Source of the DNA: a virus
Taxonomy: Duplodnaviria; Heunggongvirae; Uroviricota; Caudoviricetes
Virus record (IMG/VR): IMGVR_UViG_2778261673_000008
Span: 1 to 43,490 of that record
DNA length: 43,490 bases
Strand: one strand, 5' to 3'
Below the pieces are notes generated by a model. It searched no databases. It worked only from the letters and a program-made list of their open reading frames with translations, and had not been told where the DNA came from. The first letter of the stretch is position 1. The number at the start of each line of letters is the position of its first letter. The position numbers were made by a program, and so were the translations under genes. Positions 1-43,490 of this stretch are shown here, piece by piece.

Positions 1-1257
1 GTGCTTACCGATACAAAATTAAAAAACCTCAAGCCGCAGGACAAACTGTACAAGGTCTCCGATCGTGACGGGCTGTATGTAGCTGTGCTTACGTCAGGTA
101 CGGTCTCGTTTCGCTATGACTACCGTATCAACGGTCGCCGCGAAACACTGGTAATCGGGCAGTATGGGCGTGACGGTATCAGCCTGGCAGAAGCGCGAGA
201 AGAACTGATTGCTGCAAAGAAGCTGCTTAAAGCAGGCCAGTCACCGGCTGCGGCTAAACGTGACGGTATCAAAAAGATTCGTGGTGCCGAGACGTTTGCG
301 GTACATACCGACAGTTATATGAAACACGTCATCCTGGCTGACAGTACCCGCGCAATGAAGCAGGCGGTGATCGACCGTGACATACTTCCTGTTCTTGGTA
401 ACAAAATGATGGCTGAAATTACCACATCGATGGTTCGTGATTTGTGTGACCGGATTGTCGAACGCGGCGGCCGGGCAACAGCAGTGCAGGCCAGGGAGAT
501 CATCAGCAGCGTATACCGTCATGCCAATGACCGTGGTCATGGTTTGTTTAATCCTGCTGCTGACATTAAACCTTCGTCTATCGCCATATTTAAACCACGA
601 GAGCGAACACTGACACCAGAAGAAATTGGTCTGTTCTTCCGCACGCTGGATGCCATTGGTGCTATGGGCACTATGAAAATGGCTTTAAAGCTGGTGCTTA
701 TCACTATGGTTCGTAAAGGCGAATTCACCAATGCAACGTGGGACGAAATAGATTTTAAAAAATGGACATGGACAATTCCTTCAGACCGCATGAAGGGAAG
801 CCGGGCGCACGTTATTTACCTGCCTAAACAGGCACAGGATATATTGGTCGGGCTGCAGATGTGCGCTGGTGGAAGTGAATATCTGGTTCCTGGTCGTTAC
901 AACTTCCGGAAGCCATTATCTAATGCCGCGCTGAACTCTCTGATCGACAGAACGGTGAAAATAATAAATGAAAATGGTGAGCATATTCAGGACTTCACCG
1001 TACACGATATGCGCCGTACAGCCAGTACGTTATTGCATGAGGCTGGTTATCCTTCAGACTGGATTGAAAAGGCTCTGGCACATGAGCAGAAAGGTGTGCG
1101 CGCCGTATATAACAAAGCGGAATACGCCAGACAGCGCGCCTACATGTTGCAGCAGTGGGCAGATATGATTGATTCCTGGATTGACGGGGAGCATACGGAT
1201 CTGATTCCGTTCTCCCCGTCGAAGTTTGAGAAGTGGATGGAAGACAGTAATAAATAA
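1..1257 (+). CDS. int: Tyrosine recombinase / phage integrase (P4-type)
   Basis: 418 aa ORF from GTG at pos 1; N-terminus LTDTKLKNLKP...GLYVAV...FRYDYRINGRRETL is characteristic of P4/CP4-57-type integrases; C-terminal HDMRRTAST catalytic region. Confidence 0.85.
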   Translation: MLTDTKLKNLKPQDKLYKVSDRDGLYVAVLTSGTVSFRYDYRINGRRETLVIGQYGRDGISLAEAREELIAAKKLLKAGQSPAAAKRDGIKKIRGAETFAVHTDSYMKHVILADSTRAMKQAVIDRDILPVLGNKMMAEITTSMVRDLCDRIVERGGRATAVQAREIISSVYRHANDRGHGLFNPAADIKPSSIAIFKPRERTLTPEEIGLFFRTLDAIGAMGTMKMALKLVLITMVRKGEFTNATWDEIDFKKWTWTIPSDRMKGSRAHVIYLPKQAQDILVGLQMCAGGSEYLVPGRYNFRKPLSNAALNSLIDRTVKIINENGEHIQDFTVHDMRRTASTLLHEAGYPSDWIEKALAHEQKGVRAVYNKAEYARQRAYMLQQWADMIDSWIDGEHTDLIPFSPSKFEKWMEDSNK

Positions 1258-1259
1258 TT

Positions 1260-1919
1260 CTATCCTTCCTGGACTTTGGTAAGCGTCAGATTTCCGCAGA
1301 ACACTGCGCCGGTGTCGATGTACATCTGGTTTGCATACACCAGTGGGTGATGTGCTGGCGTATGACCGAAGATGAACAAATCGGCACCGGTTATCTCCGA
1401 GACAATACCGTCCTGCGCGTCGCTAACCCGCTCACGATTCCATATCACCATTTCTTCCGGTACTGGCTTATCGAATGCGTATTCGTTGTGCGGGTAGTCT
1501 GCGTGGCAGATGACGACCTTCTTATTGCCGGTAACCAGTTCGATAATCATCGGGAGGTTGGTAACCTTTGGCAGAAGGTATTTGAGTTGCACATCCTGCT
1601 CAGAATCAAGTTGGTGCCACCATCCACCGCCGTTTGACATCCAATGTCCGAAACTTCCGCCGTTGACCAGTGCATCCAGCATCATCTGCTCATGGTTGCC
1701 ACGAACAGCTCGGAACCACGGCATAGTAATCAAATCCAGGCATTCGACGTTTTCAGCGCCGCGGTCAACAAGGTCACCAACGGAAATAAGCAAATCGCGC
1801 GCCGGGTCGAATGAAACTTTGTCGAGTTCGTTCATCAGCAGCGTGTAGCACCCATGCAGATCGCCGACGACGAAGATATTGCACCAGTCAGCGCCATTGA
1901 TGCGTTGATATAGGTTCAT
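1260..1919 (-). CDS. Ser/Thr protein phosphatase, lambda PPase-like (calcineurin-like metallophosphoesterase)
   Basis: From MNLYQR: motifs GDLHG, GDLVDRG, GNHE; closely resembles lambda phosphatase (nin ORF221) and E. coli PrpA/PrpB from memory. ATG overlaps the upstream TGA stop (ATGA). Confidence 0.85.
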
Positions 1920-2566
1920 GCTGCACGCTCCCGCCCCTGGTTGTCTGTTGGTGACAGCGGAGCATTGCTGAATGCATTTGTTAATCCGCCAATATCCAAC
2001 GCGTATCCAGGGTGTAGTTGCACTGCCGGGTCTTCGCACTGATTACCCCAAACATCGAAGCCATGAGACGACTGGCGGGCGAACAGTTCAATGCGAGAAA
2101 CATCGCCTAACAATTGCACAAGTTTTTCACGAACGACATCTGGTTTTCTTGAATGCTCAAGCCGCGGTGCGGTAAATGACTGAACGATCCCTGCATTAAT
2201 GCGCGGAGGTAGTTTTCCCTTTACTGCAAACAGGCAATCTTCACTATTGGCGCGAGTCATGTGACCCATACCCATAACCAGTTTATCTTGTTGTCGACTA
2301 CCACATTTTATCCACGTGAAGCCCTTCATGGTCATCAGACGGAATCCCCAGGATTCAACAACTTTTAGTGCTTCGAGTGGTTGTGTTGGCACCCACCACA
2401 TGGCCAACAGACAGTTTTCATCGGCCAAATCCCACACAGGAAGGCGGCAGATATCAAGCACACTCATAACCGGATATTTAAAACCGGCACCGCGATTACC
2501 ATCTGCGGCTTTGTCCCGGTATACCCAGGGTGGATCTGCATAGATTAGTGTGTATTTCTTAGTCAT
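1916..2566 (-). CDS. MT-A70 family N6-adenine DNA methyltransferase (orphan)
   Basis: Start at [14 protein letters not shown]; DPPW catalytic motif typical of MT-A70-like phage methylases; GGGGTGG RBS upstream. Confidence 0.8.
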
Positions 2567-2858
2567 AAACCACCCCACAACATCCTATGCCGCTATAGTC
2601 GCCACGGCGAAGGCCGTTACCTTTTGTGATACATTGGTCCCTGCGAACCGCGATCCTTGCACGTTCAACATCACCAGAAGCAACATCCATACACTGAAGC
2701 CAAAGGTGAGCGGCAATGCGGAACTGCCCTTTTTTCTCTCTTTCAATCGCGCGTTTTTCGATCTCTATCGCCGCAGGAGTAACGGCGACAATCTTTGACG
2801 GACTGCGCATTGAAACCTTGTTCATGTGATATTTTTCAAGTCGGCTTAACTTTCTCAC
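2559..2858 (-). CDS. Hypothetical protein (99 aa; start uncertain)
   Basis: ORF overlaps the methyltransferase start by 8 nt; GTG start with GAGAGGG upstream; no recognisable domain. Confidence 0.3.
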   Translation of the reverse strand: MRKLSRLEKYHMNKVSMRSPSKIVAVTPAAIEIEKRAIEREKKGQFRIAAHLWLQCMDVASGDVERARIAVRRDQCITKGNGLRRGDYSGIGCCGVVYD

Positions 2859-2967
2859 TTAATCCAACCCTCTCTGAAAATTAATGCCAGCAGATAAAGC
2901 CATGCTGAAACAGAGGCCAGGAATAAGTACCATCCTGACCATTTGCTCCAGTGCCTTAGCAGCACAC

Positions 2968-3216
2968 TCATGCAGCGTTGCTCACAGGACGATATACACG
3001 TTGCTGAACAGGAGGCTTTTTACCCTGGAACTCTGCCGGGCTTGCTGCCTGACGTTCATCAAGCCAACGCTCAACTTCATCACGGTTCCATGCGCAGCGT
3101 TTATCGGTGATATACCAGCGTTTAGGAAATTCCCCTGCGCGCTCCATACGGTCGATAGTGCTCCATGACAGTGGCACCACCGCCAGGAGTTCCTTCTTAC
3201 CTAATGCACCTTTCAT
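2968..3216 (-). CDS. AlpA-family DNA-binding protein (likely excisionase/regulator)
   Basis: 82 aa; LLAVVPLSWSTIDRMERAGEFPKRW...DEVERWL resembles AlpA/Xis winged-helix proteins; sits between recombination genes and int. Confidence 0.7.
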   Translation of the reverse strand: MKGALGKKELLAVVPLSWSTIDRMERAGEFPKRWYITDKRCAWNRDEVERWLDERQAASPAEFQGKKPPVQQRVYRPVSNAA

Positions 3217-3265
3217 AAATACCTCTCTTGGTTGCAGTGCGGCGCGCGTGGCGCCGCGGTGGTGG

Positions 3266-4147
3266 TTACATAGATGTTTCGTTTAATTCTTCCCGACGAA
3301 CGCTGTAAACGTCGGTGGCTTTTGCCAGCAGTTCGTCATCATCTGAAAGTTTTTGTGCAATGTATTTGTAAGCCTTATCCAGTTCGGAGACAGTGCTGTA
3401 ATTCATCGCTGCGCTGGTAAAGGCCATCAGCATTTCTTCTGGGTCACGGCTATCCGCTTTACGCGTTTGCTCATCAGGCTTTTTCACTGATTTAGCGTTG
3501 ATCAGACTGTTCATTCCCGCAGCAGTAGTCGTTTGCGGAGTAATGTCTCGCTCAACGCGCGGTGCCGTTTCCTGTAATTCGTCAGGGGTGTAAACACCGA
3601 GAAGTACATCAGGAGCGTGCAGGCGAGCCCATCGTTTCGTGCAAAGATAGGCAAGCTGCTGGCGCGGATCCTGTTCCCACAATGGAGAGTTACGCACTCC
3701 GGCTTGCGCCATACTGATGGTAAGCTCACGGGGTTCTGCTTCTCCTTTAAGAACTGCTGACACAGTTACCGTCAGATTCGGTGATTTATCTGTTTTGCCG
3801 TTAACATTCGACCAGTCACCGCTCCAGCGATAATTCAGGCGTGTCGCTAGCAGGCTGGAAGAGGATACGACCGCGTTTACCAACTGTGCTTCGTAGCCTA
3901 ACGTTCCGTTTACCACATGCGTTTTCTGCGCCACGGCGAAAGGGTTCATTCCCCACTGTGCCGCCTGCATGGTCACCGCCAGACAATCGGCAGGTTTGCC
4001 TTCAAGATGTTTCGGTACAGTCGCTTTGCTTTGTGACATCAACTCCGCGAAACGCACCAGTTGATTCATGCCCTCCGGGCTGAAGATTGCCGCAGCAGTA
4101 CCTACAGTTGCGCCTGGTTGTGATGTGATTGCGATATCATTGCTCAT
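3266..4147 (-). CDS. Single-strand annealing protein (RecT/Red-beta-like)
   Basis: 293 aa; QWGMNPF...NGTLGYEAQ resembles the Bet/RecT core; translationally coupled to the downstream exonuclease. Confidence 0.6.
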   Translation of the reverse strand: MSNDIAITSQPGATVGTAAAIFSPEGMNQLVRFAELMSQSKATVPKHLEGKPADCLAVTMQAAQWGMNPFAVAQKTHVVNGTLGYEAQLVNAVVSSSSLLATRLNYRWSGDWSNVNGKTDKSPNLTVTVSAVLKGEAEPRELTISMAQAGVRNSPLWEQDPRQQLAYLCTKRWARLHAPDVLLGVYTPDELQETAPRVERDITPQTTTAAGMNSLINAKSVKKPDEQTRKADSRDPEEMLMAFTSAAMNYSTVSELDKAYKYIAQKLSDDDELLAKATDVYSVRREELNETSM

Positions 4148-4965
4148 ACGTACATATCCTGTTTACGTGCCCAGTCAGGGCGTTTAATAATTTCCACTCC
4201 GCCCCACTCATCGTTGATGCGGCATTCGTGATAGGTATTCAGATCCCGGCGGAACAGAGCGTGCCCGGCATCGACATCCGGCGCATCCAGCTCGAACACG
4301 CGTACCGGATATCGACCACAATCAATGCTTTCGCTCACGGCAAGAAAGAAAAAACCATGCGGCTGACCAGTAACCCTCATTGCGCCTTCGCGGTACATTG
4401 CGTCCTGCACGTGGTAGCGGAATTCCTCGATGTGGCGTGCAAAACGGTCCATATCTGCAACCTTTTTCACGTCGACGATCACGTTGTGCTCGTTCAGCCA
4501 TTTGTCTGGACGAATGCGGCACAACTCACCCGTATCTTCATCGTTCCAGTACATTGATGCTTCGCAGTAACCAGGGGCTTCCAGCATCCAGCGTGCCGCC
4601 GGGTGAGCCATTGCGCTATCACGCATCAGCTCCAGTTTCCGCCACTGCTCGGCATCAAGTACCGTAATCCCCATATCCGCCACATCACGAAGAAATGCCT
4701 CTTCGTCAGCTTTACCTTGTTTCGTCCGACGATCGAATTTCGGTGAAACGATGAAGCGTTTGTCGAATTCTCCAGGTTCCAGAAGCAGGCAGTGCAATGC
4801 GGTTCCCATATCCAGTGCAGACTTTTTCTCTTCGTCTTCTGGTGCTGCCTGAACCCATTTAAGAAGCGCCGGATTCTTGGCAACCATGTCCAGTTGCGAC
4901 TTACTCACGCCGTCACCGGCGTGGTAGTCTTCGTTGCTGATGTCGAAATAAATTCCCGGTTTCAT
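4144..4965 (-). CDS. PD-(D/E)XK exonuclease (RecE / exonuclease VIII C-terminal-domain-like)
   Basis: 273 aa; N-terminal GIYFDISNEDYHAGDG and RPD...VDVKK nuclease motif; paired with the RecT-like gene. Confidence 0.65.
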   Translation of the reverse strand: MKPGIYFDISNEDYHAGDGVSKSQLDMVAKNPALLKWVQAAPEDEEKKSALDMGTALHCLLLEPGEFDKRFIVSPKFDRRTKQGKADEEAFLRDVADMGITVLDAEQWRKLELMRDSAMAHPAARWMLEAPGYCEASMYWNDEDTGELCRIRPDKWLNEHNVIVDVKKVADMDRFARHIEEFRYHVQDAMYREGAMRVTGQPHGFFFLAVSESIDCGRYPVRVFELDAPDVDAGHALFRRDLNTYHECRINDEWGGVEIIKRPDWARKQDMYV

Positions 4966-5262
4966 GCCGCGTCCCTCTGCCCATCAAGCTGATCAGCCAG
5001 ATCCCAGCGGGCGATAATTGCCATTGCCTCTCGCCGATAGGCATCCATCAGTTCTTCGAACTCAGGGCTGTCTTTAGCAGCCTCCAGTACTTCCTGACGA
5101 ACGCCTTTGCCTGTTACAACGTCGAAAGTTGAGGACAGTTGATGAAGTCGGATGCTCTCAATCAGTTCAACTTGTCGGTCATATAGCTGTTCTGACAGGC
5201 GGTAGTCCTTGTCGAATGCCAGCATGATTTTTTGAAGATTTTTCTGCTGATTAACGTTCATT
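4962..5262 (-). CDS. Hypothetical early protein (100 aa)
   Basis: Start taken at MNVNQQ (GGGAGGG RBS 9 nt upstream), not the longer ORF start; no recognised domain. Confidence 0.5.
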
Positions 5263-5264
5263 AT

Positions 5265-5416
5265 CAGCCCTCCCATATCTCGTTATCGTTGGCCACATCG
5301 CGAGCTTCTTTGCTGACGAAAGCCCACTTAATGCCTTCCTGTAAGGTGCTGAACTTCCAGCTCATGAATCCGCATGCAGTAACGCAGTACCAACCGTTGA
5401 TGATTTTCCACTGCAT
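5265..5416 (-). CDS. Small hypothetical protein (50 aa), first gene of the leftward early operon
   Basis: Not in ORF track (<60 aa); ATG at 5416 with GAGGT RBS; stop overlaps next gene start (TGATAATG). Translation MQWKIINGWYCVTACGFMSWKFSTLQEGIKWAFVSKEARDVANDNEIWEG. Confidence 0.35.
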
Positions 5417-5435
5417 AACTTGTTACCTCGGTCTG

Positions 5436-5513
5436 TTACCGTTGAGGTAATAATTATGCGTATATGGTTTGATGTCAATAGATATGAGTTAAAAAAATTA
5501 CCCGTTAGGTAAT
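5436..5513. promoter_or_regulatory. Left operator region: two copies of palindrome (A/G)TTACC-N5-GGTAAT
   Basis: GTTACC GTTGA GGTAAT at 5435-5451 and ATTACC CGTTA GGTAAT at 5497-5513, upstream of the leftward early operon. Confidence 0.55.
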
Positions 5514-5523
5514 CGAATAGGCA

Positions 5524-5548
5524 ATAAAAAAGCCGCCATAAGGCGGCT
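5524..5548 (-). terminator. Rho-independent terminator downstream of repressor gene
   Basis: GCCGCC-ATAA-GGCGGC hairpin followed by a T-run on the minus strand. Confidence 0.7.
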
Positions 5549-5569
5549 TACTTACTGAAAAATATGGTT

Positions 5570-6154
5570 TTATTGTTTGTTTTTTTCGTTCTGGTTGATG
5601 ACAAATTCAATGTAACTTTCGATCTTTGCTTTCTCGGTTTCGGGTAACAATGCGTAGCGCGAGCGATCATAGTTGATGGTCGCAGGGTCGTGCGGGTGAA
5701 TCAGTAATTCATAGCCGTGACGCCCGAATGCGGATGCAACATTCTCCAGGGTGGAAATGGAAACGCTGACCTCATTGTTTAACAGGCGGCTGATTGTCAC
5801 CTGGGCTACGCCGGATGCGCGGTGAAGTTTTCCCTGTGTTGAAAGGTCGCGGCTTTCGCTCATCCAGCGTTCCAGGTTGTGAGCCGCCAGCTGGCCAATG
5901 TCGCTTGGGCCGACAGGCTGAAAACCTTCCTGAGAAAGCGAGCGATCGATATCAAGCCAGTTACGGGGTTTATTGGCGGCAGCTTCAATTTTTCGTGCAA
6001 CCTGGTCGCCGATAACCTTCTTGCCAAGAGCCCAGCGGTTTACCAGATTTGCCTGAGTTCCAAGTTTTTCAGCCATCCGCGTCTGAACACCATTGAATTC
6101 ACGGTCGATCAAGTCGTTGAGATTTTGCCTGCGGACGTCCTGGATACTTTTCAT
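5570..6154 (-). CDS. Phage repressor with two tandem XRE-type HTH domains, no S24 peptidase domain
   Basis: 194 aa; HTH-like segments near residues 25-65 and 110-160; divergent from the Cro-like gene with operators in between; own terminator. Confidence 0.7.
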   Translation of the reverse strand: MKSIQDVRRQNLNDLIDREFNGVQTRMAEKLGTQANLVNRWALGKKVIGDQVARKIEAAANKPRNWLDIDRSLSQEGFQPVGPSDIGQLAAHNLERWMSESRDLSTQGKLHRASGVAQVTISRLLNNEVSVSISTLENVASAFGRHGYELLIHPHDPATINYDRSRYALLPETEKAKIESYIEFVINQNEKNKQ

Positions 6155-6208
6155 TTTCTGGAAAATCGCCTCATATCTGAATCAGAAGATGATTCAATTT
6201 AAAGCAAT

Positions 6209-6273
6209 ATTACCCAACAGGTAAATGCACCTCGTGGGTAACTATCCTTGATTTTTGTTACCTTATAGGTGAA
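6209..6273. promoter_or_regulatory. Right operator region between repressor and Cro-like gene (three sites)
   Basis: ATTACC CAACA GGTAAA (6209-6225), weaker GCACC TCGTG GGTAA (6227-6241), GTTACC TTATA GGTGAA (6257-6273). Confidence 0.55.
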
Positions 6274-6308
6274 TATTTATTATCTGAAATAAATATCAGG
6301 CAATAGCT

Positions 6309-6539
6309 ATGAGCGATAACGGACATTTCGATTTCAAAAAGCACTGGCTTGCACTTACTCCGGATGAGCGTGAAGCCTTCGCACAGGAAGCCGGAACGAC
6401 GAGTCACTATATCCAGACTCACTTAACAGGTAAGCGCAAAATGCCAGGTAAGGTATTGATGAATGGGCTTTTTAAAGCCTGTAAAACAAGACAATGGCTG
6501 CGCTCAAAAGCAGAACTGGCATACTTCTTCTACTCATGA
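6309..6539 (+). CDS. Cro-like HTH DNA-binding regulator
   Basis: 76 aa, divergent from repressor; HTH-like FAQEAGTTSHYIQTHLTGKR; followed by a terminator. Confidence 0.5.
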   Translation: MSDNGHFDFKKHWLALTPDEREAFAQEAGTTSHYIQTHLTGKRKMPGKVLMNGLFKACKTRQWLRSKAELAYFFYS

Positions 6540-6561
6540 TATCCAGCCACAACCCTCTGTA

Positions 6562-6586
6562 GACCGCCATCCGGCGGTCTTTTCAT
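6562..6586 (+). terminator. Rho-independent terminator after Cro-like gene
   Basis: GACCGCC-ATCC-GGCGGTC hairpin followed by TTTTC. Confidence 0.65.
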
Positions 6587-6594
6587 ATCTATTC

Positions 6595-6610
6595 GTACCT
6601 CAAAGGTAAT
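6595..6610. promoter_or_regulatory. Operator-like palindrome GTACC-N5-GGTAAT
   Basis: GTACC TCAAA GGTAAT just downstream of the terminator and upstream of the 6690 gene. Confidence 0.4.
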
Positions 6611-6689
6611 AAAAAACCAAATATGGTTGATCTTTTTTTTGTGTCAGCACAAAATAACCGTAATCCCAATACTAATAACAGGGCTTACC

Positions 6690-6890
6690 ATGGAAATCAT
6701 TACACGTATTGATGCCGCAAAGCGCGGACTTAAACGCTACTACACCGGAAAACCATGTAAGCACGGACATGACAGTGAACGCTGGGTTTACAACGGACAC
6801 TGTGTTGAGTGCACCATGGAATCAAACCGTCGTATCAGGGCAGAGATTAAGCAGATCATGATTAATTCCTCCCCACAACACTCAAGCTGA
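6690..6890 (+). CDS. Small zinc-binding protein (C-x-H-x-H...H-C-x2-C), function unknown
   Basis: MEIITRIDAAKRGLKRYYTGKPCKHGHDSERWVYNGHCVEC...; occupies the cII-like position between cro-like and O-like genes. Confidence 0.45.
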   Translation: MEIITRIDAAKRGLKRYYTGKPCKHGHDSERWVYNGHCVECTMESNRRIRAEIKQIMINSSPQHSS

Positions 6891-6905
6891 TAGCGGAGAT
6901 TAATC

Positions 6906-7721
6906 ATGAGCAGACATGCAACAGATTGGGCCTGGGAGACAGATCCAGGTAGCTCATCATTAAAGCTCATACTGCTCTCGATGGCTGACAGAGCCGATGA
7001 ATATAACCTCTGCTACCCCAGCATAGAACGCCTCGTTAAAGACACTTGCCTGAATAAAAAAACCGTGCAGGCCGGGCTTATATCGCTCATGAAAATGGGG
7101 CTTATTTCAGATACCGGAGAGAGAAAGGGAGCGACAAAAAGAGTGCGGGTTTTCTCTCTTAATATAACCAAAAACGGGAACATTAAAGGCAACCGGGAGG
7201 GGGGCAATGAACCCGAAAACGTTAATGTTCCCGAAAACGGGAATATACCCAAAAACGGGATGTTGAATGATCCCAAAAACGGGATGTTGAATGATCCCAA
7301 AAACGGGATCCAGAACCAGTCATATAACCAGTCATATAACCAAGAGAGGGAGAGCAGGACAAAAAACGGGGATTCTGTGCATCATGACCCCGGCGCAAAC
7401 AACGCCGTGATGAATAACTTTGTTCCTCCTGGTGGGCCAGGGCAATTAGGCAAATTTGTCATGCATGAACAATGGCAGCCATCAGATGACTTTCTTCGGA
7501 AAAGCTCATTGCAGGGGATCTACCTGGACAGTCTGCCAACGGCACAGGAACTTGCAGAGTTCAGAATTTACTGGATGGCTGAGGGTAAGGCATACCATCA
7601 GGCACAGTGGGAGCAGAAGCTGGCAAGGCGACTGCAGATTAGCAGACAGAAGCAATCAACATTACCTGATAACAACGTTCCGCACTGGAACAGCCCTGAA
7701 GCATGGGAGGATTTCTTGTGA
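6906..7721 (+). CDS. Replication initiator (lambda O-like role) containing iterons
   Basis: 271 aa; N-terminal winged-helix-like region; internal repeats PENGNIPKNGMLNDPKNGMLNDPKNG are encoded by DNA iterons; immediately upstream of the P-like gene. Confidence 0.65.
   Translation: MSRHATDWAWETDPGSSSLKLILLSMADRADEYNLCYPSIERLVKDTCLNKKTVQAGLISLMKMGLISDTGERKGATKRVRVFSLNITKNGNIKGNREGGNEPENVNVPENGNIPKNGMLNDPKNGMLNDPKNGIQNQSYNQSYNQERESRTKNGDSVHHDPGANNAVMNNFVPPGGPGQLGKFVMHEQWQPSDDFLRKSSLQGIYLDSLPTAQELAEFRIYWMAEGKAYHQAQWEQKLARRLQISRQKQSTLPDNNVPHWNSPEAWEDFL
7168..7308 (+). repeat. Iteron array (putative phage replication origin) inside the O-like gene
   Basis: CCC(A/G)AAAACGGGA repeated at 7168, 7212 (partial), 7230, 7248, 7272, 7296 with 18-24 bp spacing, followed by tandem CAGTCATATAACC x2 (7317-7342). 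Confidence 0.7.
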
Positions 7722-8503
7722 ACAACGTTTTTACCGCGATACAAAACCGTGACGGAGAAGCCCTTTCTCGCATGTCAGGTTATGAGCATCAGTACACCAA
7801 CAATGACAACGTGGTGAACATGTCAGCAGAGAGGCTTGTTGATGCCCTTTTCAAACAGCTGAAACAACTGTTTCCGGCGGCAGTGGTAACCAACCTGAAG
7901 ACGCCAGAGCAGGAAGTTGCTGCAAAACAGCAGTGGATTGCTGCGTTTGCCGAAGGGGGGATCCGAACCCGTGAACAGGTTTCTGCTGGTATGCGCCACG
8001 CCCGAGCCAGTGAATCTCCGTTCTGGCCGTCGCCTGGGCAATTCATCAAGTGGTGTAAAGACAGCAAGATGGTTCTTGGCGTCACCATTGACGATGTGAT
8101 GGCAGAGTTTCACCGGTACAGCAAGGAAAAAAGTTTATATCCTGGTGGTCCCGAAAGATTCCCGTGGCGGCATCCGGTTATGTACTGGGTCGTATGTGAT
8201 ACCCGCCGTGCAATGTATCAGCGCCAGCTTAGCGAGATTGAGGTTGAGAAACACGCGCGCAGGCTGCTCGATGATTGGGCGAAAAAGGTGGCTTCCGGAC
8301 AGCAGATACCCGATCCGGTGATCAGCATACAGGCAAAGCCAGAACCCATGAGTACGCCTCCGGACACAGGGAGAGATGTTTACCATCCACCAGGGCGAAG
8401 TTTCGGGTGCATGCCTAACGCCGCCACCCTTGGGGGAATAACACCGGCGCAGTGGCTGATGGAGGAATACAGGCGAGGAAAGGCAGCAGGATTTATCAAG
8501 TAA
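7718..8503 (+). CDS. Replication protein P-like (helicase loader)
   Basis: QQWIAAFAEGGIRTREQVSAGMRHARASESPFWPSPGQFIKWC is close to lambda P (RRQWVLAFRENGITTMEQVNAGMRVARRQNRPFLPSPGQFVAWC, from memory); GTG start with GGGAGGA RBS overlapping the O-like stop. Confidence 0.8.
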   Translation: MNNVFTAIQNRDGEALSRMSGYEHQYTNNDNVVNMSAERLVDALFKQLKQLFPAAVVTNLKTPEQEVAAKQQWIAAFAEGGIRTREQVSAGMRHARASESPFWPSPGQFIKWCKDSKMVLGVTIDDVMAEFHRYSKEKSLYPGGPERFPWRHPVMYWVVCDTRRAMYQRQLSEIEVEKHARRLLDDWAKKVASGQQIPDPVISIQAKPEPMSTPPDTGRDVYHPPGRSFGCMPNAATLGGITPAQWLMEEYRRGKAAGFIK

Positions 8504-8539
8504 TACCAGCGCGATAGCGCATTTTTTTACGCCTATATG

Positions 8540-8618
8540 ATTACCTTGTAGGTAATAAAATGTTCTAATTTCTATTGATTTCATGTCTTATGTGGTTTTT
8601 AATTACCTAAGGGGTAAA
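8540..8618. promoter_or_regulatory. Two operator palindromes upstream of the 8621 operon
   Basis: ATTACC TTGTA GGTAAT (8540-8556) and ATTACC TAAGG GGTAAA (8602-8618, 3 nt before the ATG), with TATGTGGTT between them. Confidence 0.5.
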
Positions 8619-8620
8619 TC

Positions 8621-8965
8621 ATGAGAAAACAGATACAGGCTCTTGGTCGACTCAAAACAGGCCAGATGAACAAAACAGAATCTGCGTATTGCCAGCACCT
8701 TGAGCTGCGTAAACGTGCAGGAGAAATCGTCTGGTATCGATTTGAGGGTATCAAGTTGCGGTTAGCTGACAACACGTTCTATACGCCCGATTTTGCTGTG
8801 ATGCTCGCCACCGGCGAGATGGAACTGCACGAAGTGAAAGGTTTCTGGACCGACGACGCCAGGGTGAAAACCAAAGTCGCCGCAGATCAGTATCCGTTCC
8901 GAATCATCGGGGTAACGGTTAAACCAAAGAAAGCAGGTGGTGGCTGGAACATCGAAGAGTTCTGA
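8621..8965 (+). CDS. Small phage protein, possibly DUF1064-like nuclease fold
   Basis: 114 aa; YTPDF...ELHEVKG...D pattern; assignment by recollection only. Confidence 0.4.
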   Translation: MRKQIQALGRLKTGQMNKTESAYCQHLELRKRAGEIVWYRFEGIKLRLADNTFYTPDFAVMLATGEMELHEVKGFWTDDARVKTKVAADQYPFRIIGVTVKPKKAGGGWNIEEF

Positions 8966-9005
8966 ATCGACGATCTTTTTAGTTATCAATGTTATCAATA
9001 AGTTA

Positions 9006-9014
9006 TGTGGATAA
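9006..9014 (-). promoter_or_regulatory. Consensus DnaA box (TTATCCACA on minus strand) next to a tandem GTTATCAAT repeat
   Basis: TGTGGATAA at 9006-9014; GTTATCAAT x2 at 8982-8999. Confidence 0.35.
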
Positions 9015-9026
9015 GCGAGGGTAAAG

Positions 9027-9509
9027 ATGAAACCGAGTTATGAAGAACTTGAAGAGCAACTGAACAGATCTCGACGTCTCTGTGATGCTGCTCTGGCTAA
9101 TGAGCGGGCATGGGAAACAGCCATGATGCAGGCATGCGGTGAAGACGGTCCGAAGTCAGTAGCTGATAAGTTTGCGGAACTTGAAGCCAGATGCGCGGCG
9201 CTGGCCGCTGAGAATGCGGGGCTGAAACACGCAATGGCCGTAACTCTTGAGCATGTGTCGGTCACGGATGCAGGGCAGGCTGGTGTTGCTGCAATGATTA
9301 TCAACGATGCCCTACACCATAGCGAAACCCCAGCCACCGACGCTTTCCTGGCTGAAGTGCGGGCGCAGGCGTTTAATGACCTTTGCTCGGTGTTCGTTAA
9401 GGACGCGACGGTTGCCGGGCTGGACGATGGCGACATCGTTACGGTGAAAGAAGCGACGGACGCCCTGCTGCATTGTGCGGAACAGATTCGCAAAGGAGGC
9501 AGTCAGTGA
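9027..9509 (+). CDS. Hypothetical protein (160 aa)
   Basis: ORF with GAGGG RBS; coiled-coil-like N-terminus; no recognised domain. Confidence 0.4.
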   Translation: MKPSYEELEEQLNRSRRLCDAALANERAWETAMMQACGEDGPKSVADKFAELEARCAALAAENAGLKHAMAVTLEHVSVTDAGQAGVAAMIINDALHHSETPATDAFLAEVRAQAFNDLCSVFVKDATVAGLDDGDIVTVKEATDALLHCAEQIRKGGSQ

Positions 9510-9940
9510 GCAAAATTAATTACCAGGCACTGCGTGAGGCGGCAGAGAAAGCCGGTGAAGATAAGTGGCAGGCTAAAAAAATAAATGGTGATTTTTTCGT
9601 TATTCGTCACGGTAGTTATACAAGACAGCATGGCTACACATCGTATCAACCCATTGCGGAGATTGATTGTAAGCCAGTCCGGGATTTTGTTGCCAAGGCT
9701 AATCCGGCTATCGTGCTGGAATTACTGGATGAACTGGAAGCAGCAAAAAAGCGCATTGCAGAACTGGAAAGCAACGAAGTCCTTGAAGTCGGAAATCAGT
9801 TTCTTGTTGTTCGCCATCCTGGGAAAACTCCTGTCATTAAGCACTGCACTGGTGACCTGGAAGAGTTTCTGCGGAAGTTAATCGAACAAGACCCGTTAGT
9901 AACTATCGACATCATTACGCATCAAAGGAGAGTGATATGA
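9506..9940 (+). CDS. Hypothetical protein (about 145 aa)
   Basis: GTG start after AGGAGG, overlapping upstream stop; translation MSKINYQALREAAEKA... Confidence 0.4.
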   Translation: MSKINYQALREAAEKAGEDKWQAKKINGDFFVIRHGSYTRQHGYTSYQPIAEIDCKPVRDFVAKANPAIVLELLDELEAAKKRIAELESNEVLEVGNQFLVVRHPGKTPVIKHCTGDLEEFLRKLIEQDPLVTIDIITHQRRVI

Positions 9941-10506
9941 CCACTATAACCGATAAGAAACAGTATCCAGGCGAGCAATATCTTAATGAGCTGATCACCA
10001 ACATAGAGTTTGCGGCAAGGACACCAGTTGAAGTCGTGAGAGCAATGGCAGCAGAGCTACAGAAGCGGCGCGAAGCTGATAGTGCCGAACCTGCAAGTAA
10101 TCATGAAGAGTTGCCGCTTGATTATCTCCAAGGTCAAAAAGATGGTCTTGAATGGGCTGCGCAGCTTGCAGAAGCAAATCACCCACAAACTGGCGACTGG
10201 ATTTACGATGACCCGCTGGAGCTGGCTAAAGCTATCAGAAAAGGTCCTGACATGCCCGAATTCGATGGACCAACTCCGGTAACTCCGGATGGTTGGATAA
10301 GCTGTAGTGAGCGAATGCCGGAAGACACCAAAATGTTACTGGCATTTAGTCAAGGTCAAATAGTGGCAGCATATTGGAACTGGGTAATGAGTCCAATTGA
10401 TTACAAAAAATATAGAGCTTTCACATATTTATCAGGAAATATCTTGGATGACGTAACCCACTGGATGCCGCTGCCAGAACCGCCGCAGGAGGTTAACCGT
10501 GGCTAA
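9937..10506 (+). CDS. DUF551-like protein
   Basis: C-terminal WISCSERMPED...THWMPLPEPP is typical of DUF551 phage proteins. Confidence 0.55.
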   Translation: MTTITDKKQYPGEQYLNELITNIEFAARTPVEVVRAMAAELQKRREADSAEPASNHEELPLDYLQGQKDGLEWAAQLAEANHPQTGDWIYDDPLELAKAIRKGPDMPEFDGPTPVTPDGWISCSERMPEDTKMLLAFSQGQIVAAYWNWVMSPIDYKKYRAFTYLSGNILDDVTHWMPLPEPPQEVNRG

Positions 10507-10780
10507 CCTGCAACTTGCCGTCAAAGGTGAATACTTCGATGCCATGATTCGCAGAGAGAAAACGGAAGAGTATCGCCTGTGTAATGACTATTGGAATAAG
10601 CGCCTCGTTAACCGTAAGTATGACCGCCTGATTATCACAAAGGGATATCCGAAGCGTGACGATTCCAGCCGCAGAATTGACGTTCCGTATGGCGGATATG
10701 AAATCAAGACAATCACACATCCGCACTTCGGCGATAAACCGGTAAAGGTTTACGCGATAAAGGTAAATATTGATGGCTAA
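10499..10780 (+). CDS. ASCH/PUA-like small protein
   Basis: 93 aa; N-terminal GEYFDAMIRREKTEEYR resembles the ASCH fold pattern; AGGAGG RBS, GTG start. Confidence 0.4.
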   Translation: MANLQLAVKGEYFDAMIRREKTEEYRLCNDYWNKRLVNRKYDRLIITKGYPKRDDSSRRIDVPYGGYEIKTITHPHFGDKPVKVYAIKVNIDG

Positions 10781-11111
10781 ATCAGCAGCAGAGCGCAAAG
10801 CCGCTCAGAGAGCCAGACAAGCTGCATCCGGTGTACGTAAGCTGGAGATTGTGCTTGATGCTCAGGAAATTGAAATGCTGGAGCGTAACTGTGCCACGCG
10901 TCGCCCCGGGCGTGCGCCTTACGAATTTGGTGAGTATATAGCGTTACTGATCCGCCAGGATGATGCACGCGTGCGCGGGCGTATAAAATCGATCAGCAGA
11001 AAACGTTGCGGTAAGTGCGGCGAGAGAGTTCCAGTTAATTCATGCCCGTGTAATGGTGACTCGCAATGCTGGGTGACTAAAGGCTGGCATGAAACGAAAT
11101 TAATAGTGTGA
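10770..11111 (+). CDS. Hypothetical protein with Cys-rich C-terminus (possible zinc ribbon)
   Basis: 113 aa; C-terminal CGKCGERVPVNSCPCNGDSQC; immediately upstream of the packaging genes; stop codon lies inside the palindrome GTGACATGTCACG. Confidence 0.4.
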   Translation: MMAKSAAERKAAQRARQAASGVRKLEIVLDAQEIEMLERNCATRRPGRAPYEFGEYIALLIRQDDARVRGRIKSISRKRCGKCGERVPVNSCPCNGDSQCWVTKGWHETKLIV

Positions 11112-11160
11112 CATGTCACGAGTAGATTATGCATGATGAATTTGATGTGTTTTGAATACT

Positions 11161-11186
11161 GCCGCCAACTATGGCGGCTTTATTTT
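11161..11186 (+). terminator. Rho-independent terminator
   Basis: GCCGCC-AACTAT-GGCGGC followed by TTTATTTT. Confidence 0.7.
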
Positions 11187-11196
11187 GCATGGTACT

Positions 11197-11231
11197 ATTA
11201 CCACAACGGTAACTATTACCACGGTGGTTAT
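11197..11231. promoter_or_regulatory. Two operator palindromes immediately upstream of the small terminase gene
   Basis: ATTACC ACAAC GGTAAC (11197-11213) and ATTACC ACGGT GGTTAT (11215-11231, reaching the start codon). Confidence 0.45.
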
Positions 11232-11826
11232 GATGCCTGCTGAACCTAAAACCTATAAACGCAAATCAACGCAATTTAAGCCACTAACAGCAATGCAGGA
11301 GGCTTATTGCCAGTCATACATCAAAACGCCTGAAAACCAGACTCAGGCAGCGATTAACGCAGGATTCTCCCCAAATACAGCGGCAGTTAAAGCCAGTGTC
11401 ATGATGCGCGATGAACGCATTCAAAAACGGATTGCCGAGTTGATGGAGGAGCGCAACAAACGAATGCGCGTCAGTGCTGATTACGTTCTCATGCGCCTGG
11501 TGGAGATCGACCAGATGGACGTGATCGACATCCTCAACGACGATGGGAGCCTTAAACCAATCCGTGAGTGGCCGAAAATCTGGCGCACTACGCTTAGTGG
11601 CTTTGATCTGTCATCGACCATCATGAACATGAACGAGGATTCGATAGAGACAATCCTCAAAAAAATTAAATGGCCTGACAAGGTGAAGAACCTCGAACTG
11701 ATTGGTAAGCACGTCGACGTCAACGCGTTCAAAGAACGCATGGATGTTAATGTGAATGTGACAATTGCTGATCGCATAGCAGCAGCCAGGAAGAGACTGA
11801 AAGAACGTCAGGATGGCAATCAGTGA
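11230..11826 (+). CDS. Terminase small subunit
   Basis: Start taken at MMPAEPKTYKRKS; AYCQSYIKTPENQTQAAINAGFSPNTAAVKASVMMRDERIQKRI resembles the Terminase_2 small-subunit family; stop overlaps large terminase start. Confidence 0.75.
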   Translation: MMPAEPKTYKRKSTQFKPLTAMQEAYCQSYIKTPENQTQAAINAGFSPNTAAVKASVMMRDERIQKRIAELMEERNKRMRVSADYVLMRLVEIDQMDVIDILNDDGSLKPIREWPKIWRTTLSGFDLSSTIMNMNEDSIETILKKIKWPDKVKNLELIGKHVDVNAFKERMDVNVNVTIADRIAAARKRLKERQDGNQ

Positions 11827-13298
11827 CAGATGCAGCGTTATCTCCTGAAGAGCAGTTGATCGAGGATATTGCAGGGTTCACTCACGATCCGCTTGGCTAT
11901 GCCCTCTATGCGTTCCCGTGGGGGGAAGAGGGGACTGAACTGGCACATGCTTCCGGCCCACGTCAGTGGCAGGCCGATGCGTTCCGAGAGATACGTGATC
12001 ACCTGCAGAATCCAGAGACGCGTTATCAGCCGCTTATGCTGGCACGTGCTTCTGGTCACGGTATTGGTAAATCCGCATTCATCTCAATGCTAATCAACTG
12101 GGGCATGTCCACTTGCGAGGATTGTAAGGTCGTGGTGACCGCCAACACCGACAACCAGCTACGAACGAAGACCTGGCCGGAAATTATCAAGTGGTCGAAC
12201 CTTGCTATCACGAAAGACTGGTTTACCTGTACCGCTACCGCGATGTACAGCAATGATCCTGGGCACGACAAGCGGTGGCGAGCTGACGCAATCCCCTGGT
12301 CTGAGCACAACACTGAGGCATTCGCCGGACTACACAACGAGCGCAAACGCATCATCGTGGTATTCGATGAAGCGTCGAACATTGCGGATCTGGTGTGGGA
12401 AGTTGCTGAGGGTGCGCTTACGGACGAAGACACTGAGATTATCTGGGTGGCGTTCGGAAACCCTACACGTAATACCGGGCGTTTTCGCGAATGTTTCCGC
12501 AAATACAAACACCGCTGGAAAACTGCGCAGATTGACAGCCGGACGGTGGAAGGTACTAACAAACAGCAGTTGCAGAAATGGGTTGATGACTACGGGGAAG
12601 ACAGCGACTTCGTTAAAATCCGTGTGCGCGGCATATTCCCTGATGCATCTGAATTGCAGTTTATCCCTACCGGTCTTACTGATGAGGCAATGAAACGGGT
12701 GGTAACCGCTGCGCAGGTGGCACATGCTCCGGTGATAATCGGTGTTGACCCGGCATATTCAGGCGTTGATGACGCGGTGATATACCTGCGGCAGGGGTTG
12801 CATAGTAAGGTGCTATGGACTGGCAACAAGACCACTGACGATCTGATTATGGCGAAGCGTATCGCTGACTTTGAAGACCAGTATCAGGCTGACGCGGTGT
12901 TCATCGACTTCGGTTACGGAACCGGTCTGAAGTCAATCGGTGACGGCTGGGGGCGCACATGGCAACTTGTTCCGTTCGGTGGTGCGTCAACTGACCCTCA
13001 GATGCTCAACAAGCGCGGGGAGATGTTCAACTCATGCAAGACATGGCTGAGGTTGGGCGGGATGCTGGATGACCAGGAAACAGCGGACGATCTGTCGGCG
13101 GCAGAGTACAAAGTTCGCGTGGACGGTAAAATCGTTATCGAACCGAAGGAAGATATCAAAGAACGACTTGGGCGTTCGCCTGGTAAAGGCGATGCGCTAC
13201 TGCTGACGTTTGCTTTCCCGGTGTCAAAGCGCCTGCGACTTCCCGGGCAGCAGAACCAGCAAGGCAAGGCGCTTACCGAGTACGATCCATATGCTTAG
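11823..13298 (+). CDS. Terminase large subunit
   Basis: 491 aa; Walker A-like ASGHGIGKS and Walker B-like IVVFDEA, then nuclease region; GTG start overlapping terS stop. Confidence 0.85.
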   Translation: MTDAALSPEEQLIEDIAGFTHDPLGYALYAFPWGEEGTELAHASGPRQWQADAFREIRDHLQNPETRYQPLMLARASGHGIGKSAFISMLINWGMSTCEDCKVVVTANTDNQLRTKTWPEIIKWSNLAITKDWFTCTATAMYSNDPGHDKRWRADAIPWSEHNTEAFAGLHNERKRIIVVFDEASNIADLVWEVAEGALTDEDTEIIWVAFGNPTRNTGRFRECFRKYKHRWKTAQIDSRTVEGTNKQQLQKWVDDYGEDSDFVKIRVRGIFPDASELQFIPTGLTDEAMKRVVTAAQVAHAPVIIGVDPAYSGVDDAVIYLRQGLHSKVLWTGNKTTDDLIMAKRIADFEDQYQADAVFIDFGYGTGLKSIGDGWGRTWQLVPFGGASTDPQMLNKRGEMFNSCKTWLRLGGMLDDQETADDLSAAEYKVRVDGKIVIEPKEDIKERLGRSPGKGDALLLTFAFPVSKRLRLPGQQNQQGKALTEYDPYA

Positions 13299-14113
13299 TC
13301 TTTATTTTTATCCTCGAAACCTGATAATCCAGATAGAACACCAAAGTTATTAAAAACGTTTGGCTTACCAGATTTTAATCCGGATAAGTTGTGTTGCTCC
13401 AAAAAGTTGCTAATTGTTTGGCCGTTGCCAAGTGCAAGGCTTTTTATTTGAGATTTTTCAGGGTATTTGAGTTTGTATTCGTCGAAATCATTTTGGAGGG
13501 TCTTATATGCCTCATTCATTCTTCCAAGAGTTTCCGATATCTCTTTTAATGAATGATTTAGAGCTGCTAACTGAGCACTGGCGGATCTCAATTCGTCATC
13601 TTTAGCTTTCAACTCGGCAGTCAATTCCCCCATACTATTCTTTGATCGAATAATCTCTTCTTTCATCTCTTGGATGTCTTTTTCCGCGCCAGTCTTAACT
13701 TTGTCGTATGTAACATCTTTTTTAGCCAATAACCTCTGCAGTCTTGTTTCACGCTGGATTTTTCTTGCCTTCAGGTGATTTTCGATTGAGTCATTATTAT
13801 CAAGAGGCTTTGCTTGCCATACGTTAATGATATTGTTTACCCATGGTAATAGGCAGCAGATAGCAATTACAGATAAGCATGGATAAAACATAACAGTTTT
13901 CCATGTGCTGTTATCTGAGATATATGAAATTTTATCTATTATGTTTGATTTGCTAAAAAATAGATAAAGAATTGATTTCCAGTTGAAGGCGCACCAGGAC
14001 ATAACAAAAGCACCAAGCACAGGGTTTTTGGCTCGATTCACGGCAGTATTGGCAGTAGATAAAAACAGCTCTTTGAACGATTCAAACATGCTAATTACCT
14101 TGAAGTTTTTCAT
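13295..14113 (-). CDS. AT-rich moron: membrane protein with long coiled-coil domain
   Basis: Start taken at MKNFKV; two hydrophobic segments (about residues 32-53 and 73-96), then a 130-aa K/E-rich coiled coil; opposite strand to flanking late genes; operator palindrome 4 nt upstream of the ATG. Confidence 0.5.
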   Translation of the reverse strand: MKNFKVISMFESFKELFLSTANTAVNRAKNPVLGAFVMSWCAFNWKSILYLFFSKSNIIDKISYISDNSTWKTVMFYPCLSVIAICCLLPWVNNIINVWQAKPLDNNDSIENHLKARKIQRETRLQRLLAKKDVTYDKVKTGAEKDIQEMKEEIIRSKNSMGELTAELKAKDDELRSASAQLAALNHSLKEISETLGRMNEAYKTLQNDFDEYKLKYPEKSQIKSLALGNGQTISNFLEQHNLSGLKSGKPNVFNNFGVLSGLSGFEDKNKD

Positions 14114-14116
14114 GAT

Positions 14117-14133
14117 TATACCTTTAAGGTAAT
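14117..14133. promoter_or_regulatory. Operator palindrome TATACC-N5-GGTAAT overlapping the moron promoter
   Basis: Minus-strand reading ATTACCTTAAAGGTATAATCATG: palindrome includes a TATAAT hexamer directly before the ATG. Confidence 0.45.
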
Positions 14134-14148
14134 TTGCGGTCATCAAGC

Positions 14149-14172
14149 AAAAAAATGCCCGGCGAACCGGGC
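14149..14172 (-). terminator. Rho-independent terminator between tRNA and moron
   Basis: GCCCGG-CGAA-CCGGGC hairpin with T-run on the minus strand. Confidence 0.6.
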
Positions 14173-14249
14173 GAACTGGAAGCAATGAGTTATGCCTTCC
14201 GTGGCTGTACTGGTTTACAGCATGAAGTCATCGCAATGGCGTCCTGCTG

Positions 14250-14292
14250 TAAAAAGGGCGGTGATAGTCCTTCAAGGGAAACTATCACCGCC
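14250..14292 (-). terminator. Long stem-loop / terminator 3' of the tRNA
   Basis: 12-bp stem GGCGGTGATAGT / ACTATCACCGCC with 12-nt loop, followed on the minus strand by CTTTTTA. Confidence 0.5.
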
Positions 14293-14335
14293 AAGCACCT
14301 GGAACTTCTGGCATCACGGTCCTTAGGCGTGATTC

Positions 14336-14412
14336 TGGCGTGGCATGCAGGATTCGAACCTGCGACCAACCGCTTAGAAGGCGGTTGCTCTGTCCAACTG
14401 AGCTAATGCCAC
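14336..14412 (-). tRNA. tRNA-Arg (anticodon UCU), phage-encoded
   Basis: Hand-folded cloverleaf: acceptor GTGGCAT/ATGCCAC, D-arm GCTC/GAGC, anticodon stem ACCGC/GCGGT with loop CTTCTAA, T-arm GCAGG-TTCGAAT-CCTGC, encoded CCA. Confidence 0.85.
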
Positions 14413-14733
14413 AACGCTGAGAGCACTTAGCCTGTTAAGGCGCCACACTTTGTCGCGGCTCCATAAATGCTCTCATCGTTGTACCCTCGTCTCTTCCGAG
14501 GCGTCACACCGAATCGCCGGGATGGTGAATCCCCGTGCGCGGAATAAAACCGCTCGACTTGCACATTCCGGCTACCTGGTTCGTTTGCCCGAGCAAGGGA
14601 GGGTGCCCCTTAAACGTATCCAGACCGCTATCGGCGCATGTGCCATACGCCGTACTGCTCAAAATAAAAGCTCACTCCACCTGTTCAATTTAACGACAAG
14701 CCAGTCAGGTTAATAACCGGAATGAACTCTTTG

Positions 14734-14750
14734 ATTACCTGAAAGGTAAT
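14734..14750. promoter_or_regulatory. Operator palindrome ATTACC TGAAA GGTAAT upstream of the portal operon
   Basis: Perfect palindrome; followed about 40 bp later by CATATGTGGTT and GGTAATAA, the same composite element as at 34,549-34,619. Confidence 0.5.
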
Positions 14751-14839
14751 AATTTGTGCGTTAAATGTCAACTATCTACGATAAATAAATCATATGTGGT
14801 TAAATTGGTAATAATTTAATTGCGTACGGAGTCATTGAT

Positions 14840-15046
14840 ATGTGCATGGGTAGCTCACCATCAGTGCCTGCAACACCAGAAGTTCAGGCAGCACCACAGG
14901 AGCAGGATGCCGCCGTTGTTGATGCCCGCGACGAAGAAACTCGTCGCCGTCGCGCTGCTGCTGGTCGTAGTTCTACGCTGCTTACCGGTTCTCAGGGCGA
15001 CACATCAACCGCTAATACCAGCGGTAAAACGCTGCTTGGTCAGTAA
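14840..15046 (+). CDS. Small hypothetical protein (68 aa)
   Basis: GGAG RBS; initiation region GGAGTCATTGATATG nearly identical to that of the portal gene (GGAGTCATTGAAATG). Confidence 0.4.
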   Translation: MCMGSSPSVPATPEVQAAPQEQDAAVVDARDEETRRRRAAAGRSSTLLTGSQGDTSTANTSGKTLLGQ

Positions 15047-15060
15047 CCGGAGTCATTGAA

Positions 15061-16740
15061 ATGGCGGAAACAACTAAAGAGCGATTGAACAAACAGTTCG
15101 CACAACTTGAAAGCGAGCGTCAGTCGTTCGAGCCGCACTGGCGCGAGTTGAGTGATTACATCAACCCGCGTGGTTCCCGCTTTCTGACTTCTGAGGTCAA
15201 CCGTAACGATCGGCGCAATACACGCATTATTGATTCGACCGGGACTATGGCGGCGCGCACTCTCGCCAGCGGCATGATGTCAGGCATCACAAGCCCCGCG
15301 CGTCCGTGGTTTCGCCTGGCTACGCCAGATCCTGAAATGATGGATTATGGCCCTGTTAAGTTGTGGCTTGAGGCGGTGCAGAACCGCATGAACGATATGT
15401 TCAATAAGTCGAATCTCTATCAGTCGCTGCCGCAGTTATACGGAAGCCTCGGCACATACAGCACTGGTGCAATGGCAGTGCTGGAGGATGACGAGGACAT
15501 CATTCGCACAATGCCATTCCCGATAGGCAGTTACTACCTGGCTAACTCACCTCGTGGCAGTGTGGACACCTGTTTTCGCAAGTTCTCTATGACTGTTCGT
15601 CAGCTTGTTCAGGAGTTCGGGCTAAATAACGTCAGCGAATCCGTAAAAAGCATGTGGGAAAGCGGCACCTACGAGAAGTGGATTGAAGTGATGCATTCGG
15701 TTTACCCGAACATTGACCGCGATACATCGAAGCTGGATAGCAAGAACAAGCCATTCAAATCGGTTTATTACGAGGTTGGTGGCGATAACGACAAGTTGTT
15801 GCGTGAGTCCGGATTCGATGAGTTTCCAATTATGGCTCCGCGCTGGGAAGTTAACGGCGAAGATGTTTATGGATCATCATGCCCGGGTATGCTGGCGCTT
15901 GGACCTGTTAAGGCATTGCAGCTTCTCCAGAAGCGCAAGTCGCAGTTGATTGATAAAGCCACCAATCCGCCGATGGTTGCTCCGACTTCCCTCAAGAATC
16001 AGCGCGCCTCCCTTCTTCCTGGCGACATCACGTATATCGATCAGATTACTGGTCAGGATGGCTTCAGGCCTGCTTATCTGGTTAACCCCAGTACAGCAGA
16101 TTTGGTGGCAGACATTCAGGACACTCGTCAAATCATTAACAGCGCCTACTTTGTCGATCTGTTCATGATGTTGCAGAACATCAATACCCGCTCGATGCCT
16201 GTTGAAGCGGTGATCGAAATGAAAGAAGAAAAACTTCTGATGTTGGGGCCGGTTCTGGAGCGTCTGAACGACGAATGTCTTAATCCTCTCATTGACCGCG
16301 CTTTCTCGATGATGGTGCGTAAAAACATGCTGCCGCCACCGCCTGACGCGATGGAAGGCATGCCCCTGAAGGTCGAATACATTTCCGTCATGGCTCAGGC
16401 GCAGAAGTCTATCGGCCTGTCCAGTCTGGCGTCCACGGTTAACTTCATTGGTCAACTTGCGCAAGCGAAACCAGAAGCTCTCGACAAACTCAACGTTGAT
16501 CAGGCGATCGATGCATTCGCTGATATGTCCGGAGTGTCTCCAACCGTCATTGTTCCGCAGGAACAGGTTGAGCATGCTCGCCAGCAACGGGCACAGCAGC
16601 AACAGCAGCAACAAATGATGGCGATGGGGATGGCGGCGGCACAGGGTGCCAAGACGCTAAGCGAAGCTAAAACTTCGGATCCGAGTGTTTTGTCAGCTAT
16701 GGCGAATGCAGTTAGTGGTCAGGGTGGGCAATCACAATGA
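15061..16740 (+). CDS. Portal (head-to-tail connector) protein, podovirus type
   Basis: 559 aa, T7 gp8-like size; position after the terminase genes; C-terminal Q-rich tail. Confidence 0.75.
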   Translation: MAETTKERLNKQFAQLESERQSFEPHWRELSDYINPRGSRFLTSEVNRNDRRNTRIIDSTGTMAARTLASGMMSGITSPARPWFRLATPDPEMMDYGPVKLWLEAVQNRMNDMFNKSNLYQSLPQLYGSLGTYSTGAMAVLEDDEDIIRTMPFPIGSYYLANSPRGSVDTCFRKFSMTVRQLVQEFGLNNVSESVKSMWESGTYEKWIEVMHSVYPNIDRDTSKLDSKNKPFKSVYYEVGGDNDKLLRESGFDEFPIMAPRWEVNGEDVYGSSCPGMLALGPVKALQLLQKRKSQLIDKATNPPMVAPTSLKNQRASLLPGDITYIDQITGQDGFRPAYLVNPSTADLVADIQDTRQIINSAYFVDLFMMLQNINTRSMPVEAVIEMKEEKLLMLGPVLERLNDECLNPLIDRAFSMMVRKNMLPPPPDAMEGMPLKVEYISVMAQAQKSIGLSSLASTVNFIGQLAQAKPEALDKLNVDQAIDAFADMSGVSPTVIVPQEQVEHARQQRAQQQQQQQMMAMGMAAAQGAKTLSEAKTSDPSVLSAMANAVSGQGGQSQ

Positions 16741-17033
16741 CAGATTACGAAGACGATCAACTGAAAGAAGAAAACGCCCGTAAGCAACGTGACATGGCGC
16801 AGCGTGAAATTGATGACATTCGCTTTGTCATGAGCAGTGAACAGGGGCGTCGCGTTGTCTGGTCGGTGCTGGAGAAAGGCCGTGTGTTTTCCGCTATCTC
16901 ACCGATGGACGCTATGGCAATGGCATTTAATGAGGGGCAACGCAATCTGGCGCTGGAACTGTTTCAGCGCGTTATGGCGCATTGCCCTGAACAGTATTTG
17001 AAGATGGCCAAAGAGGCCAGTGAACAGGAGTGA
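16737..17033 (+). CDS. Hypothetical protein (98 aa)
   Basis: ORF translationally coupled to the portal gene. Confidence 0.4.
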   Translation: MTDYEDDQLKEENARKQRDMAQREIDDIRFVMSSEQGRRVVWSVLEKGRVFSAISPMDAMAMAFNEGQRNLALELFQRVMAHCPEQYLKMAKEASEQE

Positions 17034-17035
17034 TC

Positions 17036-17731
17036 ATGAATTTATTTGAGCGTTTGCTGTATCGCCGTCTTTGCAATGAGCAACCAGTCGATGGTGGTGC
17101 AGCTCCGGCTGCGTCAGAACCGTCAGCGCCTGCAGGTGATAACCCTGCTCCAGTTGGTGATCCATCACAACAGGAAGGTGATAAGCCACAACCTGTTGCT
17201 GATGGCGATAAACCTGCTGATGACAAAAAGCCTGAAAACGATAAGCAGGATGAAAAAAAGGACGGCGATAAATCAGAGGGTGCGCCTGAGAAGTACGAGT
17301 TTCAGGCAGCCGAAGGCGTAGAGCTGGATACAGAAGCGTTGAAGGAATTCGAGCCGGTGGCGCGAGAACTTAACCTGACCAACGAGCAAGCGCAAAAGCT
17401 GGTTGATGCTTATCCGAAGATTCTGGCAGGTGTTCAGCAGCGCCAGGCAGAAGCCTGGCAGAAAACAACCGAGCAGTGGGCTGCGGATGTAAAAGCTGAC
17501 AAAGAAATCGGTGGCGACAAGTTGATTTCTAACCTTAGCGCCGCACAGCGTGCGCTTGACCAGTTCGGGACACCTGAACTCAAAGAATATCTGAACACCA
17601 CCGGGCTGGGTAATCACCCTGATCTGGTCAAAACGTTCGTGAAAATCGGAAAGGCGATGTCTGAAGATGGCATGGTCACCGGTGGTAATGAAGGCCAGCG
17701 TAGTGCGGCCGAAGTGCTCTATGGCAAATAA
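17036..17731 (+). CDS. Putative scaffolding protein
   Basis: Acidic, low-complexity N-terminus, helical C-terminus; between portal and major capsid genes; GGAG RBS before ATG 17036. Confidence 0.5.
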   Translation: MNLFERLLYRRLCNEQPVDGGAAPAASEPSAPAGDNPAPVGDPSQQEGDKPQPVADGDKPADDKKPENDKQDEKKDGDKSEGAPEKYEFQAAEGVELDTEALKEFEPVARELNLTNEQAQKLVDAYPKILAGVQQRQAEAWQKTTEQWAADVKADKEIGGDKLISNLSAAQRALDQFGTPELKEYLNTTGLGNHPDLVKTFVKIGKAMSEDGMVTGGNEGQRSAAEVLYGK

Positions 17732-17745
17732 GAGAGGAAATGACA

Positions 17746-18732
17746 ATGGCTGTTAAAGGCTTAACTGCGCTAACGCTGGCTGACTGGGGTAAGCGCGTCG
17801 ATCCAAACGGGAAAGTCGATAAGATTATCGAGCTTCTCGGTCAAACTAACCCGATCCTTCAGGATATGCCTTTTGTCGAAGGGAACCTTCCTACCGGACA
17901 CCGAACCACCATTCGTTCTGGTTTACCTTCAGCTACCTGGCGTTTGCTGAACTATGGCGTACAGCCAAGCAAATCAACCACAGTGCAGGTAACCGATTCC
18001 GTTGGCATGCTGGAAACCTATGCGGAAGTCGATAAGTCACTGGCTGATCTGAACGGCAATACCGCCGAATTCCGCCTGTCTGAAGACCGCGCATTTATTG
18101 AAGCGATGAATCAGCAGATGGCGCAGACGCTGTTTTATGGTGATTCCAGCGTTAACCCTCAGCAGTTTATGGGACTGTCCTCCCGCTATTCCAGCCTGTC
18201 TGCGGGTAATGCTCAGAACATCATTGATGCTGGTGGCACGGGTACAGATAACACCTCAATCTGGTTAGTGGTGTGGGGCGAAAACACCGTGCATGGCATC
18301 TTCCCGAAAGGGCAGAAGGCTGGCATCCAGATGGAAGATAAAGGCCAGGTGACACTGGAAGATGCTAATGGCGGCAAGTACGAAGGCTATCGCACCCATT
18401 ACAAATGGGATAACGGACTTGCTCTGCGTGACTGGCGTTATGTTGTTCGCATTGCAAACATCGATGTCAGCAATCTTTCAGAACCATCCTCTGCCGCAAA
18501 TATTGCGAAGTTGATGGTTAAAGCACTACATCGCATTCCAAACCGTGGCATGGGCCGCCCGGTGTTCTACATGAACCGCACTGTAGGCCAGGCTCTTGAT
18601 CTGCAGTCTCTGGAGAAAACATCTCTGGCTATCAGCGTAAAAGAGACAGAAGGCGAGTGGTGGACTTCATTCCGTGGTGTACCAATCCGTGAAACTGATG
18701 CGCTTCTGGAAACAGAAGCCCGCGTGGTGTAA
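17746..18732 (+). CDS. Major capsid protein
   Basis: 329 aa at the canonical position after the scaffold; start at second ATG (better RBS spacing). Confidence 0.7.
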   Translation: MAVKGLTALTLADWGKRVDPNGKVDKIIELLGQTNPILQDMPFVEGNLPTGHRTTIRSGLPSATWRLLNYGVQPSKSTTVQVTDSVGMLETYAEVDKSLADLNGNTAEFRLSEDRAFIEAMNQQMAQTLFYGDSSVNPQQFMGLSSRYSSLSAGNAQNIIDAGGTGTDNTSIWLVVWGENTVHGIFPKGQKAGIQMEDKGQVTLEDANGGKYEGYRTHYKWDNGLALRDWRYVVRIANIDVSNLSEPSSAANIAKLMVKALHRIPNRGMGRPVFYMNRTVGQALDLQSLEKTSLAISVKETEGEWWTSFRGVPIRETDALLETEARVV

Positions 18733-18783
18733 CGCCTGTTATTAACCTGTGGGTCGTAACAGACCCACTAATGGAGAAAGAAG

Positions 18784-19221
18784 ATGATCACCGACAAACT
18801 GTTGATGTTCTCCGAAGCTCAGGCGGTTACGAATACCGCGGCTTCTACTGACGTAATCGATCTCGGTCCAATTGACGGAAAACGTCGTGATATCGGCGTG
18901 GGTTACCCGCTTGAGTTTTGGGCGCTGGTTAACACAGCCGCCGCGGCAAGCGGTGATGCAACTGTAAACATCCAGTTGCAGACGAGTGAGAATAACACCT
19001 CATGGACCACTATTTATGATAGTGGCGCACTGGCAAAGACCGCCCTGACAGCAGGTAAACGAGTTGTTTCTGCAAAGGTGCCTGCCGGTGTTCAGCGATA
19101 TCTGCGTGTTAACTACTCCGTCGCAACTGGCCCACTAACGGCTGGCGAATTCACTGCTGGTATCAGTCTTGATGTTGATGCCAATACGCCGTATCCGATC
19201 CGCTCAAAAGTAACTGGTTAA
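18784..19221 (+). CDS. Hypothetical structural protein (145 aa)
   Basis: Beta-rich sequence following the capsid gene; function not assignable. Confidence 0.4.
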   Translation: MITDKLLMFSEAQAVTNTAASTDVIDLGPIDGKRRDIGVGYPLEFWALVNTAAAASGDATVNIQLQTSENNTSWTTIYDSGALAKTALTAGKRVVSAKVPAGVQRYLRVNYSVATGPLTAGEFTAGISLDVDANTPYPIRSKVTG

Positions 19222-19231
19222 GGTGATATCG

Positions 19232-19567
19232 ATGTCAGGTGAGAAACCAAGATACCGCGTTCTGCGCCTCTCTCATATCCATAACACTCTGTGGCCGGAG
19301 GGGGCAGAAATCGAATACGAAGGTGAGCCTGGTAGCGCACTGGAACCTGTTAACGATGCAGCCAGACAGGCAAAAGCAAAAGTTGCAGGAAAGGTGTCAA
19401 TGGCAACAACCAGCACCAAAATCATCAACGATGTGTCAGATGATGGTGAACTGGATAAGCTCCGTGAAGAGTACGAATTGCTCTTTAACGAGAAGCCACA
19501 CCATAACGCCAAAGCCGAAACGCTCCGCGAGAAGATCGCAGATAAGCGTAAAGAACTGGGCGTGTAA
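19232..19567 (+). CDS. Hypothetical protein
   Basis: Start taken at MSGEKPRY (GGTGAT RBS); followed by a terminator. Confidence 0.4.
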   Translation: MSGEKPRYRVLRLSHIHNTLWPEGAEIEYEGEPGSALEPVNDAARQAKAKVAGKVSMATTSTKIINDVSDDGELDKLREEYELLFNEKPHHNAKAETLREKIADKRKELGV

Positions 19568-19585
19568 GCCTCGCGGATCAGACAA

Positions 19586-19606
19586 GGGGCTTCGGCCCCT
19601 TTATTG
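19586..19606 (+). terminator. Rho-independent terminator
   Basis: GGGGC-TTCG-GCCCC followed by TTTATT. Confidence 0.7.
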
Positions 19607-19617
19607 CAGGAGTGTAT

Positions 19618-19941
19618 ATGGAACTCGTAAACCTCAAAACCGGCACTGACAGCTACCAGGATGAGAGCGGAGAAACCAGAACTCGCGATGAATACCCGTG
19701 GGGGCTGTGCATCACTCTTAATAACGACACATTGAATAAGCTGAAGGCGCAACCTCAGGGCGTCGGAACAGAAGTGATGATAACTGCAAAGGCTGTTATT
19801 CGAGGCCTGTCTGCCAGAGAAACTGACGATGGGGTTAATCGCAGCGCCGATCTGCAGATCACTGATATGGCGATCGCTCCTGTTTCCGGGGATGTAGAAA
19901 AATCAGCGGCTGAAACCCTGTACGGCAATGGGGGTGAGTAA
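19618..19941 (+). CDS. Hypothetical protein (107 aa)
   Basis: AGGAG RBS before ATG 19618. Confidence 0.4.
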   Translation: MELVNLKTGTDSYQDESGETRTRDEYPWGLCITLNNDTLNKLKAQPQGVGTEVMITAKAVIRGLSARETDDGVNRSADLQITDMAIAPVSGDVEKSAAETLYGNGGE

Positions 19942-20546
19942 TGGCCTCTGTAGTAGAGATCTGCAATCGTGCGCTGTCCAATATTGGCAATAGCCGCAGC
20001 ATTAACAGCCTGACGGAAGCCAGCAAGGAAGCGGGGGAATGTTCGCTGCACTTTGAGGCCTGCCGTGATGCTGTGCTTTCTGATTTTGACTGGAACTTTG
20101 CTACCAAACGCGTGGCGCTTGCAGATACGAACAATCCACCGCCTGACTGGGAATATGCGTACCAGTACCCGTCCGATTGTCTGCGCATTACTGAAATTAT
20201 GCTTCCTGGTGTACGCAATCCAACAGCAGCAATGCGCGTTCAGTACGAAGTTGGTGCAGACACCAACGGAACAGGAAAATTGATCTATACAGACCAGCCG
20301 CAGGCATGGCTCAAGTATGTCTCTCGCGTTTCAGATGTGAACATGTTTGATGCCATTTTTATGGAGGCGCTGGCCTGGCGTCTTGCGGCAGCCATTAACA
20401 TGGCGCTGACTGGGAATGCGGATCTCGGTACATTTGCTCTCAATATGTACAATCGCGTGATTCTTAGTGCTGGTTCGCATAGCCAGAATGAATCACAGGA
20501 ACCACAGCCACCGGTTGACGAGTTTACCATTGCGAGGTTGTCCTGA
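19941..20546 (+). CDS. Tail tubular protein A-like (T7 gp11-like position)
   Basis: 201 aa directly preceding an 823-aa protein; assigned by size and synteny. Confidence 0.5.
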   Translation: MASVVEICNRALSNIGNSRSINSLTEASKEAGECSLHFEACRDAVLSDFDWNFATKRVALADTNNPPPDWEYAYQYPSDCLRITEIMLPGVRNPTAAMRVQYEVGADTNGTGKLIYTDQPQAWLKYVSRVSDVNMFDAIFMEALAWRLAAAINMALTGNADLGTFALNMYNRVILSAGSHSQNESQEPQPPVDEFTIARLS

Positions 20547-23017
20547 TGGCTATCAGTTGGATCCAGCCCAGCTTTGCCGGTGGTGAGATTGGACCGTCGT
20601 TGTACGGTCGTATCGACATGGCGAAGTACCAGGTGGCATTGCGCAAGTGCGATAACTTTATCGTGCGGCAGTATGGCGGCGTTGAGAATCGACCTGGTAC
20701 GCGTTTTGTCGGTGCCGCCAAATACCCAAATCGGAAATGCCGCCTGATACCGTTCCAGTTCTCGACGGTTCAGACTTATGCTCTGGAGTTCGGACACCAG
20801 TACATGCGCGTTATCAAAGATGGTGCGTTGGTGCTGAACAGCAGCAATGTTATTTATGAAATTGCCACGCCATATACTGAAGCCGATCTGTTCCGAATTA
20901 AATTCACGCAAAGCGCAGACGTGCTTACGCTTGTTCATCCGGCATACCCGCCGAAAGAGTTGCGTCGCTATGCGCATGACAACTGGCAACTGGTTGATGT
21001 GGTAACGAAGAACGGACCATTTGAAGATATCAATATTGACGAGTCAGTGACGGTTTATGCCAGCGCCAGCACCGGGACAATTACGTTAACGGCAAGCGCC
21101 TCTATTTTTGGCGCGGAGCAGGTAGGCAAATTGTTCTATCTGGAACAGCCTGCAGTGGATTCAGTGCCGGTATGGGAAACCAGTAAGAGTACGTCGATTG
21201 GCGATATTCGCCGTGCAGACAGTAACTACTATCGCGCCGTTACAGCAGGCAAAACAGGTACTTTGCGCCCTTCGCATACAGAAGGCACATCATGGGATGG
21301 CTGGGGCGGATCCGGTGATGATGATACTGGTATTGAGTGGGAATATCTGCACAGTGGTTTTGGCATTGCCCGTATCACTGCTGCAAATGGAACTACTGCA
21401 ACTGCCGAGGTGATTTCCTATATCCCTTCGCAGGTCGTTGGCGAGGATAATGCCAGCTATAAATGGGCTAAATATGCCTGGAACAGTGTTAATGGTTATC
21501 CTGGCACTGTTGTTTATTATCAACAACGTCTTTACTTCGCCGCATCGACTGCGTTCCCTCAGACTATCTGGGCCAGCCGTACCGGGGATTATAAGGATTT
21601 TGGCAAAAGCAATCCTACGCAGGATGACGACAGAATTATCTACACCTATGCCGGGCGTCAGGTTAATGAGATCCGCCACCTGATTGATGTTGGTTCGCTG
21701 GTGGCGCTGACTTCCGGAGGTGAGTACGTCATCACCGGAGACCAGAACAAAGTGTTAACCCCATCATCATTTGCATTCAGCTCTCAGGGATCAAATGGCT
21801 CGAGCAATGTCCCACCAATTGCCGTGGCGAATATTGCTCTGTTCGTCCAGGAGAAAGGCAGTGTTGTCCGTGATCTGGCCTACTCATTCGATGTTGACGG
21901 CTATCAGGGGAACGACCTGACCATCCTTGCCAATCATCTTTTTCAGAAGCACAGCATTGTTGACTGGTGCTTCTCTATTGTCCCTTACTCCAGCGCCTTC
22001 TGCATTCGTGATGACGGTAAATTACTGGTGATGACCTATTTGCGTGATCAGCAGGTTTTTGCATGGGCACCACAATCCAGTACCGGAAAATATGAAAGCA
22101 CATGCAGTATCAGCGAAGGCAATGAAGATGCGGTGTATTTCGTCGTTAACCGAACCGTTAACGGGCAAACAGTGAGATACATCGAGCGACTGTCCAGCCG
22201 TTTATTTACCAGCGATGAAGATGCTTTCTTTGTTGATTCTGGCCTTAGCTATGATGGAAGAAATACGTCTGACAGAACGATGATCATCACTGGTGGTTCT
22301 GGCGAATGGGATTACCGCGAGGAATATACAATCAGTGTTTCTGGTGGTGCGTACTTCACCAGTAGTGATGTCGGTGCGCAACTACAGTTCCCTTATACCG
22401 GAACTGATCCTGGTACTGGCGATGAAGTGTCAAAAGAATTACGTTGCGACATTATTTCTGTAACCAGCAACACCGCTGTAGTGGTTCGTGCTAACAGGAA
22501 CGTCCCGCCATCCCTCAGGAATGTGGCCACCACGAACTGGCAGATGGCGCGCCGGACATTTGGAGGCCTGTCTCATCTTGAAGGCCAGACCGTAAACATT
22601 CTCTCTGATGCGAACGTGGAACCACAGAAAGTAGTTTCCGGAGGTGCCGTCACGCTGGAATCTCCGGGGGCTGTAGTGCACATCGGCCTGCCAATAACTG
22701 CTGAATTCGAAACACTGGATATCAACATTAACGGACAGGAAACGCTGCTGGACAAAAAACAGGTGATCCCGTCCGTTACTCTGGTTGTGAATGCCAGTCG
22801 CGGCATCTGGGCGACTACGCCCGGCGGTAAATGGTACGAATATCCACAGCGTGAATTCGAGTTCTACGATGATCCTGTTGATGACGCTACCGGAAAAGTA
22901 GAAGTGAAACTGGACAGTAACTGGGGCAAAAACGGACGTGTAAGAATCCGTCAGCTTGACCCGTTGCCGCTGTCTGTTCTTGCCGTTATTCCTCGTCTTA
23001 CTGTTGGGGGATTCTGA
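20546..23017 (+). CDS. Tail tubular protein B-like (T7 gp12-like)
   Basis: 823 aa; assigned by size and position. Confidence 0.6.
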   Translation: MAISWIQPSFAGGEIGPSLYGRIDMAKYQVALRKCDNFIVRQYGGVENRPGTRFVGAAKYPNRKCRLIPFQFSTVQTYALEFGHQYMRVIKDGALVLNSSNVIYEIATPYTEADLFRIKFTQSADVLTLVHPAYPPKELRRYAHDNWQLVDVVTKNGPFEDINIDESVTVYASASTGTITLTASASIFGAEQVGKLFYLEQPAVDSVPVWETSKSTSIGDIRRADSNYYRAVTAGKTGTLRPSHTEGTSWDGWGGSGDDDTGIEWEYLHSGFGIARITAANGTTATAEVISYIPSQVVGEDNASYKWAKYAWNSVNGYPGTVVYYQQRLYFAASTAFPQTIWASRTGDYKDFGKSNPTQDDDRIIYTYAGRQVNEIRHLIDVGSLVALTSGGEYVITGDQNKVLTPSSFAFSSQGSNGSSNVPPIAVANIALFVQEKGSVVRDLAYSFDVDGYQGNDLTILANHLFQKHSIVDWCFSIVPYSSAFCIRDDGKLLVMTYLRDQQVFAWAPQSSTGKYESTCSISEGNEDAVYFVVNRTVNGQTVRYIERLSSRLFTSDEDAFFVDSGLSYDGRNTSDRTMIITGGSGEWDYREEYTISVSGGAYFTSSDVGAQLQFPYTGTDPGTGDEVSKELRCDIISVTSNTAVVVRANRNVPPSLRNVATTNWQMARRTFGGLSHLEGQTVNILSDANVEPQKVVSGGAVTLESPGAVVHIGLPITAEFETLDININGQETLLDKKQVIPSVTLVVNASRGIWATTPGGKWYEYPQREFEFYDDPVDDATGKVEVKLDSNWGKNGRVRIRQLDPLPLSVLAVIPRLTVGGF

Positions 23018-23481
23018 TGATCGATGTTCGAATTATTCCCGCCACCGAAGAGCATCTTCAGATGATTTTGCCGGATGTTCGTCAGGCTGATATTGACGAA
23101 CTGTATGCGGTATCGCTGATGACTACCGAAGATGCGCTGCGTGTTGGTCTTCGCACTGCGACTATGGCCTGGTCAGGATTTGCGAACGGAGAACTGGTAA
23201 CCATGTTTGGTGTATCTCCGGCGTCAATGATCGGTGGCAATGGTACGCCCTGGCTGGTCGGGACCAGCCGTATTGAAAAATATCAGAAGACATTTCTTCG
23301 CCACTGCCGCCCTGTATTGCAGCAGATGCTGGCAGTTTATCCGCTCCTGGAAAACTACGTCGACGAGCGCAACCATGTTGCCAAAGCATGGCTGCACTGG
23401 CTTGGATTCAGGCTTGAAGAAGCCGCGCCTTATGGTGCTCTTGGTCTTAATTTCCACAGATTTCACATGGAGAGAAAATAA
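23017..23481 (+). CDS. Hypothetical virion-associated protein (154 aa)
   Basis: ORF coupled to the tail tube gene; gp13-like position. Confidence 0.4.
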   Translation: MIDVRIIPATEEHLQMILPDVRQADIDELYAVSLMTTEDALRVGLRTATMAWSGFANGELVTMFGVSPASMIGGNGTPWLVGTSRIEKYQKTFLRHCRPVLQQMLAVYPLLENYVDERNHVAKAWLHWLGFRLEEAAPYGALGLNFHRFHMERK

Positions 23482-24026
23482 TGTGCGATCCGGTTATTGC
23501 TGGTGGCGCAATGCTCGCCATGAGTGGCATTCAGGCATACACCCAGTACCAACAGGGAAAGTATGCCTCGAAGGTTGCAGAAGCGAACGCAGATATAGCC
23601 ACAGCTCAGGCAAATGATGCAATAAACAGAGGTAACGCTGAAGCTGAGCAACGGCGCAGAGAGACCCGACAGCGGCTTGGTACACAGGCGGCGACAATGG
23701 GGGCGACCGGCGCTGATTTATCTACAGGTAACGCGCTGGATATATTTGGTGACACTGCTCAGTTTGGCGCTCTTGATTCGCTAACGACGGTGAATAACGC
23801 GCAACGCGAGGCTTACGGTTATCAGGTTCAGGCTGCCAACTATAAAGCAGAAGCCAGTTCAGCCCGTAAACAGGGGAATGTGGGAGCAGCAACAACATTG
23901 CTCACTGCGCCTCTGAAGGCATACGGTGCGTACCAGATGCTTGGAGGGACATGGAGTCCGTTTACTCAAAGCACCCCTGCGCCAATCGGAGCAGCAGCAG
24001 GAACCAGATTACCCGGAGGATTATAA
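23481..24026 (+). CDS. Internal virion protein (gp14-like)
   Basis: 181 aa, Ala/Gln-rich, hydrophobic N-terminus; position before the large core proteins. Confidence 0.5.
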   Translation: MCDPVIAGGAMLAMSGIQAYTQYQQGKYASKVAEANADIATAQANDAINRGNAEAEQRRRETRQRLGTQAATMGATGADLSTGNALDIFGDTAQFGALDSLTTVNNAQREAYGYQVQAANYKAEASSARKQGNVGAATTLLTAPLKAYGAYQMLGGTWSPFTQSTPAPIGAAAGTRLPGGL

Positions 24027-26539
24027 TGCCAGTCGTACCAACAGTATCCGGACGTCAGGTTGAGAGCCGTGGAGTTCAGTCAGCAGGCTTGCAGACGTTT
24101 TCTCAGCCAGGTATTGGTGATGCTTTTGTTCGGGCAGGGGCAGAGGCAATTGATGTTTTGGGGCAGGCAAAACAGCGTGCCAATATTGCCTTGGCTCAGG
24201 AGGCATCTCTTAACCTCAGTCAGATAAGCAGTGATTTGCTGAATAATCCTGAAACAGGATTGCTTAACCTGAAAGGGAAAAATGCTATTGGAAAAGGCCA
24301 TGAGTATACGCAGCAGTTTGATGCTCAGGTCGAACAACTGGCTATGTCGCTGCCGGATGAACAGGCTCGTAATGCTTTCATGCAGCAGGCACAGCAGCAG
24401 CGCATTCAGTTCACTACGCAGGCCGGGCGGCACGAGATAGGGCAAATTAATGCCTACGAAGAAGGTCAGTTTCAGGCGACGCTGCTGAACAATGGTAAAA
24501 ATGCCGCAGCATTGTATGGCGACAATGCCGCATACGTATTGGCTAATAAGCAAACTTTCCAGCAAATTGAGGAGTACGGTGCTGCACATGGCTGGAGCGA
24601 CGAGCAAATACAGGCCAAGAAAATCGAGTTTAAAGAGAAGGTTGCTGATGCAGCATTGTCCCAGTGGTCGGCAAACAATGCGACCGCATTCATCCAAAGT
24701 AATGGCGAGTTAAGTGATACTGCTGCTGGAGCTCGCCGTGCTGTAACAGATAGTGGCTCTTCCGAGCGTGTCCGTGGCATACGCAACAATAACCCCGGAA
24801 ATCTCGAATACAGCAAAACTAATCCGTGGGTAGGCCAGACCGGTGATGATGGTAGATTTGCTAAATTCGAAACACCTGAACACGGGATTCGTGCATTAGG
24901 GCGGAACCTGATGTCGTATCAGCGGCAGGGTATTGATACCGTCAGCGAGATAATTAATCGCTGGGCACCGCCTACTGATAAAAATGACACTATGTCGTAT
25001 ATCAAAGCAGTGTGCGAACAACTTGGCGTTTCTGCTGATGAGCCTCTCGATGCATCAAATCCTGATACCCTGAAGGCGCTTTGTGCAGCCATTATCCATC
25101 ATGAGAACGGTAGCCAGCCATACAGTGATCAGCAGTTAACTGCTGGTGTCAGTGCAGCACTTGGTTTATCAACAATTCCAACCAACACCAAACGCTATAC
25201 CGGTAATGCAGCATTCGATGCGGCATCTCCTGAGGCTCAGGCAAGTTTTATGCGGCAGGCGGATCAACTGCGTCGGCAGCAGCAGGCTGAATATAAAACG
25301 ATGATTGACAGCCAGGTTCGCGATGCGACGGCTGCGTATATGCGTGGCGTTGAATTTCCTAACCCACCAGGTGAGGCTGATTTTATTGCAGCTTATGGCG
25401 TCAGAGAAGGAAACCTGCGATATACCGAGTTCAGAAATACGCAGATCGCTGGACAGTATATAGGCTCTTTCCGCAACATGCCGACAAGCAGCATTACCGC
25501 ATATGTTGAGCAATTACGCCCGGATACTGGTGAGACAGGAGAGGGTTATGCGTCTCGCGCAGCTCTTTATGACAACGTTGTTTCGGCTGCAAATCAGGTG
25601 ATAAAGCAGCGGCAGTCGGATCCTGTGCAGTTCTCTCTTGCCTCCGGACAGGCAAAGCCTATCGACATGAGCAATAAGGATAACTTTGGTCAGAGCGTTG
25701 CCTTGCGTGCCGCTCAGGTCAGTGACCTTGCTAAGTCATATGGCACTCCACTGACGTTCTTTTCCAAAGACGAGGCCAATCAGATCGGTGTTTTCTTTCG
25801 TGATGCTCCAGTTTCCCAACAGGCAGCATATCTCGATACCATCAGGCAGAGCACTGGTGGTGGGCAGGTGTATATGTCAGCACTACAGCAGATCAGTGCC
25901 AACGCTCCATCTGCTGCCGTTGCCGGGATACTGATGGACAAGCCTGGTGGTATTTTGGCAGAAAAAAACTGGTTTAATCCGGATGTTTCCGTGTCTCCTG
26001 AAACCGCTGCGCAGACAATTCTTGCTGGCGCGGCGGCTCGTAAAGGTACTGATGATGCGAAAGGTATTCCGATGCCTAAAGATGCTGATCTTCGCCTTGA
26101 GTTTTCTGACATGGTGAAGGATGCATTTGCTGGTGATGCTCAGGGGGCATCAATGGCATACGAGATCGCAAAGGACTATTACGCTGGTGTGATGGCGAAA
26201 AAAGGCGTGGTATCAGGCGAAATTGACACTGATATCTGGAAACAGGCTGTTAACGTAGCTACAGGTGGCGTGCATGACTATAACGGAATGGGGAATGTCC
26301 TTTTGCCGTGGGGAATGTCTGTAGAGCAATTCGATAAGCAGGTTAATCAGGCTTGGAATGAACAAGTTGTCGGCACCGGGATAAAAACACCGCCTGGTCA
26401 GTATGGTTTGCAAAGTTACGGCGATAGTCAGTACCTGGTGAAACTTGGTACTGGTTATCTGCTGAAAGATGATGGTTCTCCTGTTGTTCTTGATCTGACA
26501 CAGAAGCGTCAGAGATTCTCCGGAGATATTCCGCAATGA
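24026..26539 (+). CDS. Internal virion / ejection protein (837 aa)
   Basis: Start taken at MPVVPT after GGAGGA; conserved-looking block GIRNNNPGNLEYSKTNPWVGQTGDDGRFAKFETPEHG may be an enzymatic domain. Confidence 0.5.
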   Translation: MPVVPTVSGRQVESRGVQSAGLQTFSQPGIGDAFVRAGAEAIDVLGQAKQRANIALAQEASLNLSQISSDLLNNPETGLLNLKGKNAIGKGHEYTQQFDAQVEQLAMSLPDEQARNAFMQQAQQQRIQFTTQAGRHEIGQINAYEEGQFQATLLNNGKNAAALYGDNAAYVLANKQTFQQIEEYGAAHGWSDEQIQAKKIEFKEKVADAALSQWSANNATAFIQSNGELSDTAAGARRAVTDSGSSERVRGIRNNNPGNLEYSKTNPWVGQTGDDGRFAKFETPEHGIRALGRNLMSYQRQGIDTVSEIINRWAPPTDKNDTMSYIKAVCEQLGVSADEPLDASNPDTLKALCAAIIHHENGSQPYSDQQLTAGVSAALGLSTIPTNTKRYTGNAAFDAASPEAQASFMRQADQLRRQQQAEYKTMIDSQVRDATAAYMRGVEFPNPPGEADFIAAYGVREGNLRYTEFRNTQIAGQYIGSFRNMPTSSITAYVEQLRPDTGETGEGYASRAALYDNVVSAANQVIKQRQSDPVQFSLASGQAKPIDMSNKDNFGQSVALRAAQVSDLAKSYGTPLTFFSKDEANQIGVFFRDAPVSQQAAYLDTIRQSTGGGQVYMSALQQISANAPSAAVAGILMDKPGGILAEKNWFNPDVSVSPETAAQTILAGAAARKGTDDAKGIPMPKDADLRLEFSDMVKDAFAGDAQGASMAYEIAKDYYAGVMAKKGVVSGEIDTDIWKQAVNVATGGVHDYNGMGNVLLPWGMSVEQFDKQVNQAWNEQVVGTGIKTPPGQYGLQSYGDSQYLVKLGTGYLLKDDGSPVVLDLTQKRQRFSGDIPQ

Positions 26540-28338
26540 GTTACTTTGGCCTTAATCCAGTAAACCAGAATCAGCAACTTGACGAAGCAGCATCAAATCC
26601 AGCGGGCTTTAACAGCGATGTTGGTTTTTTCGACAATGCTGTAGGAGCGGCATTGTCTGGTTTGTACTCCGGGCTGGTGGCAAAGCCAGATCAGTTGCTA
26701 TGGGCAGGGATGGATAAAATCGTATCCCCGATTGCTCAGTTTATTAACGAAAACACCTCGCTCAATGATACTTCAGTTTCATACATTGCCGAGCAGAGAA
26801 AACTAGCAGAGCAGCAGGTTAAGCGGCTGACGCCTGATGCCGCGACAACCGGAACCGCCGGGCAGGTTCTTTATGGGTTGTTCGATATGGGCGGGCAGGC
26901 TGTTGTCGGTACAACGCTCGGTGGTCCTGTCGGAGGTGCAGCGGCGGTAACTTCGCTACAGGGTTTTTCTGAGTTTGAACGGCTGACAGCACAGGGTGTT
27001 GATTTCAGGACGGCGCAGGAAGCGGGATTAGTGCAGGGCATTACTGCTGGTGCCGGAACACTGATCCCTATGAGCCTCGGGTTACGTGCTGGTGGTGCGC
27101 TGGCGGAAGGTGTGGCGGCTCAGCTTGCGCGGACGGGTGAGAGTTCAGTGCGACGCGCCGCAGCAACAGCAGTACGTGCAACGCCAGATATTGCCTATGC
27201 CGCAGGTACAAATATTGCGTTCGGTATGGCACAGCGTGGGCTTACTGCAAAAACGCTTCGTGATGGTGGCTATAGCGAAATGGCTAACCAGTATGATGTG
27301 TTGGATCGACAGGCAATTGCTATTGATGCTGTTCTTGGGGTGGCGTTTGGTGGTGTCGGCAGATTTATTAACTCTCGCGGCGAGTCTACAAGCGCACCAA
27401 ATTTTTCACCAGTTGATATCGATGCTGCACTGGCGGCGAATGCCGCTCATCATGCTGAAATTGATATTGCTCCCGGCGTGCCGATCAACGTGCTTTCGCG
27501 TAATTCGCACATTCAGGCTCTGCGAAAAGCCATGTCTGATGTTAGCCAGGGGAGACCTGTAGACGTTGCCAGCATTGTTGAGTCTGCATCTTTCAGTGAA
27601 ATTCCTGGGCGCAAGAGTCTGCTGTCTCAGGCAGTTAATGAGGCTCTGTCATCTGTAGATGATGGAGTAACGGCGCGCGCTATAGAAAATCGGTTGCTTG
27701 AAGAACGGGCCGCGCAGCTTTTGCCGCGTGGCGATAGACAGGTTTACCAGTCTGAAATCGCTAATAACCAACGAATTATTGAAAATCTCACTGAACAGCG
27801 CGCACAAATTCTTGCAGAAGAGCCAACCGGTAGCGGTAAGGCTTTATCTCGTGCTCGATCAGATAAACAGGCCAGACTTCGCGATATTGACCAACGAATC
27901 CGGCAGGCACAAGAACGCCTGGAATTTTCTCGTAACGCGTTGGCACCGCATGAGCCTGGCGGTCAGTTTTTTGAAGCTCGAGCAGAACTGGCACGGCGAC
28001 TGCAGGTAGAAAGTGAACTTAATGCTCAGGCTGTTTCATTCTATAAAACAGCAGAGGTCAGGACGCCAGACGAAGTAGCTCCTTTTGAGCCTGATAAAAT
28101 ATTGCAACAGGCAGAACAAAAAATGATGGCGGATCAGGCAGGAGATATTGATCTGCGCATAGCTGAAGACTCGCTGCTTGAATCACCTGACATGATAATC
28201 ACCGTGCTGGATGATGATGGTAATCCACAATCGCGCAGCGCGCGTGAAGTACTGGATGAAGCGAACAGGGAAAGTGAGCAGGCAATACAGGACTCCAGCC
28301 TGTTTGATGTCGCTGTGGCGTGTTTCTTGAGAGGTTAA
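26536..28338 (+). CDS. Internal virion / ejection protein (600 aa)
   Basis: Gly/Ala-rich N-terminal half, charged coiled-coil C-terminal half. Confidence 0.5.
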   Translation: MSYFGLNPVNQNQQLDEAASNPAGFNSDVGFFDNAVGAALSGLYSGLVAKPDQLLWAGMDKIVSPIAQFINENTSLNDTSVSYIAEQRKLAEQQVKRLTPDAATTGTAGQVLYGLFDMGGQAVVGTTLGGPVGGAAAVTSLQGFSEFERLTAQGVDFRTAQEAGLVQGITAGAGTLIPMSLGLRAGGALAEGVAAQLARTGESSVRRAAATAVRATPDIAYAAGTNIAFGMAQRGLTAKTLRDGGYSEMANQYDVLDRQAIAIDAVLGVAFGGVGRFINSRGESTSAPNFSPVDIDAALAANAAHHAEIDIAPGVPINVLSRNSHIQALRKAMSDVSQGRPVDVASIVESASFSEIPGRKSLLSQAVNEALSSVDDGVTARAIENRLLEERAAQLLPRGDRQVYQSEIANNQRIIENLTEQRAQILAEEPTGSGKALSRARSDKQARLRDIDQRIRQAQERLEFSRNALAPHEPGGQFFEARAELARRLQVESELNAQAVSFYKTAEVRTPDEVAPFEPDKILQQAEQKMMADQAGDIDLRIAEDSLLESPDMIITVLDDDGNPQSRSAREVLDEANRESEQAIQDSSLFDVAVACFLRG

Positions 28339-28343
28339 ATTAA

Positions 28344-30818
28344 ATGAGACAGGAATGTATACAAGCGGTCCAGCAGGCGGCGCAGCGCACGTTAACGGCG
28401 CGAGAAATACAGAACATTGAAGACCGCATTTATCGAAATATGCGCTCCATTGCTCGTGATGACCCGATGTCGTGGAGACAACTTTCCGAATCAGAGCGAC
28501 TATATCGTGCAGCACAATTGGCCTCTGAAGAATTACAGCGAGAAGCGGCATTAAAGAAACGTCGTGTGGCCCTCACTATAGCCGCACGTCAGAGATTGGA
28601 TAAATTTATCAATAGCTATCAAGGGGCTGATGGGAAACTTGGCGCTCTTAACCGTACTATTGCTTTTAATGCAGACGGTAAATCGAATTTCCTCTCTGTT
28701 GAGTCCAGAACAAAAGCTACTCGTGATTATGCATTGAGTCAATTGCAAGAGGCATTTGAAGCAGTTGATCCTCGCTTTTTTGGCCTGTTTGAAGATGAAG
28801 CTGGCGTGCGTGACCTGGTATATGAAATGCGAGGGCAAAATACTGGCAATGCTAAAGCAAGAAAAGGTGCTAAGGCGTGGAGAGAAGTGACAGATCTACT
28901 GCGCCGCCGGTTTAATGATGCTGGTGGGGACATTGGCTATCTCGAAAACTGGGGGATCCCTCAACATCATTCTATGGAAAAGGTTGGGGCGGTATCAAAG
29001 GATAAGTGGGTTAGCGATGTTATAGGTAAGCTGGATCGCAAATATTATATCCGAGCCGATGGACAACTGATGAACGATGCCGAGTTGTCTGCATTTCTTG
29101 GAGAGGCTTATAACACGATCGCTACTGGTGGGCTGAATAAGCTTACTGATACCGGAATGCGAATTTCCGGCGCACGTGCTAACCGTGGTAATGCATCACG
29201 ACAGATACATTTCAAAGATGCAGATTCCTATCTGCAATATCAGCAACTTTATGGCGATCGCTCTCTATGGGAAATCATGGTCGGTCACCTGGAAGGTATC
29301 AGTAAAGATATTGCACTGGTGGAAACATATGGCCCAAACCCCGATCATGTTTTCCGCTCTCTTCTTGATCAGGTGAAGGCAGAAACGGCAACAGCTAACC
29401 CGAGTAAAACCGGTAAAGTCGAGCGGCTGGCGAACAACACAGAGAATCTGTACAACTTTATTTCCGGAAAGACACAGCCTGTAGCGAATCCGCACATCGC
29501 GCGATGGTCTGACAATATCCGCAACTGGCTGGTTGCCAGCAGACTCGGATCCGCGTTGCTATCATCGTTCTCTGATCTTGGAACCATGTATCTGTCTGCG
29601 AAGGTGACCAACCTTCCAATGAACCAGTTATTCCGCAACCAGCTTGAAGCTATGGACCCAACGAACCGTACAGAACTTGCGCGGGCGCGCCGCGCTGGTC
29701 TGGCGATGGAATCTCTACTTGGCAGCGTTAACCGCTGGGCGATGGATAATATGGGGCCGTCAGTGTCTCGTTGGGCGGCAACGGCGGTAATGCGTGCCAG
29801 TGGGCTTACAGCATGGTCAGATGCGCACAAGCGCGCCTATGGCGTAACCATGATGGGAAGCCTGGGAGAAGTAGTGTCACGGACACCAGACCTTCGTAGC
29901 CTCGATGACTCTGATTTTCGTATCCTGAAAAGCAAAGGGATTACTGACACAGACTGGAGCGTATGGAAGCTGGCGCAACAGGAGGACTGGGGGAACGGTA
30001 ATAATACGATGCTGACACCGGAAAGCATTATGCGTATCCCTGATTCAGCAGTTAAACATCTTGGTGAGCCTGAGCGCGTGAAATTTGAGGCAATGCGTAA
30101 ATTGCTCGGTGCCGTAACTGAAGAAGTTGATATGGCTGTTATTACACCGGGAGCTCGTGAGCAACTGATAACCGGTTCTGGTATTCAGCGTGGAACATGG
30201 AAAGGTGAATTAACGAGAAGTGTTTTCCTGTTTAAATCGTTCCCTATCTCGGTTGTTATGCGTCACTGGTCACGCGCTATGGGTATGCCGTCTGCTGGTG
30301 GGCGTGCGGCATATATTGCGACGTTTATTGCCAGTACGACCATTCTTGGCGCTTTGTCGCAGCAACTTAACGACCTTGCGTCTGGTCGTAATCCTCGAGA
30401 GATGACAGGAGAAGATGCCGCAAAATTCTGGCTTGGTGCTCTACTGAAAGGTGGTGGTCTTGGCCTTTACGGTGACTTTTTATTGTCAGATCACACCAGG
30501 TACGGAAGCGGCGCGCTGGCGTCGATGCTTGGCCCGGTAGCTGGTCTGGTTGATGACGTAGTGAAGATTGCTCAGGGCATACCGTTAAATGCTGTGGAAG
30601 GGAAGAGTGAGCAGACTGGTGGTGATCTGGTTAAGCTGGGGAAAGGTTTGATGCCTGGTGCGAATCTCTGGTACTTGAAGGTGGCTCTCGATCACATGAT
30701 CTTTAACCAGATGCAGGAGTATTTTTCACCAGGCTATTTGCGTAAAATGGAGCAACGTTCGAAGAAAGAGTTTAACCAGACATACTGGTGGAGACCTCAG
30801 GATGTCACTCCGCAATAA
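28344..30818 (+). CDS. Internal virion / ejection protein (824 aa, gp16-like position)
   Basis: Large protein with hydrophobic segments in the C-terminal third; last large gene before the cargo island. Confidence 0.5.
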   Translation: MRQECIQAVQQAAQRTLTAREIQNIEDRIYRNMRSIARDDPMSWRQLSESERLYRAAQLASEELQREAALKKRRVALTIAARQRLDKFINSYQGADGKLGALNRTIAFNADGKSNFLSVESRTKATRDYALSQLQEAFEAVDPRFFGLFEDEAGVRDLVYEMRGQNTGNAKARKGAKAWREVTDLLRRRFNDAGGDIGYLENWGIPQHHSMEKVGAVSKDKWVSDVIGKLDRKYYIRADGQLMNDAELSAFLGEAYNTIATGGLNKLTDTGMRISGARANRGNASRQIHFKDADSYLQYQQLYGDRSLWEIMVGHLEGISKDIALVETYGPNPDHVFRSLLDQVKAETATANPSKTGKVERLANNTENLYNFISGKTQPVANPHIARWSDNIRNWLVASRLGSALLSSFSDLGTMYLSAKVTNLPMNQLFRNQLEAMDPTNRTELARARRAGLAMESLLGSVNRWAMDNMGPSVSRWAATAVMRASGLTAWSDAHKRAYGVTMMGSLGEVVSRTPDLRSLDDSDFRILKSKGITDTDWSVWKLAQQEDWGNGNNTMLTPESIMRIPDSAVKHLGEPERVKFEAMRKLLGAVTEEVDMAVITPGAREQLITGSGIQRGTWKGELTRSVFLFKSFPISVVMRHWSRAMGMPSAGGRAAYIATFIASTTILGALSQQLNDLASGRNPREMTGEDAAKFWLGALLKGGGLGLYGDFLLSDHTRYGSGALASMLGPVAGLVDDVVKIAQGIPLNAVEGKSEQTGGDLVKLGKGLMPGANLWYLKVALDHMIFNQMQEYFSPGYLRKMEQRSKKEFNQTYWWRPQDVTPQ

Positions 30819-30827
30819 GGAAGTGTT

Positions 30828-31007
30828 GTGTTTTTAATTATTTTGAGTGTGATAATTTCTGGTGGATTGTTATTTATTGACCGCTACAAATATTTTCTTA
30901 ACCCTCAGACTCAAGCTATTTGCTGGTTCATCTTTGTTGTGCAGGGAGTAGTTCTTTTTGCAAGCCTTATTGAGGGGAGGCCTCTTATTTTTATTGGGTA
31001 AATAGGT
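30828..31007 (+). CDS. Small hydrophobic protein (59 aa), not in ORF track
   Basis: GTG start 4 nt after AAGGAAG; translation MFLIILSVIISGGLLFIDRYKYFLNPQTQAICWFIFVVQGVVLFASLIEGRPLIFIG; AT-rich. Confidence 0.25.
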
Positions 31008-31013
31008 GACTAC

Positions 31014-31310
31014 ATGCAAGCTATAGGATTCATTGTTTATATCGTCGTTGGTCTTTTTCAGTTGGCAGCAATTATGGCTGGGCTTGAATCATGGTGGGGA
31101 TTGCACTGGATAATTGCAGCCCCCATTGCTTTCATCGTGAGCTATATTCCATTTGTTGGAGCGATTGTTGGTATGGTTGGCGCTGTGGATGTATGGCGGT
31201 GGGAGTGGTGGCAGGCTGGCCTTCTATTCTTTGGTGGGATAATCTTTGCTATTGTCTGCGGTGGAATGTCATCATTTTTCGAATGGCTATCATTCAGAAA
31301 AGGGACGTGA
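31014..31310 (+). CDS. Small integral membrane protein (98 aa, about 3 TM helices)
   Basis: Hydrophobic throughout with W-rich loops; stop codon lies inside the palindrome CGTGACATGTCACG. Confidence 0.5.
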   Translation: MQAIGFIVYIVVGLFQLAAIMAGLESWWGLHWIIAAPIAFIVSYIPFVGAIVGMVGAVDVWRWEWWQAGLLFFGGIIFAIVCGGMSSFFEWLSFRKGT

Positions 31311-31341
31311 CATGTCACGGGCCGCTTTCGCGCCCTTGTTT

Positions 31342-31503
31342 TTAACGAATGCCACCGCCGCCCGGGCGGGAATCCGCAGAACGCCCACCGCAGCGGGAGC
31401 CGTCAGCGGCAGTATCGCTGTCGTGCTGACAACGGCCGGCAAAGGCCTGAGTTGAAGCTACCAGAGACAACAAAACGAACAGTGCAGCAAATGCTTTTTT
31501 CAT
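31342..31503 (-). CDS. Possible small secreted peptide (53 aa)
   Basis: MKKAFAALFVLLSLVASTQAFA signal-peptide-like N-terminus; upstream TTGACG-N16-TATAGA promoter-like sequence; a competing plus-strand ORF exists. Confidence 0.25.
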   Translation of the reverse strand: MKKAFAALFVLLSLVASTQAFAGRCQHDSDTAADGSRCGGRSADSRPGGGGIR

Positions 31504-31573
31504 TGTGAAATTTCCATCTATAAGCCACCTCAATGTGGCGTCAATGAGTGTAGCACTGACTTTTGTTTCGTCC

Positions 31574-31599
31574 ACAAAAAAAGCCCGCAGCGCGGGCTT
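31574..31599 (-). terminator. Rho-independent terminator of the 31598-32137 gene
   Basis: AAGCCCGC-AGC-GCGGGCTT hairpin with 7-nt T-run on the minus strand, overlapping the stop codon. Confidence 0.75.
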
Positions 31600-32137
31600 A
31601 CCAAAACTTGTACCACGGTGATTTATCCTTCAATGGACAATCCTTCCATCGTGTGGCCAACCATTCATATTCTTTAAAATATGTGTTTATGTTTTCTTTT
31701 TCTCTAATGGCTTGTATAAGAGGTAGCGCAATCTGATAGTTATTTACAACGGAGCTGTAAAATACTTCCTTAATCATGGTCTCATCATAAGTTTTCCGCT
31801 TCACGCTCACAGCCATGCGTTCGTAGAAACCTAGACAGTAAATTATTTCTCTCTTCTCTGTCTTTTCTTCATCCGTAAGATCAGCCTGCCCATTGCTTGG
31901 ATACATATAAGAGCGGAATGATTTGTTCGATTCGTGAATGCGGCGCATAGTAGATAGGCCTTTCTTATAATCTACATCAAACCTGCTTTCACCAAGGAAT
32001 ACTGAAGTGTGTACTTTTCTCGCTGTATTTACATTATAAATAATAGTAGCGATAGCTATGAACAAGCCAAGCGAAACCGCGACTGCACTTACTATTTGAG
32101 CCACGGCCATGGCAAATTGCATTTCTTCACTTAACAC
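31598..32137 (-). CDS. AT-rich membrane-anchored protein of unknown function
   Basis: Single N-terminal TM helix then a 150-aa domain rich in Y/K/E; very low GC relative to neighbours; own terminator. Start GTG 32137 or ATG 32122. Confidence 0.5.
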   Translation of the reverse strand: MLSEEMQFAMAVAQIVSAVAVSLGLFIAIATIIYNVNTARKVHTSVFLGESRFDVDYKKGLSTMRRIHESNKSFRSYMYPSNGQADLTDEEKTEKREIIYCLGFYERMAVSVKRKTYDETMIKEVFYSSVVNNYQIALPLIQAIREKENINTYFKEYEWLATRWKDCPLKDKSPWYKFW

Positions 32138-32264
32138 AAACTGTCTCCAGACATGAAAACGGGGCCTAATGGCCCCGTCATTAAACTATCCGAATGTTAA
32201 ACGCCTTCGTACTCGTCAAATTTTCTCATGTGGGCTCCTCCTGTATCGGTGCCTAATCGCTATG

Positions 32265-32281
32265 GATCACCCGTGAGGTAA
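32265..32281. promoter_or_regulatory. Operator-like palindrome ATCACC-N5-GGTAAT
   Basis: ATCACC CGTGA GGTAAT between the Bro gene 3' end and the 32137 gene start. Confidence 0.35.
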
Positions 32282-32346
32282 TAGTAAGCTATTCACCTGC
32301 AATCTGTACAGAATTATTTAAAGGCACATCCCTGTGCCGCCGTCCG

Positions 32347-33057
32347 TCAGAAGAACCCTGCTTTGTCGTTGATATACTCCGCGTGGGTCTGGATATCACG
32401 CAGGCATTTGCTCACACCGACAATGTAGCAGAACATGGTGGTCAGCTCCGCCGCCGCGCCCGATACATCATGCCCGTCGTCCTGCAACTGATTCAGCAGA
32501 TTCATCAGCAATGAGTTCTCCGTCAGGCCGAGAACACCAGACGGCGAATGAATCAGACTGCGGTAGCCGGGCTTCAGTGGGGCACTGTAGGTTTTGTTCT
32601 CTATCTTCATTGCCTGCATCACTGCTGACGCCGTGGCGTTGGCTACCTGGTCGGCAACCATCTTTATGCGTTCTTCCTGCGGGAACGAGTTTTTAATGTA
32701 GCTTCCTGTTCGACGGATCTGAGGAAGTACCTCACCTGTAACCCATTTACGAAAGCGGTAGGGGATAGTGCCTAGTGTCACTGCGTCGCGGCAGCGGAGG
32801 ATCAGTGTGTAGAGGCCTGACTCGGAGATGATGTTGATCTCTTTTACTCGGCTGTCAAAAATTGCACGATGTTCATGCCCTATGTTGAACATAGACCTTT
32901 CATCATCATCCAGTTTTTCAAGTGCTTGGGTGACGTTTTGGATACGCAGCGCACTACAAACGTCTTGGGCTACAAACCATGGTTGGCCATCGATAATGAT
33001 GGAACGGATAGGGTTAACAGATTCAAATTTGAAGATGGCAGTTTGAGCATTAGCCAT
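32347..33057 (-). CDS. Bro-N domain antirepressor-like protein
   Basis: Start taken at MANAQTAIFKFE (GGAG RBS); N-terminal IFKFESVNPIRSIIIDGQPWFVAQDVCSAL is a Bro-N signature; C-terminal domain is paralogous to ORF 34206-34463. Confidence 0.7.
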   Translation of the reverse strand: MANAQTAIFKFESVNPIRSIIIDGQPWFVAQDVCSALRIQNVTQALEKLDDDERSMFNIGHEHRAIFDSRVKEINIISESGLYTLILRCRDAVTLGTIPYRFRKWVTGEVLPQIRRTGSYIKNSFPQEERIKMVADQVANATASAVMQAMKIENKTYSAPLKPGYRSLIHSPSGVLGLTENSLLMNLLNQLQDDGHDVSGAAAELTTMFCYIVGVSKCLRDIQTHAEYINDKAGFF

Positions 33058-33325
33058 GGTGGTTATCTCCACTTAGTGATTTTAATCACCACCGCAACGC
33101 CAATTACTGGTGGTGAACTGGACAAGGTTGGCGTACCGGCCTAAGTGGTACCGGTGTCCTTTCGGACCCCTGCCCAGCCCACCATAATTCGGATATAGCT
33201 GTGCTTAACGCATAAAAAAACCACGTCTGGCGTGGTATGCGCCACTTAGTAACCCGGGACGCCAATCCCGGCACTGGATTTTGCCAGTGCCCGATTACTA
33301 TGGCACAAGAGGAGTGCGATGTAAA

Positions 33326-33435
33326 TTTACCGAAAAGGTAATGATAAGCGCGAATAAATATCAAAATCAACCGTATTTGGTTGATGGAGTTTAATGCTTG
33401 ATCACCTGAAAGCAAGATATTACCTTTAAGGTAAT
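33326..33435. promoter_or_regulatory. Two operator palindromes in the divergent region between Bro and the 33455 gene
   Basis: TTTACC GAAAA GGTAAT (33326-33342) and ATTACC TTTAA GGTAAT (33419-33435, 20 nt before the ATG). Confidence 0.5.
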
Positions 33436-33454
33436 GTTATTGTGAGGAAAAGCA

Positions 33455-34183
33455 ATGGAAGTTTTCTGGATAGTTGTTGGTGTGGTTGCGGTGATTATTT
33501 ACGTTATCAACCAGAACAAGACTAAGATCTCTGATCGTACGGTCGTAAATCATAACAAAACGATAAAGACCGAAGATGGGGAGATAACGATTAATCGTAC
33601 ACAGGTGATAGAACACACCTCTACTCAGTTTCAAAAAACTGGAGGTAATGCGCCTAATATTTCCGCACCTCCTGCTTATGATAGTGCGGTAATCCAGACA
33701 TATTATAAACAGCAGGAGTTAGCAAAAGAGAGGCAACTGATTCAGCCAAAGCCATTTACAGCAGAGCTTCCACCTGGAGTGTCAACGCGTCCGGCATATC
33801 ATGGAAGATTCCCTGGTGATGACACATCGTCTCAGTCATCTAAAAAAGCACCTCAGGCAGTATCAGAGCCAGCAAGAATACCTTCTGTATCGCCGCCAAA
33901 AGAAGAATCAGCTAACAGAGTTTCAAGTGGTAGCAAGCAGTGCTTGCGATGCAGAATAAACCTTCCATATGAAAAATTCAGGAAATCGTCAAAAAATCCA
34001 GATGGATTGACTAAGTGGTGTGCAAGGTGTCTCGATGGCCCAAAGAATACACGCCATATGAAGTGGTGCCCAATTTGTAATGTCCGCAGAAAACGAACCA
34101 GCTTTTACCCTAATAATCAAAATGCGGATGGTTTAATGGCATGGTGCAAAACGTGCTGGGATGAGCACAAAGCGAAACGATAG
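33455..34183 (+). CDS. Membrane-anchored protein with C-terminal tandem zinc-ribbon-like motifs
   Basis: N-terminal TM helix (VFWIVVGVVAVIIYVI), Pro/Ser-rich linker, two repeats of C-x2-C...DGL..WC-x2-C (CLRCRIN...DGLTKWCARC and CPICNV...DGLMAWCKTC). Confidence 0.5.
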   Translation: MEVFWIVVGVVAVIIYVINQNKTKISDRTVVNHNKTIKTEDGEITINRTQVIEHTSTQFQKTGGNAPNISAPPAYDSAVIQTYYKQQELAKERQLIQPKPFTAELPPGVSTRPAYHGRFPGDDTSSQSSKKAPQAVSEPARIPSVSPPKEESANRVSSGSKQCLRCRINLPYEKFRKSSKNPDGLTKWCARCLDGPKNTRHMKWCPICNVRRKRTSFYPNNQNADGLMAWCKTCWDEHKAKR

Positions 34184-34208
34184 GCCGCTCTTGCGGCCTT
34201 TAAATTTA
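34182..34208 (+). terminator. Terminator hairpin between convergent genes
   Basis: AGGCCGC-TCTT-GCGGCCT followed by TTTAAATTT. Confidence 0.55.
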
Positions 34209-34463
34209 CCGGGTTTGTTTTCGTAATTGTTCGGCACAATAGTCGAGATGTGTTTGCAGATCCCGCATAGACATCTGTGAGCTGGTGACGTAGTTAATCA
34301 GTGCAGTCAGTTCGGCAAGTGGGCCATCGACATTAAATCCATCCTTATCGAGATCCCGGAGTAATTTCATCAAGTGCGATCCCTCCACCAGTGACCTGAC
34401 GCCTCCCGGCGTGTGAATCCTTTCGGTAAATCCCTCTTCCAGTGGATAGTGATACTGCTGCAT
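34206..34463 (-). CDS. Small protein paralogous to the Bro C-terminal domain; candidate SOS-controlled antirepressor
   Basis: Start taken at MQQYHYPLEEGF (GGAG RBS); aligns with the Bro C-terminus (HTPGGVRSLVEGSHLMKLLRDLDKDGFNVDGPLAELT versus HSPSGVLGLTENSLLMNLLNQLQDDGHDVSGAAAELT); LexA box 22 bp upstream. Confidence 0.5.
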   Translation of the reverse strand: MQQYHYPLEEGFTERIHTPGGVRSLVEGSHLMKLLRDLDKDGFNVDGPLAELTALINYVTSSQMSMRDLQTHLDYCAEQLRKQTR

Positions 34464-34484
34464 CTTATCTTCTCCATGCAATAA

Positions 34485-34500
34485 CTGTATATTTATACAG
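34485..34500. promoter_or_regulatory. LexA (SOS) box
   Basis: AACTGTATATTTATACAGTAT matches CTGT-N8-ACAG and the TACTGTATATATATACAGTA consensus; lies in the promoter region of the 34206-34463 gene. Confidence 0.7.
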
Positions 34501-34548
34501 TATCAAATAATTTATTTGCTATCCAGCACGTTTTGAAAATTACCTGAA

Positions 34549-34565
34549 AGGTAATATCTGTTCGA
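34549..34565. promoter_or_regulatory. Operator palindrome ATTACC TGAAA GGTAAT upstream of the tailspike gene
   Basis: Identical to the site at 14734-14750; followed by CATATGTGGTT (34594-34604) and GGTAATAAAAT (34610-34620). Confidence 0.5.
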
Positions 34566-34658
34566 ATTCACAGTCTATCTATCCATATGTGGTTTTTCAG
34601 GTAATAAAATAACCGGATATGCGGCGCAACGGGTGCTGCGACTATCTGGAGATTTAAC

Positions 34659-37070
34659 ATGACGGTCTCAACCGAAGTCGACCATAACGACTACACAGGG
34701 AACGGCGTTACCACATCTTTCCCGTACACGTTCCGCATCTTCAAGAAGTCAGATCTCACCGTCCAGGTCGCTGACCTTAACGAAAATATTACGGTGCTGA
34801 CTCTGGATACCGATTACTCCGTTACCGGGGCGGGTACCTATTCTGGCGGGAATGTCGTGCTGATGTCACCGCTGGCCAACGGATGGCAGATTTCTATCTC
34901 GCGCGACCTCCCAGTTACCCAAGAGACTGACCTCCGTAACCAGGGGAAGTTCTTCGCAGAGGTCCATGAGGATGCGTTCGACAAGCTGACCATGCTTATC
35001 CAGCAGTGTTTCAGCTTTCTACGCCTGGCGCTGCGCAAGCCGTCGTTCATCGCGAACTATTATGACGCACTCAACAACCGCATTCGTAACCTTCGTGACC
35101 CGTCACAGGCGCAGGACGCAGCCACGAAGAATTATGTTGATGGGCAGATCGTTGACAACACCAATGCCTGGAAAGCTGGTGATGCCATTCTTGATCAGAA
35201 GATTGACAGTAATTTTGCGAGAACTCTACGGGTTCCAGAAAGCACTGTTGACCAACTAAGCCCGGTATCTGTTCGGAAAAACTCGTTGTTAGGATGGGAT
35301 AGCAACGGAAAGCCAATACCTGTTTTTTCGATGACAGATACAGCAGATCTCGCAATAAAGTTAGCATCTCATGAAGATGGTCTTGGTATGTCTTTGCTGG
35401 GCATGCCAGGGTCTGGATCTTTAAATCAACTTATTGGTAAGTGGACTTGTCCTGAGGCATGGGGCGTTATTACTGATTCCCAGCCAGACGCTCATGCTAA
35501 TTCTAAAAAAATGTTTAATATGTTTGAGTGGTTACGATCTTTAGGTGGCGGTGTAGCATATTTCACACCAGGTAAAACCTATTGGATTGATTTTATTCAG
35601 TTCGTACCCAGCAATGTTGTAATTATAGGATATGGGGCTACGGTAAAACAGATAAACCCATTGTCAATGTATGGTCGTGGTGGTTTCGTTTTTGGGAGTG
35701 GCAGAGAATGGAACTATAAAAAAGCAAAAGCGGCATACAATTCCGGTAATTACCCGTCTTCCGTTGCTGATTCTACGATGGCAGAGTTACCACTGAAATC
35801 TTACCTGAGAGATAATCAGTCTTATGTTCAGTGTGAGAAATGTAAAGTTTATGGCTTGCGCATGTCTGCAGTGTTTACTGATTCCAGCTATTGGGGAGGC
35901 TATGCATTTAATTGTGTTAATGCACAGCATATAAGATTTTTCGATGTGGTTGGTGATGGTTGGACTCAATTGTTTAACTTTGGTAACGATAGTTCTTCCT
36001 CTTCTCCATCTTGTTATGATGTAATTGCAAAAGGTGCTACCGTTGAAAAGGCGGATCTTGTTCGCACTTATTATGCATTTGGTTTTATTGCAAACTCAAC
36101 AGATTGCTGGATTGAAGATTGTGATCTACTTAAGCCTATGACTGCCGGAACTATTAATGGTTCAGGAGCTGCTACAAACTTTGTAGAAAACTGTGGGTTT
36201 AAAGATTTACGAGCTGCAAAATTAGGTCGTACAGTATCTTCGGAGATGGTTCTATTAAATAATGCAAAAGGCTGTCTTGTTGAGAATATAGATGTTGGTG
36301 ACTGCATTAATGGTGTAGCCACCTACTATACTGATGATTCATATAATGATGCTAACATGCCGAATATTATAAGAAACATTTCTGCATCAGCTGATAATGT
36401 TGTCGCTCTTCGTGCAAAATACTCTGTTATTGATGCATTTCATGGTAAGGGGGCATACATAAATGAGTTGTATTTCGCAAATAATAACGCAAGCGGAAAC
36501 AAAATAAATAAAAACCCTAAATCTATAGGCTTTGGTGGCACAAACCTGCAATCATGGTTTTTAACCAATAATACTGTTCTTGGTTGGTTCAGAAGATATT
36601 TTTATTTAAGACCATCAGAAATAATTCTGAACGACAAAGCAGACACATTATCATGGACATTTAACAAATTAGTATCAACAAAAAACGGTGTTGATCTTTA
36701 CTTCATGTGGAGGGTTCCAGATGATATAAAAGCTATTGATGATATAAGAGCTTTTATAAGATTTAACATTTCACCTGATCAGAATGCAGCAGCAGCAGGA
36801 TCTACTGTTGAAGCAAGTTTAATTCAGATGATATCGTTTGACGGAGATATAAATACAGATCCTTACACGGCGTTTTCTAATTCAAAAGTTGCTACATCTG
36901 GAGTTGAAAACACTACAATAGTAACTCAAATGGGGTCAACTGCCCCTGGCTTTGTAAAAATGGCAGATGAAACACATGGACTTGCATATAGTTGGTATGT
37001 GTTATTTAAAATGACACATAACGTAAATAACAATTATATGAAAGAAATCAGAATAGCGGGGTATAATTAA
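34659..37070 (+). CDS. Tailspike / tail fibre protein
   Basis: 803 aa; N-terminal segment of phage-typical GC content, then a long AT-rich C-terminal part with beta-rich N/G/S/T/Y composition. Confidence 0.7.
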   Translation: MTVSTEVDHNDYTGNGVTTSFPYTFRIFKKSDLTVQVADLNENITVLTLDTDYSVTGAGTYSGGNVVLMSPLANGWQISISRDLPVTQETDLRNQGKFFAEVHEDAFDKLTMLIQQCFSFLRLALRKPSFIANYYDALNNRIRNLRDPSQAQDAATKNYVDGQIVDNTNAWKAGDAILDQKIDSNFARTLRVPESTVDQLSPVSVRKNSLLGWDSNGKPIPVFSMTDTADLAIKLASHEDGLGMSLLGMPGSGSLNQLIGKWTCPEAWGVITDSQPDAHANSKKMFNMFEWLRSLGGGVAYFTPGKTYWIDFIQFVPSNVVIIGYGATVKQINPLSMYGRGGFVFGSGREWNYKKAKAAYNSGNYPSSVADSTMAELPLKSYLRDNQSYVQCEKCKVYGLRMSAVFTDSSYWGGYAFNCVNAQHIRFFDVVGDGWTQLFNFGNDSSSSSPSCYDVIAKGATVEKADLVRTYYAFGFIANSTDCWIEDCDLLKPMTAGTINGSGAATNFVENCGFKDLRAAKLGRTVSSEMVLLNNAKGCLVENIDVGDCINGVATYYTDDSYNDANMPNIIRNISASADNVVALRAKYSVIDAFHGKGAYINELYFANNNASGNKINKNPKSIGFGGTNLQSWFLTNNTVLGWFRRYFYLRPSEIILNDKADTLSWTFNKLVSTKNGVDLYFMWRVPDDIKAIDDIRAFIRFNISPDQNAAAAGSTVEASLIQMISFDGDINTDPYTAFSNSKVATSGVENTTIVTQMGSTAPGFVKMADETHGLAYSWYVLFKMTHNVNNNYMKEIRIAGYN

Positions 37071-37342
37071 TGACTGGTTCAGATGCAAAACAGGCAGATG
37101 TGTTATTCAAGGCTATCGTTGATTATTATGGAAACATGAGCGGAAGCGATATCACTACAGCGCAAGTAAATCAACGTGACAAAATCATAGCAAGTGGAGT
37201 TATTGAATGTGACGACGCTATAGATTTAAAAATACTTGAACTTCAAGACAAGTATATTGATGCAGAAAATGAAGCATCTACTGAAACGATGTTATTAAAA
37301 AGAAAGCAGGTTGTTGAAGAGGCAATTCTTTTATTGTCATAG
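37070..37342 (+). CDS. Hypothetical protein (90 aa), AT-rich
   Basis: Start overlaps the tailspike stop (TAATGA); acidic. Confidence 0.4.
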   Translation: MTGSDAKQADVLFKAIVDYYGNMSGSDITTAQVNQRDKIIASGVIECDDAIDLKILELQDKYIDAENEASTETMLLKRKQVVEEAILLLS

Positions 37343-37460
37343 AAAAACACGTTTTCAATGATCATTTGTCATGATTACCATTTATCCATAAATGGTTTAT
37401 TGTGTATGATGGACTGACCAAACTAAGGAGGTTCATCATGCATAGTAAACGGTGGTCATC

Positions 37461-37865
37461 ATGTCTGCATCGCTAACCGCTGATACAATAAATCAGGGGC
37501 TTAGCTATGGTGCGCTGGCAGCAGTCATCGCCGGCGTACCTCCTGAAGTGGCGCTGGGATCGCTGGCCGGGGCGGTAATTTTTGTTACCTCTGCAGTTGA
37601 GTATCCGTTCAAGCGCCGCGTTCTCCTGGCGCTACTCAGCTTTCTCTGCGGTCTTCTCTTCTACAAACCCACAGCATCAATCCTTATCGGCGTTGCCAGC
37701 ATGATCCCCACCATCACACAGGACTCGTTCGAGCGGGGCATTGTCTACTCCGCCGGCGCGTTCGTTGCCGCAATTGTCGCGGTGCGGGTTGGGATATGGC
37801 TGTATCACCGCTCTGACAATCCGCGCGATTTAATCCCGGGAGGAAAAGACGATGACAGGCCATGA
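37461..37865 (+). CDS. Putative holin-like membrane protein
   Basis: Several hydrophobic segments, charged C-terminus, directly upstream of the lysis genes; start ambiguous (GTG 37452 or ATG 37461). Confidence 0.5.
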   Translation: MSASLTADTINQGLSYGALAAVIAGVPPEVALGSLAGAVIFVTSAVEYPFKRRVLLALLSFLCGLLFYKPTASILIGVASMIPTITQDSFERGIVYSAGAFVAAIVAVRVGIWLYHRSDNPRDLIPGGKDDDRP

Positions 37866-38157
37866 TCTGCTGCTTATCGCTAATTCCATCATCTGCGGCG
37901 GTATAGCGCTGCGGGTGATGTTCTTCCAGCGCAACGGATCGCGCCATCGCCGCTGGGGCGGGTGGATAGCCTATTTCCTCATCGTGGCGGCGGCCAGCAT
38001 CCCGCTGCGCACCGCGTACTCATACCTGTACCACTTCCCTATGACCGCAGATCTTTCTGAGGTCGTTATCAATGCTGTGATGTTCGCCGCGGTGCTGAAG
38101 ACACGCGGCAACGTCGTGCAAATCTTCAAGATATCGAGGTCGCAACATGGACATTAA
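37852..38157 (+). CDS. Putative holin/antiholin membrane protein
   Basis: 101 aa with 2-3 TM segments, GGAGGAAAAG RBS, immediately before the endolysin gene. Confidence 0.45.
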   Translation: MTGHDLLLIANSIICGGIALRVMFFQRNGSRHRRWGGWIAYFLIVAAASIPLRTAYSYLYHFPMTADLSEVVINAVMFAAVLKTRGNVVQIFKISRSQHGH

Positions 38158-38776
38158 CGAGTTTCAGAAAGCTGCCGGCGTTAACTTGTCGCTGGCCACG
38201 CGCTGGCATCCGCACATTGTGGCGGCCATGAAAGAGTTTGGCATCATCAAGCCGCTGGATCAGGCGATGTTTATTGCCCAGGCCGGGCATGAAAGCACTG
38301 GCTTTACCCAGCTCGTTGAGAGCTTCAATTACAGCGTGGCGGGGCTGGCTGGTTTCGTCCGTGCCGGGCGACTGACGCAGGGCCAGGCTAATTCCCTCGG
38401 GCGCCGGCAGGGTGAACCATCGTTGCCACTGGAGAGGCAGCGGGCCATTGCCAATCTGGTGTACAGTAAACGCATGGGGAATAACGGGCCGACAGACGGC
38501 TGGTTTTACCGCGGGCGCGGGCTTATCCAGATCACCGGGCTGAACACCTATCGCGACTGCGGCAACGGCTTGAAGGTGGATCTGGTTAAGCAGCCGGAGC
38601 TGCTGGCGCAGGACGAGTATGCAGCGCGGAGCGCGGCGTGGTACTTCGTGAAATATGGATGCCTGAAGTACACCGACGACCTGATGCGCGTCACGCAGAT
38701 CATCAACGGCGGGCAGAATGGCATCGACGATCGCCGTGTGCGTTACCTGTCGGCCAAGAAGGCGCTGGCATCATGA
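38147..38776 (+). CDS. Endolysin, glycoside hydrolase family 19 (chitinase-like lysozyme)
   Basis: Motifs FIAQAGHESTGF and YRGRGLIQITGLNTYRDCG are typical of GH19 phage lysozymes. Confidence 0.85.
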   Translation: MDINEFQKAAGVNLSLATRWHPHIVAAMKEFGIIKPLDQAMFIAQAGHESTGFTQLVESFNYSVAGLAGFVRAGRLTQGQANSLGRRQGEPSLPLERQRAIANLVYSKRMGNNGPTDGWFYRGRGLIQITGLNTYRDCGNGLKVDLVKQPELLAQDEYAARSAAWYFVKYGCLKYTDDLMRVTQIINGGQNGIDDRRVRYLSAKKALAS

Positions 38777-39255
38777 TCACGGCATTCGTGAAAGCATACT
38801 GGAAACAGTTGCTTATCGTGTCGATGCTTGCTGCTCTGGTGGCCGGCGGCGTTATAGCCTGGAATATTCACGGTGACAGACAGTACGACGCCGGGTATGC
38901 GCAGGCGAAGGCTGACCGCAAAGCAGAAGATGAGAAAGCCCGTCAACATGATGAACAGGAGAAAGCAACCAATGAACGTGAGGCGCAGCAGAGGATCGAC
39001 CAGGCGCGCAATGATGCTCTTGATGCTGCCGCTCGCGCTGGCCGGCTGCAGCAGCAGCTCGTTGCCATCCGTGAGCAGCTCAGGCAGTATAACGCCACTG
39101 TCGGCGCTGGGTCGTCAGCCGCAGACACCGGAGTTTTGCTTGCCGACGTGCTCAGCAAATCTCTCGAGAGAAACAGACAACTGGCAGAGTATGCTGACCG
39201 GGCAGCCGAAGCCGGAAGAGTCTGCGAAAAACAGTACGACACCCTGACCAGATAG
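38773..39255 (+). CDS. i-spanin (Rz-like)
   Basis: ATG overlaps the endolysin stop; N-terminal TM helix then charged coiled coil; contains an embedded lipoprotein ORF in another frame. Confidence 0.7.
   Translation: MITAFVKAYWKQLLIVSMLAALVAGGVIAWNIHGDRQYDAGYAQAKADRKAEDEKARQHDEQEKATNEREAQQRIDQARNDALDAAARAGRLQQQLVAIREQLRQYNATVGAGSSAADTGVLLADVLSKSLERNRQLAEYADRAAEAGRVCEKQYDTLTR
39011..39249 (+). CDS. o-spanin (Rz1-like lipoprotein) embedded in the Rz gene
   Basis: +1-frame ORF MMLLMLPLALAGCSSSS...: lipobox LAGC, Pro/Ser-rich mature part, ends 6 nt before the Rz stop. Confidence 0.65.
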
Positions 39256-39404
39256 CATGGCATTTTTCATGGTACTGATTTCCGGTGACGGTATATAAAA
39301 CGGTACGAGGAAAATTTAGCTTTAGAAAAGTGTTATCACTCAATTGGTTATGGCGTCCGTAAATAATTGAGTGGGAATGATTTGACCCTGCACTATGAAT
39401 GAAC

Positions 39405-39436
39405 AAAACCCTCTGTTACTACAGAGGGTTTTTTAT
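39405..39436. terminator. Bidirectional hairpin terminator at the host side of the junction
   Basis: AAAACCCTCTG-TTACTA-CAGAGGGTTTT flanked by A-run and T-run. Confidence 0.6.
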
Positions 39437-39472
39437 CTTCAAGAATTATAGGATTGAAGTTACTAACATCGA

Positions 39473-40012
39473 TTAATTAAACCAGCTGTCCGATTTGTTC
39501 TCTTCTGCTTTGCCCACGCTTTTCATCAGATCGCGACCGCCTTCAGTCATATTTCTGTTGGCGTCAGCTTCAGATTGCACCACATCGGTTTGCGCAGCTT
39601 TGTGCTTCAGTTCCTGATCGATAAATTCGTTTTCTCGCTTAACGCGGGCTTCTTCTTTCGCCAGCGCCAGTTTTTGTTTCTGAATCTCTAAGCTGCGTAG
39701 CTCATCTTCATAACTTTGATCGCGTTTTTTGTCCGCAGAGGCTTCGGCGTCCAGTTTATCCTGACGAGCTTTCTTATTTGCCGCTGCCGTTGCCGCTCTT
39801 TTGTTAGCGGCGGCCTGGGCATTTGCGCGACGTTGCTTCTCTTGCTGGATTTCCCTGTTGCGCTCCGCGACCCATTCGTCATGCTGCCTTTGCTCTTCAT
39901 TTTTACCTTGCTGTTCCGCTTCTGCGACAGCAGAGAGTTGATCCTGCAATGATGAGGCGATAGCCGGATAGCTTAAGGAGGCTAAGATGGCGCAAAGAAA
40001 AACTTTCTTCAT
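39473..40012 (-). CDS. yfgI: Host periplasmic protein, YfgI-like
   Basis: 179 aa with signal peptide and charged coiled coil; synteny with yfgH/yfgG/pdeF-like genes; identity from memory, not searched. Confidence 0.55.
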   Translation of the reverse strand: MKKVFLCAILASLSYPAIASSLQDQLSAVAEAEQQGKNEEQRQHDEWVAERNREIQQEKQRRANAQAAANKRAATAAANKKARQDKLDAEASADKKRDQSYEDELRSLEIQKQKLALAKEEARVKRENEFIDQELKHKAAQTDVVQSEADANRNMTEGGRDLMKSVGKAEENKSDSWFN

Positions 40013-40027
40013 GACTCCTCCTGATTA

Positions 40028-40546
40028 TTAGCTCTTTTCAGGACATTTGGTATTTGGCTGAATACGCGTTTCGTTATACGTCGTGGTAATAACAACGGCT
40101 AAACCTGTCGTAAACTGGCACTCTTTACCCACCTGGGTAGAGGTATACACTTTGGTGCCTTCCTTATAGGTTAAAGAAACACCTTCCACTAAGGTTTTAT
40201 CATTCACCATAGAACCCGCTGCCGCGCCTACAGCTCCGCCGCCAACTGCACCTGCCGTCGTTCCGGAATTGCTGCCAGACCCGACGTTGTGGCCGATAAC
40301 ACCGCCAGCGACTGCGCCAATAAGCGCGCCGAAGGCTTGTGCGTTCCGTTTATTTTGGGAGTTGTCTACGGCAACTTTTGCGGGAAGAATGGAAATAATA
40401 TTAACGGTTTTAGTTTCTTGTTTGGTATTCAGTTGATCGGTTTGATAAACATCGGCAGCATGATCGTCAGCATTTGACTGGCATCCTGCCAGAGTGAATG
40501 ACGCTAACATTGCCACAGGCAGAAGACATTTTTTAAATTTCATCAC
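40028..40546 (-). CDS. yfgH: Host outer-membrane lipoprotein with glycine-zipper motif, YfgH-like
   Basis: 172 aa; lipobox LAGC; GALIGAVAGGVIGHNVGSG glycine zipper. Confidence 0.55.
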   Translation of the reverse strand: MMKFKKCLLPVAMLASFTLAGCQSNADDHAADVYQTDQLNTKQETKTVNIISILPAKVAVDNSQNKRNAQAFGALIGAVAGGVIGHNVGSGSNSGTTAGAVGGGAVGAAAGSMVNDKTLVEGVSLTYKEGTKVYTSTQVGKECQFTTGLAVVITTTYNETRIQPNTKCPEKS

Positions 40547-40856
40547 TATTCCTTGTTATACACATTACGAAAAATAAGACATTTAAGATCATCAAAAGAG
40601 GAAAGTAAATGTATTGCGTATAAAGGGATAGATTAAATTTATTAAAATTCACGCAGGGAATAATTTATAAAAATATATCATTACAACATATATATTAATT
40701 TTATATTTATTTCGCAGCCAAACAGGATAAACATCAGTCAGGATAAAGACGTAAAATTTAAGATGAAAGAATATCTGCCGCTTTGATAATCCCAAACAGC
40801 AAAAGCATCCGACAGCGAAGTGCCGTTATGTTCTGTGAAAGTGGAGAAGGTAACCG

Positions 40857-41048
40857 CTAACGTTGTACCGGTGATTCGACGGAGAGTGTGGATTGCTGAG
40901 CTTCTTTTTTGCTCTGATGGTGCTGCCAGGCACCGACGGACGAGTAGATAAAACGGCCAAAGAAGAAGATAAAGCTGATGAGCAGTACGATACGGGTCAT
41001 GCGACTGTTAAATCGGTGTCGTTTTCGCATACTGGTTGCCTGACTCAC
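40857..41048 (-). CDS. yfgG: Small host membrane protein, YfgG-like
   Basis: 63 aa with one TM segment; position between yfgH-like and pdeF-like genes. Confidence 0.5.
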   Translation of the reverse strand: MSQATSMRKRHRFNSRMTRIVLLISFIFFFGRFIYSSVGAWQHHQSKKEAQQSTLSVESPVQR

Positions 41049-41399
41049 AAAAGGTTCCTTGAAGTATGTCCCACGCTGTGGACGGTACTTACATTAAGGC
41101 ACAACAGGACAAAATGGTCAATTCTTCGTTATGTAAAAAAGCGTCAGTGGATACATATTTTAATGTTATGGAAGTTAATTTAATTATTTACAATGATGAT
41201 GTAATAATGATGAATTAACATGATAAACGTAATAATTCATTAATCAGGGTTATTTTGTTTGATATATATCAATTGGTACTTTCATATGACACTTAGAATC
41301 AATGCTCTCTATAGTGATGAATAATCATCATTCGAAGTCAGGTGGGATGCCTGTCTGAATACACCTCCTTCAGGATGTGGGGGATTCTGCTGAGCATCT

Positions 41400-43490
41400 A
41401 TGAAACTGAATGCAACTTATATAAAAATACGTGATAAATGGTGGGGGCTTCCGCTGTTCCTGCCTTCTTTAATCTTGCCCATTTTCGCCCACATTAATAC
41501 TTTCGCGCATATTTCTTCCGGTGAGGTTTTTCTCTTTTATCTGCCTCTGGCACTGATGATCAGCATGATGATGTTTTTCAGCTGGGCGGCATTGCCAGGG
41601 ATCGCCTTAGGGATTTTTGTCCGCAAATATGCAGAGCTGGGTTTTTACGAAACGCTATCATTAACGGCTAATTTTATTATCATTATCATTCTCTGTTGGG
41701 GCGGTTACAGGGTCTTTACTCCCCGGCGTAACAACGTTTCACATGGTGATACCCGTTTAATTTCCCAGCGTATATTCTGGCAGATTGTGTTTCCTGCAAC
41801 GCTGTTTCTGATACTTTTCCAGTTTGCTGCATTTGTAGGATTACTGGCGAGCAGAGAAAATCTGGTCGGTGTCATGCCTTTTAACCTCGGGACTTTAATC
41901 AATTATCAGGCCTTACTGGTGGGTAATCTGATCGGTGTCCCGCTGTGCTACTTCATCATTCGGGTAGTGCGAAATCCATTTTATTTACGTAGCTATTATT
42001 CGCAATTAAAACAGCAGGTTGATGCCAAAGTCACCAAAAAAGAGTTCGCGCTCTGGCTACTGGCATTAGGTGCTTTATTGTTGCTGTTATGCATGCCGTT
42101 AAATGAAAAAAGCACAATTTTTAGCACCAATTATACCTTGTCATTATTGCTGCCCCTGATGATGTGGGGAGCGATGCGCTATGGTTATAAGCTGATTTCG
42201 CTGCTCTGGGCGGTCGTGTTGATGATCAGCATCCACAGCTATCAAAATTACATTCCCATTTATCCTGGCTATACCACGCAGCTGACCATAACCTCCTCCA
42301 GTTATCTGGTATTCTCTTTTATTGTCAATTATATGGCTGTACTGGCAACCCGTCAGAGAGCGGTAGTCAGACGCATTCAGCGGCTTGCGTATGTGGACCC
42401 GGTGGTTCATCTGCCAAATGTTCGCGCCCTGAATCGCGCGTTGCGTGATGCCCCCTGGTCTGCGCTTTGTTATTTACGCATCCCTGGCATGGAAATGCTG
42501 GTTAAGAACTATGGCATCATGCTGCGGATTCAATACAAGCAAAAACTTTCTCACTGGCTGTCACCCTTGCTGGAACCGGGTGAAGATGTTTATCAGCTTT
42601 CGGGTAACGATCTCGCGCTGCGACTGAATACAGAATCGCACCAGGAGCGCATTACCGCACTGGATAGCCATCTCAAGCAATTTCGTTTCTTTTGGGATGG
42701 CATGCCGATGCAACCGCAGATTGGCGTCAGTTACTGCTATGTGCGCTCGCCAGTGAATCATATCTACCTGCTGCTGGGAGAGCTAAATACGGTCGCCGAA
42801 CTTTCCATCGTGACCAACGCCCCGGAAAATATGCAGCGTCGCGGGGCAATGTATTTGCAACGCGAATTGAAAGATAAAGTCGCGATGATGAATCGACTAC
42901 AGCAGGCGCTGGAACACAACCATTTTTTCCTGATGGCCCAGCCGATTACCGGTATGCGTGGTGATGTTTACCATGAAATTCTTCTGCGCATGAAAGGTGA
43001 GAATGATGAACTGATCAGCCCCGATAGCTTCTTGCCGGTCGCGCACGAATTTGGTTTATCGTCGAGTATCGACATGTGGGTCATTGAGCATACGCTGCAA
43101 TTTATGGCTGAAAACAGAGCGAAGATGCCCGCTCACCGTTTTGCTATTAATCTGTCTCCAACCTCGGTATGTCAGGCTCGTTTTCCTGTTGAAGTCAGTC
43201 AGTTGCTGGCTAAATATCAGATTGAAGCGTGGCAACTTATTTTTGAAGTCACCGAAAGTAATGCTCTGACCAATGTTAAGCAGGCGCAAATCACCTTGCA
43301 GCATCTTCAGGAATTAGGCTGCCAGATTGCGATTGATGATTTCGGCACCGGCTACGCCAGCTATGCACGGCTTAAAAATGTGAATGCCGATCTGCTTAAA
43401 ATTGACGGCAGCTTTATCCGCAATATTGTGTCAAATAGTCTGGATTATCAGATAGTGGCGTCGGGTGATGCTGCCAACTTACTGATTTAG
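41400..43490 (+). CDS. pdeF: c-di-GMP phosphodiesterase, MASE1-GGDEF(degenerate)-EAL; PdeF/YfgF-like
   Basis: N-terminal multi-TM MASE1-like domain; EAL-domain motifs EVTE, DDFGTGYAS, KIDGSF; ORF ends with in-frame TAG at the last base of the window. Confidence 0.7.
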   Translation: MKLNATYIKIRDKWWGLPLFLPSLILPIFAHINTFAHISSGEVFLFYLPLALMISMMMFFSWAALPGIALGIFVRKYAELGFYETLSLTANFIIIIILCWGGYRVFTPRRNNVSHGDTRLISQRIFWQIVFPATLFLILFQFAAFVGLLASRENLVGVMPFNLGTLINYQALLVGNLIGVPLCYFIIRVVRNPFYLRSYYSQLKQQVDAKVTKKEFALWLLALGALLLLLCMPLNEKSTIFSTNYTLSLLLPLMMWGAMRYGYKLISLLWAVVLMISIHSYQNYIPIYPGYTTQLTITSSSYLVFSFIVNYMAVLATRQRAVVRRIQRLAYVDPVVHLPNVRALNRALRDAPWSALCYLRIPGMEMLVKNYGIMLRIQYKQKLSHWLSPLLEPGEDVYQLSGNDLALRLNTESHQERITALDSHLKQFRFFWDGMPMQPQIGVSYCYVRSPVNHIYLLLGELNTVAELSIVTNAPENMQRRGAMYLQRELKDKVAMMNRLQQALEHNHFFLMAQPITGMRGDVYHEILLRMKGENDELISPDSFLPVAHEFGLSSSIDMWVIEHTLQFMAENRAKMPAHRFAINLSPTSVCQARFPVEVSQLLAKYQIEAWQLIFEVTESNALTNVKQAQITLQHLQELGCQIAIDDFGTGYASYARLKNVNADLLKIDGSFIRNIVSNSLDYQIVASGDAANLLI

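Follow-up and report, generated by a model that had tools for sequence, protein, structure and literature searches.

The epsilon15/phiV10 group consists of serotype-converting prophages of Salmonella and E. coli O157, and SPC32H is the model for antirepressor-driven induction. The Rep repressor of the SPC32H/epsilon15 gp38 type is a tetramer, which is inactivated by a LexA-controlled antirepressor and not by cleavage. The GenBank record of epsilon15 (NC_004775) carries 'protein_bind repressor' sites upstream of gp3/portal, the tail fibre, the middle operon, PL and terS. No late-gene regulator was annotated in the records examined for the epsilon15/phiV10 group. Rep is described in a passage of PMC9638917 as a tetramer that binds palindromic sites. 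In phage ZX5, a 99%-identical phage, overexpression of the repressor lowers the holin and endolysin transcripts by ~99.97-99.99% (PMC9782041).

The stretch of DNA analyzed here (the window; 43,490 nucleotides, IMG/VR record IMGVR_UViG_2778261673_000008) is a phiV10/TL-2011b-like prophage of the epsilon15 type (Uetakevirus) from E. coli. Like the epsilon15/SPC32H Rep/Ant/LexA switch, it has the same 17-bp palindrome at orthologous places, a homologous repressor and a LexA box that precedes the small ant-like gene adjoining the tailspike promoter. A preliminary description had reported a composite promoter-like element shared by the portal and tailspike operons. The repeated element was confirmed as genuine: it consists of a prophage repressor-binding site and a second conserved 14-bp dyad, referred to below as the box, in the promoter core. 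Their pairing appears to mark nearly all predicted lytic promoters of the prophage, beyond the portal and tailspike operons.

The repressor operator

The features that concern the repressor and the promoter divergent from the portal are as follows.

5570-6154, minus strand: Rep repressor gene, 194 aa, two HTH domains (Pfam HTH_3; match to PDB 5D50)
14734-14750, no strand assigned: portal Rep operator, perfect palindrome ATTACCTGAAAGGTAAT; on the minus strand it overlaps a predicted -10, TACCTT
14766-14771, minus strand: -35 (TTGACA) of a predicted leftward promoter, 17 bp from the TACCTT inside the operator
34539-34555, no strand assigned: tailspike Rep operator, the identical 17-mer, between the divergent promoter of the ant-like gene and the tailspike promoter

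The palindrome ATTACC-N5-GGTAAT is the predicted operator of the phage repressor Rep. Exact copies were found at 5 sites in the window against 0.00 expected, and with up to two mismatches there were 16 against 1.23 expected, a count that none of 100 shuffles reached. Those at 14734 and 34539 have no mismatch and are the same sequence; the operator centre (N5) is free in sequence. The repressor sites annotated in epsilon15 lie at orthologous positions, the aligned pairs being 2931-2947 of epsilon15 with 14734 of the window, 19895-19911 with 34539 and 35906-35922 with 8540. Rep of the window is a full-length homologue of the SPC32H repressor (PDB 5D50; E = 4e-42). The Rep proteins of phages with the box have no more than 42-44% identity to one another. 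Additionally, three operator-like sites are found in the rep-gp39 intergenic region (6209-6273). This half of the element was already known, and confirms the existing epsilon15 annotation only.

The operator at 14734 is not simply the operator of the portal promoter, because the -10 of a conserved leftward promoter, divergent from that of the portal, overlaps it. The GTCAA of the leftward -35 is invariant in 11 of 11 aligned sequences, and its spacing from the operator is fixed in the 10 enterobacterial ones. This promoter is predicted to drive tRNA-Arg(UCU) (14336-14412, minus strand), with transcription ending at the terminator at 14292-14257 (minus strand). Moreover, the portal and tailspike operators lie ~70-80 bp upstream of the likely start. 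At this distance direct repression of the two promoters by Rep, through the half-site or a partner at the box, is assumed and not evident.

A second conserved dyad

The second element is best described as a 14-bp imperfect dyad with the consensus (A/T)(A/T)CCATATATGGTT, of which CATATGTGGTT would be the right-hand part. At the portal the pieces first reported, ATTACCTGAAAGGTAAT(A) at 14734-14751, CATATGTGGTT at 14791-14801 and GGTAATAA at 14807-14814, are present. The same three pieces recur at the tailspike (34539-34556, 34584-34594 and 34600-34607), about 10 bp away from the coordinates originally assigned, 34549-34619. The gap of about 40 bp between the 17-mer and CATATGTGGTT is correct for the portal (40 bp) but not for the tailspike (28 bp). 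The related arrangement reported at 8540-8618 is genuine, with an operator at 8540-8556, TTATGTGGTT at 8588-8597 and a second full operator at 8602-8618, which abuts the ATG at 8621. These elements do lie in intergenic promoter regions and are common to several operons. The proposal that an operator is combined with a separate second element also stands, in that the palindrome matches the annotated epsilon15 repressor sites and the second element is independently conserved.

The preliminary description took the module to be specific to the portal and tailspike operons. Instead, the box occurs at seven promoters in the window (PL, gp40/replication, middle, portal, Bro-antirepressor, tailspike and lysis), early ones included, and at all seven it lies in the promoter core. 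The box at the lysis-operon promoter (37384-37397) and those at four more promoters had been missed.

14788-14801, plus strand: portal box AATCATATGTGGTT, which contains CATATGTGGTT; matrix rank 6; 52.5 bp centre-to-centre from the operator
14807-14817, plus strand: portal GGTAATAATTT, a repressor half-site over the candidate -10
34581-34594, plus strand: tailspike box ATCCATATGTGGTT; matrix rank 1; 40.5 bp from the operator centre
34600-34610, plus strand: tailspike GGTAATAAAAT, a repressor half-site with a candidate -10 (TAATAA 34602-34607 or TAAAAT 34605-34610)
8540-8618, plus strand: middle promoter module; operators 8540-8556 and 8602-8618, -35 TTGATT 8575-8580, -10 TTTAAT 8598-8603, half-conserved box 8584-8597 in the spacer; the ATG at 8621 is that of the DUF1064 gene
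37384-37410, plus strand: lysis-operon promoter; box ATCCATAAATGGTT 37384-37397, 7 nt, -10 TATGAT 37405-37410; matrix rank 2
5435-5513, minus strand: early-left promoter, PL-like; two operators, 5435-5451 and 5497-5513, with 62 bp between their centres; -35 TTGACA (5478-5473), -10 AATTAT (5455-5450), box 5456-5469 in the spacer
6594-6655, plus strand: gp40/replication promoter; operator 6594-6610, box 6615-6628, -35 TTGATC 6627-6632, -10 CAAAAT 6650-6655
33326-33435, minus strand: promoter of the Bro-type antirepressor region; operators 33419-33435 and 33326-33342, box 33369-33382 overlapping the -35 TTGATT (33370-33365), -10 TATCAT (33346-33341) overlapping the operator 33326-33342

TATGTGGTT occurs exactly at only three places in the window, those named in the preliminary description, and with one mismatch it is not enriched alone (13 against 9.2 expected). 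The longer CATATNTGGTT, with at most one mismatch, was found 12 times against 3.07 expected, and none of 100 shuffles reached 12. Lysis promoters from five other phages, and no sequence of the window, served to train a weight matrix, with which both strands of the window were scored. The tailspike box ranked first, followed by lysis (2), gp40 (3 and 4), Bro (5) and portal (6). There were 10 matches of at least 12 bits in the window, 2.2 being expected, and in four genomes every match above ~14 bits lay in a promoter region.

The box is an invariant block in the orthologous portal, tailspike, lysis, gp40 and middle promoters of six phages, and the flanks diverge. At the tailspike, CATAT..GGTT is invariant in the six phages with varying flanks, as is GGTAATA.AAT, after whose AAT the conservation ends; the start codon is at 34659. 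The gp40 promoter block is likewise invariant in six phages, and the Bro promoter has the same layout in Tyrion and phiV10. When 11 portal promoter sequences were aligned, the box was kept, near-invariant, in the 10 enterobacterial ones and lost in Providencia. It is conserved in at least 10 enterobacterial prophage lineages, with hosts (E. coli, Salmonella, Klebsiella, Enterobacter, Citrobacter, Kluyvera and Erwinia) that all belong to the Enterobacterales. A portal-based scan of viral sequences returned only 99-100% identical relatives. When viral contigs were searched with the lysis-promoter sequence, the matches, mostly on contigs of about 30-45 kb, appeared from their length to belong to this same phage group. 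The PL box is strong in Tyrion (24.9 bits) and not conserved in epsilon15 or SPN1S. Of the middle-promoter box only the right half is kept in several phages, and it is at full strength in Tyrion and a Klebsiella phage. No box was found in the rep-gp39 (PR/PRM) region, though this is the usual site of Cro-type action.

The possibility was considered that TGTGGTT is a DnaA box, as its core had been thought to resemble one, which would tie late transcription to the protein that initiates host replication. The portal copy, TGTGGTTAA, is indeed one mismatch from TGTGNATAA. However, three mismatches separate that sequence from the tailspike and middle copies (TGTGGTTTT), so that the likeness is confined to the portal. 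Furthermore, TGTG is replaced in the orthologues by TAAG, TACG or TATG (TAAGG, TACGG, TATGG), with GGTT and CCATA, the left arm, kept. Because of this pattern, the constraint appears to be on a CC-N6-GG dyad and not on a DnaA 9-mer. The DnaA box (TTATNCACA / TGTGNATAA) was rejected on its mismatches and the lack of conservation of the TGTG part, and a role for DnaA is very improbable indeed.

The operator and the box occur together at 6 of the 7 box-bearing promoters of the window and at 7 of 7 in both phiV10 and Tyrion. Their separation is close to 2, 4 or 5 helical turns: the distances between centres in four genomes were 19.5, 40.5-43.5 and 51.5-52.5 bp, with slight departures, such as 21.5 bp at the Klebsiella PL. 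At the lysis promoter of the window only an ATTACC half-operator is found upstream (37374-37379), and in phiV10 and Tyrion a full operator lies 43.5 bp upstream. Operators are spaced by 62 bp at PL and the middle promoter, and likewise at the portal with its pseudo-operator, a 17-mer at 14796-14812 whose centre is 62 bp from the upstream operator.

A promoter scan was made with a canonical sigma-70 criterion, in which the -35 and -10 hexamers had to match at 9/12 or more positions with a spacer of 16-18 bp. PL scored 10/12 and the Bro promoter 9/12. On the plus strand the scan detected no promoter in the regions of the portal and tailspike, and none in the conserved lysis core; its only match in the lysis region, 37334-37362, is upstream of that core. 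The lysis promoter has a good -10 (TATGAT) and no -35. In six phages the box is followed after 7 nt by TATGAT, TAATAA or TAATAG at the lysis, portal and tailspike promoters, with a 1-nt deletion at the tailspike of SPN1S. Three positions of the box result: -19.5 at PL and middle, -26.5 at portal, tailspike and lysis, and -40.5/-41.5 at gp40 and Bro. The candidate -10 hexamers at the portal are TAATAA (14809-14814), AATAAT (14810-14815) and TAATTT (14812-14817). The -26.5 position requires that TAATAA or TAATAG, which have no T at -7, serve as the -10 at the portal and tailspike; if the better hexamers TAAAAT, TAGAAT or AATAAT are taken, the common box spacing is broken.

Other promoter readings of the box were discarded. 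As an extended -10 (TGn), the TG of TGTGGTT is out of register in all promoters. If the box itself were the -10 (TATGTG, TATATG), it would have no T at -7 and no -35 17 bp upstream. A leftward PRE-like promoter inside the gp40-promoter box was also discarded, as its -35 is not conserved.

Candidate readers of the box

The Providencia relative, with a portal 66% identical, has neither the operator nor the box motif. Two other dyads, TAACC-N5-GGTTA and ATAAACA-N1-3-TGTTTAT, take the same promoter positions, and the comparison argues for both motifs being immunity-specific. In a further locus, L193 (portal 46% identical), no intergenic promoter was found upstream.

It is possible that the box is a second, lower-affinity Rep site, in which case one tetramer, with its two DNA-binding units, would hold the operator by one unit and the box together with the half-site by the other, wrapping the DNA and occluding the promoter in the lysogen. 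The co-occurrence of the two motifs at in-phase distances is consistent with such an arrangement, as are the tetrameric binding to palindromic sites described in the passage of PMC9638917 and the upstream position of the late-promoter operators, too remote for them to block RNA polymerase by themselves. Both motifs have ACC...GGT arms, with spacing that differs by 1 bp, and they change together in the Providencia relative. However, the consensus of the box is strong and distinct, and its centre, CATATATG, is conserved where that of the operator is free; for this reason the box is not a degenerate operator. Operators without a box are found at PR/PRM, terS and 14117. Moreover, the N-terminal recognition segment of Rep (NLVNRW) follows the operator, but QATVNRI, the segment of the C-terminal HTH, is near-identical in the Klebsiella phage and Providencia despite their differing second dyads. 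The C-terminal HTH was rejected as the reader since its recognition segment does not follow the box sequence, and Rep binding to the box is unlikely.

A dedicated late activator was also considered, for example the 113-aa RHH-plus-Cys-rich regulator encoded before terS (10770-11111). The three late operons have the box 7 nt from a TAWKAW hexamer and no -35, and the regulator gene stands at the end of the middle operon, a frequent place for late regulators. Against this, early promoters have boxes of equal strength (gp40 and Bro; PL and middle in Tyrion). In Pectobacterium phage ZF40, whose regulator is 67% identical, the box is not enriched (5 against 3.1 expected, with none at late intergenic regions), and the Providencia relative has a 58%-identical regulator without the box. 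Additionally, another palindrome, GTGACATGTCAC, is conserved beside the regulator gene in the window and ZF40 and is a better candidate target. ZF40 and Providencia thus weaken the 113-aa RHH/Zn regulator as the reader, and a late activator of this kind is quite unlikely. The small Zn-finger protein gp40 was discarded as well, being equally diverged from epsilon15, which has the same box, and from Providencia, which has different dyads.

The box could also be read by no phage protein, as an intrinsic promoter feature or a host-factor site, for example a bendable AT-rich dyad that favors the formation of small repressor loops, or an unconventional -35/spacer for the host RNA polymerase. Its conservation across prophages of Enterobacterales would allow a common host factor, it lies between operators 62 bp apart, a spacing that requires sharp bending, and the epsilon15 annotation has predicted IHF sites beside the portal and tail operators. 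Those IHF annotations, however, are not over the box, and the dyad symmetry with conserved CC/GG arms suggests a specific dimeric binder. Three different positions relative to the -10 are unlike a core promoter element. The box was compared by eye with host consensus sequences, and none of IHF, Fis, CRP, CpxR, PhoP, ArcA and the sigma-32 -10 fits it, nor does that of DnaA. An origin of the box in host factors or intrinsic promoter structure is improbable.

The likeliest reader among the phage proteins is encoded next to rep.

6309-6539, plus strand: gp39, 76-aa HTH protein in the Cro position, candidate box reader (phrog_35 'transcriptional repressor')

Five phages that share the box have the same HTH in gp39, with 58-84% identity over the protein as a whole, and in the Providencia relative this HTH is changed. 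This is a single independent contrast, drawn from one heteroimmune relative that has diverged throughout the immunity region. A further point against gp39 is that, should it be the first protein of the lytic phase, nothing obvious would delay the late promoters.

Proposed mechanism and known systems

The reading that we favor, with moderate confidence, is a modular repressor-controlled promoter, in which a Rep operator would be combined with a box for a second immunity-specific regulator, gp39 being the likeliest, and with a half-site at the -10. Rep would bind the operator, and the second regulator, most likely gp39, would bind the box as a dimer. At the portal and tailspike promoters a putative GGTAAT half-site for the repressor overlaps the -10 region. 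With the operator and box an integral number of helical turns apart, the bound proteins would face each other. The effect of the box may depend on its position. At PL and middle, which are strong sigma-70 promoters, the box in the spacer (centre about -19.5) would lead to repression. At gp40 and Bro it lies over the -35, at about -40.5/-41.5, which would be the position of a class-II activator. At portal, tailspike and lysis, which have no recognizable -35, a box at ~-26.5, 7 nt from TAWKAW, would most likely substitute for the -35. The box binder, the sign of regulation and the transcription start sites are given here as we infer them from sequence.

A wider proposal is held only tentatively and is on balance doubtful: the whole Uetakevirus lytic programme may be a two-key code, each lytic promoter except PR having a Rep operator and an in-phase gp39 site, with gp39 acting from three positions. 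If so, gp39 made from PR would be the master temporal switch and would contact Rep on the same face of the DNA, repressing early promoters, activating others in the class-II manner and replacing the -35 at late ones.

The 14-bp box and its phased pairing with the operator appear to be undescribed. The epsilon15 annotation differs from the present analysis in having no feature for a second dyad, for operator-box phasing or for occurrence at seven promoters. Neither motif was found in a phage context in literature other than the primary epsilon15/SPC32H papers (Kropinski 2007; Kim and Ryu 2013; Kim et al. 2016), and because these were outside the scope an earlier description of the box may exist. 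The box offers a concrete starting point for tests of how this phage group turns on its late genes and of how a promoter is silenced by a repressor bound 70-80 bp upstream. It should also be useful for promoter and operon annotation in many related enterobacterial prophages.

The Lpa-dependent late promoters of phage P1 depend on an activator and have a conserved box and a TANNNT -10. The portal, tailspike and lysis promoters are similar in that they have a conserved inverted repeat from -20 to -33, a weak -10 and no -35. As in the activator-dependent late promoters of P1 Lpa, P2 Ogr and T4 MotA, the box is at a fixed distance from the -10 where a -35 is missing. In those systems, however, a late-only box goes with a dedicated late activator, whereas here the PL, gp40, middle and Bro promoters have the box too. 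No activator of the Lpa, Ogr or Mor type was identified.

In phage P1 (C1) and mycobacteriophage L5 (gp71 and its stoperators), one immunity repressor acts on operators dispersed over the genome. The present phage is similar in that each operon would be controlled locally and not by a single early-promoter cascade. It differs in its sites, which are symmetric palindromes. They belong to an unrelated tetrameric repressor with a double HTH, are accompanied by a second dyad and are often set as pairs 62 bp apart around the promoter.

Position-dependent dual regulators of phage temporal switches are known in phi29 p4 and in lambda CI at PRM/PR. The likeness is that one dyad binder could repress from the spacer or -10 and activate at the -35, depending on its position. 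There is no homology to these regulators. In contrast to both, the box takes three discrete positions, and a separate repressor operator goes with each box.

Identity of the phage and copies of the shared element

The 6-kb stretch around the element was 98-99% identical to Escherichia phages HEMP4, vB_EcoP_ZX5, phiv142-3, TL-2011b and phiV10 and 76-83% identical to Enterobacter phage Tyrion, Klebsiella phage ST11-OXA245phi3.2 and Salmonella phages 65FD and SPN1S. Because of these identities, the window is assigned to the epsilon15-type (Uetakevirus) prophages of E. coli. From the left end, the gene order is integrase, repressor/Cro-like pair (5570-6539), replication and "middle" operon, terminase, portal/structural operon, antirepressor region, tailspike and lysis genes. 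The preliminary description had reported that a composite element at the portal operon recurs at the tailspike operon, and its three pieces were found at both sites.

Pieces of the shared element
14734-14750 and 34539-34555: operator ATTACCTGAAAGGTAAT, identical copies at portal and tailspike
14791-14801 and 34584-34594: CATATGTGGTT, portal and tailspike
14807-14814 and 34600-34607: GGTAATAA, portal and tailspike
8540-8618: middle promoter module, with operator 8540-8556, -35 TTGATT, TTATGTGGTT at 8588-8597, AT-rich -10 and operator 8602-8618

The tailspike copy spans 34539-34607, the interval originally assigned to it being displaced by about 10 bp. Likewise, the gap of about 40 bp described between operator and CATATG applies to the portal (40 bp) but not to the tailspike (28 bp). 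The arrangement at 8540-8618 is akin to the other two, as had been noted, with more parts: a -35, a -10 and a second full operator immediately 5' of the ATG. The recurrence is far above chance level. Five exact ATTACC-N5-GGTAAT palindromes were found in the window against 0.00 expected, 16 with up to two mismatches against 1.23, and 12 copies of CATATNTGGTT with up to one mismatch against 3.07, a count reached in no shuffle.

By its sequence, the 17-bp palindrome is the operator of the phage repressor, Rep, already known and annotated in epsilon15, whose GenBank record has "protein_bind: repressor / lysogeny" features at several places.

Repressor sites of epsilon15 (GenBank annotation)
2931-2947: 5' of gp3 and portal
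19895-19911: 5' of tail fibre
35906-35922: 5' of the middle operon

Four further sites are recorded, three to the left of the repressor gene and the fourth ahead of terS. The annotated sites inspected read ATTACC-N5-GGTAAT in a context matching that of the window, and in aligned promoters the two phages' operators match column for column. The window repressor (5570-6154, minus strand) is a full-length match to that of SPC32H (PDB 5D50; E = 4e-42), and three operator-like sites lie between its gene and the gene in the Cro position. In phage ZX5, which is 99% identical to the window phage, overexpression of the repressor lowered holin and endolysin transcripts by about 99.97-99.99% (PMC9782041). 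Two operators directly adjoin a start codon, covering the ribosome-binding site: 8602-8618 (ATTACCTAAGGGGTAAAtcATG) and 14117-14133 (ATTACCTTAAAGGTATAatcATG, minus strand), the latter fronting the minus-strand gene 13295-14113.

The second element is a dyad found at seven promoters

Orthologous promoters were aligned from six phages (window, phiV10, epsilon15, Tyrion, SPN1S and the Klebsiella phage). At the tailspike, CATAT..GGTT was constant in all six, the two middle bases differed (GT, AA, AC, AT) and 27 bases on the operator side were free to diverge. The portal block CATATGTGGTTAAATTGGTAATAATTTAA was constant in the six phages and near-constant across ten enterobacterial species, where it also occurs as CCGTATATGG and TCTTATGTGG. 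The clearest copy was in the lysis-operon promoter, absent from the preliminary description, where the perfect 14-bp palindrome AACCATATATGGTT precedes TATTGTG and a -10 close to consensus (TATGAT or TATAAT). Since the three alignments hold the arms of a dyad, the conserved unit is read as (A/T)(A/T)CC-ATATAT-GGTT, referred to as the box. The core had been likened to a DnaA box; this requires TGTG, the very part that varies among orthologues, and the portal copy alone fits, so that a DnaA box is extremely improbable.

A weight matrix was built from the lysis promoters of five phages other than the window, and both strands of the window were scanned. Its six best positions (tailspike 34583, lysis 37386, 6615/6617, 33369 and portal 14790) were intergenic, each adjoining an operator, and matches of at least 12 bits numbered 10 against 2.2 in shuffles. 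With a broader matrix, all matches above about 14 bits in the window, phiV10, Tyrion and the Klebsiella phage were at promoters, namely PL, gp40/replication, middle, portal, leftward Bro-antirepressor, tailspike and lysis; matches in phage 65FD follow the same pattern. The block at the promoter of gp40, a small Zn-finger protein, was constant in six of six phages (operator, 4 nt, box, TTGATC, 17 nt, CAAAAT). Because box matches span seven promoters and several phages, the operator-box module is, on comparative grounds, a general trait of lytic promoters; portal and tailspike do share it, but it is not peculiar to them.

Spacing and promoter context

The operator-to-box centre distances took few values, repeated across genomes: 19.5 bp (PL, gp40, middle), 40.5-43.5 bp (tailspike, Bro, middle, lysis) and 51.5-52.5 bp (portal, Bro), or about 2, 4 and 5 turns of the helix. 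With one distance per promoter, the seven phases fall within about 3 bp of the 10.5-bp turn, for which the chance is roughly 0.004-0.03, a rough arc estimate by hand that varies with the promoters taken as independent. From operator to box, the alignments contained practically no indels and many substitutions. Operator pairs around PL and around the middle promoter are 62 bp apart, centre to centre; the portal 17-mer ending in a GGTAAT half-site (14796-14812) is 62 bp from the upstream operator, and the tailspike counterpart of this distance is 50 bp.

Measured against the best -10 candidates, the box centre is at about -19.5 at PL and middle, both with a good -35 and -10 (PL scored 10/12 in the promoter scan). 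It is at about -40.5/-41.5 at gp40 and Bro, overlapping TTGATC or TTGATT, and at about -26.5 at lysis, as it would be at portal and tailspike if their -10 is TAATAA/TAATAG at the 7-nt spacing of the lysis TATGAT. A simple sigma-70 scan of the plus strand found no promoter in the portal and tailspike regions; in the lysis region the single match (37334-37362) is 5' of the conserved core, where a -35 is lacking. A GC-rich stem-loop, GCGGCGCAACGGGTGCTGC (34622-34642), falls within the predicted 5' UTR of the tailspike gene; its paired GCGC...GGGCGC is kept in six phages. In the lysis region (37425-37463), the strong Shine-Dalgarno AAGGAGG and ATG 37438 are kept in all relatives. This ATG is 23 nt 5' of, and in a different frame from, ATG 37461, which matches the start of the annotated first gene of the lysis operon; it may open a leader peptide or serve as an alternative start.

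A minus-strand TTGACA (14771-14766) is separated by 17 bp from TACCTT, which is inside the portal operator; GTCAA was constant in 11 of 11 aligned sequences, at fixed operator spacing in the 10 enterobacterial ones. The portal operator may thus also serve a predicted divergent promoter.

Features downstream of the predicted leftward promoter
14412-14336, minus strand: tRNA-Arg(UCU) gene, between terminase and portal
14292-14257, minus strand: strong terminator 3' of the tRNA-Arg gene

This looks like a leftward tRNA unit under repressor control with a leader of about 325 nt, and the conservation of GTCAA, CTACG and AAATAA between operator and CATATG probably belongs in part to it.

Candidate regulators and related systems

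A Providencia prophage, whose portal is 66% identical to that of the window, was searched for the operator and box motifs and neither was found. At equivalent promoter positions it has TAACC-N5-GGTTA and ATAAACA-N1-3-TGTTTAT, the latter occupying the spacer of the middle promoter, the place of the box in the E. coli phage. Because this relative has other dyads there, both motifs appear to be specific to the immunity type. This speaks against recognition by a conserved host factor or late activator; a host-factor site or intrinsic element is an unlikely identity for the box, and a late-activator site slightly more so. In this heteroimmune prophage (L182), the two dyads, together with three direct TTTGTTTAT repeats at PR/PRM, are found at 462-476, 1232-1301, 3495-3531 and 7523-7537; its TAACCTTTnAGGTTA resembles the MqsA antitoxin palindrome.

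For the 76-aa HTH protein in the Cro position, gp39 (6309-6539, plus strand), identity is 76-84% among window, epsilon15, SPN1S and Tyrion, falling to 58% for the Klebsiella phage homologue. All five of these box phages have one and the same HTH (AGTTSHYIQTHL); Providencia gp39 is 30% identical and its HTH differs. Rep is just 42-44% identical among phages having both motifs. In its N-terminal part, the segment NLVNRW follows the operator, and its C-terminal HTH was rejected as box reader when that segment failed to track the box; a second Rep site is about as doubtful as a host-factor site. Also rejected was gp40, equally distant from epsilon15 and Providencia. A 113-aa RHH/Cys-rich regulator is a weakened candidate, being 58% identical in Providencia, which has no box, and 67% identical in Pectobacterium phage ZF40, without box enrichment. 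From this comparison, a single independent contrast, we infer that gp39 is the best candidate. PR/PRM has no box, which counts against a classical Cro role for gp39. The gp39 leader contains an inverted repeat, TATTTATT-N6-AATAAATA (6274-6297), kept in phiV10 and Tyrion, which could act as another regulator site or form an RNA hairpin.

The whole mechanism, control of lytic promoters by Rep and a second, box-binding regulator (most likely gp39), is in our estimation an evenly balanced proposal. In the lysogen the 17-bp operators would be filled by Rep, and a dimer of the second regulator would bind the box on a helix face shared with Rep. A box in the spacer of a strong promoter would cause repression; one overlapping or replacing the -35 would be required for initiation. 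The GGTAAT half-site on the -10 would provide a weak second Rep contact, closing the promoter. In the records examined, neither the box and its dyad character nor its occurrence at seven promoters or its phasing with the operator is annotated, and the searchable literature, in a search not extending to three primary papers, contained neither box nor phasing. The box and its operator phasing thus appear to be new, and the operator known.

Directly 3' of the 113-aa regulator gene (10770-11111) is a perfect palindrome, GTGACATGTCAC (11108-11119), also present 3' of the homologous gene in ZF40. After it come a terminator and then a tandem pair of operators that overlap the start of terS (11161-11180, 11197-11231 region), a layout reminiscent of a Q/qut/tR'-type antitermination unit.

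The Rep of SPC32H is reportedly a tetramer inactivated by a small antirepressor expressed from a LexA-controlled promoter. The window has a comparable site.

34485-34500: LexA box CTGT-N8-ACAG, 5' of an ant-like gene (34206-34481, minus strand) and adjoining the tailspike operator

The LexA box covers part of the predicted -10 of the ant-like gene, which is small (phrog_450), similar to the C-terminal part of an anti-repressor and divergent from the tailspike promoter. The tailspike operator has the LexA-controlled ant promoter on one side and the promoter of the tailspike gene on the other. The LexA box and ant-like gene are consistent with a LexA/antirepressor induction switch of the SPC32H type.

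Follow-up and report, generated by a model that had tools for sequence, protein, structure and literature searches.

A GTGAC-NN-GTCAC palindrome at operon ends and mosaic junctions of epsilon15-like prophages is linked to the PHROG 536 protein family

Background

The described site closest to the element analysed in this work is matS of E. coli, a 13-bp sequence of the form GTGAC-RNY-GTCAC (PMC6907758, Table 2; PMC3603311, methods). Bobay and co-workers found no matS in 500 prophages of Escherichia and Salmonella, and argued that it is counter-selected there (PMC3603311). The phage motif, GTGAC-NN-GTCAC, has the same arms as matS, which is bound by the Ter macrodomain organiser MatP and concentrated in that macrodomain. 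However, its spacer is 2 nt at every site rather than 3 nt, and it is enriched in phages, whereas matS is avoided in prophages. The proteins differ as well: the PHROG 536 protein, whose gene accompanies the motif, shows no sequence similarity to MatP (hhalign probability 0.1), and the four-helix bundle/coiled coil of MatP does not appear in its predicted structure, which has a Cys-rich module instead.

A second set of comparable systems comprises omega (the ParB of pSM19035) and the ribbon-helix-helix (RHH) repressors and centromere binders CopG, Arc, Mnt, ParG, TacA and KacA, which act at promoters or on long repeat arrays. RHH proteins bind DNA as dimers, which contact it through a two-stranded beta-sheet; each 7-8-bp repeat is often occupied by one dimer. 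The dimers can read adjacent 7-bp repeats in either direct or inverted order (PMC9499535). The phage motif may alternatively be written as two inverted heptads, YGTGACN / NGTCACR, and it agrees with the description of a repeat operator (7-8 bp repeats at fixed spacing) in having inverted 5-bp arms with centres 7 bp apart. On the other hand, the phage site is a single heptad pair, its copies lie kilobases apart and mostly at gene ends, and the families of the omega/CopG/Arc type lack the C-terminal Cys-rich module seen in the PHROG 536 protein.

The SopB centromeres IR1-IR4 of phage N15 are likewise a few identical palindromes dispersed in a phage genome, some of them in or near essential genes. 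We rejected them as an identity for the motif, because their sequence, GTGCGACC-NN-GGTCGCAC (PMC7205306, Table 4), is different, and they do not coincide in N15 with the copies of the motif. SopB is a ParB-type helix-turn-helix binder. The majority of phages that carry the present motif are integrative and lack partition genes. Finally, the linkers and 'moron' cassettes of mosaic phages are similar in that a short conserved sequence lies by a terminator where cargo of opposite orientation is exchanged, but the classical concept does not include one palindrome that is common to unrelated phage groups and tied to one protein gene.

The element described here is short and dyad-symmetric, has a fixed spacing and is under strong selection; it is linked to one protein family and lies at recombination junctions. 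A small RHH-type protein with a palindromic site is a well-known kind of system. The new features are the PHROG 536 family with its proposed site, the location of this site where operons end and modules meet, and the single base by which it differs from matS. A literature search for the exact 12-mers returned no relevant paper, and the motif is not annotated in the records of epsilon15, phiV10 and N15.

Results and discussion

The palindrome and its neighbours in the window

The window, i.e. the whole analysed stretch of 43,490 nt (IMG/VR record IMGVR_UViG_2778261673_000008), shares 96-98% identity in the region studied with Escherichia phages HEMP4, phiv142-3 and phiV10, and 75-81% with Enterobacter phage Tyrion, the Salmonella SPN1S group and Klebsiella BUCT711, which identifies it as an E. 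coli prophage of the epsilon15/phiV10-like podovirus type (Uetakevirus). Its genes are arranged as an early-right operon with the PHROG 536 gene as the last member, terS, terL, a minus-strand insert, and a portal-to-injection-protein block that ends at 31310. This block is followed by minus-strand cargo (31342-33072, encoding a small secreted protein, a DUF4760 protein and a Bro-N antirepressor-like protein) and then by the tailspike gene. The last gene of the rightward block, which codes for a 98-aa protein of PHROG 3075, has a homologue at the equivalent place in BUCT711, while phiV10 and TL-2011b lack it. The minus-strand cargo opens with a gene of PHROG 14503, which converges on the motif and the terminator (Table 1).

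The perfect 14-bp palindrome at the end of the rightward block (site 3) consists of two inverted GTGAC arms with 2 nt between them. A sequence-only reading of this DNA had placed it at 31307-31320, one base off, but was right to regard it as the second copy of one palindrome: the 12-mer core GTGACATGTCAC occurs twice in the window, exactly, at 31307-31318 and 11108-11119, and the stretch common to both copies is the 13-bp GTGACATGTCACG. The overlap with the stop codon of the membrane-protein gene, proposed in the same reading, was likewise found, as the TGA (31308-31310) of the 98-aa ORF 31014-31310 falls within CGTGACATGTCACG; the TGA (11109-11111) of ORF 10773-11111 lies within copy 1 in the same register. 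The site also coincides, as suggested, with the switch from the co-directional late operon to reverse-oriented cargo, the genes at 31342-33072 being on the minus strand. Its description as the right edge of the structural module needs to be narrowed to the end of the main late operon, because the tailspike gene follows at 34659-37070, so that not every structural gene lies to the left of the site.

Table 1. Coordinates of sites, genes and terminator-like hairpins in the window, and motif copies in other phages
Genome	Feature	Position	Strand	Remarks
Window	112-aa protein gene, PHROG 536	10773..11111	+	homologue of epsilon15 gp49 and N15 gp46; proposed motif binder
Window	site 1, TGTGACATGTCACG	11107..11120	none	contains the PHROG 536 stop codon; terS lies ~120 bp downstream
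Window	intrinsic-terminator-like hairpin, GCCGCCAACTATGGCGGC then TTTATTTT	11161..11186	+	41 nt downstream of site 1
Window	98-aa hydrophobic protein gene, PHROG 3075	31014..31310	+	last gene of the rightward block; variable cargo left of the motif
Window	site 3, CGTGACATGTCACG	31306..31319	none	end of the main structural operon; conserved in phiV10, epsilon15, Tyrion, TL-2011b and BUCT711
Window	intrinsic-terminator-like hairpin, GGGCCGCTTTCGCGCCC then TTGTTTTT	31319..31343	+	abuts the palindrome; homologous stretch of phiV10 annotated as terminator
Window	53-aa gene, PHROG 14503 'transmembrane anchored protein'	31342..31503	-	signal-peptide-like start
Window	possible third site, CGTGACCCGTCACA	35094..35107	none	in the tailspike gene (coding ..RDPS..); arms intact, centre CC
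epsilon15	GTGACATGTCAC	2142; 19517; 39612		after terL; late-operon end (gp18 end); regulator-gene end (gp49 end)
phiV10	GTGACATGTCAC	2262; 19493		after terL; late-operon end; imperfect GTGACATGTTAC at the regulator-gene end
Tyrion	GTGACATGTCAC	2702; 20377		after terL; late-operon end; regulator-gene copy split by the record ends
TL-2011b	GTGACATGTCAC	32282; 11500		late-operon end; regulator-gene end; none found after terL
Pectobacterium ZF40 (myovirus)	TGTGACATGTCACA			protein 67% identical; begins 2 nt past the stop
N15 (linear phage-plasmid)	CGTGACTGGTCACG			protein ~35% identical; over the gene 46 stop; further copies in repA and between gene 33 and the antirepressor operon
N15-like IMG/VR loci (n=49)	CGTGAC-NN-GTCACG			protein 76-100% identical to N15 gp46; over the gene stop in 49/49
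Yersinia P2-like phage	motif			protein ~40% identical; 1 exact copy
Vibrio siphophage K303	motif			protein 31% identical; 3 copies vs ~0.04 expected; one 20 nt upstream of terS
Aeromonas phage 13AhydR10PP	asymmetric variant GTGACCGGACAC			protein 30% identical; 3 copies; one 25 nt upstream of the gene

The sequence of the window by itself makes a weak case for a non-chance palindrome. Palindromes of 12 bp number 11 and those of 14 bp number 3, where chance gives 10.6-12 and 2.7-3.1, and the same 12-bp palindrome arises twice in 2.4% of Markov shuffles. It is the conservation at homologous places in relatives, together with the presence in unrelated phage groups, that puts the palindrome far beyond chance. 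The additional site in the tailspike gene may be fortuitous; it is common to one diverged IMG/VR relative (L156) and absent from phiV10, epsilon15, Tyrion and TL-2011b.

Both exact copies are accompanied by a hairpin that resembles an intrinsic terminator. The stem at 31319-31335 reads GGCCGC...GCGCCC in the window and has the perfect form GGCCGCTTTCGCGGCC in relatives, this change of a single stem nucleotide weakening the hairpin on the plus strand. The hairpin downstream of site 1 lies between the PHROG 536 gene and terS, and its epsilon15 homologue is annotated as a terminator.

Fixed places in epsilon15-like phages

The epsilon15-like phages have the motif at up to three fixed positions, namely where the last early gene ends (site 1, at the regulator gene), after terL (site 2), and where the main structural operon ends (site 3). 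It is conserved at homologous places in epsilon15, phiV10, Tyrion, TL-2011b and BUCT711, the 12-mer being exact in flanks that are just 70-80% identical. The copy at the regulator-gene end is found in 75 of 80 close IMG/VR relatives, about 50 of which also carry the copy after terL, where relatives have a small minus-strand gene as well. The window is without this copy, and its post-terL region contains a 296-aa minus-strand ORF (13295-14185, PHROG 4780, of unknown function) and a minus-strand tRNA-Arg(TCT) gene (14336-14412).

The terL and late-operon sites have a common layout of gene stop, palindrome, 0-3 nt, terminator hairpin and T run, which at the terL site reads on the minus strand; in BUCT711 the gap between palindrome and terminator is 11 nt. 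Site 3 is dispensable, as EC.W1-9 keeps the terminator without the palindrome. Klebsiella phage ST512-KPC3phi13.3 retains the right half of site 3 alone, with the junction at the dyad.

The motif and the PHROG 536 gene in unrelated phages

Homologues of the PHROG 536 gene are encoded by very different temperate phages, and the motif was found in every group examined (Table 1). Phages with the gene carry one to three sites, typically three, one of which is usually at or near the 3' end of the gene itself. In ZF40, two further exact copies, in gp08 and in the cII-like gene, flank cI-cro-cII. The N15-like loci have a repA copy in nearly all cases and a third site in some, and their total of 105 sites in 883 kb compares with 0.84 expected. 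Sites thus occur also within coding regions (N15 repA, ZF40 gp08 and the ZF40 cII-like gene). Enrichment is confined to the 2-nt spacer: within this set of sequences, spacer lengths of 0, 1 and 3-6 nt either do not occur or are close to background. The dinucleotide in the centre varies freely (AT, TG, CA, CC, GG, GC, AC) and the arms are constant, as expected of the site of a dimeric DNA binder. Phages lambda and P22 have neither the PHROG 536 gene nor any GTGAC-NN-GTCAC site.

The reverse test started from 80 IMG/VR stretches, all of them partial contigs, that were chosen solely for containing TGTGACATGTCACA. A homologue is encoded in 20 of the 80, with the motif between -1 and +12 nt from the stop in 13 of these 20. 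Altogether, 53 of the 80 stretches come from phage types that carry the gene, and 27, as far as partial contigs can tell, are not tied to it.

Several individual occurrences may be mentioned. Copies around the immunity region, within predicted coding sequence, lie at 5125-5136 and 7622-7633 in ZF40 and at 623-636 and 2732-2745 in a ZF40-like contig (L161). N15 has three unannotated CGTGAC-YR-GTCACG sequences (28550-28563, 33237-33250 and 39268-39281), all conserved in N15-like IMG/VR contigs. By our own reading, the N15 site upstream of the antirepressor operon fills the 17-bp spacer between promoter-like hexamers TGTGCA / TAAAAT on the minus strand. The GTGACCGGACAC copies of Aeromonas phage 13AhydR10PP are at 116, 809 and 2563, one of them on the other strand, at most 2.6 kb from the diverged homologue gene. 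In another prophage type (IMG/VR contigs L168, L131 and L157) two motif copies lie 3.5-4 kb apart, one overlapping the stop of a 75-85-aa helix-turn-helix-like ORF, and no PHROG 536 homologue was found in the contig part examined; the gene-less contexts of L168 and L142 have no match among annotated phages. Lambda has GTGAC-N-GTCAC, with a 1-nt spacer, at 9747 and 19010; since the coding sequence reads ..VTVT.. at both, this is probably a codon effect and not a signal.

Mosaic junctions at the motif

Homology among the relatives breaks 0-7 nt from the motif at all three sites. A break of synteny exactly at the palindrome, which the sequence-only reading had proposed to look for in related phages, was observed: the homology of phiV10, TL-2011b and Phi05_1387 to the window begins precisely at 31306. 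Among 5426 complete E. coli genomes, 527 (about 10%) match the junction region, and in an evenly spread sample of 40 of the 530 matching records, 17 alignments begin at base 1 or 2 of the palindrome (31306/31307) and 6 further ones inside it or at its right edge. The opposite case, with shared flanks and a missing palindrome, was not seen, as EC.W1-9 and ST512-KPC3phi13.3 differ also in the left flank. The gene to the left of site 3 is that of the 98-aa protein in the window and BUCT711, p21 in phiV10, gp18 in epsilon15, gp19 in Tyrion and ant in TL-2011b. The terL site has at least six different right-hand flanks, starting 0-7 nt from the motif, and the regulator site has two right-flank classes, which start just past it.

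This accumulation of junctions at its edges makes the palindrome look like a module boundary. It could in principle be a short conserved linker for cargo-swapping recombination, or a breakage hotspot, that has no dedicated binding protein; the breaks close to the motif at three sites, the variety of genes downstream of site 2 and upstream of site 3, the two flank classes at site 1, and the junction at the dyad centre in ST512-KPC3phi13.3 are all compatible with it. However, we find this explanation unlikely. A stretch of 12-14 bp is very short for homologous exchange, and an identical sequence at three places would invite deletions of essential genes. Moreover, a linker accounts neither for the sites in repA and the cII-like gene, nor for the strict 2-nt spacer with a free centre, nor for the fact that phages without a neighbouring gene in common have both the motif and this one protein. 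The pile-up of junctions is equally expected beside any selected element in dispensable DNA and needs no special recombination mechanism: with the site under selection and dispensable cargo next to it, junctions collect at the motif edges.

Palindrome and terminator

The motif could act as a small RNA hairpin (stem GUGA/UCAC, 4-nt loop) at transcript 3' ends that aids termination or mRNA stability, or as an RNA that is bound by the phage protein and controls the next gene. In favour of such a role, an intrinsic terminator follows it after 0-41 nt in epsilon15-like phages, in the direction in which the terminator works. A scan of the minus strand of the window lists the motif as a terminator-like 5-bp stem followed by TCCCTTTTCT, and the N15-like copy at the gene 46 stop abuts the Shine-Dalgarno sequence, i.e. 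the ribosome-binding site, of gene 47. Nonetheless, a function at the RNA level appears distinctly improbable. Over large evolutionary distances there are no compensatory or G-U changes in the stem, and the bases that close the loop are invariant too. The Aeromonas variant disrupts one stem pair in all three copies, and the presence of the same non-complementary change in each of them argues against a hairpin. Sites also occur without a nearby terminator (ZF40, N15, K303) and inside genes; the region folds no better than shuffled sequence (z = -0.3 and -1.1), position 31306-31319 has no Rfam match even at E up to 1, and the T-rich tail on the minus strand is specific to the window.

The palindrome itself was rejected as an intrinsic terminator, as on the plus strand it is followed by another hairpin and not by T's, and the minus-strand tail is not conserved. 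The true terminator is the adjacent element at 31319-31343.

Relationship to matS and to host proteins

The likeness to matS could be a coincidence of a 5-bp arm, could arise because DNA is read in a similar manner, or could be a deliberate near-miss of what the host uses. It is tempting to consider a miniature matS-like system, in which the phage RHH/zinc protein reads a matS shortened to 12 bp and not recognised by host MatP, and, like MatP, bridges its sites, of which a genome has one to three (typically three); in this prophage the late operon, 20 kb from 11107 to 31319, would then form a loop. If so, it would organise, insulate or position the phage DNA, or interfere with the functions of MatP related to Ter, MukBEF and the divisome. 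We regard this scenario as quite improbable.

Even less probable, in our view, is a binder from the host that Enterobacterales and Vibrionaceae share, for which MatP is the obvious candidate on account of the equal arms. The phage spacer is always 2 nt, and no sites with the 3-nt spacer were found in the window, phiV10, Tyrion, the Yersinia phage, or the epsilon15-like and N15-like stretches (~1.5 Mb); two such sites were seen, one in Vibrio K303 and the other among the loci selected by the motif. Given the absence of matS from 500 prophages (PMC3603311), a site bound by MatP would be expected to be avoided, not enriched. Furthermore, the motif tracks a phage gene, being over its stop codon in 49/49 N15-like loci, and lambda and P22 infect the same hosts yet have no site.

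Other explanations

That the palindrome is a functionless chance repeat is hardly credible: the number of palindromes in the window is at chance level and a duplicated 12-bp palindrome arises in 2.4% of shuffles, but the position of this one is conserved across ~25% flank divergence, the N15-like sites far outnumber the expectation, and a single spacer length is enriched.

A few known elements were considered and rejected. The cores of CRP and FNR sites have the form 4-N6-4, and TGTGA-N4-TCACA has the wrong spacing against this consensus. The GTGACA of the motif resembles the -35 hexamer of a sigma-70 promoter, but the matches are weak (9 of 12) and no commoner than in shuffles. A genome end or pac site might be suspected since the phiV10 record is cut inside copy 1, directly after the TGA, and the Tyrion record exactly at the dyad centre; however, the phiV10 cut directly follows the stop codon of the last gene, so we take it as the choice of the depositors. 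A paper on the epsilon15 packaging proteins holds nothing that bears on the pac-site reading.

The PHROG 536 protein as the candidate binder

We return to the reading that we favour and hold to be moderately probable, namely that the palindrome is an operator-like site in double-stranded DNA for the PHROG 536 protein. Co-occurrence of gene and motif suggests that this protein is probably the binder. In PHROGs, the 112-aa protein is labelled as a transcriptional regulator; it has no sequence match in Pfam, NCBIfam or PDB, and Foldseek retrieved no PDB structure for it at E below 1. When the alignment covered the enterobacterial, N15 and Vibrio branches together, the AlphaFold2 model reached a pLDDT of 82 (a shallow alignment gave 55). 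It comprises a basic N-terminal helix, an extended segment (residues 22-28), helices 30-42 and 52-74, and then the Cys-rich module with C79, C82, C91, C93 and C99, of which C79 and C82 are invariant and C99 is nearly so.

The N-terminal part models as an RHH-like fold. No Pfam RHH family scores above threshold for the PHROG 536 proteins, and one Vibrio homologue has a sub-threshold Pfam match to RepB-RCR_reg. Residues 22-28, presumably the DNA-reading strand, are poorly conserved across the enterobacterial, N15 and Vibrio proteins, whereas the motif arms are identical, which would be odd if this strand sets the specificity.

By analogy to omega on adjacent 7-bp repeats, one RHH dimer would probably bind each arm, i.e. 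each of the two heptads. A classical role as a repressor or activator does not fit, because the epsilon15-like sites are not at credible promoters. Besides the copy at the regulator gene, these phages have sites where the terS-terL block and the main structural operon end, next to intrinsic terminators. The site at 31306-31319 lies between the stop of the last rightward gene and a bidirectional terminator that the late operon shares with the cargo genes converging on it. Our preferred guess is that a bound tetramer could act there as a roadblock or insulator and reinforce this terminator. Alternatively, distant sites could be bridged into a loop, with 31306-31319 paired with the site 20 kb upstream. 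Whichever of these effects is considered for the bound protein (roadblock, insulator or bridging), it is speculative. It must also be noted that the PHROG 536 gene belongs to the early-right operon and should therefore be silent in the lysogen, which counts against the operator-like reading, as do the dispensability of site 3 and the 27 IMG/VR stretches that were not tied to the gene.

Implications

The PHROG 536 family comprises hundreds of clusters in Enterobacterales and Vibrio, and our analysis offers a likely DNA target for this widespread family, whose members are annotated merely as 'hypothetical protein' or 'transcriptional regulator'. It also explains the precise placement of the mosaic junctions of epsilon15-like prophages at one sequence. 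For chromosome biology it raises the question why prophages avoid true matS, yet some of them are enriched in a motif that is one base shorter. In the N15-like phage-plasmids, the conserved sites in repA and before the antirepressor operon hint that replication and induction are subject to a layer of control that has gone unrecognised.

Finally, the region between site 1 and terS contains a separate motif. The LexA box and the epsilon15 'repressor' operator were rejected as identities of the palindrome because the latter operator is of the form TTACC-N6-GGTAA, to which TTACCACAACGGTAA at 11198-11212 of the window conforms; a direct repeat, ACTATTACCAC, lies around 11194-11222. The TTACC-N6-GGTAA sites of epsilon15 are annotated as 'repressor' binding, with one at the equivalent place upstream of terS, and the window site suggests that the prophage repressor may act directly on a promoter of the packaging genes.

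Follow-up and report, generated by a model that had tools for sequence, protein, structure and literature searches.

Two copies of an SPC32H-type antirepressor domain in a Uetakevirus-like Escherichia coli prophage, one behind a LexA box and one fused to Bro-N behind an IsrK-C4 leader

The stretch of DNA analysed here (43,490 nucleotides, hereafter the window) is an epsilon15/phiV10-like (Uetakevirus) prophage of E. coli in which the same repressor-inactivating domain is present twice, once as a small, well-characterised protein induced by DNA damage and once as the C-terminal part of a Bro-N fusion placed under an antisense RNA lock of the phage P1 style, both control circuits being of already known types. 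The prophage also encodes a repressor of the SPC32H type, Rep, which is the presumed target of both Ant domains. We consider it probable that one SPC32H-type Ant module of about 80 aa, directed against a non-cleavable Rep, has been wired to two inputs, namely LexA and an immI-type lock. The genes and domains concerned are:

5570-6154, minus strand: Rep, SPC32H-type repressor (phmmer 4e-42 to PDB 5D50_A, residues 1-190)
32347-33057, minus strand: gene of the Bro-N-Ant fusion antirepressor, an open reading frame of 236 aa from ATG 33057 (stop codon 32347-32349)
32722-33009, minus strand: Bro-N domain, aa 17-112 (Pfam PF02498, 71.3 bits against a cut-off of 25.6)
32365-32595, minus strand: Ant domain, the C-terminal SPC32H-type copy, aa 155-231 (phmmer, BLASTP, Foldseek)
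34206-34463, minus strand: small antirepressor gene ant, 85 aa from ATG 34463 (stop codon 34206-34208), ortholog of SPC32H Ant

In the list of open reading frames both genes lie on the minus strand. The Bro-N frame (32347-33072) opens with GTG, and its true start is likely to be ATG 33057, which has a GGAG 9 nt upstream and yields a 236-aa protein with the MANAQT start common to the database proteins P0135 and P0179-P0197. The small frame (34206-34481) opens with TTG and likely starts at ATG 34463, with a GGAG 8 nt upstream, and the resulting 85 aa fit the 86-aa SPC32H Ant. The first-pass annotation had proposed that the C-terminus of the Bro-N protein and the small protein are paralogous, and BLASTP gives a significant, gapless alignment of the last ~77 aa (32/74 identities, 43%; E=5e-20), the paralogy spanning the full length of the small protein; across comparisons, the fused domain and the small Ant are 41-43% identical. 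When the whole window was searched by tblastn with either domain as query, the other copy was the sole match (6e-14 and 9e-18). As for the motifs on which the proposal was based, L-x-E-x-S-x-LM-x-LL...DG-x-x-V-x-G-x-x-AELT and RD-x-QTH are indeed shared, the one correction being that the 'EGS' of one copy reads 'ENS' in the other.

Both proteins match the structure of SPC32H Ant (PDB 5D50, chain E). For the small protein the match relates residues 8-90 to residues 3-85 of the chain (phmmer, 7.4e-47), and the gene is 85.7% identical (tblastn) to the annotated ant of SPC32H and SPC32N, with a dN/dS of 0.06 against SPC32H. For the fusion protein, residues 160-236 (241-aa numbering) correspond to residues 3-79 of the 86 in the chain (phmmer, 2.1e-13), and Foldseek superimposes the Ant domain of the structural model on 5D50_H with a target-normalised TM-score of 0.72. 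The model used is an alignment-based AlphaFold run, a single-sequence model (pLDDT 35.7) having been discarded; its Bro-N part (AF2, pLDDT 80-90) matches the baculovirus Bro-N structure 4YE7 and the SKI/APSES fold. Since the small protein is orthologous to SPC32H Ant, the fused C-terminal domain is the homolog of a complete and self-sufficient antirepressor. The Ant domain has no Pfam family, its lone match in that database, to DUF724, being sub-threshold and taken as noise. The fusion protein as a whole matches the PHROG 'anti-repressor Ant' family (3.7e-56), near-identical 236-aa proteins are found in many Enterobacteriaceae, and the dN/dS of the gene is 0.14-0.28 against relatives, with a value of 0.02 for the Ant domain against ZX5 and TL-2011b. 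PADLOC returned zero defence-system matches for the neighbouring genes and the fused Ant.

Binding of Rep by the SPC32H Ant has reportedly been demonstrated by experiment, its tetramer reportedly splitting the DNA-binding Rep tetramer into dimers, and this antirepression is reportedly the subject of Kim & Ryu (2013, J Virol) and of Kim et al. (2016, PNAS), with the structures PDB 5D50 and 5D4Z. The small gene of the window is the ortholog at the same site, between the internal-virion genes and the tailspike gene, with the same LexA box, the same upstream TTACC-N5-GGTAA palindrome and a Rep homolog in the genome, and the C-terminal domain of the fusion is a further member of the SPC32H Ant sequence family. 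Unlike the window, SPC32H and epsilon15 have neither a fused copy nor isrK/C4 at this locus; further differences from SPC32H are that the window Rep is 42% identical to its counterpart, and that the window has a fused copy devoid of a LexA box.

The small copy had been assigned to an SOS promoter, an assignment that is borne out by a conserved LexA box directly upstream. The control elements in this region are:

34483-34502, minus strand: LexA box TACTGTATAAATATACAGTT in the ant promoter region (CTGT-N8-ACAG at 34485-34500)
34540-34554, no strand assigned: putative Rep operator TTACCTGAAAGGTAA, between small ant and the tailspike gene, 54 bp upstream of the LexA box

The box reads CTGTATATTTATACAG at 34485-34500 on the plus strand, and on the gene strand the 20-mer agrees with the LexA box consensus TACTGTATATATATACAGTA at 18/20 positions. 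Its position is kept in SPC32H, phiV10, ZX5 and Tyrion, the first half-site being ATGT in a Klebsiella phage. The operator in turn keeps its place in SPC32H, ZX5, Tyrion, the Klebsiella phage and locus L007, and in phiV10 it has one mismatch; across seven loci, box and upstream operator stand at fixed positions. A second CTGT-N8-ACAG, at 34558-34573, was rejected as a LexA site because it is not conserved in relatives. The only such sites nearby are those at 34485 and 34558, and none serves as a LexA box for the fused gene. The small gene, which is called 'hypothetical protein' in RefSeq E. coli genomes and in several phage records, can thus be read as an SOS-inducible antirepressor.

A different scenario is found for the fused copy. 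Palindromes of the form TTACC-N5-GGTAA occur 16 times in the window against 0.62 expected, flanking rep at 5436, 5498, 6210 and 6258 and lying in the rep-cro intergenic region; this over-representation and the presence between rep and cro make them most likely Rep operators, with binding by Rep predicted from the sequence. Two of them, at 33327-33341 and 33420-33434, are the operator palindromes that had been noted upstream of the Bro-N gene. The placement of the fused copy behind operator palindromes therefore stands, but the main layer of its control, an IsrK-like a1/b1 element and a C4 RNA able to pair with the ant ribosome-binding site, had been missed:

33420-33434, no strand assigned: second putative Rep operator, 93 bp upstream of the first and adjoining a divergent zinc-ribbon gene
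33297-33341, minus strand: promoter and operator segment, in which the putative Rep operator TTACCTTTTCGGTAA (33327-33341) abuts the -35
33297-33325, minus strand: promoter of the immI-like operon (promoter scan), -35 TTTACA, 17 bp spacer, TG-extended -10 CATAGT
33214-33303, minus strand: IsrK-like element, the equivalent of the a1/b1 decoy (Rfam isrK RF01394, 67.7 bits against 50)
33106-33189, minus strand: C4 antisense RNA (Rfam RF01695, 63.6 bits against a gathering score of 45)
33069-33103, minus strand: C4 targets a2 (TTGGCGT, 33097-33103) and b2 (CTAAGTGG, 33069-33076) in the ant leader

The layout of operator, -35 and -10 recurs in TL-2011b, phiV10, ZX5, Tyrion and a Klebsiella phage, that is, in six phages with the window. 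The second operator is also present in TL-2011b, which shares the zinc-ribbon gene insertion; phiV10, ZX5, Tyrion and the Klebsiella phage lack that gene, and the part of their shorter intergenic region that was inspected shows no equivalent. The Rfam matches to isrK and C4 immediately precede the fused gene, and such matches also occur upstream of every fused homolog examined; the c4-a1b1 family RF03163 is matched at 44.1 bits, slightly below its gathering score of 46.7. On the minus strand, a1 and b1 are located inside 33242-33265, and a terminator scan places an intrinsic terminator at 33220-33236, within the IsrK-like element. The C4 segments a' (ACGCCAA, 33128-33134) and b' (loop ACCACUUAG, 33141-33149) are both unpaired in the predicted fold and are exact 7-nt and 8-nt complements of a1/b1 and of a2/b2, and b2 overlaps the Shine-Dalgarno GGAG (33067-33070). 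The pair of a and b sequences is found in the window in the expected places only, the chance expectation being 0.

The C4 loops and their targets covary across relatives, resulting in four specificity classes. The pairing of b' with b1/b2 is CCACUUAG/CUAAGUGG in the window and CCUUUUAG/CUAAAAGG in TL-2011b, phiV10 and ZX5. In Tyrion b' CCUUUGUAG matches b2 CUACAAAGG over 9 nt and b1 over merely 5 nt, with AGACCAA/UUGGUCU as a' and target, and for the Klebsiella phage the pairing of b' CCGUUUAG with b2 CUAAGCGG, read by eye, includes one G-U pair.

The immI region of P1 and P7 is said to have the order a1 b1 - c4 - a2 b2 - icd - ant, with the C4 antisense RNA reportedly controlling the antirepressor (work attributed to Citron & Schuster, 1990). 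The window resembles it in the element order, the Rfam C4 match, the two unpaired C4 segments with upstream and downstream target pairs, the position of b2 over the ribosome-binding site, a promoter predicted to be repressor-controlled (here bearing a putative Rep operator) and a specificity that differs between phages sharing a repressor. The analogy is nevertheless incomplete, because the 48 nt between the C4 end (33106) and the ant ATG (33057) contain no icd-like ORF, so that C4 would cover the ant ribosome-binding site directly. Also unlike P1/P7, the Ant of the window has an SPC32H-type C-terminal module, its repressor is Rep and not C1, and the phage is an integrated podovirus and not a plasmid prophage. 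The order isrK, C4, ant has a further parallel in the isrK - orf45 (STnc1160) - anrP region of Gifsy-1, in which a leaky IsrK terminator is followed by a processed RNA of ~80 nt and an antirepressor-like gene, and in which anrP translation is locked unless IsrK is supplied, IsrK raising it 140-fold (PMC4825925). By analogy, this activation is consistent with a decoy role for the IsrK-like element of the window; in contrast to the window, AnrP drives antQ expression, in a lambdoid prophage (PMC4825925). Another lock is seen in TL-2011b, where a third copy of the domain is carried by a P22_AR_N protein behind an Arc-like repressor and a sar RNA, as in the immI of P22 (mnt-arc-ant, sar RNA); this P22_AR_N/Arc/sar module is absent from the window.

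We have compared the conservation of Rep and of the two halves of the fusion protein over four phage groups. A near-identical protein, ORF4 ('anti-repressor') of ZX5 (vB_EcoP_ZX5), is found at the same locus with the same isrK-C4 leader, the identities to the window being 100% for Rep, 98.8-99% for the C-terminal domain and 69% for Bro-N, and the C4 b' specificity being different. The corresponding values are 78%, 79% and 62% for Tyrion, 45%, 52% and 66% for the Klebsiella phage, and 45%, 52% and 83% between ZX5 and the Klebsiella phage. As Rep identity declines, so does that of the C-terminal domain, but not that of Bro-N. This co-divergence could be mere shared phylogeny, and the co-variation of Ant and Rep is not strict, as the small Ant is 86% identical between E. 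coli and Salmonella phages despite the 42% identity of their Reps. The C-terminal domain is moreover found fused to AntA, Rha (Phage_pRha), ORF6N and P22_AR_N, one AntA fusion standing at the identical locus behind isrK-C4. Among 50,697 phage records the domain occurs in 35 only, and full-length Rep matches occur in 36, including Uetakevirus-like phages of the 35-record list. In ZX5, over-expression of ORF4 reduced the lysogen titre from 10^9 to 10^6 and cut repressor mRNA by 75%, the protein being GST-tagged, strongly over-expressed and assayed with both domains together (PMC9782041). Identity that tracks Rep, domain swaps and this over-expression all suggest that the Rep-directed module is the C-terminal domain; the suggestion of the first-pass annotation that it is the functional module is thus supported, also by homology, with binding of Rep by the fused copy predicted from its sequence.

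Stand-alone proteins of the fused type, 95-97 aa long, were considered as a second free subfamily and rejected, P0089 being a deletion remnant: its upstream DNA, read by eye, still encodes the linker of the truncated fusion gene, beside an AlpA-like remnant, and P0004 and P0119, which have the same internal methionine start, are probably remnants too. The protein P0072 (locus L007) is a natural chimera of the two Ant types, and Rfam detects no isrK/C4 near it or near the P0089 remnant (locus L004).

Taken together, the following mechanism may be proposed. The free 85-aa Ant would be repressed by LexA, released on DNA damage, and would then bind Rep and strip it from its operators, a mode of action carried over by analogy from the 86%-identical SPC32H ortholog. 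The second copy, behind Bro-N, would operate within a P1-type immI circuit, in which the promoter with a putative Rep operator abutting its -35 would transcribe the IsrK-like a1/b1 element, the majority of transcripts probably ending at its terminator and read-through giving the C4 RNA and the ant mRNA. C4 would pair with a2 and b2 via its two unpaired segments and mask the ant ribosome-binding site, so that a lysogen would silence the fused Ant at two levels. The fused protein would appear where Rep and C4 are missing or titrated away, as upon entry into a naive cell or into a lysogen whose resident C4 differs, a timing suggested by the circuit, and would then be an anti-immunity factor against Rep, with Bro-N as an exchangeable accessory domain.

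It may be argued that the fused Ant-like domain is only an oligomerisation (tetramerisation) scaffold and that the effector is Bro-N, directed at DNA or a host target instead of Rep. The SPC32H Ant is a tetramer (PMC9638917), what the two copies have in common could be the protein core or the tetramer interface, and the Bro-N model matches the SKI-DHD/APSES/Mbp1 DNA-binding folds in a domain that is under purifying selection (dN/dS 0.1-0.3). We nevertheless regard this as quite unlikely: it is the N-terminal domain that is swapped at the same locus, for 69% Bro-N alleles or for AntA, with the C-terminal domain and C4 control retained; it is the C-terminal domain and not Bro-N whose identity follows that of Rep; the domain was found in Uetakevirus-like phages alone, which also bear an SPC32H-type Rep; and a C4 specificity that diversifies on a constant Rep suits an anti-immunity factor. 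Even less plausible, and in our view very improbable, is that the fused copy modulates the small Ant instead of Rep, for example through mixed tetramers that damp or tune SOS induction. The copies are homologous across the whole tetramer-forming protein and the chimera P0072 suggests that their halves are structurally compatible, but over-expression of the ZX5 homolog favoured lysis over lysogeny (PMC9782041), and no other sign of an inhibitory role was seen.

An alternative that departs from our explanation in emphasis, the mechanism being the same, is that the fused Ant acts mainly against other phages, as a trans anti-immunity weapon that would, upon superinfection, inactivate the identical or related Rep of a resident Uetakevirus-like prophage, with a small role in its own induction. 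Rep is 100% identical in the window and in phiV10/ZX5 in spite of their different C4 specificities, which by analogy is the P1/P7 heteroimmunity pattern. The fused gene is also dispensable, as it is frameshifted within the C-terminal domain in the reference phiV10 genome and absent from SPC32H and epsilon15. Encounters are plausible, since 534 of 5,426 complete E. coli genomes carry at least part of the region, and crosstalk by trans-acting antirepressors is documented among Gifsy prophages (PMC3121763). However, the incoming promoter bears a putative Rep operator, so resident Rep should repress that promoter too, and we hold this emphasis to be possible but on the unlikely side.

Returning to the reading of one Ant module with two inputs, a broader version of it, in which duplication and rewiring of the Rep-binding module allow a single phage to read SOS through LexA, the C4 lock and, in TL-2011b, the Arc/sar lock by way of the same output, is tentative and, with all its parts, rather doubtful. 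ZX5, Tyrion and the Klebsiella phage have the small ant gene followed by isrK, C4 and the fused ant, and no clear terminator separates small ant from isrK. Under this broader version the tandem layout would be ancestral, and SOS read-through could provide more IsrK decoy to titrate C4 and so unlock the fused Ant, thereby acting as a feed-forward amplifier of induction. If true, prophages that are very common in E. coli and share an identical Rep would fall into cryptic heteroimmunity groups according to their C4 specificity.

No earlier account of the paralogy or of a link between Bro-N and SPC32H Ant was found in the full-text literature, which is a weak negative with subscription papers outside the scope, and the accessible part of the ZX5 paper (PMC9782041) has no mention of the small LexA-controlled Ant (annotated 'hypothetical'), the paralogy or the RNAs. 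None of the individual mechanisms is new, and the value of the analysis lies in annotation, in modular evolution and in testable predictions. The solved SPC32H Ant becomes tied to the C-terminal ends of many 'BRO-like', 'AntA' and 'Rha antirepressor' proteins of Enterobacteriaceae prophages, for which both a target, Rep, and a mechanism can now be predicted. Heteroimmunity classes of the P1/P7 style, in which Rep is shared and C4 differs, are likewise predicted in a family that is at least partly present in ~10% of complete E. coli genomes.

The window holds a temperate prophage that looks complete, a podovirus of the epsilon15/phiV10 type in the genus Uetakevirus, with Escherichia phages TL-2011b, HEMP4, ZX5 and phiV10 as its closest DNA matches. 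Both antirepressor (ant) genes sit in a variable region, with internal-virion genes on one side and the tailspike gene on the other:

32347..33072, minus strand: large ORF, 241 aa (fused ant)
34206..34481, minus strand: small ORF, 91 aa (small ant)

The true starts are likely the ATG codons at 33057 (fused, 236 aa) and 34463 (small, 85 aa), each having GGAG 8-9 nt upstream and agreeing with database homologs. The large protein opens with a clear-cut Bro-N domain (Pfam PF02498, 71 bits), and the first-pass annotation had proposed that its C-terminal 70 residues are a paralog of the small protein. Indeed, the two products align without gaps at 43% identity over 74 residues (BLASTP, E=5e-20), which bears out the paralogy, and a six-frame search of the window with either domain returns only the other copy.

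Judging from sequence similarity, the small protein is the ortholog of Ant from Salmonella phage SPC32H, being 85.7% identical (tblastn) to the gene whose annotation reads 'ant: anti-repressor protein' and matching chain E of PDB 5D50, which is Ant in complex with Rep (7e-47, phmmer). The matching repressor Rep is encoded at 5570..6154 on the minus strand (4e-42 to 5D50 chain A, phmmer). In agreement with the SOS promoter assigned earlier to this copy, a LexA box lies just 5' of the gene, matching 18 of 20 consensus positions. Its position is kept in six related loci, and the first half-site reads ATGT in two loci, the Klebsiella phage and L007 (the locus encoding the 84-aa homolog P0072). The palindrome TTACC-N5-GGTAA is found 54 bp 5' of the box in the same loci, with one mismatch in phiV10. 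The SPC32H account of Rep, Ant and LexA reportedly rests in part on work by Kim and Ryu from 2013. In the summary descriptions of this phage, Rep is not cleaved upon SOS induction and is instead inactivated by Ant, a tetramer which splits the Rep tetramer and whose promoter is under LexA repression (PMC7380047; PMC9638917 summary). Since the Ant ortholog, the matching Rep and the conserved LexA box and palindrome are all present, the small copy is a known system whose biology is already described. A second CTGT-N8-ACAG (CTGTTCGAATTCACAG) at 34558-34573, between small ant and the tailspike gene, is probably a chance match rather than a LexA site, because it is not kept in phiV10, ZX5, SPC32H or Tyrion.

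The last ~77 residues of the large protein match residues 3-79 of 86 of the solved SPC32H Ant chain (2e-13, phmmer), and because of this coverage the protein is Bro-N, a linker and a complete Ant domain. An AlphaFold model (37-sequence alignment, mean pLDDT 73.7) has two domains with a linker helix of low confidence between them; the N-terminal one resembles SKI/APSES folds as well as 4YE7, a baculovirus Bro-N structure, and the C-terminal one resembles chain H of 5D50 (TM-score 0.72, normalised to the target).

The fused copy had been placed behind operator palindromes, which are present, but its main control feature, an antisense RNA layer, had been overlooked:

33327-33341, minus strand: putative Rep operator, abutting the -35 TTTACA
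Minus strand: promoter of the fused-ant operon, -35 TTTACA and TG-extended -10 CATAGT
33214-33290, minus strand: IsrK RNA (Rfam), overlapping the 'a1,b1 targets of C4' model
33106-33189, minus strand: C4 antisense RNA (Rfam), directly 5' of the fused gene

The order on the minus strand is operator, -35, -10, an IsrK-like a1/b1 element that carries a terminator of its own, C4, a leader of 48 nt and the ant ATG, and the operator/-35/-10 layout is kept in all six phages compared. The unpaired segments in the predicted C4 fold (a' and b') are ACGCCAA and ACCACUUAG; their perfect complements, UUGGCGU and CUAAGUGG, each appear once in the IsrK element and once in the ant leader (a2, b2), the leader copy of CUAAGUGG overlapping the Shine-Dalgarno sequence of fused ant; elsewhere in the window the motif pair is absent (0 expected by chance). 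This predicted pairing is supported by covariation across relatives: b' CCACUUAG faces b1/b2 CUAAGUGG in the window, CCUUUUAG faces CUAAAAGG in TL-2011b, phiV10 and ZX5, and CCUUUGUAG faces b2 CUACAAAGG in Tyrion, where b1 matches over no more than 5 nt and the a' segment AGACCAA faces UUGGUCU. In the Klebsiella phage, b' CCGUUUAG faces b2 CUAAGCGG, read by eye with one G-U pair allowed. As a separate observation, the isrK-promoter operator of phiV10 (L003 3795-3835) lies at the centre of a ~41-bp near-perfect palindrome (GGAGTGCTTATATTTACC...GGTAAATATAAGCACTCC), read by eye, of which only the outer arms GGAGTGC/GCACTCC remain in ZX5 (L008 about 1765-1805) and which the window lacks.

The layout is that of P1/P7 immI, with C4 between two target pairs; unlike in immI, there is no icd ORF in the window and C4 directly covers the ant ribosome-binding site. 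In P1/P7, heteroimmunity is due to differing C4 specificity. Gifsy-1 likewise has isrK, a processed ~80-nt RNA and an antirepressor-like gene in the same layout, this downstream gene staying untranslated unless IsrK is supplied (PMC4825925). The fused gene is an SPC32H-type Ant domain inside a P1-type immI circuit without icd, and it is that combination which is new.

Allowing at most one mismatch, TTACC-N5-GGTAA occurs at 16 sites in the window against 0.62 expected:

First eight sites: 5436, 5498, 6210, 6258, 6595, 8541, 8603, 11198
Last eight sites: 11216, 14118, 14735, 32267, 33327, 33420, 34540, 35801

The sites are spread genome-wide, often paired 48-93 bp apart. Because of this excess, and because they include the rep-cro intergenic region and the promoters of both ant genes, we infer that the motif is the Rep operator. 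Dispersed operators recall P1 C1, and the layout fits a tetrameric Rep.

The earlier proposal that the C-terminal domain is the functional module appears essentially right: several independent patterns, namely distribution, co-divergence, domain swaps, a chimera, selection, an experiment in ZX5 and C4 diversification, point to a Rep-directed module, for which we infer Rep binding. The Ant domain is found in 35 of 50,697 phage records, all Uetakevirus-like phages, and full-length SPC32H-type Rep in 36, covering the phages that carry the domain. Between the window and ZX5, identities are 100% for Rep, 99% for the C-terminal domain and 69% for Bro-N; the corresponding values are 78, 79 and 62% for Tyrion and 45, 52 and 66% for the Klebsiella phage, and between ZX5 and the Klebsiella phage 45, 52 and 83%. 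Divergence of the C-terminal domain thus seems to track Rep, whereas that of Bro-N does not. Ant-Rep co-variation is not strict, however: between groups with just 42% identity in Rep, small Ant is still 86% conserved.

The N-terminal partner is exchangeable, the Ant domain being joined to Bro-N, AntA, Phage_pRha or ORF6N, with one AntA fusion at exactly the same locus, downstream of small ant and behind isrK-C4. TL-2011b carries a third copy on a P22_AR_N protein (L001 31060-32244) under an Arc-like repressor and sar antisense RNA, its C-terminal domain being 88% identical to that of the window's fused copy; that phage therefore has one output domain behind three different locks. P0072 (L007 4001-4255) is a natural chimera, small-Ant type in its first half and fused type in its second, behind a putative Rep operator and ATGT-N8-ACAG, a LexA box with the first C changed. 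Both domains of the fused protein are under purifying selection by dN/dS (C-terminal domain against ZX5: 0.02 at dS 0.21). The C-terminal domain of ZX5 ORF4 is 98.8% identical to the window's, and over-expression of ORF4 cut lysogen numbers 1000-fold and brought repressor mRNA down by 75% (PMC9782041). C4 specificity varies among phages with 100% identical Rep, the pattern behind P1/P7 heteroimmunity, which is understandable only if the protein under C4 control overcomes Rep immunity. The fused gene is dispensable, as SPC32H and epsilon15 are without it and the phiV10 reference has it frameshifted mid-Ant domain (L003 4494-4765; annotated as a 194-aa protein and a 29-aa ORF); this frameshift may reflect either true inactivation or an error in sequencing.

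Two further genes adjoin the ant genes:

33455-34183, plus strand: inserted 242-aa ORF, separating the two ant genes and read in the opposite direction
31598-32137, minus strand: DUF4760 protein (Pfam 8e-31), just downstream of fused ant

The 242-aa product has a hydrophobic helix at the N-terminal end and CxxC repeats at the C-terminal end. It matches PHROG 6762, a family without assigned function (9e-150), and is weakly similar to endonuclease VII, HNH and Lar-like families in their zinc-binding parts. Its gene has its own putative Rep operator (33420-33434) and is not present in ZX5, phiV10, Tyrion or SPC32H; the only annotation of the TL-2011b counterpart is a misc_feature, 'similar to hypothetical protein'. 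The DUF4760 protein has no PADLOC match, and its slot looks like a cargo hot spot, since a YafO-family toxin occupies it in TL-2011b and L007. The prophage also contains a tRNA-Arg gene (anticodon TCT; 14336-14412, minus strand).

With 61 clusters at E<=1e-3 in a set of 1.84 billion representative proteins, the Ant-domain family is narrow, yet it is frequent in Enterobacteriaceae prophages: of the 5,426 complete E. coli genomes, 99 contain 80% or more of the stretch 32300-34600 and 534 contain some of it. Small ant is annotated 'hypothetical protein' in RefSeq records among the matches listed, and the full-text literature within reach, which leaves out the primary SPC32H papers, yielded no paper connecting these phages' Bro-N antirepressors with either C4 control or the fold of SPC32H Ant. 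The paralogy is real and its interpretation essentially right once the antisense RNA layer is added. Each individual mechanism is already established; what is new is the modular reuse of one putative Rep-binding domain under different locks, together with the predictions on annotation and heteroimmunity to which this reuse leads.

Follow-up and report, generated by a model that had tools for sequence, protein, structure and literature searches.

In the window (the whole 43,490-nt stretch of phage DNA analysed here, IMG/VR record IMGVR_UViG_2778261673_000008), the interval 33073-33340 lies between a minus-strand gene for a Bro-N protein, whose ATG is at 33057, and a plus-strand ORF that begins at 33455. 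A preliminary description of the sequence had taken these ~270 bp for a structured, non-coding leader upstream of the Bro antirepressor gene, and this was borne out: the region is non-coding and serves as a minus-strand regulatory leader for the antirepressor gene, and in an Rfam search, which that description had itself proposed, isrK and C4 both matched above their gathering scores. Along the minus strand the elements follow one another in the order operator, promoter, a1, b1, intrinsic terminator, C4 (with b' and a'), a2, b2 and ant (Table 1). This arrangement makes the region a P1-type immI module, carried by an epsilon15/phiV10-like (Uetakevirus) phage, and an unannotated addition to the known C4 and IsrK families, which include experimentally studied members. 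The module is real, strand-specific and conserved, and the type of system is itself already known. The claim that the interval holds no ORF was correct in that none has support, although mechanical ORFs of 34-103 aa do cross it; a protein-coding leader was considered and rejected, as ORFs such as 33104..33415 are unsupported and substitutions follow the pattern of RNA helices.

The regulated gene, ant, starts at the ATG at 33057 and not at the GTG at 33072 given in the ORF list. Its 236-aa product has an N-terminal Bro-N domain, while C-terminal residues 155-231 match chain E of PDB 5D50, an anti-repressor (E=2e-13), and the protein shares 41% identity with the 85-aa Ant encoded in the window. 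By homology, then, the 236-aa protein appears to carry the Rep-binding Ant fold of SPC32H. The two partners of the SPC32H Rep-Ant system (PDB 5D50/5D4Z) both have close homologues in the window: a Rep homologue of 194 aa at 5570-6154 (5D50_A, E=4e-42), with two HTH regions and no peptidase domain, and the small Ant at 34206-34463 (E=6e-47 to SPC32H Ant), which has a near-consensus LexA box in front of it. The likeness extends to the operator palindrome and to the LexA box in the small ant promoter. Between its tailspike and ejection genes SPC32H has the small ant alone, whereas the window adds the IsrK/C4 leader and a Bro-N protein that ends in an Ant fold. Because SPC32H carries only the small ant at this position, the IsrK/C4/Bro-N unit, which is common to phiV10 and TL-2011b, appears to be an added, second antirepressor arm.

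Table 1. Elements of the antirepressor leader and its gene, in window coordinates (descending coordinates follow the minus strand, 5' to 3'; GA, Rfam gathering score)
Feature	Position	Strand	Evidence and remarks
Operator palindrome TTACC-N5-GGTAA	33327..33341	.	One base upstream of the leader -35 hexamer
Sigma-70 promoter-like site	33297..33325	-	-35 TTTACA 33325-33320, 17-nt spacer, TG-extended -10 CATAGT 33302-33297
c4-a1b1 match	33303-33251	-	44.1 bits, just under GA 46.7, E=3.9e-09; the overlapping isrK match passes
isrK match	33290-33214	-	67.7 bits, GA 50, E=1.4e-13; full model 1-77 aligned
IsrK-like / c4-a1b1 leader RNA	33214..33290	-	Rfam isrK, terminator scan
Hairpin 1 of IsrK-like RNA	33290-33271	-	Loop GCAAAAUC; compensatory changes in 5/7 pairs
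Hairpin 2 of IsrK-like RNA	33270-33255	-	Loop presents a1
a1 UUGGCGU	33265-33259	-	In the hairpin 2 loop
b1 CUAAGUGG	33249-33242	-	6 nt upstream of the terminator stem
Intrinsic terminator	33236-33220, U7 to 33214	-	Terminator scan; also within the isrK model match
C4 antisense RNA	33106..33189	-	Rfam 63.6 bits, GA 45, E=2.9e-11
b' CCACUUAG	33148-33141	-	In the 9-nt loop of C4 hairpin 2; unpaired in the minimum-energy fold
a' ACGCCAA	33134-33128	-	Single-stranded; unpaired in the minimum-energy fold
Alternative hairpin CACCACC (33115-33109)/GGUGGUG (33093-33087)	33087..33115	-	a2 in loop
a2 UUGGCGU	33103-33097	-	In the loop of the alternative hairpin
b2 CUAAGUGG	33076-33069	-	Overlaps the ant Shine-Dalgarno GGAG 33070-33067
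Antirepressor gene ant, 236 aa	32347..33057	-	Pfam Bro-N E=1e-19; PHROG 'anti-repressor Ant' E=1.5e-55

RNA elements, promoter and operator of the leader

A permissive Rfam scan over 31500-35000 returned three overlapping or adjacent minus-strand matches (isrK, c4-a1b1 and C4), of which isrK and C4 were also above the curated thresholds in a scan of the whole window. The fold of the C4 element, a 17-bp basal stem around two hairpins, has a minimum free energy of -43.1 kcal/mol. Structure prediction on both strands, likewise suggested in the preliminary description, bore out the minus strand of the C4 stretch (z=-4.62) and not the plus strand, which reached only z=-1.07. From an alignment with the annotated P1 c4 RNA, the mature C4 is predicted to span 33183-33109. 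The earlier suggestion of attenuator or antisense-type control holds in that an antisense RNA is involved; it is not an opposite-strand, cis-acting antisense RNA but the trans-acting C4, which lies on the same strand within the leader. The 84-nt C4 fold at 33106-33189, the largest structure of the region, had been missed in that description.

All four inverted repeats that had been listed for the region are present, as pieces of a larger minus-strand unit and not as independent attenuators. CACTGG-ATTTTG-CCAGTG, found at 33272-33289, corresponds to hairpin 1 of the IsrK-like RNA. CCACG-TCTGG-CGTGG, at 33221-33235 and followed on the minus strand by U7 (33220-33214), is the IsrK-type terminator; its assignment as a leftward intrinsic terminator upstream of the Bro gene was correct, and the terminator scan found it independently. 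The pair CACCACC (33087-33093) and GGTGGTG (33109-33115) forms the hairpin with a2 in its loop; on the minus strand, the CACCACC at 33115-33109 is also the 3' strand of the C4 basal stem; this alternative hairpin and the basal stem are mutually exclusive. The palindrome GTGATTTTAATCAC occurs at 33076-33089 as described, but is not kept in relatives and for that reason is probably incidental. A further hairpin at 32162-32185, which had been grouped with these elements, does exist; it is part of a different unit, 160 nt past the ant stop.

The unpaired segments of C4 have matching targets on both of its sides. The a' segment is complementary to both a1 and a2 over 7 bp, and b' (CCACUUAG) is exactly complementary to both b1 and b2 (CUAAGUGG) over 8 bp, such that a second target copy (a1/b1) is present upstream of C4 in the same transcript. 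Pairing between the short a1b1 RNA and C4 comprises 12 nt with one mismatch plus 8 bp; that between the ant mRNA and C4 is less extensive, at only 7 plus 8 bp. Between b2 and ant there is no icd ORF, with only 9 nt separating the Shine-Dalgarno sequence from the ant ATG. A search of the window for other C4 targets found a single further CTAAGTGG, at 34011 on the plus strand, which is inside a coding region and has no a site nearby; about one CTAAGTGG-like 8-mer is expected in the window by chance.

The leader promoter was found by promoter scan and is kept in relatives as TTTACA-N17-CCATAGT. Its predicted transcription start, near 33290, coincides with position 1 of the Rfam isrK model match, also at 33290, and the published mutant numbering of Gifsy-1 fits a transcription start at the same model position. 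The promoter scan returned a second, weaker promoter-like site at 33370-33341.

The palindrome TTACC-N5-GGTAA has 10 perfect copies in the window, where far fewer than one would be expected; some of these, at 6210 and 5436/5498, surround the rep gene. It is found at the same position, abutting the -35 hexamer, in 38 of 95 related leaders, and the SPC32H ant promoter contains the same sequence. We presume that the copy at 33327-33341 is a site for the phage repressor Rep, which is predicted to bind it. We liken this putative operator beside the leader promoter, whose palindrome recurs in the immC region and in the SPC32H ant promoter, to Oc4 of P1; from its position at ~-51 to -37, either repression or activation could result. 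Palindromes with an N6 spacer were also considered and gave chance matches only, the true spacing being N5.

Relatives and co-variation

Relatives of the leader were found in 241 phage records, including phiV10, TL-2011b, HEMP4 and many Stx phages, and in 457 of 5426 complete E. coli genomes. RefSeq annotates nothing under the leader among the E. coli genome records listed, and the phiV10 and TL-2011b records have only a terminator or misc_feature there. A pattern scan for the a1b1 core extended this range to at least 119 viral contigs and at least 120 bacterial genomes, with Enterobacterales, Pseudomonas, Xanthomonas, Vibrio, Aeromonas and some Alphaproteobacteria among the matches listed.

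Helix co-variation was assessed in 39 aligned leaders, each with a distinct b' region. Across the IsrK hairpins and the C4 helices, 99.2% of cells were paired, compared to ~40% in slid controls, and 19 of 35 helix pairs showed compensatory changes. In the C4 basal stem, 9 of 17 pairs were compensatory, as were all five pairs of the inner hairpin (5/5). The a2-presenting hairpin was paired in 94% of cells; its pairs 218/250 and 221/247 show compensatory changes, which co-vary three ways with the C4 5' strand.

Against this conserved architecture the b sequence is hypervariable: 159 distinct full-layout leaders contain 85 distinct b' loops, and b1, b' and b2 change together. In phiV10, for example, the C4 b' is CCUUUUAG, versus CCACUUAG in the window. 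When b pairing was scored by loop-only run lengths, b':b1 runs averaged 8.2 bp for cognate and 4.8 bp for non-cognate combinations, and b':b2 runs 9.2-9.4 bp and 5.5-5.6 bp, respectively. RNAduplex applied to whole hairpin segments was set aside as noisy, ranking the cognate partner first in only 4-13 of 39 cases (permutation tests, 0/10,000), owing to promiscuous pairing of the conserved CCGG stems. Co-variation extends to the a sites, with UUGGCA accompanied by UGCCAA in a few relatives and UUGACAG by CUGUCAA in P1.

What follows b2 was also compared. In relatives, b2 always ends in a Shine-Dalgarno sequence, 5-12 nt before an ATG. Across 115 loci, the next gene encodes a Bro-N antirepressor in 72 and a 62-65-aa Icd-like ORF (34% identical to P1 Icd) in 27, and a few of the remaining loci carry other antirepressor types, P22_AR_N and AntA. 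An icd-like ORF, absent from the window, is missing in 72 of the 115 relatives too, which makes icd a feature of P1 and not of the C4 RNA family.

Comparison with P1, Gifsy-1 and P4

The P1 record gives the order Oc4 operator, two promoters, a1, b1, c4 RNA, a2, b2, icd and ant, with a terminator-like hairpin between b1 and c4. The immI region of P1/P7 (Rfam RF01695 C4, RF03163 c4-a1b1) and the leader described here have the same RNA parts in the same order, with an antirepressor downstream, and in both the specificity lies in the complementary sequences, as in P1/P7 heteroimmunity. They differ in several respects. P1 has icd, whereas in the window b2 covers the Shine-Dalgarno sequence of the antirepressor itself; the antirepressor is an Ant1/Ant2 pair in P1 and a Bro-N domain fused to an SPC32H-type Ant domain here; and the operator is a C1 site in P1 and TTACC-N5-GGTAA here. 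The window also has a strong IsrK-type terminator, its isrK score being 67.7 bits against 35 in P1, and its host phage is a podovirus prophage, P1 being a plasmid prophage.

The isrK-orf45-anrP leader of Gifsy-1 (Rfam RF01394, the Hfq-binding sRNA IsrK; Hershko-Shalev et al. 2016, PMC4825925) is homologous to that of the window from end to end, from the IsrK hairpins through a2/b2 and on to a Bro-type antirepressor, and it is the only close relative with experiments on read-through, processing and trans-activation (PMC4825925). There, one promoter drives both RNAs and the terminator is read through (PMC4825925), and STnc1160, a processed RNA of ~80 nt, builds up and is abundant in lysogens. 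At the basal level anrP is untranslated, and an excess of IsrK raises its translation 139-fold (PMC4825925). Mutations in a' (C159/C162) derepress >100-fold, and mutating a1 in cis relieves repression instead of tightening it (PMC4825925). C159 and C162 lie in a', and the pairs published for them, G28-C162 and G31-C159, correspond exactly to a1:a' pairing. Three differences separate the two loci: Gifsy-1 has a 45-codon frame that crosses C4 and ends in AUGA at the anrP start, as the published mechanism needs, whereas the window has 14 codons and no coupling; the b specificity is CGGUGAU in Gifsy-1 versus CCACUUAG in the window; and the Gifsy-1 locus adjoins antQ and isrJ, both of which the window lacks, with no Rfam match to an IsrJ-like sRNA downstream of ant.

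The immunity system of P4 (CI RNA, seqA/seqB/seqC) was compared with the window's leader by description and resembles it in that the leader of the controlled operon yields, by processing, a small RNA with complementary sites up- and downstream (as described in PMC4825925). It differs in outcome, which in P4 is premature transcription termination of replication genes and not a translational block of an antirepressor.

Proposed control of the second antirepressor

We consider it likely that C4 is freed from read-through transcripts, that its a' and b' pair with a2 and b2, and that the ribosome site of ant is thereby occluded and Rep protected. Leftward transcription would start near 33290, at the promoter beside the repressor operator, and most transcripts would probably end at the terminator (33236-33214) to give an ~77-nt IsrK-like RNA containing a1 and b1. 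The transcripts that read through would hold both C4 and the ant mRNA, and C4 would presumably be excised as in P1, with RNase P making its 5' end. Its b' in the hairpin loop and its single-stranded a' would then pair with b2 and a2 of the ant leader; the overlap of b2 with the Shine-Dalgarno sequence would keep ribosomes off, and with no antirepressor made the prophage repressor Rep would stay active. The b sequence would set the specificity, and a phage with a different b' would be expected to escape silencing. Both targets are duplicated in the short a1b1 RNA, which probably serves to buffer or titrate C4, such that a burst from the promoter could switch ant on. Such a titrating role fits the more extensive pairing of the a1b1 RNA with C4 than of the mRNA with C4. 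C4 and the short RNA share one promoter, and titration would thus need the two RNAs to have different stabilities.

Under this mechanism, an unannotated 270-bp gap becomes a defined regulatory unit, which would probably explain how the second antirepressor of the phage is kept silent. The hypervariable b site, co-varying three ways, would constitute a natural address system, and the b address would predict which co-resident or superinfecting phages cross-silence or cross-induce one another.

The papers within reach of our literature search treat IsrK and c4 as separate systems. At the level of sequence, our data show them as parts of one module, and we suggest that the IsrK/orf45 mechanism of Gifsy-1 should be re-read in the light of P1 c4. 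Tentatively, the correspondence may go further: the IsrK sRNA may be the P1 a1b1 element, Gifsy-1 orf45 the C4 gene and STnc1160 mature C4, with the short terminated RNA acting as a C4 sponge, or anti-antisense, and the family as a whole as a two-RNA switch. A pure decoy role of a1b1 would not, on our analysis, predict the derepression seen with a1 mutations in cis in Gifsy-1, and we argue that a1:a' pairing may also do something else, such as aiding folding or processing. If the correspondence is true, P1, Gifsy-1, phiV10-like phages and hundreds of proteobacterial prophages would share a reprogrammable 8-9-nt address with at least 85 variants, and the switch in the window would gate an SOS-independent second antirepressor that targets the same Rep as the LexA-controlled Ant.

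Several other explanations of the leader were weighed against C4-mediated silencing. The module sits where immI of P22 does, next to the tailspike gene and between it and the ejection-protein genes, and in P22 the antirepressor is likewise silent in the lysogen partly through an RNA over its ribosome site. That RNA, sar, is an opposite-strand cis-antisense transcript that works alongside the repressors Mnt and Arc. A weak terminator-like hairpin on the plus strand at 33058-33073 would suit a sar-like RNA over the ant ribosome site, yet no sar match appeared even at E=10 in the 31500-35000 Rfam scan, the promoter scan showed nothing on the plus strand in the 5' part of ant, the C4 stretch read on the plus strand is no better folded than its shuffles, and no Mnt/Arc-like ORFs flank the region; we regard control of the P22 type as extremely improbable. 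If no trans-acting RNA were involved, the region could be a plain attenuator independent of protein, or just incidental hairpins; this would account for the good intrinsic terminator between promoter and gene, but a terminator alone needs neither two curated Rfam families nor extensive compensatory changes nor three-way co-variation of b. The co-variation data already contradict this explanation, and we hold it to be very improbable. The published model for Gifsy-1, in which the read-through mRNA takes up an inactive fold and short IsrK acts in trans to open an 'orf45' ribosome site coupled to the antirepressor start, has on its side the 67.7-bit isrK match in the window and the published Gifsy-1 genetics (PMC4825925). 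The frame from the conserved AUG at 33185, however, comprises only 14 codons, its stop lying within the b' loop and 86 nt short of the ant ATG, which leaves the published uORF coupling unable to operate in the window. Among 92 leaders this frame ranges from 14 codons to fully open, with an AUGA-type overlap in only 4, and Gifsy-1 'orf45' is itself a C4 gene by Rfam (69 bits); an RNA gene would fit both the ~80-nt STnc1160 and conservation that is seen in nucleotides but not in amino acids. We therefore judge the published model decidedly unlikely to apply here.

It is unlikely, if less so, that C4 acts mainly on transcription, as the P4 CI RNA does, with its pairing to a1/b1 or a2/b2 on nascent RNA promoting termination at the intrinsic terminator or, through Rho, within ant, and the ribosome block being secondary. 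In P1, blocking the translation of icd exerts polarity on ant, and in the window b1 lies 6 nt upstream of the terminator stem; both would suit an effect on transcription. The same holds for the 8-fold rise of a transcriptional fusion with IsrK in Gifsy-1 and for the analogy with P4 that the IsrK authors themselves raised (PMC4825925). Such an effect is compatible with C4-mediated occlusion of the ribosome site and does not exclude it. Translation is nonetheless indicated as the primary target by the position of b2, directly on the Shine-Dalgarno sequence in nearly every relative, and in Gifsy-1 the 139-fold effect on translation is far above the 8-fold effect on transcription.

Gifsy-1 orf45 and variation among related leaders

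There is a C4 match in Gifsy-1 (L123, NC_010392; 34131-34214, minus strand) that scored 69 bits in Rfam against a GA of 45. The feature published as 'orf45' at the isrK locus of Gifsy-1 is a genuine C4 RNA gene, and the base pairs described between IsrK G28/G31 and orf45 C162/C159 are the ones known from P1 as a1:a′. We did not find this connection of orf45 to C4, and of IsrK to P1, in the papers that could be searched.

Leader architecture varied among relatives. In a subclass of viral contigs (L007, L012, L013, L024-L029 and others), the spacer between terminator and a′ is fixed at 119 nt and holds a TATAAT-like element, whereas the corresponding spacer in the window spans about 78-82 nt. 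Next after these leaders comes an Icd-like ORF (62-65 aa), an arrangement shared with P1. The T-run 3′ of b1 was missing from 36 of 243 pattern matches, among the matches listed, and the leader terminator is thus not universal.

The loop of hairpin 1 in the IsrK-like RNA (GCAAAAUC, 33283-33276; columns 9-16 of alignment A1) was the same in all leaders retrieved, with a search pattern that itself fixed GCAAAAUC; its P1 counterpart instead reads GCAAAUUC. A search of C4 and the ant leader for a complement to this loop revealed no partner.

Putative dispersed operators and two antirepressors

The TTACC-N5-GGTAA palindrome occurs in 10 perfect copies across the window, together with 6 copies carrying one mismatch. 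The majority are intergenic, and some lie on either side of the rep gene; collectively, they look like operators for the SPC32H-type repressor dispersed over the genome, in a pattern that recalls the numerous C1 operators in P1.

Features of the window
Feature	Position	Strand	Remark
Perfect TTACC-N5-GGTAA (15-bp sites)	5436, 5498, 6210, 8541, 8603, 11198, 14735, 33327, 33420, 34540
DUF4760 protein gene	31598-32137	-	phrog_2284 (function unknown); adjoins ant module
GGGGCC/GGCCCC hairpin	32162-32185		after mini-ORF; cited in the preliminary description
10-codon mini-ORF, AGGAGG Shine-Dalgarno	between 32162-32185 hairpin and 32267-32281 operator	-
Operator, one mismatch	32267-32281		3′ of ant stop
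Terminator-like hairpin GGCACA-GGGA-TGTGCC, T-rich tail	~32324-32339	-	3′ of ant stop
Rep-type operator	33420-33434		immediately 5′ of 242-aa ORF
242-aa ORF	33455-34183	+	divergent from leader
85-aa ORF, SPC32H-type Ant	34206-34463	-	PDB 5D50_E, E=6e-47
Near-consensus LexA box	34485-34500		5′ of 85-aa ant ORF
Rep-type operator	34540-34554		5′ of 85-aa ant ORF
Second CTGT-N8-ACAG	34558-34573

The 85-aa ORF product is nearly identical to SPC32H Ant, whose structure has been solved, and shares 41% identity with the C-terminal end of the Bro-N protein that C4 controls. Because it resembles that C-terminus and has its own LexA box and operator, the phage has two differently controlled antirepressors of one fold.

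Genes flanking the ant module

The 242-aa ORF, absent from phiV10 and from SPC32H, encodes a protein with a hydrophobic segment at its N-terminus; the C-terminal part holds two Cys-rich repeats that are weakly similar to endonuclease VII/Lar-like zinc ribbons (phrog_6762). On the other side, Gifsy-1 has isrJ, whereas no isrJ homologue was present 3′ of ant in the window (32150-32346). The position of the DUF4760 gene is occupied in P22-like phages by superinfection-exclusion and moron genes. Elsewhere, the phage genome carries a tRNA-Arg gene (anticodon TCT; 14336-14412, minus strand).

Follow-up and report, generated by a model that had tools for sequence, protein, structure and literature searches.

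The locus studied here raises the question of what a short gene, encoding a membrane-anchored protein with two cysteine-rich repeats and lying between virion genes, does for the prophage that carries it. The stretch of DNA analysed, hereafter the window, is 43,490 nucleotides long and represents a phiV10/epsilon15-like (Uetakevirus-type) prophage of E. coli. The gene is a coding sequence for 242 residues with an ATG start, located at 33455..34183 on the + strand. On the same strand, genes for internal virion proteins lie upstream and the tailspike gene (34659-37070) lies downstream, the two being separated by a variable accessory region that also holds a Bro-N antirepressor-like gene (32347-33072, - strand), a DUF4760 gene and small ORFs. 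The region around the ORF is 97% identical to phage TL-2011b, in which the ORF is intact, yet annotated merely as a misc_feature; several E. coli chromosomes match it at 100% identity.

A first-pass annotation, made from the sequence of the window, had been unable to match the protein to a known phage function, and homology searches led to the same result. The protein matches PHROG 6762 over its full length (E 9.1e-150, 498 bits, residues 1-242 on profile positions 1-242), a family listed as of unknown function. Scans of the protein against Pfam and NCBIfam gave no significant family, and none of the PADLOC-DB v2 families reached E<=0.1 for the protein or for three neighbours. In the literature, no description of the protein's architecture or of phiV10/epsilon15 operators was found.

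Architecture and membrane topology of the protein

The only strongly hydrophobic segment of the protein comprises residues 3-20 (33461..33514, + strand), with a Kyte-Doolittle 17-residue mean of 2.70 versus 0.11 for the next-best segment, and was modelled by AlphaFold as a helix with pLDDT 85-91, confirming the single N-terminal transmembrane (TM) helix proposed in the first-pass annotation. An N-out/C-in orientation of this helix is indicated by hydropathy, model and charge bias. In the family alignment, the mean number of K+R residues is 0.09 before the helix versus 3.5 in the 15 residues that follow it. Since Lys and Arg are absent before the helix and clustered behind it in 46 of 47 family members, the C-terminus is placed in the cytoplasm, in agreement with the earlier assignment of the fingers by the positive-inside rule.

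The helix is followed by a juxtamembrane beta-hairpin-like segment (residues 26-55; 33530..33619, + strand), for which two strands are predicted at low pLDDT and which is kept both in the alignment of close relatives and in the 47-sequence alignment. Next comes a low-complexity variable linker (residues 56-156; 33620..33922, + strand) modelled with pLDDT <50, whose residues 59-156 comprise 14% P, 11% S, 11% A and 8% Q and are of low confidence or disordered. The Pro/Ser-rich linker of 130 residues described previously is therefore right in length and composition, as 135 residues rich in P, S, A and Q separate the helix from the first Cys, but about 35 of these residues belong to the conserved hairpin-like segment.

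All eight Cys residues of the protein are arranged in CxxC pairs within two fingers, which were delimited from alignments, the model and the Cys motifs. Zinc finger 1 comprises residues 160-194 (33932..34036, + strand) with C163, C166, C189 and C192, and zinc finger 2, together with the C-terminal helix, comprises residues 202-242 (34058..34180, + strand) with C205, C208, C231 and C234. Both copies have the form C-x2-C-x16-DGL-x2-W-C-x2-C. The duplicated motif reported in the first-pass annotation was thus recovered, but the spacing of 20-25 residues given there fits the Cys-to-Cys gap (22) and not the gap to DGL (16). The finger domain is strongly basic across the family, with a median net charge of +14 and a pI of 9.8. 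These data strongly support that the product is a bitopic inner-membrane protein with a two-residue periplasmic N-terminus and with its fingers at the cytoplasmic face of the membrane, where the hairpin and the long flexible linker hold a compact basic twin Cys4 domain.

Relationship of the fingers to phage nuclease modules

Modelled on its own, the finger domain reached a pLDDT of 86.7, each unit consisting of four short strands and then a helix, with the first CxxC on the first hairpin and the second CxxC at the N-terminus of the helix. According to this model, the modules belong with the treble-clef-like Cys4 fingers seen in Stc1, PacI and Hpy99I. The zinc-ribbon-like label used earlier accordingly holds with respect to a predicted Cys4 zinc-binding site, but not with respect to the fold, which differs from that of classic two-knuckle ribbons. 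The predicted zinc site is a structural Cys4 site formed by two CxxC motifs, as in beta-beta-alpha-Me nucleases; the closest folds also include the protein-binding treble-clef domains RING, FYVE, PHD and Stc1.

Sequence searches gave a similar range of relatives. The Pfam model Stc1 (PF12898) matched with 21 bits (E 5e-4), through its second half only and under its gathering cut-off of 24.8 bits; the Stc1-type feature of a tandem zinc finger with eight conserved Cys is present in the protein. The fingers also match the zinc part of PHROGs annotated as 'endonuclease VII', 'HNH endonuclease' and 'Lar-like', and 40 matches were obtained in BFVD at E<=1e-3, of which the named ones are mostly HNH, beta-beta-alpha-Me and endonuclease VII nucleases or zinc-finger proteins from phages and giant viruses. 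Searches of PDB sequences with full-length and domain profiles gave PacI and an unrelated thioredoxin-like protein as best hits (E 0.07-0.11), and Foldseek found no match under E 1 for the full-length model in the PDB.

The same finger unit occurs in soluble relatives as arrays of 3-12 copies, often ending in an HNH or endonuclease VII domain. When 97 soluble multi-repeat relatives were scanned, Stc1 was detected in 47 (E<=1e-3), Endonuclease_7 in 16 and HNH in 12; Bro-N, PD-(D/E)XK-like or helicase domains were present in a few. These phage HNH/endonuclease VII arrays (Stc1 PF12898-like; PHROGs 1035, 2633 and 2255) have in common with the protein studied here the unit C-x2-C-x(~22)-(W)C-x2-C and the F and DG(L) signatures. 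However, they are soluble and frequently catalytic at their end, whereas the present protein is TM-anchored, contains two repeats and lacks a nuclease domain, as judged from the lack of any HNH or Endonuclease_7 Pfam match. In the family alignments the conserved motif is D-G-L without His, the catalytic His (DH/HNH motif) and the metal-binding Asn or His of HNH and endonuclease VII nucleases being missing. The idea that the finger is an inactivated HNH core is unsupported by sequence, since comparison of the finger-unit profile with the endonuclease VII domain profile of the soluble relatives by hhalign gave a probability of 0.1-3%.

Hpy99I contains a tandem pair of beta4-alpha2 repeats, both of which carry a structural Cys4 zinc, and its first repeat, which is non-catalytic, reads the DNA major groove (PMC2699513). 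Compared with Hpy99I and PacI, the protein studied here is without the catalytic beta-beta-alpha-Me residues, the D-H position appearing as D-G in a by-eye equivalence, and without the dimeric nuclease context, and the scores are too low for claiming homology. Nucleic-acid binding is suggested by the charge of +14, the nuclease fusions and the analogy with Hpy99I. Because the module is common to nuclease arrays and resembles the non-catalytic repeat of Hpy99I, the fingers likely bind nucleic acid without cutting it. By this analogy, the C-terminus is probably a non-catalytic, nucleic-acid-binding twin zinc finger.

Conservation and selection

A word-indexed search gave 33 clusters, Enterobacterales throughout; in the alignment of 28 close relatives, the eight Cys, the TM helix and the hairpin are kept and the linker is variable in length and sequence. 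A full HMMER scan of the representative library was carried out with the C-terminal 88 residues as the query and a cut-off of E<=1e-3. As a result, the finger domain was found to match 913 representative clusters, and about one third of the best 150 of these have the same architecture, with an N-terminal hydrophobic helix, a spacer and two terminal fingers. The spacer between TM helix and first finger ranges from 41 to 137 aa across the family. The hosts are Enterobacterales, Acinetobacter, Haemophilus/Aggregatibacter, Marinobacterium, Pseudoalteromonas, Neptunomonas and Oceanobacter, with Pasteurellaceae and marine Gammaproteobacteria represented. At least 47 divergent sequences, drawn from several orders of Gammaproteobacteria, preserve the full architecture.

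Their alignment shows no variation at the eight Cys or at W188, K161 and D225. The first-pass annotation had allowed that the Cys motifs might not be conserved in homologues; the invariance of the eight Cys and W188 in 47 relatives, together with the 913 clusters matching the domain, argues that the repeat is not a chance feature. In intergenus comparisons, in which pS is saturated (0.6-0.94), pN of the fingers is 0.08-0.10 in closer pairs and up to 0.33 in the most distant, versus a finger pS of 0.75-0.94, that of the TM/hairpin part 0.13-0.25 and that of the linker 0.3-0.57. Within E. coli, the fingers show a pN of 0 versus a pS of 0.08. The TM and finger regions are thus under strong purifying selection.

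The gene forms an optional cassette

When the window was aligned with phiV10 and phiv142-3, homology ended at 33349 and restarted at 34206. This homology break defines an optional (moron-like) cassette of 856 bp (33350..34205, + strand) composed of a predicted promoter with its operator, the ORF and a terminator. The upstream part of the cassette is 105 bp long and includes one of the two palindromes described below. At its other end, a GC-rich hairpin terminator (34182..34199) overlaps the stop codon and faces a convergent 91-aa ORF. In phiV10 and phiv142-3, which are without the cassette, a small gp24-like gene is directly followed by an RNA leader and the Bro-N gene.

A census of 5426 complete E. 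coli genomes yielded about 530 with this type of prophage region, of which about 113-129 carry the cassette and about three quarters do not. The site is empty in most non-carriers, and occupied by a YafO-toxin cassette in a few. That the protein could be a known structural or assembly component, a possibility left open in the first-pass annotation, is at odds with this distribution: the absence of the gene from phiV10, phiv142-3 and most related E. coli prophages argues that it is not a structural component and led us to reject a role as an epsilon15-like virion structural or assembly protein.

Predicted promoter and operator of the cassette

Within the cassette, the operator palindrome TTACCTTTAAGGTAA is located at 33420..33434, 20 bp upstream of the ATG. 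A predicted -35 element, TTGATC (33398..33403, + strand), and the palindrome together form TTGATC-17-TACCTT, so that the predicted -10 element, TACCTT (33421..33426, + strand), is the left arm of the palindrome. A Shine-Dalgarno sequence, GAGG (33444..33447, + strand), lies 7 nt before the ATG. A consensus promoter scanner called no + strand promoter upstream of the gene, TTGATC-17-TACCTT being below its threshold. The cassette promoter is a weak match to the consensus and is predicted solely on its conservation across genera: homologous loci of other genera have the geometry TTGACC/TTGAAC/TTGAAT-17-TACCTT/TAACCT, which occurs at equal distance from the ATG in Citrobacter/Enterobacter/Salmonella-type and Serratia-type loci. 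The palindrome is at an unchanged distance from the ATG in five loci (L057, L058, L059, L063 and L085), and the operator of the Providencia locus L003 is the variant TTAACC-N5-GGTTAA.

The palindrome is not confined to the cassette. With at most one mismatch allowed, TTACC-N5-GGTAA occurs 16 times in the window versus 0.62 times expected, and 0 of 100 shuffles reached 16. The sites precede most other transcription units of the window and flank the CI-like repressor gene (5570-6154), two of them lying between the repressor and a cro-like gene and two downstream of the repressor. A further palindrome near the gene, TTACCGAAAAGGTAA (33327..33341), belongs to the phage backbone outside the cassette and is also present in phiv142-3, a phage without the gene. 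The first-pass annotation had assigned both palindromes to the promoter of the gene; both are real and TTACCTTTAAGGTAA does overlap the predicted -10 element, but TTACCGAAAAGGTAA is a backbone site. The latter abuts the -35 element of the divergent isrK promoter and belongs to the promoter of the isrK-C4-antirepressor unit. On the minus strand upstream of the gene, Rfam detected isrK (33290-33214, 67.7 bits) and the C4 antisense RNA (33189-33106, 63.6 bits), both of which precede the Bro-N gene. From TTTACA-17-CATAGT, a promoter-like site on that strand with a TG upstream, transcription would start at the 5' end of isrK.

Since phiV10 has 14 such sites at equivalent places without the cassette, the palindrome is best regarded as the general putative operator of the phage and not as the target of the zinc-finger protein; the occurrence of TTACCGAAAAGGTAA in phiv142-3 also led us to reject the latter idea. 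Judging from the positions of the sites, the CI-like repressor is the putative binder. As its -10 element lies inside this phage-wide operator, the gene is predicted to be shut in the stable lysogen and switched on with the early genes.

Gene neighbourhood in distant relatives

Five independent lineages have the gene 15-54 bp downstream of a repressor gene and in the same orientation. Peptidase_S24 is detected in the repressors of L083, L088, L090 and L095, with HTH_3 in addition in L083, L090 and L095, and for the repressor of the L074 group the HTH is the sole domain. An HTH+S24 repressor is separated from the gene by a membrane ORF of 98 aa in L089, and repressor and gene are arranged tail-to-tail in L093 and L094. 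In L087 the gene stands behind an Arc-like gene, with a divergent KilA-N gene; in P22, ant follows arc. A Bro-N or Rha antirepressor adjoins the gene in the window and in L057-63, L066, L067, L003, L092, L068 and L086. The gene is divergent from a Bro-N/P22_AR_C antirepressor in L092, follows Rha in the Edwardsiella group, and is downstream of Bro-N genes in the Citrobacter, Superficieibacter and Providencia groups.

No fixed partner gene was found in the at least 30 loci inspected for one. Neighbours differ from group to group: the Edwardsiella group has a small TM protein, the Marinobacterium group a secreted SNase, and the Citrobacter/Superficieibacter group HicAB or other small ORFs. The expression logic apparently differs by lineage, being operator-repressed or Arc-linked in some and co-transcribed with cI in others. 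Such lineage dependence fits exclusion better than replication, and it remains a weakness of the functional proposal.

Proposed function and alternative explanations

Based on the position of the gene in immunity regions, its optional distribution, and the design of a membrane anchor joined to a basic domain, we tentatively propose, at somewhat less than even confidence, that the protein is tethered to the membrane, binds nucleic acid and serves as an accessory factor in superinfection exclusion or abortive infection. More generally, the adjacency to CI/LexA-type repressor, Arc and antirepressor genes in many unrelated prophages and the presence or absence of the gene among near-identical phages suggest phage-versus-phage competition as the most likely role. 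In the proposed mechanism, an operator-binding repressor would silence the cassette promoter in the stable lysogen, and the cassette would be expressed together with the early genes once infection or induction sets in. The tethered fingers may then act on DNA or nucleoprotein arriving at, or adjoining, the inner membrane, binding nucleic acid without cleaving it. Homology links the family to no exclusion or defence system, including those represented in PADLOC, and we found no specific support for a sensor role. It is conceivable, although rather unlikely, that the family represents a new mechanistic class of immunity-region factor, in which membrane-tethered zinc fingers capture DNA and thereby block or abort the entry of rival genomes, or pin phage DNA so as to bias the lysis-lysogeny decision.

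Several known systems follow a comparable logic. Lambda RexAB, P22 SieA and T4 Imm are accessory membrane exclusion proteins encoded near cI/immI or expressed early; in lambda, rexAB and cI share a transcript, and T4 imm belongs to the early genes. The positional or temporal logic of these systems is similar, but they show no sequence or domain likeness to the protein studied here and are not known to contain zinc fingers. AbiP of Lactococcus and PdpSau of S. aureus prophages are membrane-anchored abortive-infection proteins, of which AbiP is reported to bind nucleic acids and PdpSau is an accessory prophage gene (PMC10127798). Their N-terminal membrane helix and positively charged cytoplasmic domain are also predicted here, but they have an OB-fold-like domain and Gram-positive hosts, whereas the present protein carries a twin zinc finger and has no sequence relation to them. 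Zinc-binding anti-sigma (ZAS) proteins, in which a cytoplasmic N-terminal H-x3-C-x2-C domain precedes a TM helix, were also considered; the protein has the reverse order, with its TM segment first and its fingers last, and has no H-x3-C-x2-C motif.

Two alternatives retain the cytoplasmic, membrane-tethered topology. If the fingers bound protein, as LIM/RING/Stc1-like domains do, they might modulate the lysis-lysogeny switch by keeping a repressor, an antirepressor or a host factor membrane-bound. This appears improbable: a charge near +14, like the repeated joining of the finger module to nucleases and helicases, suggests nucleic acid as the ligand; some of a set of near-identical prophages do without the gene, which would be unusual for a component of the switch; and the neighbouring regulator varies among CI, Arc, Bro-N and Rha, leaving no fixed partner. 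The protein might otherwise tie the phage's own replicating or entering DNA to the membrane, for replication or genome entry, in the manner of phi29 p16.7, an early-expressed replication organiser with an N-terminal TM anchor and a C-terminal DNA-binding domain. The order of anchor, spacer and basic DNA-binding-like domain matches this design, the operator-overlapped promoter in the window predicts expression with early lytic genes, and the gene of L087 follows arc just as P22 ant does. However, p16.7 is not known to be related to the protein in sequence or fold, and is part of the phi29 replication programme, whereas the present gene is optional, being missing from phiV10, phiv142-3 and about three quarters of the related E. 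coli prophages, and in several lineages it is apparently co-transcribed with the lysogenic repressor. We regard such an anchor as quite doubtful.

Two other explanations would change the nature of the protein itself, and both seem very unlikely. Eight Cys could make four disulfides, and a lone N-terminal hydrophobic segment could in principle be a signal anchor, so that the Cys-rich domain would be periplasmic (C-out) and act on the envelope or on incoming virions. Against this placement, the protein starts with ME and has no positive n-region, the K/R cluster stands behind the helix in 46 of 47 members, the finger module is arrayed in soluble proteins, often with HNH or endonuclease VII domains, and the CxxC pairs sit on a hairpin and a helix N-terminus as in structural zinc sites. 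The gene might instead be a decayed remnant, in which a fragment of a homing-type HNH or endonuclease VII protein became fused by chance to a hydrophobic leader, given that the module is otherwise typical of such nucleases, the catalytic domain is missing and TL-2011b carries no more than a misc_feature here. A remnant is hard to reconcile with the intact ORF in that phage, the at least 47 divergent sequences that keep the architecture, the strong purifying selection on the TM and finger parts, and the conserved promoter, RBS and terminator of the cassette.

Significance

The family is catalogued as PHROG 6762 without functional annotation. Its parts, a TM anchor and nuclease-type zinc fingers, are of known kinds; what is new is that they are combined and that the combination is associated with immunity regions. 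The analysis also reveals a regulatory grammar of phiV10-like phages, in which a dispersed TTACC-N5-GGTAA operator stands before most transcription units. As a small, single and widespread gene whose product has a modular design of anchor, spacer and twin fingers, the system should be easy to test. It is well established that repressor-adjacent prophage genes can provide exclusion and defence functions. If the tentatively favoured reading of exclusion or abortion through DNA binding at the membrane is true, the protein would represent the AbiP/PdpSau idea in Gram-negative hosts, realised with zinc fingers. It would then also be relevant to the prediction of host range in phage therapy, given that the gene is present in about 2% of complete E. 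coli genomes (113-129 of 5426).

A dispersed operator-like palindrome

The palindrome TTACC-N5-GGTAA occurs 16 times in the window, compared with 0.62 occurrences expected, at positions 5436, 5498, 6210, 6258, 6595, 8541, 8603, 11198, 11216, 14118, 14735, 32267, 33327, 33420, 34540 and 35801. It precedes the majority of transcription units, those of the terminase and the tailspike among them, and the gene encoding the CI-like repressor is flanked on each side by a pair of sites. The related phage phiV10 (L102) carries 14 copies. The sites look like a putative genome-wide operator set in the style of P1 C1, and no description of such a TTACC-N5-GGTAA set was found in the literature on phiV10 and epsilon15 operators. 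A tRNA gene (14339-14412, minus strand; Rfam tRNA, 73.3 bits) is located between the early genes and the structural genes.

The Bro-N gene, its leader and its paralogue

The antirepressor-like Bro-N gene (32347-33072, minus strand) has a leader (33106-33290, minus strand) in which Rfam identified isrK (33290-33214, 67.7 bits) and C4 antisense RNA (33189-33106, 63.6 bits) in tandem, so that a single leader joins a Gifsy-1-type with a P1-type antirepressor control element. The Bro-N protein was grouped in the same BLAST cluster as the product of a 91-aa ORF (34206-34481, minus strand), a homologue of phiV10 gp24 and epsilon15 gp19; the C-terminal part of the former and the latter are paralogues. 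Short and long copies of these two types also co-occur in other genera. Downstream of the Bro-N gene, a DUF4760 protein gene (31598-32137, minus strand; E 8e-31) lies within the accessory region shared with the zinc-finger cassette.

The cassette site and the zinc-finger family

In some related prophages (E. coli hits H65 and H76-H78), the cassette site is filled by other cargo, annotated as a YafO-family toxin and a hypothetical protein, so this position acts as a small hotspot for cargo. In the reference phage record TL-2011b, the region at 34153-35241 (L001 5796-6884) bears no annotation beyond a misc_feature reading 'similar to hypothetical protein', even though the 242-aa zinc-finger ORF is unbroken there. 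Directly upstream of the cassette promoter, Citrobacter/Salmonella-type loci carry a perfect 14-bp palindrome, TGTGACATGTCACA (L058, L063, about 4927-4940, and also L059), which the E. coli cassette lacks; the hairpin ATCAACCGTATTTGGTTGAT (33366-33385 in the window) is found there in its place.

In the Marinobacterium-type lineage, the zinc-finger gene is overlapped at its 3' end by a gene encoding a secreted staphylococcal-nuclease/Excalibur protein (L083 5654-6307; L090 4654-5307), and the apparent operon order is cI, zinc-finger gene, nuclease. A 118-aa variant from a Neisseria MAG (L096 3791-4147) combines a TM helix and a Pro-rich spacer with a single finger, suggesting that the number of fingers in the anchored family is variable as well.

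Follow-up and report, generated by a model that had tools for sequence, protein, structure and literature searches.

A probable Escherichia coli Uetakevirus orthologue of the LexA-gated Ant-Rep lytic switch of phage SPC32H

The locus described here, which combines a small gene with a LexA box in front of it, very probably corresponds, in E. coli Uetakeviruses of the phiV10/TL-2011b type, to the Ant-Rep-LexA lytic switch of Salmonella phage SPC32H, as its orthologue. The window, by which we mean the whole stretch of 43,490 nucleotides analysed, is an E. coli prophage of the genus Uetakevirus, similar to the podophages epsilon15 and phiV10. A sequence-only reading of the window had proposed a small antirepressor, derepressed in the SOS response and directed against a repressor which is not itself cleavable. 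This proposal is supported by the homology of the two proteins to the pair in PDB entry 5D50 and by the conservation of the box, and further by a nucleotide difference between SPC32H and SPC32N which falls within the box. That the Ant family counters a non-cleavable repressor under LexA control is already known (2013; structure 2016); the proposal was correct, and as the SPC32H Ant/Rep/LexA switch has been published it was not new.

The ant gene and its product

The ant gene is located at 34206-34463 on the minus strand, with its ATG at 34463 and the stop codon, included in these coordinates, ending at 34206. It encodes a small antirepressor of 85 amino acids, i.e. 86 codons with the stop, in place of the 86 residues given in the sequence-only reading. 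Six nt before the ATG a Shine-Dalgarno sequence GGAGAA can be read from the sequence (34475-34470, minus strand), the GGAGA of which is kept in the six aligned phages from E. coli, Salmonella and Enterobacter and not in the four Klebsiella phages.

By sequence comparison the gene at 34206-34463 is the orthologue of SPC32H Ant. In tblastn its product is 88% identical over the full length to SPC32H_020 (KC911856), annotated as "ant: anti-repressor protein", and chain E of PDB 5D50, "Anti-repressor protein", matches its residues 2-84 with an E value of 6e-47. The orthologues are named ant in SPC32H and SPC32N, gp19 in epsilon15 and gp24 in phiV10, and the identity to phiV10p24 is 97.6%. A tblastn search of phage genomes found Ant homologues in 35 phage records. 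Those of E. coli phages are 96-99% identical, those of Salmonella phages 84-88%, those of Enterobacter phages 78-84% and those of Klebsiella phages 61-66%.

For Ant no Pfam or NCBIfam family scored above threshold, and a match to DUF724 was set aside as being below threshold. PHROG 450, labelled "unknown function", matches Ant (E 8e-48) and also the Bro-N protein encoded nearby in the window, and Ant in turn matches the C-terminal end of PHROG 1760, labelled "anti-repressor". The protein had been described earlier as carrying a Bro-C domain. This label is only loosely right, in that Ant and the C-terminal approximately 80 amino acids (residues ~158-239) of the Bro-N protein share about 40% identity; no match to a Bro-C domain was found for Ant in the domain libraries searched.

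The LexA box and the predicted ant promoter

The sequence AACTGTATATTTATACAGTA at 34483-34502 (no strand assigned; TACTGTATAAATATACAGTT on the ant strand) is a putative LexA (SOS) box. It departs from the LexA consensus TACTGTATATATATACAGTA by 2 mismatches and is the sole match at up to 3 mismatches in the 43.5-kb window, with 0 matches expected in shuffled sequence for a site of this type. The CTGT-N8-ACAG core of the box spans 34485-34500; the bare core is present in four copies in the window, this one being the only copy with an AT-rich spacer. The box was also scored with a rough weight matrix, which was made from 20 E. coli SOS boxes and gives approximate scores. It reached 27.1 bits, exceeding every training site, and the second-ranked site of the window scored 11.9 bits, equal to the mean maximum of shuffled sequences (11.8). 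The near-consensus character ascribed to the box is confirmed by these data, and E. coli LexA would be expected to bind it. The box is separated from the ant ATG by 19 nt, and its CTGT core by 21 nt, in place of the 22 bp noted previously.

Two other candidates were rejected as LexA sites. The CTGT-N8-ACAG at 34558-34573 scored 9.6 bits, which is in the chance range, and was discarded because its CTGT half is missing in TL-2011b, phiV10 and the other aligned phages; the sequence CTGAAATAAATATCAG in the rep-cro region (6284-6299) scored -0.8 bits.

The ant promoter is predicted at 34497-34525 (minus strand), with a -35 hexamer TGGATA at 34525-34520 and a -10 hexamer TACTGT at 34502-34497, the latter coinciding with the box's left half. 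A spacer of 17 nt is predicted, ending in TGA (34505-34503), as in an extended -10 promoter. Upstream of the box the blocks CTGGA(T/A)A and TGnTA are conserved in both intergenic alignments described below. A strict sigma-70 consensus scan of 34100-34700 found no promoter, and the proposed hexamers match 7 of the 12 consensus positions, plus the extended TG; since the strict scan was empty, the model is built on conservation and on the analogy with promoter p95 of phage 186, from which we infer the exact hexamers. The predicted start site is inside the LexA box, so that bound LexA would exclude RNA polymerase.

Divergent from ant is the tailspike or tail fibre gene (34659-37070, plus strand), a synteny common to the window, SPC32H, epsilon15 and phiV10. 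As the box is situated within the shared 195-bp divergent intergenic region (34464-34658), it could in principle govern mainly the tailspike or serotype-conversion unit and not ant. We give this a very low probability, since the box is 19 nt from the ATG of ant versus 156 nt from that of the tailspike gene, overlaps a conserved TGn-TACTGT element reading toward ant, and is separated from the tailspike gene by an operator-like palindrome and by conserved blocks.

Conservation of the box

Escherichia phage TL-2011b matches the region at 97% identity, and for the ant-tailspike part phiV10 and a dozen further E. coli Uetakeviruses reach 95-97%. In a first alignment of the ant-tailspike intergenic region, comprising the window, TL-2011b, phiV10, SPC32H, SPC32N and epsilon15, the box TACTGT-N8-ACAGT occupies the same columns in all six sequences, where it directly precedes a conserved GCATGGAGAAG-N5-ATG. 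A second alignment, to which Enterobacter and Klebsiella phages were added, contains 10 sequences with 74% mean column identity; here the half-sites of the box are conserved blocks and the flanks diverge. The four Klebsiella phages carry a 3-mismatch box with ATGT for CTGT in the left half, scoring 17-18 bits with the rough matrix.

SPC32H and its hyper-lytic sibling SPC32N show 2 differences in genomes of 38,689 nt. One is a C>A change in SPC32N, in the ACAG half of the ant LexA box, which drops the score from 24.9 to 18.3 with the rough matrix; the other is within the tailspike gene. Kim and Ryu, in 2013, reportedly also described the two phages as being two nucleotides apart. In their work Rep is said to remain uncleaved in the SOS response and to be inactivated by the small, LexA-repressed Ant, and the exchange of one nucleotide in the LexA site, which overlaps the ant promoter, reportedly led to constitutive Ant and to the lytic SPC32N. 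A review attributes the series of SOS response, LexA self-cleavage and antirepressor synthesis to Kim & Ryu 2013 (PMC7380047).

These comparisons bear on the alternative that the palindrome at 34483-34502 serves a phage-encoded regulator, be it Rep, Cro or a late activator, as operator, or is an AT-rich inverted repeat present by chance in a promoter region. The same intergenic region does hold other phage regulatory palindromes, such as that at 34539-34555; however, the dispersed palindrome of the phage differs in sequence, and the one at 34483-34502 is unique in the window and closer to the LexA consensus than are the E. coli SOS boxes with which it was compared. Its CTGT and ACAG halves are exactly the parts conserved across hosts, a single change in ACAG separates SPC32N from SPC32H, and the epsilon15 box is the very 20-mer which the phage 186 record marks at p95 as a putative LexA site. 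The probability left to this alternative is negligible.

Of 5,426 complete E. coli genomes, 531 (approximately 10%) contain the 455-bp stretch of ant plus intergenic region, nearly always on the chromosome. One copy is 100% identical, and most of the 531 genomes have ant and an intact box at 95-99% identity. The E. coli phage vB_EcoP_ZX5 carries a Rep 100% identical and an ant 97.6% identical to those of the window, with an identical LexA box, and its titre rises from 1e7 to 1e9 PFU/mL under mitomycin C (PMC9782041).

The repressor and its putative operators

The prophage repressor Rep, the presumed target of Ant, is a protein of 194 amino acids with two HTH-type domains, encoded by rep at 5570-6154 on the minus strand. 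It is the one homologue in the window found with SPC32H Rep as query, with 42% identity over the full length (53% in the N-terminal and 38% in the C-terminal domain). PDB 5D50_A, "Repressor", matches its residues 1-190 (E 4e-42), and the C-terminal fragment structure 5D4Z also gives a match (E 4e-20). The repressors of phiV10, vB_EcoP_ZX5 and other phages are 100% identical to it.

In Pfam the protein matches HTH families only (HTH_3, HTH_26 and similar), with no Peptidase S24 domain at E<=1, and a search of the whole window for S24 repressors (tblastn with N15 CB and E. coli LexA) returned nothing significant. This bears out the earlier statement that the main repressor is devoid of an S24 peptidase domain and, in the classical sense, supports the view that it cannot be RecA-cleaved; lacking the S24 autocleavage domain, Rep would be unable to sense RecA* itself.

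The ~35 phage records in which the Rep family is found are the same as those with Ant. When the E. coli and Salmonella lineages are compared, the identity is 42% for Rep and 88% for Ant, so that a cognate fit of Ant and Rep is not guaranteed; we assume that the Ant of the window would still fit the Rep of the window. For the SPC32H pair, Rep is described as binding DNA in the form of a tetramer, which is broken up when a tetramer of Ant engages two Rep dimers (PMC9638917).

The dispersed palindrome ATTACC-N5-GGTAAT occurs, at up to 2 mismatches, in 16 copies in the window versus 1.2 expected, nearly all of them outside long ORFs. A perfect copy is found at 34539-34555 (no strand assigned) in the ant-tailspike interval, 36 bp upstream of the LexA box. 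Other copies are at 6209 in the rep-cro intergenic region, at 5435 and 5497 downstream of rep, and at 33326 and 33419 upstream of isrK. SPC32H has 18 copies, three of which are in its rep-cro interval and one in its ant-tailspike interval, and in the epsilon15 record the equivalent ant-tailspike palindrome is labelled "repressor / lysogeny". The half-sites (ATTACC...GGTAA) of this copy are kept in 10 of 10 aligned phages, bar one base in phiV10 (GGTGA). The palindrome is a probable operator of Rep and Cro. Should Rep use it as its operator, control by Rep may extend to ant and to the Bro-N unit, in addition to that by LexA or RNA, and induction would be self-reinforcing.

The Bro-N gene next to ant

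At 32347-33057 on the minus strand, 1.1 kb from ant, there is a second antirepressor-like gene, a paralogue of ant, encoding a 236 amino acid protein with a Bro-N domain (PF02498, 1e-19) and an Ant-like C-terminal domain. The N-terminal domain is 43% identical to that of N15 AntC (E 7e-44), and the protein is 80% identical to ORF4 of ZX5, annotated as "anti-repressor". Directly upstream of the gene are, on the same strand, the C4 antisense RNA (33106-33189; 63.6 bits) and the isrK RNA (33214-33290; 67.7 bits), both above the Rfam gathering threshold. The isrK/C4 pair is present also in ZX5, TL-2011b and phiV10. In ZX5 and phiV10 the ant gene directly adjoins the isrK-C4-BroN unit and has the same orientation, whereas in TL-2011b and the window the two are set apart by a stretch on the opposite strand. 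In the window this stretch is intact as a 242-aa Cys-rich ORF (33455-34183, opposite strand to ant) with its own terminator.

Over-expression of ZX5 ORF4 cut the prophage titre from 1e9 to 1e6 and lowered lysogeny, and the study credits antirepressor activity to this Bro-N protein with no mention of the small Ant or of SPC32H (PMC9782041). The inducer of the E. coli lineage could accordingly be the Bro-N/Ant-like protein (32347-33057), with the small Ant being redundant or aimed at the repressors of co-resident prophages. In addition to the ORF4 experiment, the Ant-like C-terminal domain which the Bro-N protein itself possesses, the divergence of Rep (42%) while Ant stayed at 88%, and the crosstalk of antirepressors documented among Gifsy prophages (PMC7380047) speak for such a role. 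We nevertheless hold it to be improbable. Core and matrix scans found no LexA box before the Bro-N gene or its isrK/C4 leader, so that the Bro-N protein alone cannot explain SOS induction, and the small ant gene with an intact box is maintained at 95-99% identity in the majority of the 531 genomes of E. coli which contain it. Every phage record with Ant also has this Rep family, and SPC32H is without a Bro-N gene beside ant and has no other antirepressor annotated.

Proposed mechanism and annotation

In the preferred reading, the orthologue of the SPC32H switch, host LexA would occupy 34483-34502 in the lysogen and Rep would hold the lytic genes off; ant would be silent since the LexA-bound box overlaps its -10 region and start site. 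DNA damage would lead to LexA self-cleavage and to transcription of ant, upon which the 85-aa Ant would bind Rep, break the DNA-binding tetramer and free the operators, resulting in prophage induction.

An extension of this switch, for which we see a modest chance at best, is a two-tier antirepression circuit in E. coli Uetakeviruses, with the LexA-gated Ant acting first and the isrK-C4-BroN unit, flanked by Rep operators, acting second. Loss of Rep would open the latter unit, and the Ant-like C-terminus of its product would presumably bind Rep. The Rep-type operator at 34539-34555 would place the ant promoter region within the circuit as well, and in phiV10 and ZX5, where the two units adjoin, they could even form one LexA-started transcript. 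If such a circuit existed, induction would be a self-reinforcing and irreversible commitment and not a simple LexA relay.

The recognition of ant explains the SOS-inducibility of these common prophages, which alter the O-antigen and some of which reside in O157 and further STEC strains. The gene is labelled "hypothetical protein" in the E. coli genome and phage records listed. With no Pfam or NCBIfam model and a PHROG of "unknown function", this constitutes an annotation gap, and ant was overlooked in the experimental study of the near-identical E. coli phage ZX5 (PMC9782041). As a separate observation, the Bro-N antirepressor behind isrK/C4, the palindrome copy by the ant promoter and the "hypothetical" label are less well described than the switch.

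Comparison with known systems

The layout of isrK, C4 and the Bro-N gene in the window, as distinct from ant, resembles P1 immI (c4-icd-ant). It likewise resembles isrK-orf45-anrP of Gifsy-1, where IsrK activates translation of the antirepressor-like AnrP (PMC4825925). In distinction to both, the Bro-N protein of the window has an Ant-like C-terminus. Its gene, unlike ant, is without LexA control.

Tum of phage 186 is similar to Ant in that a LexA box covers the promoter of a small antirepressor and the repressor (CI) is not RecA-cleaved. In the phage 186 record the LexA-repressed tum promoter p95 has the -10 TACTGT as the left half of the annotated putative LexA site TACTGTATGTTTATACAGTA, the layout predicted for ant, and the ant box of epsilon15 is the same 20-mer. 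The two proteins have no detectable similarity (BLASTP E 0.25, 13/47 identities); Tum has 146 amino acids with a DinI-like part, and phage 186 belongs to the Peduoviridae and has a different repressor. For AntC of N15 (antABC operon) there is again no detectable similarity to Ant (BLASTP E 1.4). AntC has 264 amino acids and a Bro-N domain, which Ant does not have, and is a functional analogue of Ant only; the N15 repressor CB is, according to its record, of the LexA family (S24), unlike the Rep of the window.

The closest system is the switch of SPC32H, for the Ant/Rep pair of which a structure was reportedly presented by Kim et al. in 2016. SPC32H is of the same genus, Uetakevirus, its Ant is 88% identical, and its Rep is a full-length homologue without S24. 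Its LexA box aligns column for column with that of the window, at the same place relative to the Shine-Dalgarno sequence and the ATG, and the divergence of ant and tailspike gene and the operator-like palindrome in the intergenic region are shared as well. The systems differ in Rep, which is only 42% identical, and in the host, which is Salmonella for SPC32H and E. coli for the window. SPC32H is also without the 3.2 kb found beside ant in the window, with the Bro-N/Ant-like gene, isrK, C4, a zinc-ribbon ORF and others, its ant being adjoined directly by a virion gene. The comparison with Tum and AntC, which the sequence-only reading had drawn, therefore holds for function and not for descent: these are analogues, and the true relative of the locus is the SPC32H switch.

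The ant gene and its intergenic region

The small antirepressor gene ant (34206-34463, minus strand) represents an annotation gap, despite its Salmonella orthologue having been both characterised and crystallised. The region containing it (34206-34660) is found in 531 of the 5,426 complete E. coli genomes, and in the matches listed, whether genomes or phages of E. coli, ant is annotated as "hypothetical protein". There is no model for it in Pfam or NCBIfam, and its PHROG family is marked as of unknown function. From the E. coli to the Salmonella lineage, Ant has diverged much less than the prophage repressor Rep (5570-6154, minus strand): the Ant proteins are 88% identical, the Rep proteins only 42% (53% in the N-terminal and 38% in the C-terminal domain). 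Two explanations are offered: what Ant recognises is a small patch on Rep that has stayed conserved, or the immunity region has been swapped independently of ant.

The region between ant and the divergent tailspike gene carries a second copy of the motif CTGT-N8-ACAG (CTGTTCGAATTCACAG, 34558-34573). This is probably not a LexA site, since its score of 9.6 bits is in the chance range and its CTGT half is not found in TL-2011b, phiV10 or the other aligned phages.

The C4/isrK/Bro-N unit

A C4 antisense RNA and an isrK RNA, both above the Rfam gathering score, are located at 33106-33290 on the minus strand, directly upstream of the gene for a Bro-N protein (32347-33057, minus strand). By sequence comparison, this protein has an N-terminal domain like that of N15 AntC, and its C-terminal 80 or so amino acids resemble the small Ant. 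The unit is predicted to be a second antirepressor module, of the same type as isrK-anrP of Gifsy-1 and immI of P1. The unit has no LexA box. The homologue in phage ZX5, 80% identical to the Bro-N protein of the window, reduces lysogeny when over-expressed (PMC9782041).

In ZX5 (L016, 2601-3869) and phiV10 (L002, 3104-4258) ant, isrK, C4 and the Bro-N gene lie side by side in one orientation, and it is therefore conceivable that in these two phages a LexA-controlled promoter reads through into the second antirepressor unit. In the window this adjacency is interrupted by an inserted ORF of 242 amino acids on the opposite strand (33455-34183, plus), with a terminator-like hairpin at 34182-34199, whereas phiV10 and ZX5 have no gene between ant and isrK. 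The ORF product matches PHROG 6762 (unknown function), has four CxxC-type motifs, all in its C-terminal third, and gives weak matches to Stc1 and to an endonuclease VII-like zinc-ribbon. The equivalent stretch is present in TL-2011b, labelled only "similar to hypothetical protein".

The antisense RNA of the P22 ant region is sar. The related phage TL-2011b (L001, 774-841, minus strand) has a match to sar marginally above the Rfam gathering score; the Rfam scan of the window gave none.

Dispersed palindromes and tRNA

The palindrome ATTACC-N5-GGTAAT, allowing up to two mismatches, occurs at 16 sites in the window against 1.2 expected. The 17-mers are at 5435, 5497, 6209, 6594, 8540, 8602, 11197, 11215, 14117, 14734, 32266, 33326, 33419 and 34539, and two sites with two mismatches, at 24008 and 35800, are within genes. 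Nearly all are intergenic, including those in the rep-cro and ant-tailspike regions, and in epsilon15 one copy is annotated as a repressor site. The palindrome is probably the Rep/Cro operator; if so, Rep-controlled promoters would be distributed genome-wide, with one beside ant. A tRNA-Arg (anticodon TCT) was detected by both ARAGORN and Rfam at 14336-14412 on the minus strand. In SPC32H the palindromes are dispersed likewise, and a tRNA-Arg is annotated there too.
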